Source: Chlorokybus atmophyticus
Taxonomy: Eukaryota; Plantae; Mesostigma and Chlorokybus algae
Direction: 5' to 3'
DNA length: 64,000 bases
NCBI GenBank assembly: GCA_009103225.1
Contig: RHPI01000732.1
Coordinates: 232,482-296,481 of the forward strand
In this document: positions 1-64,000 of the stretch, piece after piece
Numbering within the stretch: the stretch's first letter is position 1
Layout: every line of letters starts with the position of its first letter
Notes under the pieces: generated by a model
What the model was told of the DNA's origin: nothing
Seen by the model: only the letters and a program-made list of their open reading frames with translations
Database searches by the model: none
Translations under genes and position numbers: made by a program

Positions 1-1786
1 GGCAAAGAAGCATAGCGGGTCAGTGCTAAGTGGTTGGCCGGTGATGGGTGTGCAATGCATTGGATTGCCTGGCTATGAAGCTGAATTGCATGTGTGGTAG
101 TGTGTGGGATGGATCACGTGCAATGTCTGCATTCAGGGTAAACTCATCAACTGTTTGCCAATCAGACACATGCGCGTTGGAGCTTGCATTATACATCTTT
201 CTTCTGGAGAGCAGAGCAGTGTTGATGGGAAACGCCGCTATCCTCTTGCTAGCGTTGTAAAGACAGCACTGCTCGTAGAAGCTGCCAGGCAGCTGCAGCA
301 GTCACAGGTAATGCATGCGCGCCAATTCACATCTGTTGGAAGCAGTTCGTGCAATCATGAATGTTGCCAACCGACATGTATGCAGGCACGTGGATGGGGG
401 TTGTCATTGCGGACACCCATCACCATCACAGAGGATATCAAGTGCATTGGAGCAGGTACGTCGCATGCACAGTAATGTAGTATTTGCTGCTGCCAAGCGT
501 GCATAAGCTTGCATGCACTGTTTTTGACAAGGCAAGCCTTGGCTTGCAGGCAAATTGCAGAAGGCACGGCATGGCACTCCTATCACACTGGGCGAGTGCA
601 TAGAGTTGATGATTACGGTATCAGACAACACTGCCTCAGACCTTGTGCTGCGAGAAGTGCGCCTGCACAAAGTGCGACAGATGTGCAGAGACCTTGGCCT
701 GCACATGACAGACATCTACTTGTCCCAGCGTCAGGTATTGACAAAACAGTTGCATTGTTACAGAACTCATGCATGCTTGCATGTCAAGCTGTAAGCTGCT
801 TCTTTGTTCATGTTTTTGTGTGCATGCAGGCATATCTGGTAGCGCTTGGACGAGCCCCTGGGGCCAAGGGGCGCGGCTTCCTTGCGCGATGGCTGGGTAT
901 GTCTACAGGAGAGCGAATTGAGTTGGCAGAGGCTGCTGAGCGTGAGAACGCCGGGGTGCGCTTGAACGCTTTTCAGAACATGGAGAAGAACTCCTTCAAA
1001 GTCCAGAAGGTAGACACAGAAATGCGGAATGCAGGCATCTGTGATGCGCTTCCTATCTGCATGCATGATGTGAGCCTTAAACCTTCCATTGTTGCAGACC
1101 AGAAGTGCCACAGCACATCAGCATGACTTGGATTTGGTTGCTGCCATTGACAACCATGCATCTCCATACGATACGGCTCGCCTGCTGGAGCTTCTTGGAC
1201 AAAACAGGGTGCGTGGCCTCAACGGCGAGTGGAGCGAGTACTGCCTCGCTGTTCTTGGTCGCCAGAGGTAAGAGTGTGTTTGTGCTCACATAATGTGTGC
1301 CTATCAAAACCAAGCGTTATAGATATGGTTGTGCATGTTGGAGTCAGCCCTTGCCAACCGGGCAGTTGTGCAACAGGTATGGCAAGAGGAGGTTCTTGGC
1401 ACTGCTGCCAGCTGGTACTCCTATATACCACAAGACCGGCAGCATTTCTGGTGTGGTGAACGACGCAGGCATTATTGACATTGGATCGAAGGCGAATCGC
1501 GTGGCTGTGGCTGCCCTCATAAGCAATGTTCAGCATGTAAGCAGTTTCCTGAAGTTGTGCTTTGCATGTGCTTTACATTTGCACAGCAACAAACAACACG
1601 TATGATAATGCTGGGTAAACTTTTGCTGCGTTTACTGCTTTGACTGTCTAACATGGAGCTGCCCCTTTGTAGGGACGCGAAGCTGAGGCGGAGCAAGTCA
1701 TCGCAAGAATTGCCCGACTGGCATGGGAGGCTTACGCCCCGAGCCACCTGCGCGATGCACCCGCAGCATTTCCCATTGCAGCTTGA
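1..1786 (+). CDS. Class A serine beta-lactamase-fold / PBP-like serine hydrolase, spliced, 5' end outside window
   Basis: Phase-compatible GT-AG exons ~137/166-307, 561-734, 830-1009, 1098-1267, 1377-1536 and 1673-1786(TGA). They join RYPLASVVK (SxxK), ELMITVSDNTASD (SDN), IDNHASPYD and IYHKTGSISGVVNDAGII (KTG) in class A order. Confidence 0.88.
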
Positions 1787-2651
1787 ATTTGCAGCTGAAG
1801 CTGCAGCTGAAGTTCAAGTCCAAGTTTTGAGTAGCAAGCAGCAGGTCTCTGTGCGCTTTAAAGCGCAAGTCATCTGCTGCAGTTCGCCAGTTGACCTGCC
1901 GTGGTGGCCGGCGCGCAGGCTACCACCACGTACAGTTTTGTACCGTTGGTAGGGATGCGTTGCATTCAGTTGTGGGCTAGTGCAGGGTGGCATGTGTAGC
2001 ATTTCAACAACCCAGCGTTGTAAAGATCATCGAATACATGCTGACGTGAGGAGTTTCTCTGGTGTTCAACACGTTCACGATGGAAGTTGCGTGTGCCTGC
2101 TGAACAGCTTAGGCGAATACAGCACATGTTGGAGCACTGCAGCACAACTGCTTGAATCCAGGTTAGGCCTTAATAACGGCAAAGGCACGCAAGTACTTTG
2201 TCAAAGCAAGGCAGCAGACAGTGCATAGCAACTGAGTTAAATATACGCAATCGTCAGTGGCAAGCAAGCCCGTCGGCACTCTCACATATTTTCTCTTAGT
2301 GACTCCCTATCCCTACTTGACAGCTACCACTCATTGTGAGCTGTGCCTCATGCATCAACCTTGTCAGCAGTTGCCATAGGTCGCTGTGTCCGAAGCTGCC
2401 ATTGCATTTTGCTCACAGTCGCAAAGCCTATCGGCGCGTGAACTCCACAGCCATAGGCACTTCCCTAGCGATCGTACCTATGCTTGCCTACCTTGTGTGT
2501 TAAACAGAATGCATGGATTGTCAAGCAATTGGCCGCATTCTTGGAAGCTGGCCTACATCACAAAAACTACTTGCTGCACAGCACTACCAGCTTTTGATGT
2601 CGGTCCAATGCAACATCTCTGGCAAAGCAGTGTGCACGCAGAGCTGTGTCA

Positions 2652-5600
2652 TTATGAAGGCGTGAACGATGCTTTTGTCAGCAACTGGTCTACAGCAATG
2701 CAGCACTCACACGTCCTGGCAGCAAGCAACTCCTCATCATGGCGGTAATGGTTGATGCAATGATATACTCGTAGCTCCTCGTTACATTGCACAGACTTTC
2801 GCCGTCCCGGTTTTGTGGCCGTGTTAGCGGTTGCTGAGTCCACTCGGCACTTGCTGACAATGCTTCCTACCTGTCATCAGATCAGCATATCCGCCACACA
2901 CACAACTTCATACTCTCCTGTCAAGACCAAGACCGTCGTGACAACGTACCGGATTGCTCACACTTAAGTGGTTGGAGCAGAAGATATCATCACGCCCGAC
3001 TTCAAAGTTCTTGACGGCCGTCTCATTGATGCGGTAGTACCAACGCACCACCATGAGCGGTTCATCTCCCTCCATGTACAACTTTTCCAAGCGCGCGACA
3101 TAAGGCGTCGTCCCTTCATCAGGCTCCAGCTGCTTGCACAAAACCGTTACATGTTCATAGGCATGAAAGCAGACACAAAAATCACAAGGTAGTCCTTATA
3201 TAGCGATGCTTACCTCAATGTTGTTCCCAATCTCATAGCATTGGTTGTCATGGCTTATGGCCCTGTAGAACAACCTTCCGTACTTGTGCACGCCGCCACC
3301 AATCCAGCTCCAACTATCATTGCAGCTGTCACTGGCGGTGTTCGCTGCTGCTTTCCGCGTGGCCCCGCGCTTTGAGACCGGTTCATGTTGCCTGCCACTT
3401 GGGCCAGGTGCATCATCATCACAATCACTATCATTGTCACGGCCACGCTTATGTGTCACCCGGCCCGACTGCCTTCTCTTTGGCATGTGTCCGCCCTTGT
3501 GTTGTTGTGCCTGCGCGCCGGACTCCTCTTTGGCATCAGAAGCCGCGCGTGGGGCCGAATCCCTTTTCTTCGGTTCCGATGTGTGTCTCTCTTTTTTGCC
3601 TTTCACGCCGTCGCCAAGCTCGATCGTGTAAGGCAACGTGTCCACACGTCTTCCGGCGTGCAAAGACTCCACCAGCCAGTTCGACGTGACCACAGGCACG
3701 TCTAACGTGGCGGCGTGTTGGCGCACGAGGGGATGGAGCTTGTGGACATCCAGTTTGGCGTCGATCACGACAGCGTTGCAGGCGGGAGGGTTGTTCTCCA
3801 ACCGCGCGTGTATCTCAAGCTGCGTGATCTTCGCGCCGGCGTGTTTGACCACAAAAGGGAGATACTTCTGCCATGTGGGGGAACCTTTCACAAGCAGGTG
3901 CACGCCTTGAAACACCGGCGGGGAAGACGCAAGCGTGCCGCGCATCTGTAAGGACAGTATGCACGTAAACACAAGCATACGACAATGCAATTGAAAACAA
4001 GCACACACATAAGCATACAAAAGACCACAGACAAATATACACTAATAAAGCACATACGTGCGCACTCAACGCTCAACGCTCACACACGCCCACAATGTGT
4101 ACCTGCTGCGCACATGTTGTCCCGCTGCTCGGCTTGGACCTGTACTGTTGTACTGGCACCAACCTGCCCTTCGCCACGCACACATCGACCCAGGCGGGTT
4201 GCACCGGCGGCACGCCGAGCGCGTACCCGAGCAGGCACGGTGCCGAGCGGTCGTGTTGTTGGGCCGTCACGACCACGACGGACATGCAGCGGCCTTTCGC
4301 GCGCTCGCCCTGCTGCACGCGCACGTCCAACACGCAGCCAACCACAGAACCCTTCAGCTTGTGGATTATAGTGGCTAGCCTCTTCTTGTGCTCCTGCTGG
4401 TCGTCCCTAAAGCCGTCCAGCAGAAACTGCATGCCTGCAATGCCAACAAGCAGTGTGTGTGCTTGCGTAGGTAGGGCGCGTGCATGAGAAAGCATATGTC
4501 CATGCCCACACATCCGAGTGCGTGCATGCGTGTGTGCGTGTGCACGCATGTCTCCACATGCGGACCTGAGAACAACTCCGCAGCATTGCGCGGCTTCGTA
4601 GCCAATGCATCGCACATTGCTCGCTGTGGCGCAGCAGCTCGCGCGAGTTTGCTCGGCAGTTCTCTGCTACAGAGCTTCTCCGCTGCCGGCTTCTTTGTTA
4701 CCGGCCTTGCGGGCGCGTTGGCACCCTTTGTTGGTGGAACTGTTGCCTGGACTTCAACAGGCTTTCTGTTGGTTGGATTGAGCCTTGGCCTCGACGGCGC
4801 AGGCGTATCGTTTGGCGCTGGTGGCATTGCACGCGAGGCTGCACGCTGTTTTACCACTGCTGCAGCCATGCTCTCCTTCAAGCGCTTGCCAGCAGTCGCA
4901 TCTGCAAAGGACCAAAAACAACAAGTCTTCCACACGGACCGACTATCATCACACAACCCAACATACGCCTGTGACGCATGTATGCACACGCCCCCGCATG
5001 CATACCGCATGCATACCGTTGGCGTGGTCATTGACGCGGGTGCGCTTATGCCCCTTTTTCATAAAATCACAGCGCGCATCACCCTTTGCCGTCCGCCTCG
5101 CATCATCATCATCCACGCGTTGTCGCAGCATCGCCGCTCTAGCTATGCAATTCATGCCTTGCGCAAACTCCGCAGCCTTGCGCTTGGCCGGGCGGTTGCT
5201 GGGAACGTCGTGTCGATGCGGGACAACGTGCGGCGGGGAGGGCACCTTTGTTGCTCTGTTGGGCTTACTGGCGACGTGAGGCGCGGGCTCAACCTCGGAG
5301 CTTATAATGCGCGCGCAGGACTTGCGTCGCCTCACGTTCACCCACACGGGCTCGCTTGCACGGCCGCTGTCCGCCTCCATGCCTGCATCCTGCGTGAGAC
5401 TAACCCATGAGACACTTGCATAGTGCCAGAGAACCACTATGTGGGTATACATAACCTCACCATTGTCTCTGATGCAACTTTTGCAAACAGATTGCAAAAA
5501 GCTTGTCTGAAACTGAAGCAATACCAACGCTGCATGTGTGCATATGTGTATGTTGCTGTTATGTGTGCCTGCAGCGTGCAACAGACTAATGGATGAGACC

Positions 5601-8600
5601 CTTACTGATACCGACTCATCATTCTGTATATGTGTTTGTGTGTATTTTGCTCACCACTTCCTTCTGTGGTGTCCGATCTATGGTGCCAGACCCCGATCGC
5701 ATGTCTTCCGCCACATCCGCACTCTCGGCGGGAAGCATCACATGTGGCTCGGGTGGCGCCGTCTGATTGCATCCAGGAGGCATTTGCGTATTCATCTGCG
5801 TGTCGGGAGCACCGACAGCGGCACCATTATGCTGGAGCGAATCAGTGGCAAGTACTGTGGGCCCGCCTTGGCAACGTGTCGGTGAAGTTGTGGATGGCAG
5901 TGTTTGCTTGATGGGGTGTTGTTGCGGTGAGGCCGGCAAAGATGAGACTGCGAGCGGTTGCGTTGGATGAGATGGCGGGAGAGTGGATGGTATTGCCTGT
6001 TGCGATGATGCAGCTGCGGATGCGTTGGCGTTGGTATGATGACCGTCTTGCTGTGATGGCAGCTGAGGGTATGTCGACGGAATGATTGAGTACACCGTGT
6101 CTAACCCACACAATCCAACGGTCATGTTGCAATTTGAAACAAGACACACCACGGACGCAACACGTGTGTAACCTACCTTTGGGTGTGAGGCGTGCTGGCG
6201 AGCACGTGGTGGCCATCACGTGTGCGTTGACTAGCGCATTCACAAGCTCGAGTCCTCCTTGTTGGGATTGTTGGGATTGTGTCTCCGAGCCAAACACACC
6301 CGCAGGACGCGGATTGTGCCTGCGCACCGTCTCCCCAACCCTGCCTGGCATGTCCTCACGCTCGGGAACCGTTGGCTGCACAAACACAAAACCGTCAGCA
6401 CTTTTGCAATGTACCAACAACTCCTCAAACCCTCCTTAGATCCACATACATAGGTGATTGAGAACAGCCATGTTAGCAGTCTTCCAATGTAACAATAAAT
6501 CCCCAAACCCACATGCAAAATAACTACCGAGGATGCTTTACCCGCACAGGTGCGCTCCAGCCGCCTATCCATCGGCTTGCAAAAGCAGAAGGCACGGGCC
6601 TGTTGTTGTTGTTGTTGTTGTTGTTGCACACGCTCGCACCTTTGTGATTTGCACAAGCAGCCTGCGAGTTGACGTGTTCGCGCGAATGTGCGTGCGATTG
6701 TCTGTGTGACTCGAGTTCCCGAGCTGGAGAGAAGCAGATTTCCGTGTCTTCTTCCATATTGGCAACCGCAACTGTTGGCTCGTCATTCTTGTGCGTATTG
6801 TTGTGTATTTGTGCGTGTGGAGGTGGCAATGGATAAGAACATGGAGGTGGAGGCAAGGGTGGAGGTGACTGTACGTAAGACTGGCGCAAATGTTGGCTTC
6901 GCTCTTGTTGTGGAGTTGCGGCTTCGGCGTTGTTGGTCGGTGAAGGTTGCTCTCTGCTGTAAACTTCACACAAACTGACATGTCAGTGTGGTACAAACAA
7001 GTGTATGGCGCACAACACTTGTTGCCAGCAGCTTACCGGCAGGGATGTTGTTGTTGTTTTTGTTGTTGCAAATTGCACGCTCAGATAGCCGTGGTTGAAA
7101 TCTTGCAGGTGCGCTTTCAAGATGAAGGTCCTGCACATATAACATATATATGTATGTGTATGTTGGGTTGCGTGCGTGCAACAACTTGAGTGCCCAGCAT
7201 ATGACCGACTTAATCACCTCTGTTTGTTCAGTCGCTATGCTAGCTGCAGCAAGCAGTATTGCCGAGCTGCGCGCAAACTCTGGTGAGGCCACCTCAATGA
7301 CAACCGTCTGCTCGCTGTCAACATGTGCATTGCAAACAGCAAGCGCGCCGGCGGCAAGCGCCTTCGAATCGCTGAGAGCACGTGCTTGGTCCTCAATATC
7401 TGCTGCAACAGCCTGTGCCACCAACAAAGGACAATAAGGAGCAGCAACAAGGACAATAACATACCTCTCACACCCTACGCACAACAACACACAACACCTG
7501 TGGCTGTTGCACAACAGTTGAAGGCTGCCTGTCAGTGTGGCAGTCCTCAAGTTGTCGAGGTTGTTGTTGTGGCGGCTCCGCAACAGCAACAACTTCAGTC
7601 TCTTGATACTCCGTTCGTGCGTGCACGGCCACAACCTCAGTGTCCTGAACCTCTGTGTTGTCGCACGCTGCCACAGCCTCAGTGTCTTGAAGCTCAGTGG
7701 CTGTATGCTCTTTAATAATGGGTTGAGCGGTGTGTTCTGCTGGCTGATGCTCGGGTAAAGCAATACTCAAATGCTCAGCATGCGCGCTGCTGCATGCAGG
7801 AATGCTGTTGTCTTGTTGTTGTTGTTGTTGTTGTTGCTGCTGCTGCTGCTGCTGTTGTGGTGGCTGTGGTGGCTGTTGTGGCTGCTGTGGCTGTGGCTGT
7901 GGCTGTGGTTGTGGTTGTGGTTGTGGTTGTGGTTGTGGTTGTGGTTGTGGTTGTGGTTGTGGTTGTGGTTGTGGTTGTGGTTGTGGTTGTGATTGTGGTT
8001 GTAGTTGTGGTTGTGGTTGTGGTTGTGTGATACTAAAAGCTGCTCGCCGCTCCTGAACTTCGGACTCCGTGAAGAAGTACTCGTCCGTGTCCATGCTACC
8101 AACCTCAACGCACGCGTCCTCTACGGACGCCTGAGATGCGGGACGCTCTGCAGCAACAATGTGTGCGTGTGCCTTTGCGTGTGTGCACGCACACACACGC
8201 GCATGTACAACCGTATGGGCGTATGTATGCCTGTGTGTGTATGTGCGCACGCGTAAACTGTTTGAGACAGTAACAGGTAAGCATTCATACCTAGTAGGAA
8301 GTCATCAAGGCCCATGCTTTGCCGTGCGAGCGTAAGCTTTTGGCATATGAGCTGAGCCGTGTCATTGACAGAAAGGCCTTTGTACCCCTCATCGCCGATG
8401 ACGAGCGAGAGCGCGACCGCTTCCGCTGCCGTGACAGCATACCCCAACGCGACCTCAAACTGCTCATCCACATCAACACCATCCGTCTCCGTGTACTCGC
8501 TGGCCTCTGTATACGTGCCCTCTGTGTACACGCCATCCGCTGGCGCTGATTGACCCCGCAGCGTGGCAATCCTGTCCTGAGGAAAAAGCCTCGCTGGCTG

Positions 8601-9606
8601 CGAGTGAGCTTGATGACGCACAAGCTGCGGCCGCCGTGGAGACATGATGATGGCTCTTGGCATCGGGCTCTTGCTTGTGGGTGGTGGCGGTGGCTCTTCG
8701 GGCTCCTGCACAACTCAGTTGTTGAATGTGCATGCTGCCGTCGTGTATGTGTGTATAGCATGTGTATGTATATACGTGCGGCCTTGCTAATGCTCACCAT
8801 GCACCATTGTGTTTCTTGAGTAAGGAGCAGCTGCAGTGGTGGTATGCCATCGTCACTGTCGAGTTGTGCCTAACAATGATGTGCTTGTCAACACCGCATG
8901 AATGTTATGTAAACTGCACATTCATGTTAGATGCGTGAAGAGGGTTGTGCTTCGCAAACCTGGGCATGAGTTGCAATGGCGACTTGGGAATGGCGCACTA
9001 TTGCTGGGTGGTGCAGGGCAGTATCCTGGCCTGGAAATGATGGGTAATGTAAGTGCTTTGAGTGCATACGCACGCGCACAAGTGCGCATAAGTATGTGAA
9101 CACGCGTGTGCGCACACAGCCACGCAAGCATGCGCACATACATGCATTCATCCACACGAACGCATGCTGACAGATCATGCGTAGCTGCTGTAAAATTAGA
9201 TAGCCAACACACCGTCTTGAGCATCAAGTCAAAGTCACACGACTGTTATGTTATGCACAATCGACACTGACACTAGCTGACTTGACTGCAGCAGCTAGAT
9301 TCAGCACTGAAACGCAACTGGCGAGCGGCAACTTGAAGCTTTCCTGTGTGCACAAGACTTCTCGGGAGAGTGCTGCAGCTGATTGTACGTATGACAACAA
9401 GCAGCCGCAACGGTTGTGTCCACACGACAAGACAATGGACTCTTGTCACAGCATATATGCTTGCGACTTCAAGTTATATAGTAACAATCACTGTAATGAG
9501 TGAAAATACTTGCAAGTAAATCACGTGAAGGCTGTAAGCTATGTGGTGTTCACCGCCGCCTCCGCCACGCACCTGCCACGCCCTGGTGCCGGCCATCCCC
9601 CGCCAT
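2652..9606 (-). CDS. Large low-complexity nuclear protein with C-terminal tandem BRCT repeats followed by a BAH domain
   Basis: BRCT1 at ~4430-4100 (FLLDG...LGVPPVQPAWVDVC) and BRCT2 at ~3945-3620 (VFQGVHLLV...PVVTSNWLVESL). BAH-like exons at 3310-2711 (WIGG..FYRAI..YEIGNNIEV; PYVARLEKLY..VVRWYYR..DIFCSNH; SIVSKCRV). Upstream Q/P/S/T-rich exons lie at 4550-8880. Their linkage, the ATG at 9606 and the stop are inferred. Confidence 0.7.
7808..8027 (-). repeat. Coding microsatellite: (CAA/CAG)n poly-Q plus (CAACCA/CAGCCA)n poly-QP
   Basis: Plus strand shows (ttg/ctg)n followed by more than 20 copies of tgtggt/tgtggc. It reads QPQPQP...QQQQ in the minus-strand exon. Confidence 0.95.
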
Positions 9607-9784
9607 GCACCGCCCTCATCAGTCCACCATAAAGCACGCAGCACCAGCACAGAATTGACATACACTCAAACCCTCAGCCACATATCCCTCAACGCCAACG
9701 TCCTCGCCGTCTCCCCCTCCTCCTCCTCCTCCACCACCGCCAACGCCACCACCGTCGTCGCCGCCTCCGCCTGATTTTTAAAGG

Positions 9785-9793
9785 TTAGGGTTT
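9785..9793 (-). promoter_or_regulatory. Telo-box (AAACCCTAA) between divergent BRCT-BAH and GT8 genes
   Basis: Exact TTAGGGTTT on the plus strand. The telo-box is a known plant promoter element. Confidence 0.5.
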
Positions 9794-9945
9794 CCCGCCA
9801 ATCTTTTTATCCGCCGATATCGACAGTTTGCCAATATCAGCACAACGGCGCCAAGCCACTGATATCGAGTTGTGGCTGGCATCACGTGACGTTGCTGGCA
9901 ACCGTCGTGGCAGCGGCGGCGGCGGCCGTGACGTGGTCGTTGGCG

Positions 9946-11683
9946 ATGGCGTCGTCAAGGGTGATGGGATCATCACCAAGCTGCGTGTTGGTGTTAATGT
10001 TACTGGTCTGCTCTGTAGCTGTGGATGCGCTGAAGCTCGAGCCGTACATTCCCAGCCTGTTCAGCGGTTCCGGCGTGACCAGGCCGCTGCTGAAGGGGCA
10101 GAAGCCTCCCAAGGGCGGCGATAAGAAGGCCAAGGAGGAGTACATGAGGGAGATTGTGTGCAGCGACGAGCTCAAGAACAAGGCAGCCGCCGTCGACCAG
10201 TGCTTTGGAACGGGCAAAGACTGGGTCAGGGAGTGCCCTGGAAACACCGCACATGAAGCGGACTTTGACACCACATCAGTCCTCACTGGAGGGCCGACAG
10301 GTATGATTAATTGTCGTCGTCGTCTGCGTCGTCATTGCTGTCGTGGATGCTTTTTGTTGTTACTGTTGCAGTTGCTGCTGCTGCTGCCGTTGCATTTGTT
10401 GCTGTTTCTGTCTTGTACTTTTGTTGTTTTGGTTGTCAACTGACTTGTCGTTGTTACAATGCAAAGGCAATGGTCGCTGCAGTATCTGTCGATGTAAGTC
10501 AGAAGGCATCACTAGCACATGCCTGCATGTAACTGTGCACCAACTTGTGTCAAAGCTAAGTCAAACTACGTCAGAGCTAGTGCTGGGTAACAGTAGTAGA
10601 GGGCGAGTATGAGGTTGACACATGCGCAATGCACTTACACCACTATGTAACAGGGTGTACAGAGGCGTGGGCGACGGTGGTTGCGGATGACGTGTACCTT
10701 CCTGGAGCGTTAGTGTTGGTGCACACGCTGAGGAGGCACAGCACGAACGCGCGCGACATCATTGTGATAGCGTCCTCGAGGGTGTCAAAGGCCACATTGG
10801 ACGCGCTGGCAAAAGAGTGCGTGATAGTAATCGTGTCAGACCCGTCGAGCAACGCGCAGGCGACCGATCTCGCTGCCGTCAATGCCCGATATCAATCTGG
10901 CTACTGGCTTCTGAAGATGTTAGTGTGGAGGTTGAGGGAGTACTCCCGCGTGGTGTACCTTGACGCCGATATCTACGTCCGTCAGGACGCAGACGCCCTC
11001 TTCTGCACGGATATCTCCCCAACCACACCAATATCCGTCACGCCGCGCTCGGCCACGGAGGCCGCATCGGGCTTCAACGCGGGGATGTTTGTCTTCGCTC
11101 CAAGCAACATCGAGTTCCGAGCTATTCTTACAAGCTTTGAGGCGCTGAGCGAGAGCGAGCTCGCAGCCACGACCGAGCAAGACTTTCTCAACAAGCACTT
11201 CAAGGGGAGGTATATACACAAAAACAGCAAAGCTCCTTGTGCCATGCACAGCATGTTAACACAGAAAAACACACACATGCTCTCACTCATTCACACTCAC
11301 ATCACCGTACTCACAGGTATAGTGTCGTACCTTTGGACTTCATAATGAAGCATCGGCGCATGGTGAGGACTCCCGAGGCATGGGACCTCGCCCGCGTCAA
11401 GGGGTACCACATGAACGGGGCGCCCAAGCCGTGGAACCCCACGTGGCGGACGGCGTGCGCGTACCCGGGAGGACACGGGAAGCGCGTGCGTGACTACGAG
11501 GCCTTCTTCGTAGAGTGGTGGTACTACTACTACGACATGCTTGGTGAGGTTCTCCCCCTCGACACCGCCCAATTCAAGCTCCGGCCCGAACACGACCCCA
11601 CACGGTCGTGGGAAACGTGGAATGAGGATGAGTTTGTAAGGACACGTTGCCAAGGCTCTGCTGATGAGCGCAGGCGCAGATGA
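9946..11683 (+). CDS. Glycosyltransferase family 8 (glycogenin/PGSIP-like) with N-terminal signal or anchor
   Basis: Exons 9946-10300, 10654-11209 and 11317-11683. Motifs: AWATVVADDVYLPGALVL, YLDADIYV (DxD), FNAGMFVFAPS, EQDFLN and HMNGAPKPW. The N-terminus is hydrophobic (VLVLMLLVCSVAVDA). Confidence 0.9.
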
Positions 11684-12021
11684 TGTCACCACTGTACACA
11701 TGTTGAACATTTCTACAATAACAATTTCTCATACCCACGACCCCGCACCCACAATCAGGCACTGCACACATAGCGCAATAACATGGTAACAACATGTGCA
11801 GTTCATGTGCTTGCGAGCATCTGACATGTGACTGGACAGAAGGGTTCATATAACAGTCACTGGTCACAGCCGGCTCTCAACGTAACACAGAAAATCGTAC
11901 CAATGAAGGCTGTGTGATTCACATTTACCACAAGAGCAAGGACTTGTTTCAGGTGAGACACTTTACAGGGTCCACATAGCTGGACATACTATGTATATAG
12001 CAAAGTGCTGTCGCACTGGTG

Positions 12022-15000
12022 TTATGATCGACTGCGTCTTCGTCTCCGTGGTGGTGAGGGCGACTGCTTGCGATGGTGCTCGTGTTTCCTGCAAATAAGT
12101 GTGCAATAAGCACCCGTAGCAGGCAGTGCAAAGCTTGCCAACATTACATTCCAGCAGTGCATATACAAAACAAAAGAAAGAAGAAGATCCACCTGTCCTT
12201 CTCGCGCGACCTTCCGCGATGCCGCGAGTGTCGCTCTCGTGATGGGGATGGAGACTTCCTGTAACAACATTCCTTTAGAACCTCAGCCGCAGCAGCCGCA
12301 GCAGCAAGCAAACCAACAACCACAGTGTCATCTCTCACTTTTTATTGCGCTGCAGAGACCGCGAACGTGACCGTGAGCGTGAGCGACTTCTTCTGCATGC
12401 ATGCACACCTCTCAGAGACGGTTGCTTGCTGGTGCATGCAAAGCCCTTTGCAAGCCCTGATGTGCAATGTACAAGGCACCTGTGATGGCGAGAAGGGCTC
12501 TTATCATGTCGCGACCTATCTTTGTGACGTGCTGTCTTGTCTCGGTCCCTTGTTGACTTCACCCTGTCCTCTGAGCCTTTTTCTACATGTCTGTGTTGAG
12601 AACTTTTTGCAACTTGTTGCCTGTCGCCAGACTCGTCCTTCGCATGGTGGGCATCGGCCTTGGACGCCTCTCGTCCCATGTCTTTGTTGTGATGGTTATG
12701 TGTCTCATCATGCGCATGACCACAGTCCCTCTCCGCATGTATTGCAGCAGGCTTGCCATTGGTTGAGACAGGCTCTGCTGCGGACTTCAAACCAGCTGGC
12801 ATGCTATTGGGAGCAGCTTGCTCGCCGCTCTGTTCCGCTCCCGTGCGCCTTGCCATAGCTCGTGCTCGCCAACCCGTCGCTGTTGAAGGGTCTGCGTCTG
12901 GCATGCGAGCCGTTGTTGGCAACGTGCCCGCCGCATCCCCGTTGTCACGTGTGCTACCGGCAATTGTTGGCTTGTTGCCCGCAGCCGGCTCACCGCCAGC
13001 AGGCTCACCTACACACATGACCGCAAGAAAATCAGCACGATGCAGACCTTCCTGCTGTACAAAGGACTCGTGTTGACTAGCACCCATGTTCACACATGGT
13101 CCATAGTGAGGAATTCTGTCTCACCTGACGGGCTGCGCTCGTCTTCGTCGCTGTCGCTGTCGCCATACCCGAGGCCAAGCGGGTTTACACTTGCACCGGC
13201 ATCTTCACTTGTGACACGCACAGGATGGATGACCTCAACTCTGGGAGTGTCTTCTGCAGCACGCGTAGGTTTGCTTGGATTATCACCTGTGGATGGCATC
13301 ATCATCAATCTAAAAGTTGACAAAAAGGCACAAAGGCATAATGTACACAACGCATACCGTCCGTTTCGTGCAACACTTCCATAGCAATCTCGCGAAACAG
13401 ACTGTCTGTGACTTTCAGCAGTATCTCTGTCAGCACCTTCTTGATCTCCATGTTGAGTGCTGCCTGGCGTTCAGCCGCTCTGGCAGCCTACTCCCAGAAC
13501 AAAAACAAAGTGTGACTGGTCAGTTGAAGCACCTCAACCACAAATACATAGAATGAGCTCTCTCAATTCTACACTCTATCATACCTCTTCTCCAGCGTCT
13601 TCATCTGATTCGCTGTCGGACAAATCATGACCGCCGTTTTGCAATACAGCTCTGGCAGGCATGTCATCAACAGCATCGTTGTCTGGTTGCTCATGCCCAC
13701 CATGTGATACGCCGTTGTTGTTTGCAGCATTGGCTTGCACTTGGCGCTGCTTCGTTTCCAAAAGCGCTTCCCGCACCCATTCGGGCACTTTCTGCTTGTG
13801 ATACTCAGGATTAGAGTTCAGGCAGAGAGCATCACATTCGCCTCAGGCTTACACACAAGAAATCTATTATAGTCACAGTTGTTGGCAAAAAGCACAAGGA
13901 GAATGTTTGAGCTGTAAGCACCGTTACCTTTTTGGATTGAGCTATTTGTCCCGCATCAGCCATTGGATAAGTGCCATAAGCATAAGGCGGTGCCATGCCG
14001 GCAACCCCATCCATTTGATACGGTGCGGTTGGCATTGCCGCGGGTGCATAGCTAGTTGTGGGGCCGTAGCTCGCTGAGTACATGTTGTTATGTTGTTGCA
14101 TGTGGCCGTACTGCAACAAGAGCTGTAAGCATGCACGGAAGGACATCCCCGCACACCGTGTGCTGTTGGGCCAGGTGGGCCTGCTTTCAAGCATCAAGCA
14201 ATGCTATGCCTATCCTCCAGCGCTGCAAACCACTGGAGAATAGGCCTGCAACGCTCCCACCTGCTGCGGCAAAGGTTGAGCATATGCCTGCTGAATTTGT
14301 TGTGGTGGTGGCGGGTACGGCGGCAGCGGAGGCTGCATGTTGGCGTGTTGATTGCTGTATTGCTCTGTTGGATATGCTTGTTGCTGCGGTTGTGCATGGT
14401 AAGCTTGCTGCTGCGCATGGTAAGCATCTTGCGGACCACTGGCCAACACTGCCTGAGTACGCCATCGCTGTCACATGTTACTGCAAGCGAGTGAACAGAT
14501 AACTATGACGCAGAACGCGAAATTGTTATATGCTTGCCTGCTCCTGTGGTTGTGTGTACTGATGGTACTGGTCCGCATAGTGCTGGTCCTGTGGCTGCAT
14601 CAACGCACTCGCTGCGTCCCCCGCTATTTGCATGTCCTGCTCTCCTGCTTGCCATGGGTGGATGTGATAATGTGATTGCATGCATGCTACCCAGGGCAGT
14701 ACTACTAACACAAATGCAACATAATACTTGCACAATCAGGGCAAACCACCGCGCATCAGATATGTGATGTTGACCTCTGAGCGATTTATGGCGATACCAA
14801 ATGATCGCGATGCATGCAAGACCAAGTGGCATGTCATCAGTCGACCTTACAACACTGTTGCAGCTGATAATCTAAACAACTGAACATACTCAGCAGCTGT
14901 CGCTGCACTAACAAGGTATGCCCCACACCAATTAGCACCATGGACAAGAATAGCAAGTAACAGAGTCAATTCGCGACAATATTGCAGATTTGTAGGCATG

Positions 15001-15328
15001 CGGTACCTTGCTCAGGCTGGGGCTGCTGCTGCTGCCAAGCCACCCAAGCCTTTGCGCGGGCGGCCAAGTCCTCAGGGGTCTGGGTGGAGTGGGGGTCTGG
15101 CTGCCTGTGTCCAGCGCCTGGTGCCCACCCAGCGGCGCCTTGCGTGGTAGGATGAGGATGAGGAGCATGATGAGGCGGCGGCGGAGGCTGCGCTCCCCAC
15201 TGGTGCCCCGCTCCGCCCCACATTGCTCCTGGTGTGTAAGCAGCCGGAGCTGCCGGCTGAGGAGGTGGCGGAGGCACGGCAGGGTAATGCCCGCCTGCGC
15301 CGTAAGCTGGCTGCTCGTACGGGTTCAT
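12022..15328 (-). CDS. PNISR/SFRS18-like arginine/serine-rich splicing-associated protein
   Basis: Pro/Gln-rich N-terminus with DLAARAKAWVAWQQQ, an internal VPEWVREALLETKQR motif, an acidic stretch and an RS-rich C-terminus ending SPSPPRRRRRSRS* at 12022. The two motifs resemble PNISR motifs as recalled. Confidence 0.65.
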
Positions 15329-16610
15329 CTCCAACGCCGCCAACACCGACCACACCTACATCCCTGACATGCGCAGTTAGGGTTGCACACTGCACTGGTA
15401 GAGTTCTCTCGCCAACTTCATTTGGCTAACGCATTTTGCATGAAACGAGGTGGGTTCATGATGTGCCGAATTCAACTTGACTTGAAGTACACGGTAGGCT
15501 AAATAACGACGAAGCAATGCGCAAGTATACAAGGTAATGCATCTCACACATCCATGCTCTTAAGAGTGATGATTGCAACGCATTTAGTGTGCATAGTATT
15601 TGCATTAAGCTTACAAGTGAATGCGGTCTGTCACTTCTGCAACCGCAAGTGACATCATATGTGATCCACATGATTTGTGTGCACTATCAGATTATAAATG
15701 TTGCTTTTGTTCAGCATACTTTAGTAGATGCTTTTCATTAGCATGTTTCGCGGTTCCGCGCTAAATAAAGATAAATATTCATATAAAGTTTAAACTAGCA
15801 CGAGTCACGTTGGTGCCAAGCATAATTGTCATTCTAATTTAATAATGCGCACATACAATGTATCGTGTGCATGCATAATATGTGTTGTTAAACTGACGAT
15901 CTCGTTTATACATTCACAATTAAAACATCCTTATATTTTGTTTAAATGCACATGTCATCACTTCAAATAGCATAGCTGTATGTGATTTGCGCATGCTACA
16001 TTTTATTGATGTGTTTAAAAATGTTTATAATTAATTATACACGTTACATCATGATGCGATATTATATATAGAATTGATATTGCTACAATAATGTACTAAC
16101 AACGGTGCATTCAAGTTCAACGTTACTACACCATGTATGTCACAAACATAGCACATATGTTATTATTTACACATGTATTCTTAATATCGCCTATCACCGG
16201 ATGTGTAGTGTTACAAATGCCCATTTTTATATAACTCTTTAAAACAATGATAACATTACATGCATTTGTGACAATGCACACCAATATTATGTTCATCAGC
16301 TTTAGGTAGCAATGTTCTTGTCCATAGCATTGTTTAAGGACTATTTTGTATTTACGAAACTATGATTTTTCATTCACAAACACTCATGTGCGATGCGACA
16401 TTTTGACAAGAACCGTAAACTAATGCAATGCCTGACTGTGCAGACTTGATTTTTCAACTGAAACTTGTGCATCCATTGCATACATGCATGCTTCTGTCAA
16501 CTTCAACCATCCATGACCCACAATACTCTGTGGTAGTTTTAGCGCCAGAATAAAACAACAAGAGCATGCTGACTCTACATTGTCTGCGTTTGATTATGAA
16601 CCAACGTTCA

Positions 16611-16671
16611 CATTGGTTACATCACCTGGGCCGCATGGCCCATGCGGCATGGCCCAGGTGATGTATCAATG
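16611..16671. repeat. Nested palindrome with perfect 15-bp arms containing three TGGGCC/GGCCCA (site II-like) motifs
   Basis: TACATCACCTGGGCC (16618-16632) is the exact reverse complement of 16651-16665. An inner CCGCATGG-c-CCATGCGG palindrome is also present. Confidence 0.85.
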
Positions 16672-17261
16672 AAACTGAGCGAGATGCTTTTGCGAGGGCT
16701 GTTGACTTGTTGTCATGCTGTCAGAACATTGACTCCTGTAACTGATTATTTTGCTGTCACCCCTGGCGATCCACCAGCCTGTCTCGTGATGACATGTGGA
16801 AAGCGCTGACAGCAGCCTCGACAGCAGCGAGAAAGTGCGCTTTTTGAACTAGCCAGCGTGCTGCCGGTCAGTTTTGGGGGATTTTCACATTGTTTACCAG
16901 ACAATGCTTGACAAAACCCCTAGCAAAGCGGAAAAGCGTCCAAATTCGCCACAGCTTCGCTGCTGACCCTGCGCGCGCTGGCGCTCAGCGCTTACAAAAC
17001 GGGTGTCGTCACGCAGTTTAAGGACGGAGTTGGCTAGGTTAAACCTTGCTGCGCGGTACGCGCATGTACCTTGTTATCGAGCAGCGCGTACCCTCTCTAT
17101 CGCAAAATGTATTTGCCAATTAAAAGATATTGATAAGACACGCACAATATATCGGCATGCATATGTTCTTTTGTGGTACGCAGTTAACTGCGGTCAGCTA
17201 CACCAGTGAGCAGTGGTTGTTGGCAGCATAGGCGGCAGCGGCGGCGGCGAGGGGAAGCGGG

Positions 17262-19121
17262 TTGGCAGTCATGGCGGTGGCGGCGGCGGCTGTGGTCAGC
17301 CGTGCGGCATTGGGTGTCGGTTTGGAGGGGATCTTGCCTGTGAAGCTGTCGTCGCGCAGGCGGCGGGCAGGTAAAGCATGCGTCATGTCGCCGGCCAGGG
17401 CGGTGCTGGAGGCTTCTCGCCCGGCGGAGGAGCAGCAGCTTGATGCTGCCAGTTCGGAGGCGGCGGTGCGGGAGCTTCGGGAGGAGCGTGACAGGCGGGC
17501 GGCTGCCCTGGCTGCAGCCGAGGCTGCCCTCCGCGCTGTAGAGCGGCAGATGACTCCCCGCAACGCCTACCTACCGCCTGACGGCCGGCCATGCGACTAC
17601 GGGTTCAATTCCGCCACAGTCGGTGTCTACACGGACGACGCCGTCCCGTCCGCCGTGCCTGAGAACGTCTTTAGGCTGGCATGGAAGAACTTCAGCCGCG
17701 AGCTGCGTGCCCTTCGCAAGGCCTTGGACCCTGCTCAGTGCGAGGTGAGTCACCATGACCTGACTTGACGTCACGTCTTTTCATCGTTATGCTTTGGGTT
17801 GTGGTTTTGAAGTTGCTGCTCTTCAGCAAGACGTAGAGTTGGAAACGCTTTACACACCAACAGTAACCACTCGGCTTGCCTGCAAAGTGCTGAATATCCC
17901 AAGCATTGAATTTTGTCACATGTCAAGAACTGCACAGCAGTCGAAAACATGCACTGCCATAATTATGAAGTTGTTAGTTGTGTGGGTAACGTCATGGGTG
18001 CTCAGTATGGGCTGTTCATCGCAGTCAGTTAGTTATCAACCAAGAACTGTATTATGTAGTGCTACTACTGCAGCAGCTGGCATGCCTTGCACAGTACGAG
18101 TGTTGTTTCCATGACTTCCAAGTCGTTACTTTTGCATACTGCCATCAGTTGTTGTTCGTGTTATTGGGTGTTTGTTACTTTTTTGTAAACAACTTGCTCA
18201 GACGTTGCTGCGCAGGTGGACGACCCTCTCGACCCTGATCTTTGCTCCATCAGCGGCGATGCCATGCGTTGCGCCTCGCTTCGCGCAGAATTGGAGACTT
18301 TGACACTGAACGATAAGGCTGTATGGCAGCGGGAGCAGACACGCACTCCCATCAAAGCGCCACCGATCATCAAGATCCCATACCTCATGTTGTGCTGGGC
18401 TCTGGACCTGCTCTACAACGGGAAACCCATCCAACGCTTTTGGGTGCTGGAGACCGTGGCGCGCATACCATACTTCAGCTACATCTCCATGCTGCACTTG
18501 TACGAGACGCTCGGGTGGTGGCGTGTTGGCGCGGCAGTAAAGCGTGTCCACTTTGCTGAGGAGTGGAATGAGTTCCATCACCTGCTCATCATGGAGTCTC
18601 TCGGGGGAGACCAGCTTTGGAAGGATCGTTTCTTCGCCCAACATGCTGCTGTTTTCTACTTTTGGGTGTTGGGCACGCTGTGGCTGGTGTCTCCCAGCCT
18701 CGCATACAACTTCAGCGAGATTGTGGAGGCCCACGCTTTCAGTACGTACGCACAGTTTGTGGAGGAGAACGCGGAGAAACTGAAGACCCTCCCTGCTCCG
18801 GAGATTGCGCGCAAGTACTACCTTGCTGAAGACATATACATGTTTGATGAGTTCCAGACTTCGATCGCGCCGGGGACACGTCGACCCTCCATGGCGTCTC
18901 TCTATGACGTATTCTGCAACATTCGTGACGATGAGGCCGAGCATGTTAAGACGATGGTGGCTTGTCAAGACAATGCTAAGGTTGTGCAAAGTCCGCACAC
19001 GGCCGCGGCAGTTGGTGTTCCCGCACTGGCTTCAAAAGCAGTCGCAGCCGCCAAGCCCGTGCCTGAAAGCATACTGGCCTCTGTGCAGACAGCTCTTGAG
19101 CGTGTGCCCAGATGGTTTTGA
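17262..19121 (+). CDS. PTOX: Plastid terminal oxidase (alternative oxidase family diiron protein)
   Basis: Exons 17262-17744 and 18216-19121. Ala/Ser/Arg-rich transit peptide, then RFWVLETVARIPYFSYISMLHLYETLGWWR, HFAEEWNEFHHLLIMESLGG, EIVEAHA and IRDDEAEH. Confidence 0.93.
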
Positions 19122-20297
19122 TATATAACACTATATATATACATTTGTGTGTTGAATAGCGCTTAACATGGTTCGACTGGCATTACCTGCGATGGGTCAT
19201 ATCTGATGTAGATAAAGAGATGAGTTTTGGCGTGATACTAGTTCTCTGGCTCTCATTTGCAGCTGTACAGTAGTAGCCTACAGACATCTTTGTACTGTTC
19301 AAGGCGTGGCTGGGTGCTGCTTGGTTTGTGCATCTGTGGCTTGACTTTACGTGGGTAACTGCGTTTGTGGCAGTGAGCGCGCACACAGCTTTGGTGATGA
19401 AGCTGCACCACTTTGTGAAGGGTGTAGTCATGAAAGCATGGACAGTTCTGATGCTATTGCTATAGCCTGTTGTCAGTGCAATTGCAGCACAGATACTTGA
19501 GGTACCGCTGTGCGCACTGTTACTCGCCAATTTGCAAGCTGTGTGTGAGACTCCTCACAAACCCATATTCCTGCCACAGAGCTCATTGACTCTGTAATTG
19601 CGCTAGCTAGCTACACGCCAGAGCCAATGAGCTCCCAACCAGTAAACCAAGGCATGTGCAATTGATGCGCACACAAGAGTATAGATGTCAAAACCAGACA
19701 TCATATGCAGTGCTAGTGTCAATGCACTCGCTGTGCATCTACATCGCAGCACATCACTACAGGCGGCTCGCAAATATACCTGTAGGCAGTGCAACAACAT
19801 ACACAAAACATCGTTTAATATAGTAGTTTGACATAGTAATACTACTGAGACACAAGCATTGCGCAAAGCATCAGCAGATCTCCTTGTCATTGTTAAGCTT
19901 CAGACCCAAATCTATGTACAACCATGTATAATATAGTATGCAAGGATTGTGGCATGCATGAGAATGTAGCAAACATGCATGCAGTCCGCACACTACACCA
20001 TCGCACTCTTATATTCACCATCGGGATGTCCAAGCTCACTACTTATCTACCTTCGCTACTGCCCATACCCATTCAACACATATGCAGGCACGTGTAATTA
20101 CCTGTACAACACGACGATGTCCGCAAACATAGGAGCCAACCTCTTGTGCCTGCCGGCAAGCACAGAGGCAAAACGATTAGCCAATCGCGCTTCAAGCAGC
20201 GCCCTTTCGCTAGTGACAGCGTTGCAGACATGCCGTAGATGCTACAAACCAATGGTGCCTACGTGAAACCTTGTATAGTGTGCATCCCCATAAAAGC

Positions 20298-21341
20298 CTA
20301 CGTAGACTTCTTGATCTGATCCGCAGCTGAATGTGCAACTTTGTTTGCCTCATCCTCAGCCTTCTTCACCTGCTCGTTCACCTGCTGCACAACATCTCCT
20401 GCAGACCTGCAAGCACACACATCAGCAAGACAAAGCAAGCAGTTCAGGCTGCATGCGTTAATGGAGGCTGGAACAACACAAGCAAAACTAGCACAAGTAA
20501 GCTGTGGGGGCTGCGATGCAAAACTTCATGTGGCTAAGCAGCCCAGGTTTGAATGTGCCCAAACAACACACTCTTTCAAGCTAAGAACTTCAACTGGCAT
20601 GCATTCATGACGCCTGCTTGGGTCAGTCACTAGTTGCGCTGCTCACTATGCACAACACGTGTGCAGCAGATGTTCATACGCATGTGCGGGCATTTGTGTA
20701 TGTATATGCATGTACGCATTCGTGTGCATTTGTACAAGAACTGAACTGTGCAGATGTCTATTCAAATGCATGTACGTGCGCATGCACACGTAATCGTATG
20801 TGTACACTGTACATCTAAATTAGTGTCCGCATGTACACGCTGCTCACCTGTGCGTTGCAGTGTACCAGCGCTGAAAGTTGTACAGTTGCACCGTCTCATT
20901 CGCAACATGGCAAGAGAGTAGCAGATAGTTTCGCGGCTGAACCATCCAAGCGAAGCGCATAAAAAGAAGTGAATAGACGCACAGCGCTGCAAGACACAGA
21001 GGAATTGAATCAAGCTAAAAGCTGCCTGGCGTCTCATGAATATGACAAAAAAACAAAACATCTCACAAGGCAACAATGACCAGCACTTACTGCCTGTCAT
21101 GGGGCCTGAAATCATATCAGGTGACTTCTTCATATCTGCAAGCCCCTGGCAGGAGCGCAAACAACCGTTAACCTCATGCATGCATGTTGGGTGATGTAAC
21201 GAACCCTAACACTGCCTTCCCAAGCCACAGCACAAACACACTCACCGCTACCACAAACCCCCAATTCGCCACGGGTCCCCAGAAATGAGTCGTCTTGGGG
21301 CCAACAGGACTGTTCCAAAACGCCCGCAAAGCGGACGCCAT
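20298..21341 (-). CDS. MPC1: Mitochondrial pyruvate carrier 1
   Basis: [25 protein letters not shown] | [17 protein letters not shown] | [19 protein letters not shown]...[12 protein letters not shown]. The last exon 20406-20298 ends in TAG. Confidence 0.92.
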
Positions 21342-21455
21342 GCTTGCCAACCACGCCGCCAACAACACCGCCCCCGCTACGGCCAAGCAGGAATACTTCA
21401 CCTTAACAGCCTAACTCTGTTGCGTTAAGATTCTTAACTTTCAACCTAGTTCAGC

Positions 21456-21464
21456 AAACCCTAA
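21456..21464 (+). promoter_or_regulatory. Telo-box in MPC1/GEX1 bidirectional promoter
   Basis: Exact AAACCCTAA within a 237-bp head-to-head spacer. Confidence 0.55.
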
Positions 21465-21578
21465 TTGCGCACAAGCGCACAAGAGTTTGCCGCACAAGAG
21501 CACAAGCGGTCATTCCGTTGAGACACAGCACAAATGCAAAAATGTGAACACATCAGGCGACAGTGACAGGCTTCAGCC

Positions 21579-24500
21579 ATGGCGGCGGCGACGGCGGCGG
21601 TGGTGTGGCTGCCGGCGTTGCTGCTGGTGTGGAGAGCCGCGCCAGCAGTAGGAGTCGCTAGTGTTTCTGCTGGAATCGGAATTTCCTTGCCGTCATTTGA
21701 GGTTGCTGGTGCAGCGGCTGTGCAGGTTGGTTTGGGCGGCATTATAGTGAGTCCTGCACAGCAAGCATGGGTGTGGTTGTGGGCTGAGCTTTAGCCCACA
21801 GAGTGCTCTGGGTGCATAATTGCTCGTTGTACCTGTTACTTCTGTTCAGTAACATGTGGTAACCACTGACATCATTGACAGACATCTTGCAATCTGCATT
21901 TTGCGATGAGGACACGTTTCGTATGCGTACAGTTACTAGTTACTGCCTTGTGTGCCAATTGTGCGAAACCTTACGTCTTGCACCCAACTATTCAAGGGCG
22001 AGAGCCTTCAAGGTTGACATGTTTGTGTGCCCATCGATGTTGTCGTGCCTGCCGCTGCAGCTGTGCTTCCGTTTTGCACACACACGTTGTCGCGCGCGAA
22101 TGTGCACATGCATGCACACAGTTTTATGCACGCATGCACACACACACAGAGGTGCACGCGCACGCACAAGCATATGTACACACAGAAGTGCACGTATGCA
22201 CTTCAGAACACGATTCAACATGCTCTTATCAGGCCCGCGAATCAATTGTTGGTGAGTCCCTTGCAATGGTGCGGGAAGTGGAGGCATTGAGTTGCGGGAC
22301 ACAGGCTTACGCACAGCTGCTGGCCTCCTGCAGGTGAGTTTGCATGTTTGGTTGATCAGATCACACTCGCACAGCATTAGCATGCGTGCATGCAAGTGCG
22401 TGTTGAGGAAAACCTTTCTTTTCCTATCTCTGCTCTTGTATTCCTGTGCATGCCCTTGTGGTGAGAGCAAAGGTAGTGTATGACATACTCTTGGCATCTG
22501 TGTTCATTGCGGCGTCTCAGTGACTCGGCGACGTTGTCAAAAAGGTCTGCTTTAAACATGTTCCTCTTGCATGTTAGGCTGAAAACCAGCATTGTCTTCA
22601 GGACGATCATCAAAGACGATAACCTGAAGAAACGGATGGCCGTGCTGTTCACAAACTGCTTCCTGCAAGAGAGCGGTCGAGGGACGCTGGACGAGCCGGC
22701 ATTCCCGTGCGAAGAACAGGATCATATAAAGGTTGGCGTGCTGGCTTGGTGATGTGTGACACTCCCATGTATGCGTGCACGCAAGCTCTCGCAGTGTCTG
22801 TGCGAGCATGTGTGTGCAAGTAACCATTGCGTGCGCGCAGGTGCGTGCATATGTGTTGTTGCGCGCATGCGTGCCTGCCTTGACATGAGCTTAACTGTCA
22901 CTTGGTGGGCAGGCGTGCACAGCTCCCATATATGAAGACATCAACAACAACGCTTGGACAACCTACTTTGGGTTCTACAAGGCCGTGGACGCAATCTGCC
23001 ACCATTTGCAGTATGTAGCGCCATTGGGGGGGATAACCCCTCAGCAACATCTTGTCTGTTGCCTGCAACGTTCTTTGCGTTTGACATGTAGCGCATTGTT
23101 GCTGCAGGAGTGACCTGTTTGTGCAACGGACAGAAGAAGCGGTCAGTAGCCTCCAGGTGAAGCCCACAGTCTACACATGTGTCACAGGGTGTGGTACTAT
23201 GCTATGTTCATAATCACTTATGTTTGACGACCTGTGGCACATACCGTACCTATGGCACCTACACGCGCACGCTTCCGCATGGGTTGTTGTGACTAGGTGC
23301 CCAGGTATCTACTCCCCTTATTCCAAATGCGATTATTCTAACCTGTGTGCGTGCGTGCAAGCGTGGGTGCGTGCGTGGACACTTGCGCAGGCACGCAAGT
23401 GCAGTGTAGACTGGCTGTTGCTCTCCAACTGTACAACAACTGTACAACTGTACAACATCGTGTCTTGTCTTGTACAGCCACGCCGACTAACATTACATAT
23501 CCATCCCATCCTTGTGAATCCTTGTTCTCACTCTAACTCACCCCCCGCGTGCAGGCTGCCACCATGGATGCCACCTCCTCCCTCCACTCCCTCTCCTCCA
23601 CCTCCCTCTCCATCCTCTCCACCTCGCACCAATCCCTCGTATTACAACAACAACTCCACGCCCAGAACGACCGCCTGTCGAAGGAGATCGGCCGCGCGGT
23701 CGACGCGGCAGGGGTGTTGGTTGAGGGACAGAGAGCGGTCGAGGAGGCGCAGAGGGACATGGAGAAGGCGGCGAGGGAGGGGTTTGGACACGTCAATGAT
23801 GAGCTGGCGCAGGTACGTGCGGGGGTGGAGGGTGGATGCATGGGTACTGGCGTGTACGCGTCAGGGTGTGGATGCGCGAGCATCAGCGTGCGTGCGTGCG
23901 TGGGCATGCGTTGGAAGTGCGATTGCGTGTACGTGCGTGTGCACGAGTGAGCTTGCATGTGCTTGAACGTACACACACGCACACTGTGCACATCTGAGTG
24001 TGCGCGCGTATGTGCGTGTGCGCATGTGTGCCTTCTTGCATGCTTGCGCGCGTGCGCATGCCTCACTTGTGAATTTGCACGTTTGATCAGTGCACGCTCA
24101 CACACTCGCGCATGCGGACACATCTGTCTGTACATATACTCTTGTCAGCGTGTGTAGGTGCATCTCGGCATGGACGCCCTTCGCTCCTGGCAAGAGGAGC
24201 TCATTCGCGGGAGCGCGGCGGCGGCGCAGGCGCTGGCGGATCTGCGGGGAGCGCAGGACGCCGCGTGGCTGGAGGCGCGGGGAGCACTCGCCGCCGCGCG
24301 CGAAGCACACGTGGTCCACGCAAATGATGAGGCCGCACACCATGCGCACGTCGCGTCCGCACACCAACACATACTCAATGCCACGCGCGCCGCAGCGTCT
24401 GCTCAGGTTAGTGACAATGATGTGGTTGAAACAACCGACGCGCGTTCGCGCGTGCGTGCATGTGTGTGTATGTGGTGGTTATAGCAACTTACTTGCACAA

Positions 24501-26314
24501 ACTTTGGAATGGTATGTGTGTTAACGTTGCCATGAGCCTTCTTGTTGTGTGCTTTTGCAAAGGTGTACATCATGGCAGGTATTTTGATTGAATGGGCAAT
24601 GGTCAATGGTCAATGTTTGTGCTTCAATACAGGAGGAGTTTGTCACGAAGCAAGCGGAAGTGTTCACGCTGCTCTCGCGCATCCTTTCTCTTCACGCCAT
24701 GCTCGCGCGTGAGCTCTTGACGATCAAAGCGTTGGTCTTCTACGCGTCGGCGTCTCTCCTGTCCTTCACGCTCACGAGCGTGCCGCGCACGGCGGGCGCG
24801 CGCCTCCCTCTCTACTTTGGGTTGACCCTCAACTTTCCAGCGGAGCGCTGCGTGGCGTGGGCCATGCGTGCCAACATGGTTGGTGCGGATGACGTGGGCA
24901 CGCTGGTCTCGGCCACCCGCACGGCGTGGGCAGCGTACGCGTGCGTGTGCGTGTGCGTCGCGGCATTGATGTATAAGGATTATGCCAGGCTGGCGCACGA
25001 GAGCATCGAGGAGCTGAGAGCCAACATTGTTGCGTGGAAAAGAGGTGATGCCAACAAGAGCTCATACGCGAGGCAGCTGGCAGTGATGGCGTCGCGACAA
25101 CGCGCCAAATTCAGACGATGTATGTTCCCCTTTGCATGCATCTGTGTGGCAATGTCGCGGTCTATACATGCACACGTGGATATGACGTTTATTGTGCACA
25201 CACAAGTACCCCCATGCACACGCACACACACGCAGGCGCGCACACGTGCATGAGAGCACGAGTGCACGCGTTGTGTTGTGTGCGTGAACACAAAAAAGTA
25301 TGCCTACATGGCATGTGTCAAGTTTGAGCCGCACAATACAGTTCATATGCATTCGCACTCTCTCCATCACAAGAGCATGTGTGCGGTCAGCACATTTCAT
25401 TGCGTACATCATTGTACACTAACCCGCTTGGTGTTGTGTTGTGCAGCGCTGTCTCTCACGCCTTCCACTCCACGGCAAGCGCGCTCCCCTCTCCTCCTCA
25501 CCCAAGATTTCGCAGCCTCCCCGCCGTGCGAAGCGCTCGATCAGGCTGTTTATGACATTGATGATACGGACATCGACCCGGATTACGTTCCGCCTTGGAC
25601 GGATTGGGGAGAAGAGGGTGAGGAGGTGGTGGAGAGGTGTTATGATCTGCGGCCTAGAGGGTGAGTAGCTGTCAAATATTAGATACAAAGTGGAGGCACA
25701 TGCGTGTGCACGAGCATGCGCACAAGCGCGCACGCACATGCACCATACGTGCATGCATGCGCGCACAGGCACAGTTGCTAAACCCGCTTTTGTGCTCGGA
25801 AGGCGCAGGCAGGTCTCGCGCGCGTGGGCAATGAGGGTAAGACGGCTCCTGCGCATGGAGACGGCTGCCGACTTTGCGAGCACGGTGCATCTACAAGTAA
25901 GCACGGCCCGTTTACGGCATTTCTTTCAACTTGAGTGTGCATCATGGGGAACTTTGGCACTCTCGTGGCTGCTTTTGTGTGAGTGTGTCACTTTTCGTTT
26001 CTTTTATAGTATATGGCTATTACTGCCTTGCCTTGCCGATGCATGTATAATGCTTACTTCATTCTGTTACTCAGTGCCTGCGCACGCTGTTTGGCGACGA
26101 AGCCGATCGAATGCCTGCAGCTATCACCGACGTTCCTGATAATTGCGCTGAGACTGACACTGATATCAGCGACAGCTGCGATATTGGCGACAAGGACAAT
26201 CATGGCTCTGATGATGGCATTAGTGTGCGAGACGGCACACACTGTGGCGATGATGCGGACAGCGGGAGCGTTGCTTCGCGCACGCGGAAAAGGCGGCGCA
26301 CAGCAGTCTATTAG
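21579..26314 (+). CDS. GEX1: GEX1/Kar5/Brambleberry family nuclear-membrane fusion protein
   Basis: Signal peptide, then a Cys-rich domain (CGTQAYAQLLASC; KKRMAVLFTNCFLQESGR..PC; C...WTTYFGFYKAVDAICHHLQ). Coiled-coil exons follow, then FVTKQAEVFTLLSRILSLH..IKALVFY..TSVPRTAGARLPLYFGL with three TM segments and an acidic/basic tail. Early exon boundaries are uncertain. Confidence 0.85.
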
Positions 26315-26822
26315 CAATCAACGTCAACCTCCAGGTGCTGGCGTGTGCAGAACAGCATTGCGACATCTCTATCTTGGCAGTTTAGTGTGTACAGCAAAAC
26401 ACATCATAAGTTTTGTTTATGCAAACTAGGACACGGTGGATTTATATAGTTGTGAGTCTTGGATGTGGTTGTTAGGAACCCTAGCCCATATGTATTGTAT
26501 ATTACTTACGGCCCATGTTTATGAAGTATGTAGCAAGCTTTCTGTTCTGTGGAGTTGCGTGTGGGCGCGAGAGTACAGTTGTGTGTTTAGATATCCCCTG
26601 CTAGTTTGGACACACTGCCCTTGGCAGACTGGAAGGCAAGACAATAAGGAGCTTGTGGCCTCATAACTTGACGAACAATCTACAACTTGCAACACCAATG
26701 CTACACGATCAATGATACACTAACAGACAGGTATATATGCAACAAAGGCTTGTAAGGTGTGTCATGCCAAGTGTTGGACAAAACTGTGGCTATGCGTTCG
26801 TAGCTCAATGCTTGAATCAGCC

Positions 26823-29127
26823 TCATTTGCCTGTAAGAAACTCCCGCATGTGACGGTTGATGTCATCCGGTGCGTCCTGCTGGGCGAAATGCCCCGCACC
26901 CTTGACCTTCACTATCTTCACATCCCTATAGTAATCCCCCATCTGCCAAGCAACAACACAAGAAATGGCCTTAGCACACTCACATGACGGCGCACGCATG
27001 CACATCAAGTGCAAGTGAGACATTGTGACGTTCGACACTCCAACCCCGCATCACCAATGAATGCAGCACAACGCAGAAGGACACACGCACAGACGCACAC
27101 GCGTGCACGTGCATGCACAAGCACATACAGATGCATGCGTATACACGCACGCACGCACGCACGCACACGCACACGCACACGCACACGCACACGCACACGC
27201 ACACGCACCCACCTTATCCAGCATACTGATCGACAGGTGCGGGTCTTCTTCCCCCCATACGACAAGCGTCTTCACATCCACCGCATAGGAAGTTGAAGAA
27301 GTCTCCCCATCACGACTTAGCGACGTCCCTCTACTCTGTTTCTTCGACGTGGCGGCTAAGATGGTCCCGACGGAGAAGATGTTGCGGTAGTAGTTGATTG
27401 GAGCTGTAAAGGAAGAGGGAGAGGGGTAGGCTGCCTCATATACCTGAAGGTGGGCATATGTGGAGATTGTTGGTTACACTAGCACAGTGTGGGTGTGGGT
27501 GTGGGTGTGGGTTGTGCTCACTTTTGCGTCTTCAGCGGTGAAGTTTTGAGGGTTTCTGAGGCTGGATTGGATGATTTTGCTGATGCCCGAGTTCGCCATA
27601 AATTGCTCCGGCACAAAAGGCAACTGACGGTTTACAAATGTTACATGTTACAGCAGGCGATAGAGCGTGCGCACACAAACGGTTGCATACGCATGCACAC
27701 GCACATGCACATGCGCGCACACAGGACTGCGTGCGTGCGAGCGAGCGAGTTTGCGTGTGGACATAAGGGCGGATAGCAATCACACTTGCGCATGCACGCA
27801 CGCGCGCGCACGCGCGCACGCGCGCGCGGGTGAATATCACAATGACACAATGACAGACCAATGCGAGACATTCTTGATGTACCTGGAAGAAGAACATGTA
27901 CCAGCTGCTGGCGAGCTGTTGAGGGTTGTCTTGCCACTCTCTCAGCAGCACTTTGCCCGGCACGCCGTTGATGATTACGAGCCGGTCCAACATCTCCACA
28001 CCATACCTCTGGTACAAGTACCTCAGTATCAGTCAACAACACACATGATATAATCACGCCCCAGTGCATCCCTAACCCTGACTTTCTACTATGATTCAGC
28101 AAGTTGATAAGCGACTATCAGTAGTAGTTGACTCACTGCCACACACAGCAAAGTGACACTGGAAGAAGATAATTGTCCCAACACCTGTAGTTTACTGATT
28201 CACTGTAATAACACTCATGCAGAACTATGTGACCCCAAAGCACCACTGACGGTTAGTTCACAGTAACCTAAGCATAGTTCACGGTCAACTCTACAAATGT
28301 TGGTTCCTTCAATTCTACAACTAATTTGCACACACACCTCAGCGAAGGCGAGCGCAACGCCCGCGCCCCAATCGTGCGCCACCAGCGTGAACTTGTCGTT
28401 GTTGTTGACGTGTCGGGCCAGAGCGCGCAAGTCCGCGACGAGGTTGGCCACGCTGTAGTCCGCTCGCAACGCCGGCTGAGAAGTGATGCATAACCATCAT
28501 GTAACGTTGATAGCAGAGACAACATGATGGCGCATACTGCCACAGGATGCCATCATACCGCTTGGGTTTGGTTGTATCCGCGCATGTCTGGCGCGACAAC
28601 ATGAAAATCTGCCCCAAACTCTTTCAGTTGATGGCGCCAGCTGTACCAACACTGCAGAACGATGCACACGACACAACTCTTATCAGTTTGGGGTAATTGA
28701 CATGCACGCCATCACGCACGCACGCACGCAAGCACTGCATGATAATAGTTTCATGTGTTTCTCTCTTGCGTATGTCGAGACTGTATGCGCTTACTTCAGG
28801 GAAGCCGTGCAGGAAAAGGATCAACGGCTTGTCTGTCTTGTTGTTGGTGACGTAATGCAGTTTCACACCGTTGACGATGGCGTACTCATGAACCAGACTT
28901 TTGTCTCCCACTTCAACCCAACCCTGTCAAGAAATTATGTTGATTACAACGCGTGCCACATGAAAGCAAAGACACGCACACACACACGCATTCTGCGCAT
29001 GTCCCACACGTACGACAGGTTGTATATGGTTGCCAGGTGGTTTCGGCCCATACAGCCACTTATCCACGTTGTTCACAATCGGAAGGCTCAAAATGCCAAA
29101 CCATCCCATCGATATCGCTCCCGCCAT
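26823..29127 (-). CDS. Alpha/beta-hydrolase epoxide hydrolase (EPHX3/4-like); may have extra 5' exons up to ATG 30027
   Basis: VNGVKLHYV..LILFLHGFPE, WYSWRHQL..VVAPDMRGY, LVAHDWG (nucleophile Asp), SWYMFFFQ, INYYRN, LVVWGEEDPHL and GAGHFAQQDAPD. Confidence 0.9.
27143..27208. repeat. Intronic (GCAC)n/(GCACAC)n alternating purine-pyrimidine microsatellite
   Basis: Seen directly. It is representative of dozens of similar intronic tracts in the window. Confidence 0.9.
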
Positions 29128-30721
29128 CGCCGCCGCGGCGTTTATCAAGAATCCCTGAGTTGATATAATACACTCTGGGATTGTTACACATGATGTACAC
29201 ACTTGTGACTATCTCATGTAAAAATGACTGAATTTGCTTGCCTTTAGTGCTGGGGTTGATACTAATGATGGTGATGGCTCCGACATGGCTGCGGATGTGG
29301 GTGAGGACTTTGACAGTGATGGTGGTGGCATGCGGCGTGGCTTGGCCATAGTGAGATGCCGTCTGCAAGTAGTGTGTGTGTATATGTTGTGTGTGTGTGC
29401 GCGCGTGTGTGCATGTGTGTGTGCGCCTGGCTTTATAACTGCGCAGTACTAGCTGTGCGTGCACGCGCACACATGTGTGGGCGTGTTGTTGTCTCATTGC
29501 ATGCGTGCGCGTATGTGTGTATGTGTGTGTTGCTTGTGTGTAAGCAAAAGGCAAGCACAAAAGCAGGCAGTAAGGGAATGGAAGGGACACATGCACACGC
29601 GCACACTGTGACGTCTGCACACAATACAAGCTGCATGTAAACAGGTGCATATCTGTCTGTGTGTCACTTGTTGGAACAAGTTCCGCATAGCAGGATCAAG
29701 CACCTATACGCGAGTCGATCCAAGCAGAGCTTTGCATGCAAAGCAGCCTCAACGCAACGACGGTACTGTCAGGCAAGAAGTGCAAGCAATCGCTTGGAGC
29801 TTCCATTCAAGTTTGAAACGGAGCTACTGGTGATAAACAAACCAAACAAGCGCAGTGAACCGAACGCATGCACGACACACTCCACTCACTCCTTGTGTCA
29901 CAACCCAACATGCATGCCGTACCTTGCGGGCAGCTCGTCCTGTCAAAGTCTTCGCTGAGGCGGCACTGCGTGCGAAGGACTGAGCGGCGAAGTGTGAGAA
30001 GTGCACAGGCAGGGAGGACGGCGCCATGCAAAAGCGGGCCCGCCGCCGCCGCCGCTTCACTTCACGTCACTTTACGTCACTTCACGTACTGTTGTATGGC
30101 TGCGCTAAGCCAGGAACAGCGGCCTGGTCTGGTCTGGTCTGGTCTTGTAGCGAGGCTGCTGCGCGACAGTTGTATCATAAAGCCTCGCTTCAAATTATGG
30201 AAACATGTGTTGATGGGTAAATACGTTGGCAAGGTAGTGCAACAGCGTGGCAAGGTTGCTGCAACAGTTGCAGCAACACTCGCATGCATTGTGTGACTTA
30301 CGACTTGTGGATGATAACGTAGCAGCCAACACCATGGTGTGAACTGTAGGTTGAGCAATATGTTCTCTGGCAAAGTGGTGTGGCGTGCTTTTCGGAACGC
30401 ACGCACGCACAAAGTTACACCTCGTTCTTGCATATGCAACAACACTGCCTGCACAGCCAAGGAAGTAGTAGTTCGAGGGGCTCAAAGTATTGCGTGCTAC
30501 TTGTTTCGTCATCAGTCAGCACGATGAAGCCTTCCTCATAATGTTCAGTCCTTTGTGAGTTATGACTTGTTAGTGCTTGCGTTTAGTAACCATACGACTG
30601 CACCGCTTCTAAGGTGCTGGTGTGCACCAAACAAAGGAGCTCCCGCTCGCAAACGCACTATTGCGATTGCTACAGCATCTAACAGTGCATCCTTCCACTA
30701 GTTTCCGCTCTGTACACAATG

Positions 30722-33700
30722 CTACAACACGACGCGCTTGCCGAGGGTGTGCTCGGCGTCGTCTTCCGCCGGCATCATCGGCCTGGAGCCGCCCTCTGCC
30801 TCGCGCGCAGGCACGAACACGCGTGTCTGCTTTGTGGCTGCGGGAGCCATTAGCCGCGTCTCCCCGCGCTCGTACCTGAACGAGTTGACATGTTATCACT
30901 CTCGCACGCGGGCATGTATACACAAATGCACGAATTTGTTACTTTGTGAAGCCATACATACGCACGCGCAAATAAACACGCGCGCGTGCACACATACGCG
31001 CGCATGCACACACTCAAGTGGCCATGTAGACATAGATACCCTCTAACGCCTGCACATATGCAGCACATGCAAATTGTGATACTGCACATGTCCTGTCCAC
31101 AGGCTCTCGTACCTGATGCCGCCAAAATTTTCAACCCTTAGCATGAGACCAAAGAATCCTTTCGAGGCCTTCACGACGTCGTATCCGGCTGACAGCGCGA
31201 AAGTGAAGCTGGGCTGCCACCAAGACTTGAACGCCACAACAGCACCTATACCACTAGTCGCCACCTGATCAGAAGGGCAAAAAATAAGTGAAATGTTGGT
31301 TACACAAAAACAAGCGCACATGCACGGGAATGCACGCACACGCAGATGGCGGCTGTGTGTCAAGTGATGGACTAACAACATGCATGCTGGTGTGACTAGT
31401 GGGGTAGGGAGTTAGTGTGTTGGGTAGCGCTAGGAATAGCGCGGTGGTAATGTGTTGGAATGACTGCATGTGCTGCATGCATGATATGCATGCCACCGCT
31501 TGACACCTTGCATGCTACTGATGTAGCATACTACATCTTATACGCACGCACGCATGCATGCAGCCAACCAGCAACAATCAAGTGGCCTCATAGTTGCACA
31601 CCTTGGCCTTCACAAGCAAATTTTTGTTGGCTTGCCAGCTGCCTGCCAATGCCACGCTTGGGTCCGGCTCGTCCGACTGCACACTGCCATGTGACGTAAA
31701 GAGGGTCAAATGATGCACAGGATTGTTTCAATCTGGTGAGTGTTCGCAACCAACATATAACCAAGCAATAGTGCTTACTCACTTTTGCGCAATCTCAAAG
31801 CCGATATCAACGTAGTTTGTGATGCCGACCACACCCGTCTCCTCAAAGGGATTCTTCACCGCGCGGGTAAGCACAAGGTGATGAAAGTATGAGGCAATCA
31901 GCCTCTTGTTGTTCTGCAAACCACAACCAACATAAGCTTCACGCTTGTCAACAGATGCATCTGAAATACTTCATCAATCTTATGCTACCCTTACCTGCAA
32001 CTCAAGGCCGATGTCGAATGCGGGTTCCAAAGCTGATCTCCCGCTCCTGCCGCCAGTTCCATATGCGATAGCATAGGAAAGCCCGTTGCGCAGTGCAGAA
32101 TGTATGCTTGGCCTGTCTATAGCAACGTACAGAAGGGAGCAGAGTTAAGCACAAGGCATGCATGTTGACCATGACCGGCATTGAGTGACATCATGGATTG
32201 TGCTCGACAACGTGTGCACGACGTGCGGGCGCACGCACACACATGGCAATTGTACAAATGTGCGTCCGTGCCTGTGCCTAGCATGTGCGCGCGCTCAAGC
32301 GCGCGCACGTCTGTGCGTGTGTGTGCGTGTGCACATATGAGAGTAGATGCGTGTGCGAGTGTACGCTGACCAGTGGCCATCTCCCCGCCCATCGCCGATC
32401 GCATCAAGCTCGACATTAAGCCCGGCAGCGGCAATCCCGCGGCCGCGCCGTCATACTGGCAACCGGTCAACACGCGGCCAAACCTTGCCACGGCCCAGAA
32501 TCGCCCGCCCGAGTCCATGATGCCTAATTCACAGCAAACATGATGCACATCAGTTATCCCACGCAAGGGACAGTACTGAGTGTCTATTGCAGTATGAATA
32601 GCTGCGCAAAGACATTTACCGCTTATAGGATAGACACCTCCTATGGACACATCCTCGGTAGAGTACCGGACGCCAACACCAGCATTTTTTGCCACCTTTT
32701 CACTGTACATGGGATGAGAACTTAGGCCAAACCACACAAAGGTTTGCAAGCGCAACTGTCACACCAGAGCTAACGCGGTAAGAATTCATGTGGCCTAAAG
32801 CCCGCTCACTTGGCAGCTTGGAAGAGCGGCGCTGAAGCAAAGACACCAATTCCAGTGTTGGGATCAAACTGGCATATGCGGGCACGCGCGTATCTGCAAA
32901 CACACGAGGCCCCAGGCATGAGCGTACACATTCAAAGCATAAACAGATTGATTCCTCGTTGTCATGGGCGGCGCATGGGACATACCCTCTATTCCTTGTT
33001 GATAGCGCCACATCCATGAAAGCATTCGGGTCATCACCCAACCTACGCACAAACCACAGTCATGGCGCATGACACTGCCTGCAACAACAAAACAAAAATA
33101 TATCATTGGTGGTCACCATTGCCAACGGAATGCCACCTTTCCATCAATCGTGCGGTCGGGTGGGCCATCAACACCAGCATGCTCCGTCTCTCTCGCCCTA
33201 AGCTACCGAAGACAGAAGTGGGCACAAACCACACGTACACCGAAACCATAACTGCGAGCCTGCAACCCCACGACATGAAGCTCACCTTCACCATAACATC
33301 CACAGTGTTGTCCTCTGGTGGCCTGAGGAAAATCTGCAAGCCTGCTCTTCGTGTGTCTGCACATAGTTTGTGTAGATGTTGCAGCGGGAAGCAAGATAAC
33401 AGCTGTTCTGCTGGTCAAGCTATAACTGGGCAGAGAGGTGTATTGGCAGGTAAGCTATATGTAAAACAGCTAAAGACACCCATGGGCTTGGCTTGTGCAA
33501 AGGTGCCAATGTGCGCGCATGTGTGCGCATGTGTGCGCATGTTTGCATGTGCGTGCGAGCGCATGTGTGCATGTAAGCATGTGTATGCGTGTACGTGTGC
33601 GTGCGCGCGTAGGCATGTGTGTGTGCGCATGTGTGCCGGTGCTCATGCTTGCATGCGTCTACATTGTTTTATATTGCATGAGAGGGAAAAACACTAAACA

Positions 33701-34095
33701 CTCTGCATGTTCCTTATCGCAGCAAACTGCATGCAACTACTGGCTCAACTCAACTCCAACCTTCACTGAACCAATTGACCCACCAGCAAAGTAGTCTCCG
33801 AAGAGGCGAGCGCGTGCATGCTTGCTGAATAGAAAGTCGTAAGACGACTTAGCCATCCTATCAACAAGAGCAGCAGAAAGTGAGTCCATCAGCTCATGCA
33901 CGCGTGCACACGTACACAAGCACACACAGTCTCTTGTCGGTGTAACGCAGCTCAGCTCAGCTCAGCTCAGGTCAGCTCTGCCATGCGCATTGCGCTGCCT
34001 CGTTACCTGTTGCGGCCTCTTAGGTCCCGCTCAAACAGCGGCGGCACCAGCACCACCTTGGGCGGAGGCTCGTCCTTCATCAGCATGTTCCCCAT
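30722..34095 (-). CDS. OM47-like organellar outer-membrane beta-barrel protein (VDAC/Tom40 superfamily-like)
   Basis: N-terminus MGNMLMKDEPPPKVVLVPPLF..R|MAKSSYDFLFSK..LFGDYF and late exon GAVVAFKSWWQPSFTFALSA..FGLMLRVEN resemble Arabidopsis OM47 as recalled. Alternating beta-strand-like exons lie between. Stop TAG at 30722. Confidence 0.7.
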
Positions 34096-34589
34096 GCTGG
34101 CAACCTGAACCTCTAAGCTTACCCCTCCACCCGCTCCTCGTCTTGCTGCACTGTCTCCTCCTCAGCAACAGCAGCCACCGCCGCCGCCGCTGCTGCCGCC
34201 TTGAGGCTGAGCTTTGCCACTCTGTTGGCCTGGTGTGATCTGTAGCCTAGGAGGCGGCGATTTGGGCGGCGGCGGAGGAGGAGGAAGCGGGGTGTTGGTG
34301 TCGTGGGGATTGTCATAGCTCCCCGTCTGGTGGAGGTGGTTGTCGTGGTCGCTGGCAAAGGAGCTGGATCTGGGACGCTTGCAGGCGACACGGATGCGTG
34401 TTTAGCTGGTTGCTTAGCTGATTGCTTTGGTGTGTTGGGCTTAGCTTAGGCTCAGGCGGCGGTGCTGCTAAGGAAAGAACTTTCCTCAGTCTTTTCAGCC
34501 CTTGCCGACAGGGTAGTAATTAACCCCTTCCAGCCCGCCCTTGCCCAGGGGCTTGGTCGGGCTGCTGCCAGTTGGCCTGGGCGTGGTTG

Positions 34590-38375
<3,786 letters not shown>

Positions 38376-39269
38376 TCAGCAGGCAGCACGAAGATTTGGT
38401 ATGGTAGCTTTCTATATATGTAAAGTATGTAGTGCTTTTTCAGAGTTGGTGGGGTTGCTATTCTTCATGCAGCATTTCGGTTTTGTGGTAAGGTACAACA
38501 AAAACGGGGGAGGGGCAAGGGGAAAGAGGGAGAGGGAGTGTAGGTGTTTGTATGTGCCATAGCAGTAGGGTTGAACGCTTCATGGGCATTATCAGTGTAG
38601 TTGCAGTCTGTGCATGTGCATGTGCAAACCCTTGCAGAATTCGATGCTGTTTTACCGCGTGCTAGCAGTACTTATATTTCTGTTGATACAGAGAGAGACC
38701 CGTTGCTAGTTGGTATGGTCAGGCATGACACGTGTGTATGTGCTTGCAATTGTTGTGGACAGAGATACAGCAATAGTGTGTGTACAGGGTGCTGTATCAT
38801 ATGCTCACAGCGTGTTGCATGCGCACTCAGTTGGTGTGTGCGCATGCGCAAGCGCAAGTAAGCAAGTGAAAGCGAGAGTGATATTCATGGCATGCGTACA
38901 CAGTTTGTGATCAGTCCTTTGAACATGAACCACCATGAAGACGCAAACGATCTTTACTGTTTTGCGTAAACAAATGATAGAGCAACACTCATTTAGAAAG
39001 TGTGTATGTGATCATTACTCTTACAGATACAACACTTTATTAAGGGTGTGAGGCAAAGCTTGTTCGATGGGGTATGTTAATGTTCATATCGTTTTAGATT
39101 TGCCATGGCATCAAAGAGCAACTAAAAAGGGTTTTAGGTTGTTATAAGTGTGCATGCTTACTAGATGTTAACATCAAGAACTTAACAAGCGCTTAAATGA
39201 ATGGTCTCAACATGTGATGAATGCTTGTGTTGATGTTCTAAACAGTGTTGAGAGAAGGGTGTGTGGGGG

Positions 39270-39451
39270 NNNNNNNNNNNNNNNNNNNNNNNNNNNNNNN
39301 NNNNNNNNNNNNNNNNNNNNNNNNNNNNNNNNNNNNNNNNNNNNNNNNNNNNNNNNNNNNNNNNNNNNNNNNNNNNNNNNNNNNNNNNNNNNNNNNNNNN
39401 NNNNNNNNNNNNNNNNNNNNNNNNNNNNNNNNNNNNNNNNNNNNNNNNNNN
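39270..39451. other. Assembly gap (N run) flanked by G runs
   Basis: 182 N. Confidence 1.
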
Positions 39452-41499
39452 GGGGGGTCAACAAAGCAGCAGGTATGAACTCTATCGCTAGTTATGTACA
39501 ATCAAATGCATGGGGTTGAATTTAAGACGAAAAAAACTGAAAGGTCAGGAGGGAGTATTCAAAAAGTCAACCTGCATTCATTGTTCGCTCATGAGTAAAT
39601 TCTGCTTTGCTTACATATGGTATTTATTCCATTACAATCCCCATGGGACTCCAATTGAGTAAATACGGTATACATACTTTTCAGGTACATGATTCGAAGC
39701 CAAGCCGTGGATTTATATATAATAATATTGTATATATAATATTGACGGACTTGCCACAAATGGGGTTTACCCCATGTTTAATTTCATTATCAGTGGATAT
39801 ACATTCATACATGTTGTTGCAATTAAGGGGACATCAATGATGCAATGAGTGGTTGCGTAATAACAGAGTCGACATTACCAGTCATTGTGTGAACAGACAA
39901 GCATGGCAACAAAGTCAATAAGTTCACACATGTTCTTGTAAGATCTTATTATCATTATGTTCTTGCAAGCGCGTACTGCGTTCAAGATCCTAATACTTCA
40001 TCTTGGTGATGGCAGCGTGACGCGTTACAACATGCATGCGATTGTGCACAACTGTCACATATGGCAAGCAATGCTTAAGAAATGTGCGCCACCGGTCAAG
40101 CGCAACATATGTGGTTAAAGGACCAATGACTGATAATATGTTACTATGATAATCAGCTCGCTCATGATCCTTTCACGCTAAAAATCTTACCACGCTTCTT
40201 ACTGCAGCATCGCTCCGGCTATTGTCGGAAGCCTTGCGATAAGCTTTTCATGCAGCACGCACTCAGCTAGAGCATTCGTGCAAACATATTTACACAATCT
40301 TTATTGACTCAATTAGACAACTCAGCAACTATCAGCATGACTTGAAAATTAAAATAGCTTTACGAGGGAAAACAGCTTATTGCACTTCATTCATATGCAC
40401 TTTATTGACTTTGACAAGAGAAGAGGCTCGAAAATAAACACAAGCACTGCGAAAAGGCTGCAGGTCATATGCAATTGCATCGCTCATATTATAATAAAAG
40501 TAATGCAACTATTCACCAGTTTTAGGTCACGACTGACATTGCCAAAACATTACCGTATTTTATTGAACACAACCCCCTCCTTAGCACAATACCCCAATTG
40601 TTTTTTGGCGGTTTGGGGAGGGGGNNGGGGGGGGGGGGGGGCTTTGTTTGAACCCCCATTACACTCAATGTGGTACCCTAACACGACACCCCCATAGATT
40701 TAGCAGGGCGAGGGGGGAAAGGCTTTACTTGTAAAAGAGGCTTGTATTTGACAAAAGTACCAAGAGACGTTATAATCAATGCGAACATGACTGCTTTTAA
40801 CTACCGTGCATCGTCCTTGATAGTACGAAATTGCATGCGCCAATTGTCAATTTTATTCCAAGGAATGCAGTGTGCTCATAGACGCACGGCAAACAACACT
40901 AGCCATGTACCAACAGCGCGTAATCCTTACATGGAAATTGACACATGGCGCATGTGGTTGCATACTATTGAGTCCAATGCATGGTAGTTGAGACCACTCG
41001 CGTCGGTCTCGCGGTGATGCCACTCGTGATCCCTAGATTCGACATAAGGAATACATCTATCTGACATGCAGTCTTCAACAACAATTGGCTGCCTACAAGC
41101 AGAAGTCAACATCAATGTTGACAAGAAGGCAAGATTTGCGCTAGTGGAACCAGCATAGTCATCATCCAGCTTGTCAGCACATTGGCCAGACATGCAAGCT
41201 AGCTGCGTGATGGCAAGGCAAGACATGCGTTGCTGAGTACGTGCAGCACTTTTTCAGGAGAGCAAGCTGCGCCATGGCAATGCAGGCATGCTGTCGAGTA
41301 CATGCAGCATGTAACGATATGAAGAAAGTATGCAGTGAACAACAGCTGAACCAAATAGCATAAAGCGTGCATGCAGGTAGAGCAGTACAGCTTACTAATC
41401 AGGCATGGCAGCCTGCTTGCAAGCAGGCATGCTGCGCATTGCATGCAGCAAAGCCAGGAGAAAGCATGCAGTACAATGCATGTAGAGCACTGTATGCTC

Positions 41500-41862
41500 A
41501 GCACTGCATTGGCTGCTGTTTACCTACTAGCGGTCCGGTCCGGCATCGCAGCCTCGGGGTCGCATGGCGGAGACAGAGCAGGCCCCCGCCAGGCTGCGCT
41601 ACCTCACCGCCCTCACGAACACCTGCCTGCTGGCCTCCTGCTCCTCCTGTTGCTTTCAAAGGCCAGCACTGCCTCCTCCTGGTCCTCCTCCGCCTCCTCC
41701 TGCACCACCACCCTGGCACCCCTTGAAGCAGCGGCCTGTATCCTAACAGAAATACGTATGAAGGCAAACACTGATGTGCAGCTTCTCGTCCTTCAGACTC
41801 TCCCTGTTCTTGTCCTTGCCCTCCTCCGAGCTACTCCTCCGCCGCCCACTGTCGCCGTCCAT
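41500..41862 (-). CDS. Possible hypothetical protein, head-to-head with PDK1
   Basis: GC-rich coding-like text MDGDSGRRRSSSEEGKDKNRESLKDEKLH from ATG 41862, followed by a Glu-rich exon-like block. No recognisable domain and the structure is unresolved. Confidence 0.3.
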
Positions 41863-42024
41863 GCGCTGCTCCTGCACAATCTCATCATGCACAACCGTCC
41901 CCACCACAGGCGGTGGTGTGGAGTTTTACACATTCCCAACGCTTAAATAACGCCTGCGGTGCTACCAGCAAACCAACTCACCAGCATTGTGCCTTCTCCT
42001 GGCCAGCCGGCGGTGGCGGCGGCG

Positions 42025-45000
42025 ATGGAAACCTCCCAGCAGCAGCAGCCGCAGCAGCTGAAGGACGACGACAAGCAGGAGGATAAGGACAAGCAGAACA
42101 GCCACCACGCTGCCAACACTCAGGCTCAGGCGCAGGGTCAGGGGGAGAGCGCTGTGCTGGTGGACCGGCTGGGGTCCCAGTCGGCGGCGGGGGCGGCGGC
42201 GGGGCCGTTGAGGGCGCCGAGGGTGTCGCTGAAGCTGGCGGATTTTGACACTGGGCCTCTCCTCGGCCAGGGATCCTTCTCCAGGGTGAGTTGGTATGAT
42301 CCCTTACGAGGAGTGGTAGTGCAAGTGGAGAGCGCAATGTGGGGACTCTTTGGCAAATAAGTTTGTGGACACATGCACACCTGAACACACCTGGACGCGC
42401 TAAGTGTCACAAAGGTGTCAATGTGCGTGCACAGTCACACGCATGCGCAGAGAGGTGCACATGAGTTGTGTGTCATTGCACAACACTAACAAGTATACCA
42501 GAAGCAATGCAAATCGTCTGGCTGCGTGGCAGGGAAGCTAAGCGTGGTAGTCTGTTGCTGAAGTATTGTGCAGCAACGCACTGCTACTGGCATTGTGTGC
42601 GTGGAGGTGGATATGTATGTCTCTCGAGTATCGTTTTTATGTGCGCGTATTTTGATATCAAGCCAAACAGAGTCTCTGCGTGTGTTTGTGTCACACTCAA
42701 GGTCAGGTGTTTGTGTGCGCATGCGCTCGCGCACGTGTGCGTGCAAGCTTTTGAGGCACTTGTCTTTGCATAAACGAAAACCTTTACCAGCAGTGGAGTG
42801 TCAGTAAGAACTCTGTGTCGTAGCAGTAGCAATGAATTCAATGCCCCCCCNNNNNNNNNNNNNNNNNNNNNNNNNNNNNNNNNNNNNNNNNNNNNNNNNN
42901 NNNNNNNNNNNNNNNNNNNNNNNNNNNNNNNNNNNNNNNNNNNNNNNNNNNNNNNNNNNNNNNNNNNNNNNNNNNNNNNNNNNNNNNNNNNNNNNNNNNN
43001 NNNNNNNNNNNNNNNNNNNNNNNNNNNNNNNNNNNNNNNNNNNNNNNNNNNNNNNNNNNNNNNNNNNNNNNNNNNNNNNNNNNNNNNNNNNNNNNNNNNN
43101 NNNNNNNNNNNNNNNNNNNNNNNNNNNNNNNNNNNNNNNNNNNNNNNNNNNNNNNNNNNNNNNNNNNNNNNNNNNNNNNNNNNNNNNNNNNNNNNNNNNN
43201 NNNNNNNNNNNNNNNACCCACCCACACCCACCCACCCACCTTTTACCAGCCACTCATGCACACGTGAATATACACGCACGCACGAGCGTGCTCGCAGAAT
43301 GATCCTTGTCTTTGTTTGGTGGCAATGCAGCCTAGCAGCGACACGCATGCACTGGAACAGCATATTGACTCTGCATCCCCTCACTTTACAGGTAGTCAAG
43401 GCGAGGTTGCATGCGAGCGGGGTTGTTTACGCTCTGAAGGTGATGGATAAGCGGCAGCTGCTGCGGGAGCGCAAGGAGAAGTACGCACGCCTCGAGCGCG
43501 CCCTACTCGATGCCCTCGGAACCCATCCTGGAGTCGTCAAGATGGTGTTCACATTCCAAGACGCCCACTCACTCTGTACGAATGCACGCGCACATGCAGA
43601 CGCCCTTACACATGTGTAATGCACGCGCATGCGTACGCATACGCACATGCGCGCAACACATATCTACTCCGCTGTTGCGTATGTTGTGTGCGTATTGTAT
43701 ATGTTGTGTATGTTGCGTGTGTCTTGTGTGCTGTTGTGTTTGACTGGTATGTGGTGATGAAGATATGGGCATGGAGCTGTGCGAGGGCGGCGATTTGTTC
43801 CAGCAGATCAAGGCGGTGCGCTCCAATGACTGTGCGTGTTGCTGCTGTTGTCAGTATGGTTTGCACGCTGTGTTCTTGCGGCTCATCAACAAACGTACAA
43901 GGTTCCGTTTTCTTATTCGTGGGCACAACATACAGCATGGTCATTACGAGCTGCATGAAGCCCGCCACTACGCCGCCGAACTCGTCCTCTTGCTGGAGTT
44001 TCTCAGAGATAACAAAGTCATCCACCGCGATATAAAGGTAAGCGCGCCATGCATAGTACGGTCTGATGTGCATGCGTGCGTGCGCTGGTTCGTGTATTCC
44101 ATGCTGTGTCAATACTGTCATGTGTCACCAGCCGGAGAACATGCTGCTGACTGAGAGCGGCCACATAAAGCTCACGGATTTTGGTAGCGCGAAGGTGGTT
44201 GAGGGCCCACTTAAAGACGGTGCGCATACTAACATTGTGTCACATTGAAGTTGCATCCAAGCGGCGGCATGTCTATGACGCACGCACAAAGGCACGCATG
44301 CGCGCTCTTGCATGTGTGCACACGCACACACACATGCAATCCCTCTTACCGTTTTGGGTTGATGCTGTCTTCTCTGTGATTTAGCCTTTGCAGAGCCAGC
44401 GTTGAAGTCAGCACCAGCACACTCATTTGTGGGCACGGCCGAGTACGTATCGCCGGAAGTTATCAACAGCGAACCTGTCACCTACAGGTGAACGGCCTGT
44501 GCATAGGCTGGTGTGTTAGTGCAGACATTCCGTTTGTAGATGGTTCACTTGATTGCTCAATTACTAGCTTGCTCCCGCGATCTGCTCTTCACTCATCCAG
44601 TCATACTCGCTTGCTGATTTCACTCGTTATTCAGGTTTTATTTCTCTGTGAACTCTGCCCTTGGCCGATATGTGAATCTATTGCGTTTGTTATGTGACGA
44701 TTACACCAACAGTAGTTGTCATGGTGTTTTGCATGTCTCAGCGCGGACTTGTGGGCGTTGGGCTGCGTGATTTTCCAGCTTCTGAGCGGTCAGCCGCCAT
44801 TCAAGGCCGAGACGGAGTACCTCACTTTCCAAAGGGTCCTCAAACGGGACCTGAACTACACTGAAGGCTTCCCGCCCATGGCTAAACACCTGGTCGACAG
44901 CCTACTGGTATGTGACGTTGCCTGCTGCGTTATGATGTGGTGTGTTGGGTAGTGTTGGCTTGGTATGCAGCATATGCAGTGTGACAAACGCCTCTTTAAC

Positions 45001-45299
45001 TGAGATGGTCATGTCACCTAGCATGCTGTGTTGTGTGGTGGTGTGGTGTGTGGTGGTGTGTCTTGTAAGCTTGCGTATTGTATGTGCACTACATGTCCTT
45101 CAAGTTGCACATATGTTGTGTCGCTTGGCAGATGTTGAAGCCAAGCGAGCGGCTAGGAGCTAACAGCTTGGACGCGCTGAAGGCGCACTCGTTCTTCCAT
45201 GGGGTACATTGGGATGCTGACGTGGTGTTTGGGGCGAAAGCACCGGACATATTGCCTGTGAAATATCCCGAGTTGGAGTTATTTGAAACCATACTGTAG
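42025..45299 (+). CDS. PDK1: 3-phosphoinositide-dependent protein kinase 1 (AGC kinase), no PH domain seen
   Basis: LLGQGSFSR|VVKA..YALKVMDK..KEKYARLERALL, FTFQD, IHRDIK|PENMLL..DFGSAK, SFVGTAEYVSPEVIN, DLWALGC..PPFKAETEYLTFQRVL. TAG at 45297-45299. Confidence 0.92.
42851..43215. other. Assembly gap (N run) in PDK1 intron 1, flanked by C-rich runs
   Basis: 365 N. Confidence 1.
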
Positions 45300-46653
45300 A
45301 CAGCTGGCTATAAGCTCAGCTTGAGGTGCTGGTCCAAGCCAGAAGCCAGTGTACGCTCGCCATCATATTGTGCCCAACCCAATAGATACAGCAAGCACAT
45401 TGTAGTTGTTACGATGCCAATGTTTGCACAATGTACGCCGCTACGGTGTTGATGCTACCAACCTACAGATAGAAGAGTGTAGCTTGCAGTTGTTTACATA
45501 TGTTACGATTCTGTTGTGCCAGTCATATGGCAAGTCATGTGTGGCGTGTTTGACTTTCGTTCCTATGTAACAAAGCCCAACCGTTCACTAATTCACAATC
45601 AGGTTCGTGTTTCCTACTTCCCAGCATACACAAGACAAAGTCCAGAATGAGACCGCGTAACACGAAGTGTGCGCGCATGTGCATGTTTAAACTTGGTAAG
45701 CATTTGGAAGGATGCTGGCCGAGCAGGGCTTGGGTACACATGGTTGGTGCATGTGTGCCGTGTGTGGTGTGGGTCACATGCACAGCATCGCGTATATTCT
45801 ACACAGTACAAGCAACGACTTAATTTAGGCAAGCAACCAGGTGATTTCAATGCGTACTGGGTGCCGTACATTTGTGCATAACAGGCATGTGCGACAGCCA
45901 TGCAACTAAGCAGGCAATACCTTCTCTCACTCACAACTCAATTACCTTAATGCGCTCAGTAACCTTATTCAATCAGCTTGGGTGGGCCACGGTTAGCAGA
46001 GCATGCAGCTGGGCAGCAGCGGCGGCAACAGCAACATCACACAGCAGAGGAAGTACCTGCAGGCACCTCAGGCATATCAACAATGTGTATGCCATGCTTG
46101 TCCAGTGCGTCACGTGCAGGGATGACGGCTGCAAACCTCCTTGCTCTATACAAGTGCACCGTGCCAATCATGTGCTGGCTTATGAGCGCCATGCGCAGTG
46201 CCTACGAGTTTCCCACACAATGGCCTCCACAACTATGGCTATACATCACCTTTTTTCTCCTCCCTCGCATGCGCTGACTTGCAGGCGTGATGCAGACAGT
46301 GCCGTGCCACTTGCACGGTTGCTTCGCGCTCCATGCACGTCCGCCTCAATGCTGTTTCTCCTTGACTACCACTTGTCTATTTACGTATCCCTCTATACAT
46401 CTGATATGCGGGTGTGCTGTATGTGCACTACTATGTGCAATCATGCAAGGCCCTCCTGCATGAACCAGGTGCCACCTACTCGCATTTCTGGATTTCTGGA
46501 CCACAATGTGGGAGTTAGTCAACCATGTCATCAGGACATTCAACATGATAGCTTTGCTAGTAAACGTAAGCAGCTGGCAACGCTTTCAATGCCACCACAA
46601 TCCATGCACCCGTACACGCACAGCAATGCATAAGGACTGTAACGATGCAAACC

Positions 46654-49600
46654 TCACAATATACACACAAAACACATGTGTATACAAATGGTACATATGG
46701 CACACATGCAAACATACCGGAAGGCGGGTCTGTGGCTGGTGACTCCGGTCTTCCATAGGTTGAAAGCATCTCCAAAGTCCATTGACTGGATGTCTGGTCC
46801 GTCGAGGGCGATGCGTAGCCTATCATCAAGTGCGCGTATGGACAGCTGCGAGCGCAGTGAGTCCCTGATGCTCTGCTGCTTGATGTGTCCGAGCTCGCAG
46901 AGGGAGGTGCTTATCGGCTGCACCATCGCGATGTGGCCGAGCGTGATGAAGTTGGGGTACATGTCCGAGTACTCGTCCGACGCGGTCAAAATGCGCCACG
47001 TGTCCGCCATGCCGCGACCCGAGAACTGAGTGGCCATCTGCTCCTTGAACTGAGGCCACTCGCGCCGGCAACCATCCGCGTCCACAAGCGCGGGGTGCAC
47101 AGCCCCCGAAGTGAACCGGTCTTGCCCAAAAGCTGCAGCCAACAGATAGTATCAACGTGCACGCACAATAGGCCAGTCATACGGTTGCATGAACCAGACA
47201 GGACTCGGTGCAAACTGAGGTCTTACAACAGTGTATCATGCATGCAGGTACACAGTATGCCACTATTGTGTGCCTTCACACAAAACAAATCTTATATACA
47301 TGGCACAACAATACAACACAACGCCATTTGACACGCGTCAATGAGATGCGGCACTGACCTGTTAGGAGTGCTTCAAGTTCATCTCTACCGAACCCGTGCA
47401 GGTCTTCTAGCGACGGGTACATCTTGGGCACCAGTACTCGCATGGCCGAGAACAGCTCTCGCTGAGGGAAGCGCTCATGCAGGTTGTCCACGACAGCCGC
47501 GGCAAACTCGCGTACAAATGAGAGACAGACAGCATGGTCATCCTCGCCAGCATACCTGTAATGTGAACATGTTGATAAGTACCCAAGGGTAAGCAACTAC
47601 AACAGCATGAATCGGTCACAAAGCACACTCACCACAACAAACTTTGTTAATCAATGGCATACTGTGGTACAACAAAGTAGAACCACTCACCTGACCGAGT
47701 GATCGTGAAACATGCCTCCCGAGCTTTCAATCATGTCCAAGAACTCTCGCAAGTAGCCCCCTTCTGGCCCCAAGGTGGGTGTTTCAATGAGGTACTCCTC
47801 GCGTATGCAACCCATCACGCTTGTGATGGTGTGCTCCACCGTAGCCAAGCTCGCGCTCTCACTCTGGAACGTGCGGCTCAAGCGCGACAACCTGCCGAGG
47901 ATGTCCGACAAGTAATGTATGGCAAAAAGGAAAGTGTACGACTGAAGACGCTCGTGCAGCGCCGGATCGTCTGGCTCAAGCAAAGGTAGCACCTGCAAGT
48001 ACAGACATGTAAGCATGAGGGCACCGGCAAGGCATGGCCACACATGATAGTAATCAAGGTGACTTTCACTTATGTTACCTGTGTGTGTGTGTGGTCATCA
48101 ATAGGTGCATGATACCTCATGTAGACATTTCCGCAGGCTGTTGATGCAGTTGTGTCGGGCCAGCCACTGTACGCTACTGGATTTCTGCAAATTGAGGACC
48201 GAGCCGCCCACTTCTTCTTGCAAGAAGTTGAGCATCTCATATCGCTTCGGGGCGCATACCAGCCACGCGAACAGCGCGCTTATTTCCGCATCAATCGACT
48301 TAGCGAAATTCGTATTTGCGGCATTGGATGCGCCGACAGCCACTCTGGTTCCGGCACAATGCGTGACTATGAGGAACGGATTCAGCCGCTGAAGCAAGCT
48401 CGAGGCACCGTACTCCGGTTGAGACACAATGGGAGCGCCATCAGAGCTCAAACCTACAAGCTTCAAAAGGTCCAAGCCAATCCGTTGCAGAAGCCCGATG
48501 ATAGCAGCTTGCAGGCCTTCTGCGCTGAATTCATCAACCTGTACAGAAGAAATGATAAACACGCCATGTTGTTGGTATACGCCAGAGTGCAACAGGTGTC
48601 TCCTATCACAGAATGCCAACATACACATCATGTGCAACAACACGTTGTACGTAACACTGTCGCATACACTAGACGCTAACCTGCAACAAGCAGAGGTACT
48701 TGCACTGGGCTTGCCCATCGCCAGTGACGTACGTGCAGTACACGACAAAGTAATCTGCTGTGGATGCATCCTGCGTCTCATCCACGATGATGCCGTAGAA
48801 GGGACTGGCGCGCAGCTCCCGACACGTACGGTCCCACAAACTGTCGCTGATGCAGTGTATTAGCCTGCTGCATGATGACGCGTCTGAGGTGATATCCGCA
48901 GGGACGTCTCGGATGCCCATCGTGCGCATGAGCGGCATGACGGCGGCGTAATTATCGGTGGGCAGGTCCGCTTTCGCAATGAAGTATGCTATGCGGAACG
49001 AGTTGAAGGTCGAGTGCTTGGACATCTCTGCAGCGGCCTTCTTCGTGGTGGGTTCGGCGAACATCGGCTCGGGGATCCCAAACTCGAGCCCACTTCCTCC
49101 CCGTGCACGATTGGTTGCAGCGTGCCTGGCGGTCTCGGCTGCGACGGCTTCCTGCCTCACCGCAGCCATCGCCAAGTCCACATCACGTTGGCGCTGTGCC
49201 GATGCCTCTGAGGACAACACCTCCTGGTGGACTTTGGAGGTCTGGTGCTCCACGAGTGCGCTGTGGCGCATGTTGCCCCCGCCGTCCTTGGCGTACTTGG
49301 TGTTCTTGTTGTACTTCAAGCAGAGCGCGCAGAAGATCTTCCCGTTGCGAAGACGCACCCACGGGAACGTCTTTGCCCATGCTGTGAGAAATGCTCTCTT
49401 AGCCGACGGGCTCGCGCCTTCGGGTAAGTCCCCTCCCGCAGAGGTGGCTTCGCGCCCGCGCTTCCTCCCTACCCGCTGCAGCGGTCGCTCAGACAGGGGT
49501 CTGTCCTCGTCATCCTCCTCGTCCTCCATCTCCTGCGCCTCCTCCAGCTGCGTGTGTGGCATCAGTTGCGGCTGCGCCATCATCGTCTGCGCGTACGCCA

Positions 49601-49706
49601 TTGGAGGCAGCTGCGGGTCTGGCCGGTGCAGGTCGGCCCGCTGCAGCAGAGTCCCCAGCGCGGGTGCAAACGCAGGGTGGTGCGGTAGTGTGTGCTGCAT
49701 GTTCAT
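46654..49706 (-). CDS. hAT transposase-derived ZNF862-like protein (TTF-type zinc finger, DUF4371-like core, hAT dimerisation domain), spliced
   Basis: Exons ~49706-48681, 48538-48116, 47992-47691, 47555-47359 and 47132-46718. Motifs: WAKTFPW..KIFCALC..HQTSKVH, YGIIVDETQDAS, LSSDGA and YPNFITLGHIAMVQPISTSLCELG. Both ends are uncertain. Confidence 0.85.
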
Positions 49707-51040
49707 CTTGTCTGCAGCTGTAGCTGCTGATATACATGGACAAAGTACCGGTGGTCAGCTAAGCTTCAATGACCTCAACGCTGCTTATAATGACAGCTGT
49801 GCAAACGGAAGGGTATGCAAGCTTGTACTGAGCTTGCCTCAGAAGATAAACGTTTTTAAACGACAACACTCAACGTATTCGCCGCCTTCGACGCATGCTT
49901 GTGGCTGAAACCATCTGCACGACAATGAGCTGTCATGGCCTGGAATGGTAAAAAGGACACTGCTTGCAAATGTAGGCTTGTAAACGGCAACACCATAACC
50001 GACATGTGGTGCTGCAGCAGCAAAGGGCACCTCCAACAACTTGAGGCCAGCATGCGGCCAGCGAAATGCCCATAGTCAAAGCGAACGAAACAGAAACCAA
50101 CTGCAATGCAGCACATACGAAGAGAGTGGAGCTTGAGGCAGGTGTGACATGCGCAGGACAGTAGGCAATATCTGCTCTATTATGCGGACTTTTTATGAAC
50201 GCAGCAGAAAGAACGTGCGTGCACCTAAAGCAACACCAAGTCTGATATGAAACTGTCGTTGTCGTTGCTTCTCAACATGCGCAACGACAGCTTGCCACAC
50301 ATGGCTACTTCCAGCATGTCTCTCACTCCAGAGTCAACATGACTGTAAAGTGACAGAACCTTGCTCTTTAATGGTCTCCACCAGGATACTCACGAGCAAA
50401 CCGACAAACAACTGCACGTTCACCGCAGCGGCCAAGCAGGCCAGAGCACAGCAGCAAGTAAGCTTACCTCTGCTTTGTGTTCAGCGCAGCGTTTCACCGC
50501 CTTCAAACCAAATTTGCCCTGCTTGGTGCGCGGTATCGTGTATACGCTCAACGACGATGGCGCACAGGCGACCACGGCGGCGGCGGTGGAGGCGGAGGTG
50601 CTGGGCGCCGACGCCAACGGCAGGTCCCGGAATTGATCTCACACAACATCAGCGGAATGCAAACAGAAAACAAAAAACAAATTTTACCCTAAGCAGCTGA
50701 CCGGTCTTGTCCGCCGGTCTGTTGAGCCACTGGATCAGCCTGCGTTCCGAATCTAACGGCGAAGATGATTTGCAAGAAGTCCCAGTCCAGTCCCTAATTG
50801 GAGTCCCGATTGCAGAGCGGACATGACGTGTGCGATGGCGGGAGCAGCTGGCAGCCGGTCGGCCGGCGGCGGGTGCCGGCCGGCGCGAGTGACCGTTCTG
50901 CGACCAGTCCGGCAACCGGCCCTACTCTCGTGAGGGCATGCCCATAGCCAATCTGATGAGTGAAGCCTTGCCAGTTGCGCAGTAAGGCGCCACATTCATG
51001 AATCATGACCACCTCGTAGCAATGGAGAAATTCTCTTGGT

Positions 51041-51190
51041 CAATACCATAATGATACGAACCAATACAAAACAACATTTTACATACCTTACTGTATTATT
51101 GATTAATACTTACGCAATGACCATAAAATTCGTAATACGACAAGGTATGTACAATGTTGGTTTGTATTGATTTGTATGATTATCATATAA
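51041..51190. repeat. AT-rich imperfect inverted repeat (foldback/MITE-like)
   Basis: 51059-51089 AACCAATACAAAACAACATTTTACATACCTT matches the reverse complement of 51142-51172 at 28/31 positions. Weaker pairing extends inward and outward. Confidence 0.75.
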
Positions 51191-51387
51191 TGGCCATCAT
51201 ATGATCGTAATATTGAATGTCAATGAGCAACCCATTCGACTTTTGGATGCTGATGTTTAACTGCAACGTAAATCGTGTCCAATGCTGCATACATCCGTTT
51301 GCAACTACCACAATTATTGAACATTTTAATATATACGATTTTACCATTACTTTCGTAACATGTAATTGTATCATGAATGCCATGCTT

Positions 51388-51735
51388 AAAAGGCTTGCGA
51401 AAGACATTCCCTGTTCTACTGAAGTTGGTAAGAATGACGAAGTGGAGATTTCGGTTCGGGTTGTCAAGTGGTGTAGTGCTCGACAGCTGTGTTCATGCGG
51501 TTGGGTTCATGTCTCTCCACGAGTCACGAGCACAGTACTGCACAAGGCATTGATGCGAGGCTGGCATAGAGCTGATCAATGCCGATGTGAGCTTTTGTTA
51601 TAGCAAGTACTGCGAGTTGCCACAAGAAGTGGTAGTTACAACCTTGTGAGCCATGTTGGCAAACCGCATGATGTGTACTGTGGTAGTGCGATTTGCCATT
51701 CGTGTGGCAGTCGTAAGGCAAATGGTTCCTGTAGG
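51388..51735 (-). ncRNA. Candidate type-3 Pol III transcript of unknown identity (~340 nt)
   Basis: USE-like ATCCCACCTCG (51792-51782), TATA-like TTAGTATAGA (51760-51751), first T4 at ~51391-51388 and internal stems. Not matched to any known RNA family. Confidence 0.3.
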
Positions 51736-51750
51736 CAATCTGCAAGTACG

Positions 51751-51859
51751 TCTATACTAAGAGAGCTTGAGTTTGTGATTTCGAGGTGGGATTATTCCTA
51801 AGAAAATCCGAGGTGTATGATACTCCCAAGGTGGAGTTTGTTGATTCCGATGTGGGGAC
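51751..51859 (-). promoter_or_regulatory. Two USE-like motifs (consensus RTCCCACATCG) in a duplicated 66-bp module, with a TATA-like box
   Basis: GTCCCCACATCG at 51859-51848 and ATCCCACCTCG at 51792-51782. Each is followed by a similar AATCA(A)CAAACTC spacer. Confidence 0.4.
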
Positions 51860-53876
51860 AAGGTCAGCGCAATTTGACAAGGCCTAGATGGCCTCGAACA
51901 TCCTATGTGCCAGGTCGGGAGAGCAGCATGTGGTATACATGCTAAGTAGCATCCTTGAGTAGGCATTGGATCAGTATTAATAAAGACATCAATGTGTGTT
52001 TGCCTTACAAGAGGGCCACTTGTGCGTGGGGTGCCTGGTTATTAGCTGTTGAAGGGGCTCTCCCCCTCATCCCTTGTGGGGTGTGGTGTTGTGGTGTTGT
52101 GGGTGTGTTTGGCGTGTGCGCTTTGGGCTGAAGCTGTGTAGAGCGGTTGGTGGTCATCCTCTCCTTCCTTGGTGCGCTGCTGCGACTTCCCCTGCAACGT
52201 GGTGCTCGTGATACTAAGGCTGTATGTCCTGAAGGCTTGTGCATAAGTTTGCCAAGCCCCGACCAGCAGCAAGTAAGTAGTGGTATCGTTATAATTGAAT
52301 GTTAACGAGCAAACCATTTCACTCTTGTTACTGTTGTTCGATTGCATAGTAAATCGTACACAATGTTGCATATATTCATTTGTACTATCGAATATATTAA
52401 TTTGTACGGTTTTGCCATTCTTTCATAACATATACTCTATATAGAGTGCTAAACGTGTCTTTACAATGATGTCGACAGTGATATACAGCAGCATTATTGA
52501 CAAGCACTACTTGTTTGTCAAGCATTTGAATTTCGTTCACCTCATAAACGCATCAACGAAAAACGGTGATAATACGGTGGTGGGTTGCAATGACATGTTA
52601 TAACGTTGTATTGCGATACAAACGCAACAAGCAATCCATTTGCCTACCTGCAAGTGCCAGCCTAACCACCGCTTTTGCTTATCTTCGCCTTTCTGCAAGT
52701 ACTTGGGTAGGGTCTACCTCAACTGCCACTGCCTTCTTGCAGGCATATGAGTCTAGCCCCCATAGTTCACGCTAGCTTTGTGGTAGTCTTGTTTGTGGCG
52801 TGCTGATGTGGACTTAGTTGCTGGTTGTTTAGTGGTTGCGTTCTTGTATTGTAGCCACTTTGTTCTACCATAAACAATGTAAAAAGCAAATGTTGATAGC
52901 CTTGACAACGGACTGCAGCATTTTACCGCTGCTGGCGGCGCGCGATAGACGTAACATCGTGGCGATGGCGGGGCGTAAGGGCGTAGAGCACAGCATAGCA
53001 CCACTTTCATCTTGCTTGTCCTGGCGACGCTCAATCCCAAGCCTAACTCGCTACCTTATATCCCCTGGTTGGTTGCTGCCTACTGCCATTGCAGTGCACA
53101 TATCAGCACTTGGTGGCCCCGGATGTAATTTTAACTACCAGCACTCATGGTAACGAGTAGGTGGCTCCCCTCTGCTTGTTGTGCTTGCTCTGCTTGCCCT
53201 GCTACAAATCTCTGCCTGCGAGCATGTTTGTGCATGACATGCCACGATCTGTACCCTGCACTAAGACAGCATGGTGTGCATCCAATACTATAACATTAAT
53301 TTATGCTGAATGATGTAGCAGTAGCAGCAGTGTCTCTATTGTGCATGGACCTAAGTTGGGGACAGAGCGTTGGCGGTCATTGTCACTCACTGTCAACTTT
53401 AGGCCAACACCACAACGACAGCCAGTTGTGCAGATGTGACAGTCATCAAGCGATTGCCAAAACATGATTGAAACGTCATCAGCCACAACCACAATTATTG
53501 GCTGGTGCTGCTCTACAGAGCTGTTTTTGCACAAGTGTGTTCCCATGCATATGTTCAATCAGCGACGATAACATCACCACAGGCACAGATGCCAAAAACA
53601 AGCATGTACAGCGCATGTGGCAATGTGGCAATTTGAATTCCACCTGCACCGTGCCAAACCACGACTGCAAGTTCAGAAACACACAACCACCCGATGCCGC
53701 GAATGGAGTGCTACAGGCATCTGTCTGCTTGAACAATGTACAAAGATGGAGCTGCCTGGGCAGTGTAGGCCGCACAGGACAATCGCGCAGGCCAGACCAG
53801 CTGTGGATGTGCCATACTTCGTGGGGCCCTGGTTGTCCCCTAGCAACTGCAAGTACCTACCATCAACACTAGTTGA

Positions 53877-56916
<3,040 letters not shown>

Positions 56917-58661
56917 TGGCTGCCGAGCACCGGCCCCTCCCAGCCGCCCTTGACACCGCCCTCCCCACCGCCGCCGCCGCCGCCGACAGCCCTATCCCCA
57001 ACAACCCTAGCCCCAAGCAGTACCACAGCTGGCTTTTTTGGCGACTCACCTCACAATCATAGTGCACACGTTTATCACGACTACATGACTCTCTGTAAAC
57101 TTGCCCATGTGCAATTGCCCTGCAAACTCCTAAGTCAACAGACTTCATGTTCTGGGTGCCTGGGTCGGGCGTCAAGTGTCAATTGGGCGCCCTAATGCAC
57201 GCGAAATTTATTCTGTCCGTGGTTCTGGCTGAACGTTCCGGGAGTCGCGCAATGCGTCTCGGGTTGGCCTGCACACAGGCGGGCATCCGGCCCCCAACTG
57301 CGCCGGCGAACTTGATCTCATTCTCGACGACGGTGTGCTGATCCACTGCTGTGGAAGACAGGCAGGCAGACTCTCAATTTCTGATTGAGAGTCTCTGAAT
57401 AAAAGCCAATCAATAAGAAAGTCTCTACCCGAGTAAGAACATTGGAGCTTGAGTGAAACCTTCCAAGCTTACTTGAGGCTGATGAATCATTGATGATGAT
57501 CGATCGTCAATTTCTTTATGCTGCTTCACACGTATGGCCTAACAACTCATTTTTTATATTTTTGTCACAATTGTGGACAATAATTGAATGCCGAATTGCG
57601 CTCTCGTGAAATCTGATTGGCTTGGCTTATGCAATATTCACGCATTAGTTTATGCTTACACCAATCAACACTAATCAAAGTATGTAATTAAGCCTTATAA
57701 ATCATAGCCTTACATGAATAGTTTAAAAGTCTCTCAATCAAATTGAAACCCTCAAAATTGTATGCTGCTCGTCACTTATGCCAATGTTTATATCATAGAA
57801 TACAAAGTTAAATATCTTATAAACTATTATTGTATATAATTAACATGTGCAATATCTGCATGGATATTTACACATGTGCAAGATTAGCACTATTGTGATA
57901 ATATGATTGCACAATTTGTATTTTAAAATAGTTTACACTTTAAAGATGCGGAGAAAACACATCTGTTTGTCATCTCATTACAATAAAGTACACAAAATGC
58001 TTATAGTGTACAATTAATAATTGTCAAAGTAATTACCATTACATGTGTCTTGTATGCATAAAGATATCAATTATACTATAACCAAAACTTGCATGGTTGT
58101 ACACAACATTTAACGATTATTTCATGATCGACGAACATGAAATTTATGCACAGTTGCAAAAGCTTTGAACTTGTATTCAAAGATTACAAACTTGGTGCAT
58201 AAACAACGATATACATGTATCCTATTTACTTGAAATTAAAGAAGCTACGCAAATCTTATTGGCGATGTTCAGCCTTTCTTGTGCGCGAACAACAGCCTTT
58301 TCCGTACCTGTCGCGATGCGTCGCAACAGACGGAGGAATGGCCGTTCCGGTAGAACCATGCGGCACACACGAAAGGTTGAAATTGGCAATAATGCACATA
58401 TGCTCCCTTCCGATCTTATATGAATAGCCATGCTCTCACAGCAGCACTGCATGCATGCAGTATCAGCAATATACCATGTTCTCGGTCACAAGCTTCACAT
58501 CGCCGCCATTGCTGCTAGCTGCATCCGCATATCGGTTTGCATAGTGCAGCGTGCAGCTGCGCATGTGAAAACGTGAAAAGCAACATCACTTGCAACCATG
58601 CATGCAGCAAGACGCGAGCACACTACAAACCCTCAGCGCATCTACACCATAAAACGCTCAA

Positions 58662-60709
58662 TTATCTGCCAATGTCTTCAAGTACCGTCAAAGTCTCGTC
58701 CAACACCTGGCACAGCATCAAGCGCACAATCAATGGACCACCACATCGTGCACAAGAACAGTTTTACACAATATCAGTTGCTGATGCTTAGCAACAGCAA
58801 CTGGTGTATGCACATACCTGTTGGATTCGTTGCAGCACAGCAATGGCCTGATAACCTTGGCGCTTGCTGCCTTCACGAACTTCATAAAGAACATCTAGGA
58901 ACTGGCCGGGTCTGATGGGGGCGTTGGCGAAGGGATCCTCATGGTGCTGGGTAACACTTACTGGCTCGCCGCGAAAAGCTTGAGTCAACCGGGCTCGAAG
59001 CTCAGCCCTGCTCTTCACTGACATGAGGTCTCGCAAGTAGTTCACCTCTCGGTCTGGCAAGTTCTTCACCTGCATAACAACGTATATGAATGAGTTACAT
59101 GCATGCACCTACAATGCATGCAGCACTCAACAACCATGCATTGCGATAACATTACCACTCCTTTGCTGGCATCAATGTTTCCTTGCGGTTTGGAAGCGTG
59201 CAGATGCTCCCGAACTTCTTCCCTCAACAAGCAAAGGCGGGCGAGCAGGGAAGGGTCAGGGATAGGCTGGCTTTCCTCCATATCCTGCATCTTACGCAGT
59301 TAGCATCCACACGCTTGCATACTTCTCCATGACACCACACACACTGCTGCAGTAGCAACAGTTTGCTGCCTGATGCGTGCCTTGTACCGATATGAGTTGC
59401 TCTGTGGCGCGGAGCACTTGCTTTCCATCACATGGTGGTACAGAGAGAGAATCCCCTGTGGCTGATTCTGAAGTAGCTGCTTGCGCAGCATGCTCTTCGC
59501 CAATTGCTGCTGTCAATAGCCTCTGGCGCGCCTCTTTACTCGTTGTCCGCACTAACTTGTCCACAACATGCATCTGTCCTGACAACACAGTGAGATCAAC
59601 AACTGCCGCACTGAGGTGCACTGAAACCTTTGCAGGTACATTGTACTTGCATGTTTTTGCTGACAGTGTAAAATCACCTCAGGTGGCATCTTGGCAGCCA
59701 CAGCTGCCAGCACCTCTTCCTTGATCATGTCCAGCATGTCCGCCATCTGTTGTGGTGTAATGCACTGAGCAACAGCTTGCATGTGAGTAATGTTTGAGAG
59801 CTGACCTCAAGGTCGCCGCGTGCACTGGCGGCGGCGGTGTACGCTGAGAGGGCTGCAAGGAAAGCGGCATCAAGCGATGGGAGACGCTTGGCCACGGCAC
59901 CGGACAGTGCTGCACGCACACCCAACTCCGAGAGGTCTCCAAGCTCTCCTTGGCTCATGCGCACCAGCTGCACAGCATGAATCTCATTGAGTGTGCATGT
60001 ATACCCACTCAACCTGCCAATGAGCTACCCCACAACCTGAAAGGTTGTGACATAGGTTCTAAATGCTATGCCCATGCAAGAGTCGCAATGATGCCTGCAT
60101 GGGCATTGCAGCATTGCAGTGTCCGCAAACATGCACGAGTGACGTTCTAACTCAACCGGACATGCTTGACCTTACAATATCAATTATCTTGTACAGTGCA
60201 CATGTAACGTTACGGTTCACGAAGTTCAGTAAGGCATGCTTGCCTTGCAACACGACGTGCTTGACACCGCTGAGCGCACAAACGTGAAAGGCCAAGCGAA
60301 CACACCACACACGGCAATACCAGTGCATGCAGGTGGATTGTCAGTGGCAAGGCAAGATAGCATGCATACTTGGTAATGCCACGCGCATGCTTACATCGTA
60401 ACGAATTTCGGCGAGAATGCTGTCAATCTCCCTGGCGGCCTTCTCCAGAACCATCTGATCGCTGTCGTTGCTGTTGAAACCTTCTCCTCCTCCACCCCTA
60501 ACCCCACTTGTGTACTGCACCGCCACCCCACGGAGCCGCCTGCTACTGGTGCGCCTGCTGCTGCTGCTGCTATGGCTGCTGCTCCGCCTCACAGGCGCCC
60601 TGGACCTAGCTGTCGTAGCATCCCGCCGCACAGCCTGTGCCGATGACAACCGCGACACCCACGCCGACCGCGTCGTCGAGCCCACCACCGCCGCCGCCGC
60701 CGCCGCCAT
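58662..60709 (-). CDS. Uncharacterised alpha-helical protein with predicted plastid transit peptide
   Basis: Ser/Arg/Ala-rich N-terminus from ATG 60709. Seven helical exons (e.g. DPSLLARLCLLREEVRE, LPDREVNYLRDLM, VLDETLTVLEDIGR*) join at GT-AG sites. Confidence 0.7.
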
Positions 60710-60802
60710 GGCTAAGCACAAGTACAAGTACAAGCATGGGCACAAGTGTTGGCTGAGCCCAGCTGCTTAGCATGCGGCGGCGGCGGCGGCGGCGGAGGTG
60801 GG

Positions 60803-62716
60803 ATGTGGGCGTTGGCGTCGGGGTGCTGGCTAGGAGGAGGCGTGCGGGTGAGGAAGTTGCTGCTACCGCCGACGCGCCAAGCACAGCCGTTGCCGCCATG
60901 CCTGCGGCGACAACAGCCGCAAGCAGGCGGCCAGCTTGTGCGCATGTGTGCTACGCGCCCTGAAGTAGCAGCCGCCAAAAAGGGCAATGACATTGCTGAA
61001 GGAGAAGTTCAGGTGAGAGTTTCAGGAAAGGGGCGACTGGCGGTGAAGAAAGGCCTGGTTTTGTTTGGGCTGCCTGAGCTTGCGACTGTCGTTAGCTTGC
61101 GTCAACTGGTGGGCCGAATTGCACGCAAGCCGGTAGCAATTGGCGTGCATGGCATTGTACTCTGGGACAACAAGGACAGTGTATGTCATGTGTGCACTGC
61201 ACCCTTACGTGTGACAGGACAGCTCTGGCATTGCGCGACCTTGTGGTCGTGATGTGGTGCATGCTGACATGCACCAAATATATGATTGGGTGCTGATGAT
61301 AACGTCACCTGGATATCACCTGTTGCATGGTATTGCATGCAAGCCAACTGTTCTTGGCTATCAGGTGTGGTTTTGTTTTCCGGACGATCCTCGTACACGT
61401 GATCCGCAGCTACTAAAAGCCTACCACAACGTATGGACATGTGCGTGCACGCCTGTTGTTGTCATTGCTTCAAGTTGTGCATGTCTTCAGGGTGTGGTTC
61501 ATAGTCTTTGCGCTCCTGCAGGTAGTGAGCGATGATGAGTATGCTGCAATAGCTGGTGACAGTTGCGACCCAGAGCACGGAAGTCATGACAAAGAGGTGG
61601 AGAAATGGCGGCACAGGTTGCTAACCAGGGCACTCGTGCGCTCCACACTGGCAGACTGTAAGCATTGCTAAGAGGCAGCTTTATGGTTCGTGCATGCTGT
61701 TCCTTTACTATAACGTCACTGACACAGAGCTTTTGCACTCAGATTCAAAAGGTGCTGTGCTGCCACGCGACCTCACCTTGCAGAAGAACGCGTACGGCAA
61801 ACCTAGCGTTAGTGTTGCAACTGCAAGCACGTCAATCACTGTCTCCACTTCCTCGCTGACCCAATGTGTATGTTACACGCTTGCAGATGCAATGGCCCAC
61901 ATCGGTTGACCCCAAAACTCTCCCCCGCTTGGAGTTCAGTCTCTCTCACACAGACTCACTCATCGCCCTAGCTGTCACTGTGGATCAGCCAGTAAGTATT
62001 CGCATGGCAGACATATACTACTGTATGCCTGTGCTTACAATGTGTGCATGTGCTTTTTGCAGGTGGGTCTAGACGTGGAACGCACAGAGCGCTCCACACG
62101 AGTGGACCCGCTCACCTTTGCACGAAGGCGGTTCGCGCCATCTGAAGCATATATGTTGGAGTCCATTCAGGACAAGCATGCACGGCGGCAGCGCTTTATG
62201 CAGCTCTGGACATTGAAGGTAAGCGCGCGCTCAGAAGTTGTCCCGCGGTCAGAATGTTCCAAGGTATGGTAGTGCATCATATGAAGTCTCATGAGTGTTG
62301 TGAAGGAGGCATACATGAAAGCATTGGGGCGGGGCATTAACGCAGTCACTTTGAGTGGCTACGGTTTCGACTTTTGTAACGCGCCAGTTGGGGAGTGCAC
62401 CCCACATCAACCTCACATCTCTGCTCCAGGCGGAAAAAGTCTGGATGTAAGCGTGGTGAGAATGAACTCCGCTGCCCAAGAGTTGGTCCAACACTCATTG
62501 CATCATGGCATTGCATTGCAGGGTATCAAGCTAGTATTGCATGACTCCACAACTGCTGCGAGGCACGGCGCGCAGCCTGACTCGTGGCGGCTTTTGCTGC
62601 TGAAGCCGACTCCGCATCACGTCTGTGCAGTGTGTGTGCACGCTAGTGAAGGTGAGTCACAACAGTTTGTTCATTGCTGCAGGTACAGACCAGTCAATCC
62701 ATGTCGGTTGTTCTGA
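60803..62716 (+). CDS. Sfp-type 4'-phosphopantetheinyl transferase (holo-ACP synthase)
   Basis: RLLTRALVRSTLA, KNAYGKP, FSLSHT, VGLDVE and FMQLWTLK|EAYMKALGRG. The N-terminus looks organelle-targeting. Start and last exon are approximate. Confidence 0.9.
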
Positions 62717-63338
62717 CTCATTGTTGTTGCCTTGCAGCTGTTGAGTCTTTGCGAGTTAGGACATTTTACACAGTACCTTTAGTGCACGGTTCGCCATTTG
62801 TGGTGAACGAGTATCTTGGTTGTAGCTATAACTTGTAGTCGGCGTGCATGCAACAGTTGAACTGTACGGAAAAAGTAGAGCAGACTGTGGCTCATTGCAG
62901 CCCAACCTACTTGAATTGACATTTGCGCAGTCAGCATTTTTAATATTCTGTGTGGTGCGTGCGTGTGCATTTCACTACACCAAGCAATGTGTGGCATTGA
63001 CAACAATGTGCAAGTAACATCAGCTATTTACGCTGTCTGTTCTGTTGTATTACTGGTGTAGTGTTAAGTAACAACACTCTAGTCTGCTCTTATAATCCTC
63101 ATCAACATGCTTACCTGGCAACCCCACAGCTGCTTAAGCAACATAAATATAATGTGACTATCTGCGTACATCAACACTTGCTTCCAACAGTCTTGCAGGC
63201 AGGACGGCGTTATTGACTTCGTGGCAGAGTACATGTCACCTTCTTAGTGTTGTCAATCCTCCTCAACCGAGTCATACAGCTTGACAAACCTGCCAACACA
63301 CCTCACACGTCTATATCACACCACACTGCGAGGGTTGG

Positions 63339-64000
63339 TCAACCTGTTGCTAAGTTGGTGCTTTGAGTGATCGCATCGAGTGCAGCAGAACCGTGCTGCA
63401 CTTGATGCGTTGCCCGTGTGCTGGCATACCTCGGGAGTTGCTTTTCAATGTCGTATCGCCGGAACAGACGTATGAGTTCCGTGTTAAAGGGTGCGAAGAA
63501 GTTCCGCAGAATGCGCTCGGTCTCAGGCGTCATTTCCGGCTCGCTTTTGCATTTGTCCCACCTCTCCCCAACATTTGTTGCGATCATTACGTCCGGCACC
63601 GGCAACTCGTACTCAACCCCAAGGAAGTCCATCACCTGGTTGTTGGCTGAAGGATTGGTTGTCCACAGCAGTACACGATCCAACATGTAATGCAACGCGC
63701 GTGCGCGTACAAACAATATGCCGACTTCTGCACGACTGGCTAAACGCTGCACGCACCTGCTGGCCAATCTTGCGAGCACCTTCGGGAGTGTCATAGTTCT
63801 GACGTCACACACAAAATAAGCAAAAGTTGAGCTTGCTCATATTGGCTTGTTGTCCTGATTGTGACGTTTTATGTCTCATTGTCGTGTGAACTGTTGCATA
63901 GACCTGTGCATGTGCATTGTGAATCCAAAAGCCCCCAACCTCGAAGTCGATGACGAGGAAGTGCTGCGCGGGCGGGAAGAGGCTGAACCATGGCTCCAGC
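63339..64000 (-). CDS. 3' part of a sulfotransferase (heparan-sulfate 3-O/N-sulfotransferase-like)
   Basis: LEPWFSLFPPAQHFLVIDFE | ...VMDFLGV...MTPETERILRNFFAPFNTELIRLF resembles the C-terminal helices of this family. The PAPS-binding motifs lie outside the window. Confidence 0.65.

What the first reader, a model, noticed from the sequence alone, without database searches (positions are those of the whole stretch)
1..1786. Intron-containing class A beta-lactamase-fold gene in an algal nuclear genome
SxxK, SDN and KTG are intact and in class A order, spread over at least six spliceosomal exons, so this is a genuine host gene and not bacterial contamination. This fold is essentially bacterial. 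Several streptophytes keep plastid peptidoglycan with nuclear Mur/PBP genes (established). The gene may therefore be an endosymbiotic or horizontally acquired plastid-wall enzyme, or a defence or antibiotic-handling enzyme (inference).
Basis: partly seen in the sequence, partly recalled or inferred. Interest (0 to 1): 0.75.

Follow-up and report, generated by a model that had tools for sequence, protein, structure and literature searches.

The report
Algal lactamase-fold gene of bacterial origin
A real, spliced and expressed nuclear gene of the green alga Chlorokybus encodes a bacterial-type enzyme built like a class A beta-lactamase but lacking that enzyme's key water-activating residue. Relatives in other early-branching green algae suggest one ancient transfer from non-cyanobacterial bacteria; its substrate is unknown.

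Summary
Window 1-1786 (+) holds the last 18 nt of one exon plus seven complete GT-AG exons. They splice into residues 177-521 of a 521-aa protein, Chlorokybus atmophyticus Chrsp91S08184. Intron-free contigs from three public runs remove exactly the six internal introns. A 97%-identical allele differs at 18 synonymous and 3 non-synonymous sites.

The protein matches Pfam PF13354 (131 bits). SVVK, SDN and KTG are intact. The AlphaFold model (pLDDT 96) superposes on PBP-A, LRA-5 and 4EWF.

It is not a canonical class A beta-lactamase:
- It scores 99.9 bits against NCBIfam's 200-bit cut-off.
- Gln stands at the Glu166 position.
- The start of the omega loop is replaced by a conserved helical insert of about 65-80 aa. 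Exon 4 is part of this insert.

Orthologs exist in Mesostigma, Klebsormidium, Mesotaenium and Prasinoderma. They form one clade (100/96) whose branching follows the species tree. The clade is nested in an uncharacterised bacterial subfamily (Xenobia/Eremiobacterota, Armatimonadota). A cyanobacterial PBP-A origin is disfavoured (AU p 0.018).

A penicillin-binding DD-peptidase-like role, perhaps on plastid peptidoglycan, is inference only. The scan noted this same stretch before, in the overlapping window, not on other DNA.

The parts
1..18 (+). last 18 nt of an upstream coding exon (codes ..AKKHSG; the final Gly codon is split, phase 2)
   Evidence: The loose end of the transcript contigs joins window 1-17 to 165/166. 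It matches P0001 residues 177-182.
19..165 (+). intron (GT..AG), phase 2; same position and phase as an intron of the Klebsormidium nitens ortholog
166..307 (+). exon with the nucleophile motif SVVK (Ser 251-253, Lys 260-262)
308..385 (+). intron, 78 nt, GT..AG
   Evidence: skipped in the contigs of X1 and X3
386..455 (+). exon with the subfamily motif KCIGAG
456..549 (+). intron, 94 nt, GT..AG
550..734 (+). exon with SDN (621-629) and, at 726-728, the Gln that aligns with Ambler position 166; invariant Arg at 729-731
735..829 (+). intron, 95 nt, phase 0 after ..SQRQ; the same position is used in a second alga's genomic contig (L082)
830..1009 (+). exon 4: 60 aa of the helical insert that replaces the start of the omega loop. 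It matches neither Pfam nor PDB but is conserved in the bacterial subfamily (invariant Glu at 983-985).
   Evidence: All four listed allele differences in this exon are synonymous.
1010..1097 (+). intron, 88 nt, GT..AG
   Evidence: skipped in the contigs of X1, X2 and X3
1098..1267 (+). exon: end of the insert (conserved Asp-Asn at 1149-1154) and the helix that follows
1268..1376 (+). intron, 109 nt, GT..AG
1377..1536 (+). exon with HKTG (1429-1440) and the beta-3/beta-4 strands
1537..1672 (+). intron, 136 nt, phase 0; probably shared with Klebsormidium nitens
1673..1786 (+). last coding exon (C-terminal helix) with the TGA stop at 1784-1786
1787..2069 (+). 3' untranslated region, as far as the transcript contig reaches
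   Evidence: The X1 contig covers 1673-2069. The X3 allele has small deletions here.

Best explanation
Window 1-1786 holds the 3' two-thirds of a nuclear, spliced and expressed gene of Chlorokybus atmophyticus (Chrsp91S08184, 521 aa). A non-conserved 176-aa N-terminal extension replaces the signal peptide seen in bacterial relatives. The rest is a serine acyl-hydrolase domain with the class A beta-lactamase / PBP-A fold.

Shown: the domain belongs to an uncharacterised, mostly bacterial subfamily of PF13354. In this subfamily the first half of the omega loop is replaced by a conserved helical insert of about 65-80 aa, and Ambler position 166 holds Asn or Gln instead of the catalytic Glu. The gene entered the green lineage once, from a non-cyanobacterial donor. 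It has since been inherited vertically (Prasinoderma, Mesostigma, Chlorokybus, Klebsormidium, Mesotaenium), has gained introns, and is under purifying selection.

Inferred mechanism: Ser211 (SVVK), helped by Lys214 and Ser277 (SDN), is acylated by a substrate whose carboxylate is held by His449-Lys450-Thr451-Gly452. Without Glu166 and Asn170 there is no class A deacylating water. Beta-lactams would therefore be bound rather than turned over, as in PBP-A and wild-type LRA-5. The most likely natural reaction is a DD-peptidase-type cleavage of a D-Ala-D-Ala-like terminus. Plastid peptidoglycan stem peptides are the obvious candidate substrate, because these algae keep the peptidoglycan pathway.
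For: Gene and expression:
- GT-AG exons give an open spliced frame.
- Intron-free contigs from three runs skip the six internal introns exactly.
- A 97% allele differs at 18 synonymous versus 3 non-synonymous sites.
- Neighbouring genes are eukaryotic: BRCT+BAH, AOX, GT8.

Identity:
- An exon-3 search returned the 521-aa protein at 100% identity.
- It is named Chlorokybus Chrsp91S08184.
- The spliced window protein equals residues 177-521.

Fold:
- PF13354 at 131 bits.
- AlphaFold pLDDT 96, pTM 0.94.
- Foldseek finds 4EWF, PBP-A and LRA-5 with target TM 0.83-0.85.
- A family profile hits PBP-A (242 bits) and LRA-5 (239 bits) best. Each is hit in two stretches that leave about 65 profile positions unmatched.

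No Glu166:
- The engineered Glu of both PBP-A L158E and LRA-5 V166E aligns with the residue before the invariant Arg. That residue is Gln here and Asn in the bacteria.
- None of 195 collected proteins has a correctly spaced ExxLN.
- NCBIfam bla_class_A scores 99.9 bits against a cut-off of 200.
- LRA-5 without Glu166 is essentially inactive (PMC12777564). PBP-A is a DD-carboxy/endopeptidase (PMC11189452).

Evolution:
- The six eukaryotic sequences form one clade (100/96). Prasinoderma is sister to the streptophytes, and Chlorokybus groups with Mesostigma (100/97). The clade sits inside a 55-row clade (49 bacterial rows plus the 6 eukaryotic ones) supported 99/94.
- The closest named relatives are Xenobia, Eremiobacterota, Vulcanimicrobiota and Armatimonadota.
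- Intron positions are shared with Klebsormidium and with a second alga.
- The Prasinoderma genome paper reports that Prasinoderma and all streptophyte algae keep all ten core peptidoglycan genes (PMC7455551).
Against: - No activity, substrate or localisation was tested.
- The N-terminal extensions differ in length and sequence. Chlorokybus and Prasinoderma are basic and poor in acidic residues, but Klebsormidium is acidic (17% Asp+Glu), so plastid targeting is open.
- The family was not found in bryophytes, ferns, Micromonas or glaucophytes, which also keep plastid peptidoglycan. The co-occurrence with peptidoglycan is therefore only partial.
- Close structural relatives occur in wall-less Thermoplasmatota archaea, seemingly without signal peptides. 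The subfamily's substrate therefore need not be the organism's own peptidoglycan.
- An invariant Glu inside the insert (Glu366) could supply a base from another direction.
- The donor lineage is unresolved (polytomy), and many relatives are metagenome bins with uncertain labels.
Confidence: 0.5

Rival explanations
1. The protein is a serine hydrolase that acts on something other than peptidoglycan (an ester, an amide or a D-aminoacyl compound) in the cytosol or another compartment. The lactamase fold is only the scaffold.
For: - Homologs with the same insert-bearing structure are common in wall-less Thermoplasmatota and appear to lack signal peptides.
- The Klebsormidium ortholog has an acidic N-terminus.
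- The family was not detected in several peptidoglycan-keeping plants and algae.
- Bacterial gene neighbourhoods show no cell-wall genes.
Against: - The full penicillin-binding motif set (SxxK, SDN, HKTG) is invariant.
- The nearest characterised protein is a DD-peptidase (PMC11189452).
- Most bacterial members carry signal peptides, which places them beside the wall.
Confidence: 0.3
2. The protein is a working beta-lactamase that protects the alga, or its plastid wall synthesis, from beta-lactams made by neighbouring microbes.
For: It has the class A fold and all three acylation motifs. Many relatives are labelled 'beta-lactamase class A' by automatic annotation.
Against: - Gln stands at position 166 and Tyr at 170, so there is no ExxLN.
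- The NCBIfam class A model scores only half of its cut-off.
- The closest solved relatives without Glu166 have negligible turnover (PMC12777564).
- No secretion signal is present.
Confidence: 0.1
3. The gene came from the cyanobacterial ancestor of the plastid and is the ortholog of cyanobacterial PBP-A.
For: PBP-A is the best-scoring solved structure. The gene seems as old as green plants. Its carriers keep plastid peptidoglycan (PMC7455551).
Against: - PBP-A and the Calothrix PBP-A-type protein lack the insert and lie far away in the tree.
- No cyanobacterium is among the 80 best loci from 185,579 species genomes.
- Holding the algal clade together with the Calothrix sequence costs 29.7 log-likelihood units, AU p 0.018.
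Confidence: 0.07
4. The gene is bacterial contamination of the assembly, or a dead pseudogene.
For: None beyond the bacterial look of the protein.
Against: - There are seven GT-AG introns, and spliced transcripts appear in three runs.
- The flanking genes are eukaryotic.
- Substitutions are strongly biased toward synonymous sites.
- Orthologs with introns exist in Klebsormidium and another alga.
Confidence: 0.01

Closest known systems
PBP-A of Thermosynechococcus elongatus (Tll2115; PDB 2J7V, 2J8Y, 2J9O)
   Same: Best profile match among solved structures (242 bits) and the same fold (target TM 0.84-0.85). SxxK, SDN and KTG are present. There is no Glu at position 166. It is a penicillin-binding DD-carboxy/endopeptidase (PMC11189452).
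   Different: PBP-A bridges the omega-loop region with about 5 residues, where the algal protein has a helical insert of about 65-80 aa. Identity is only 20-21% in the Foldseek structural alignment. It lies in a different, distant branch, and uniting the algal clade with a cyanobacterial PBP-A-type sequence (Calothrix P0124) is rejected.
LRA-5, soil-metagenome class A beta-lactamase 'precursor' (PDB 8EO5)
   Same: Second-best profile match (239 bits). It has an atypical omega loop, lacks Glu166 and shows negligible beta-lactam turnover (PMC12777564).
   Different: LRA-5 has Val at 166 and no long insert. It is bacterial and secreted, and 23-24% identical in the Foldseek structural alignment.
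Canonical Ambler class A beta-lactamases (TEM, CTX-M, PER, BlaZ)
   Same: Overall fold and the three acylation motifs in the same order.
   Different: There is no Glu166 or Asn170, and the omega loop is rebuilt. NCBIfam bla_class_A scores 99.9 bits against a 200-bit cut-off.
Uncharacterised bacterial 'serine hydrolase' subfamily of PF13354 (e.g. MBM3461874.1 from Armatimonadota; Candidatus Xenobia AMXMBFR33_22690)
   Same: 40-46% identical over the whole domain. They share the same insert and the same invariant residues: Arg after position 166, Glu in the insert, Asp-Asn at the return, and HKTG. The algal clade is nested among them.
   Different: The bacterial proteins carry a signal peptide, have Asn rather than Gln at position 166 and have no introns. 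The algal proteins have long non-conserved N-terminal extensions.

Membership tests
Pfam PF13354 Beta-lactamase2 (class A beta-lactamase-related serine hydrolases) | Match to the family model above its gathering score | tested here: met
   131.3 bits against a cut-off of 22, over residues 189-478 and profile 3-213. Single exons match collinearly.
Pfam PF13354 Beta-lactamase2 (class A beta-lactamase-related serine hydrolases) | SxxK, SDN and KTG motifs in this order | tested here: met
   SVVK at window 251-262, SDN at 621-629, KTG at 1432-1440. All are invariant or nearly so in 75 relatives.
Pfam PF13354 Beta-lactamase2 (class A beta-lactamase-related serine hydrolases) | Two-domain class A / PBP fold | tested here: met
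   Model pLDDT 96. Foldseek E 1e-17 to 1e-15 and target TM 0.83-0.85 to 4EWF, 2J7V and 8EO5.
Ambler class A beta-lactamase in the strict sense | Glu166 (with Asn170) on the omega loop to activate the deacylating water | tested here: not met
   The column that holds the engineered Glu of PBP-A L158E and LRA-5 V166E holds Gln here (window 726-728). Position 170 is Tyr. No correctly spaced ExxLN exists in any collected protein.
Ambler class A beta-lactamase in the strict sense | Score above NCBIfam NF033103 (bla_class_A equivalog) curated cut-off | tested here: not met
   99.9 bits against a cut-off of 200.
Ambler class A beta-lactamase in the strict sense | Catalytic turnover of beta-lactams | not testable with these tools
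   Needs enzyme kinetics.
Cyanobacterial PBP-A family | Membership of the cyanobacterial PBP-A clade | tested here: not met
   The Calothrix PBP-A-type sequence lies far from the algal clade. AU test p 0.018 against uniting them. No cyanobacteria are among the best 80 GTDB loci.
Cyanobacterial PBP-A family | Short omega-loop region without a catalytic Glu | tested here: inconclusive
   The absence of Glu is shared. The short loop is not: about 65 profile positions have no counterpart in PBP-A.
Cyanobacterial PBP-A family | DD-carboxypeptidase/endopeptidase activity and penicillin binding | not testable with these tools
   Needs biochemical assays.
Plastid peptidoglycan machinery of green plants | Plastid targeting | tested here: inconclusive
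   No signal peptide is present. The Chlorokybus and Prasinoderma extensions are basic and Ala/Ser-rich, the Klebsormidium one is acidic, and none is conserved. No targeting predictor was available.
Plastid peptidoglycan machinery of green plants | Occurs together with the Mur/PBP gene set | tested here: inconclusive
   All identified carriers belong to groups that PMC7455551 reports as keeping the ten core genes. The gene was not found in bryophytes, ferns, Micromonas or glaucophytes, which keep them too.

The most novel reading that the evidence does not exclude
The protein is a so far overlooked low-molecular-weight penicillin-binding peptidase of the plastid wall. In this reading it was acquired from non-cyanobacterial bacteria by the ancestor of green plants, is kept only in Prasinoderma and streptophyte algae, and trims or opens plastid peptidoglycan. 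Its helical insert, in place of the omega loop, would shape substrate choice. It would be a hydrolytic member of the plastid peptidoglycan toolkit with a different ancestry from the Mur/PBP genes, and a further beta-lactam target in these algae.
Probability: 0.22. Interest if true: 0.7.

Novelty: new variant of a known kind. Interest (0 to 1): 0.45.

Why it matters
Class A-fold penicillin-recognising enzymes are regarded as bacterial. This work shows one conserved, under selection, in the nuclear genomes of the earliest-branching green lineages, in a pattern that fits a single transfer near the origin of green plants.

It gives a concrete candidate to test for plastid peptidoglycan remodelling. 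No algal hydrolase of this type turned up for that process in the papers I searched.

It also points to a large, uncharacterised prokaryotic subfamily in which the catalytic omega loop of class A enzymes is replaced by a helical subdomain. [quoted passage not shown]

If the protein turns out to be an ordinary hydrolase with another substrate, the finding is a well-documented ancient gene transfer and little more.

Tried and rejected
- The spliced protein could not be handed to the tools by reference, so I searched exon by exon. An exon-3 search of the representative library then returned the full-length protein, which I used afterwards.
- Exon 5 alone against PDB gave only chance matches to complement factor H.
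- Gene neighbourhoods of five bacterial relatives showed an LRR protein, a PAS histidine kinase and a SIS-domain protein. None is conserved or linked to the wall.
- Literature searches for this family in Chlorokybus, Klebsormidium, streptophytes or algae found nothing relevant.
- The peptidoglycan review PMC10784329 does not mention such an enzyme.
- A search of earlier scan notes for peptidoglycan genes in this genome gave only a LysM protein.
- Rejected: contamination, because of introns, transcripts and eukaryotic neighbours.
- Rejected: exon 4 as a lineage-specific or spurious exon. It is shared with the bacterial subfamily, folds with high confidence and changes only synonymously between alleles.

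Full report
**The observation**

Reading window 1-3000 and splicing at anchored GT..AG sites gives an uninterrupted frame that ends in TGA at 1784-1786.
- Contigs of three public runs were laid on window 1-2400. The runs are listed as probable RNA.
- A 2331-nt contig of run X1 is 100% identical. A 2354-nt contig of X3 is about 97% identical. Both skip 308-385, 456-549, 735-829, 1010-1097, 1268-1376 and 1537-1672, each with GT..AG ends.
- A 293-nt contig of X2 skips two of these introns.
- The same contigs join window 1-17 to 165/166. The first in-window acceptor therefore lies at 165/166, and an eighth exon ends at 18.
- The transcript continues about 1 kb upstream of the window and about 280 nt past the stop, to 2069.
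- Of 21 listed coding differences between the window and the X3 allele, 18 are synonymous. That includes all four in exon 4.

**What the gene is**

- Exon by exon, Pfam PF13354 is matched collinearly: profile 3-41, 64-117, 119-167 (this one weak, E 0.21) and 172-213. Exon 4 is unmatched.
- The PDB matches of single exons are BlaZ-type enzymes, LRA-5 and Tll2115.
- A search of 1.84 billion representative proteins with exon 3 returned a 521-aa protein at 100% identity.
- That protein is Chlorokybus atmophyticus Chrsp91S08184, and it contains the spliced window protein exactly at residues 177-521.
- As a whole it scores 131 bits on PF13354.
- The window's other genes are eukaryotic: a BRCT+BAH gene, an alternative oxidase, a GT8 glycosyltransferase and a C17orf113-type zinc finger.
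- Contamination and pseudogene readings are therefore excluded.

**Structure and active site**

- An AlphaFold model built on 75 relatives has pLDDT 96 and pTM 0.94.
- Foldseek places it on 4EWF, PBP-A (2J7V) and LRA-5 (8EO5). The target TM is 0.83-0.85 but the query TM only about 0.65, because part of the model has no counterpart.
- A family profile hits PBP-A (242 bits) and LRA-5 (239 bits) best. Each is hit in two stretches (profile 14/17-157/162 and 226/227-336/337), leaving about 65 positions unmatched.
- In the model these unmatched positions are five helices, domain residues 136-215.
- In the same alignments, the Glu engineered into PBP-A (L158E) and into LRA-5 (V166E) falls in one column: the residue before an invariant Arg. 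I identified the LRA-5 position through its Phe169, as described in PMC12777564.
- That column holds Asn in the bacterial relatives and Gln in Chlorokybus (window 726-728) and in the other green-algal orthologs that cover this position. Position 170 is Tyr.
- None of the 195 collected proteins has a correctly spaced ExxLN.
- NCBIfam's class A equivalog model scores 99.9 bits against its 200-bit cut-off.
- The protein therefore has the acylation machinery of penicillin-recognising enzymes but not the class A deacylation device.
- From my own knowledge: class A enzymes with Glu166 replaced by Asn or Gln accumulate the acyl-enzyme.
- From papers: LRA-5 without Glu166 has negligible turnover (PMC12777564), and PBP-A is a DD-carboxy/endopeptidase (PMC11189452).

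**The subfamily**

- Exon 4 is not a lineage-specific oddity. The insert is shared, with invariant residues, by a set of prokaryotic proteins that are 40-46% identical over the whole domain.
- The invariant residues are the Arg after position 166, a Glu in the insert (Glu366 here), and an invariant Asn preceded by a nearly invariant Asp where the chain returns.
- Named members come from Candidatus Xenobia, Eremiobacterota/Vulcanimicrobiota, Armatimonadota and bins labelled Burkholderiales. More distant members come from Thermoplasmatota archaea.
- The nearest ESM Atlas structure cluster (TM 0.88 over 323 residues) is half archaeal.
- Bacterial members carry signal peptides and the eukaryotic ones do not.
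- No member appears to be characterised. Bacterial gene neighbourhoods gave no hint of function.

**Evolution**

- Orthologs were found in Mesostigma viride, Mesotaenium endlicherianum, Klebsormidium nitens (GAQ81613.1) and Prasinoderma coloniale (PRCOL_00000916).
- The Prasinoderma gene lies on TARA scaffolds beside NSA2, a WD40 protein and a phosphodiesterase.
- Two further orthologs come from unidentified sources: one transcript contig and one intron-bearing genomic contig.
- In a careful maximum-likelihood tree, the six eukaryotic rows form one clade (100/96). Prasinoderma is sister to the streptophytes, and Chlorokybus groups with Mesostigma (100/97). This mirrors the species tree.
- The clade lies inside a 55-row clade (49 bacterial rows plus the 6 eukaryotic ones) supported 99/94. 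Its exact sister is unresolved there. A first tree with fewer eukaryotes placed it beside a Vulcanimicrobiota-rich group (97/93).
- Prasinoderma is a long, compositionally odd branch, so its place deserves caution.
- No cyanobacterium is among the best 80 loci from 185,579 species genomes.
- Forcing the algal clade together with a Calothrix PBP-A-type sequence costs 29.7 log-likelihood units (AU p 0.018). The group was chosen after the tree had been seen.
- Intron positions support long residence in the nucleus:
  - The phase-2 intron before the M-R/H-V-G strand is identical in Chlorokybus and Klebsormidium.
  - The last intron probably is too.
  - The phase-0 intron after SQRQ is shared with the unidentified genomic contig.
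  - Other introns differ.
- No homolog turned up in land plants, core chlorophytes, Micromonas, red algae or glaucophytes. Those searches score only the 8000 candidates sharing most words, so absence is provisional.

**Function**

Only inference is possible. The carriers belong to lineages said to keep all ten core peptidoglycan genes (PMC7455551), and the nearest characterised protein trims peptidoglycan. A plastid DD-peptidase is therefore the leading idea.

Several points count against it:
- The N-terminal extensions are not conserved, and only some look like transit peptides.
- Several peptidoglycan-keeping lineages lack the gene.
- Wall-less archaea have close structural relatives.

I put about 0.5 on a penicillin-binding, DD-peptidase-like enzyme, with the plastid wall as its likely but unproven substrate. 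I put 0.3 on another substrate and 0.1 on a true lactamase.

**Novelty**

- The gene models exist in public annotations, as 'hypothetical protein' or as an automatic domain name.
- I found no paper on this family in algae.
- The kind is known: class A-related serine hydrolases lacking Glu166.
- The insert-bearing subfamily and its conserved presence in green-algal nuclei are not described.
- Earlier first-stage notes on this same stretch, read in the overlapping window, had already flagged the missing general base. My alignments agree with that.

Noticed in passing
window 2321-4430 (- strand): A convergent neighbour gene with BRCT (ORF 3196-4017) and BAH (ORF 2908-3138) domains. A 4198-nt transcript contig of run X1 ends at about 2321, so the two genes' 3' ends lie only about 250 nt apart.
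   Followed up: partly
window 18216-19118 (+): A long exon matches Pfam AOX (alternative oxidase / plastid terminal oxidase family), E 5e-29.
   Followed up: no
window 48669-49703 (-): An ORF of 344 aa carries a C17orf113-type zinc finger (E 1.8e-13).
   Followed up: no
window 10629-11342 (+): An exon matches glycosyltransferase family 8 (E 7e-17).
   Followed up: no
window 38001-40000: G+C drops to 0.395, against about 0.50-0.57 in the rest of the window.
   Followed up: no
window 165-2051, run X3: A second transcript allele, about 97% identical, has small deletions in the 3' UTR (6 nt at 1799, 1 nt at 1885, 3 nt at 1945). It comes from a different strain, cryptic species or haplotype of the same coded organism.
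   Followed up: partly
L083 6001-7305 and L084 226-1530 (TARA Oceans scaffolds): The Prasinoderma coloniale ortholog is intronless and lies on a 70% G+C scaffold beside NSA2, a WD40 protein and a phosphodiesterase. The same protein occurs in several ocean metagenomes.
   Followed up: partly
L011 and L012 (Thermoplasmata archaeon bins): Archaeal homologs of the insert-bearing subfamily have no obvious signal peptide, in organisms usually described as wall-less.
   Followed up: no
L006 and L008 (goat rumen and human gut bins): Gut and rumen members of the subfamily are each followed by a SIS-domain gene. The organisms are unnamed.
   Followed up: no
L085 4001-8463 (Klebsormidium nitens DF237034.1): The Klebsormidium ortholog has nine introns, one of them inside the Gly codon of KTG. 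Its first three annotated exons are tiny (13, 20 and 41 aa) and code an acidic N-terminus, so the annotated start may be wrong.
   Followed up: partly
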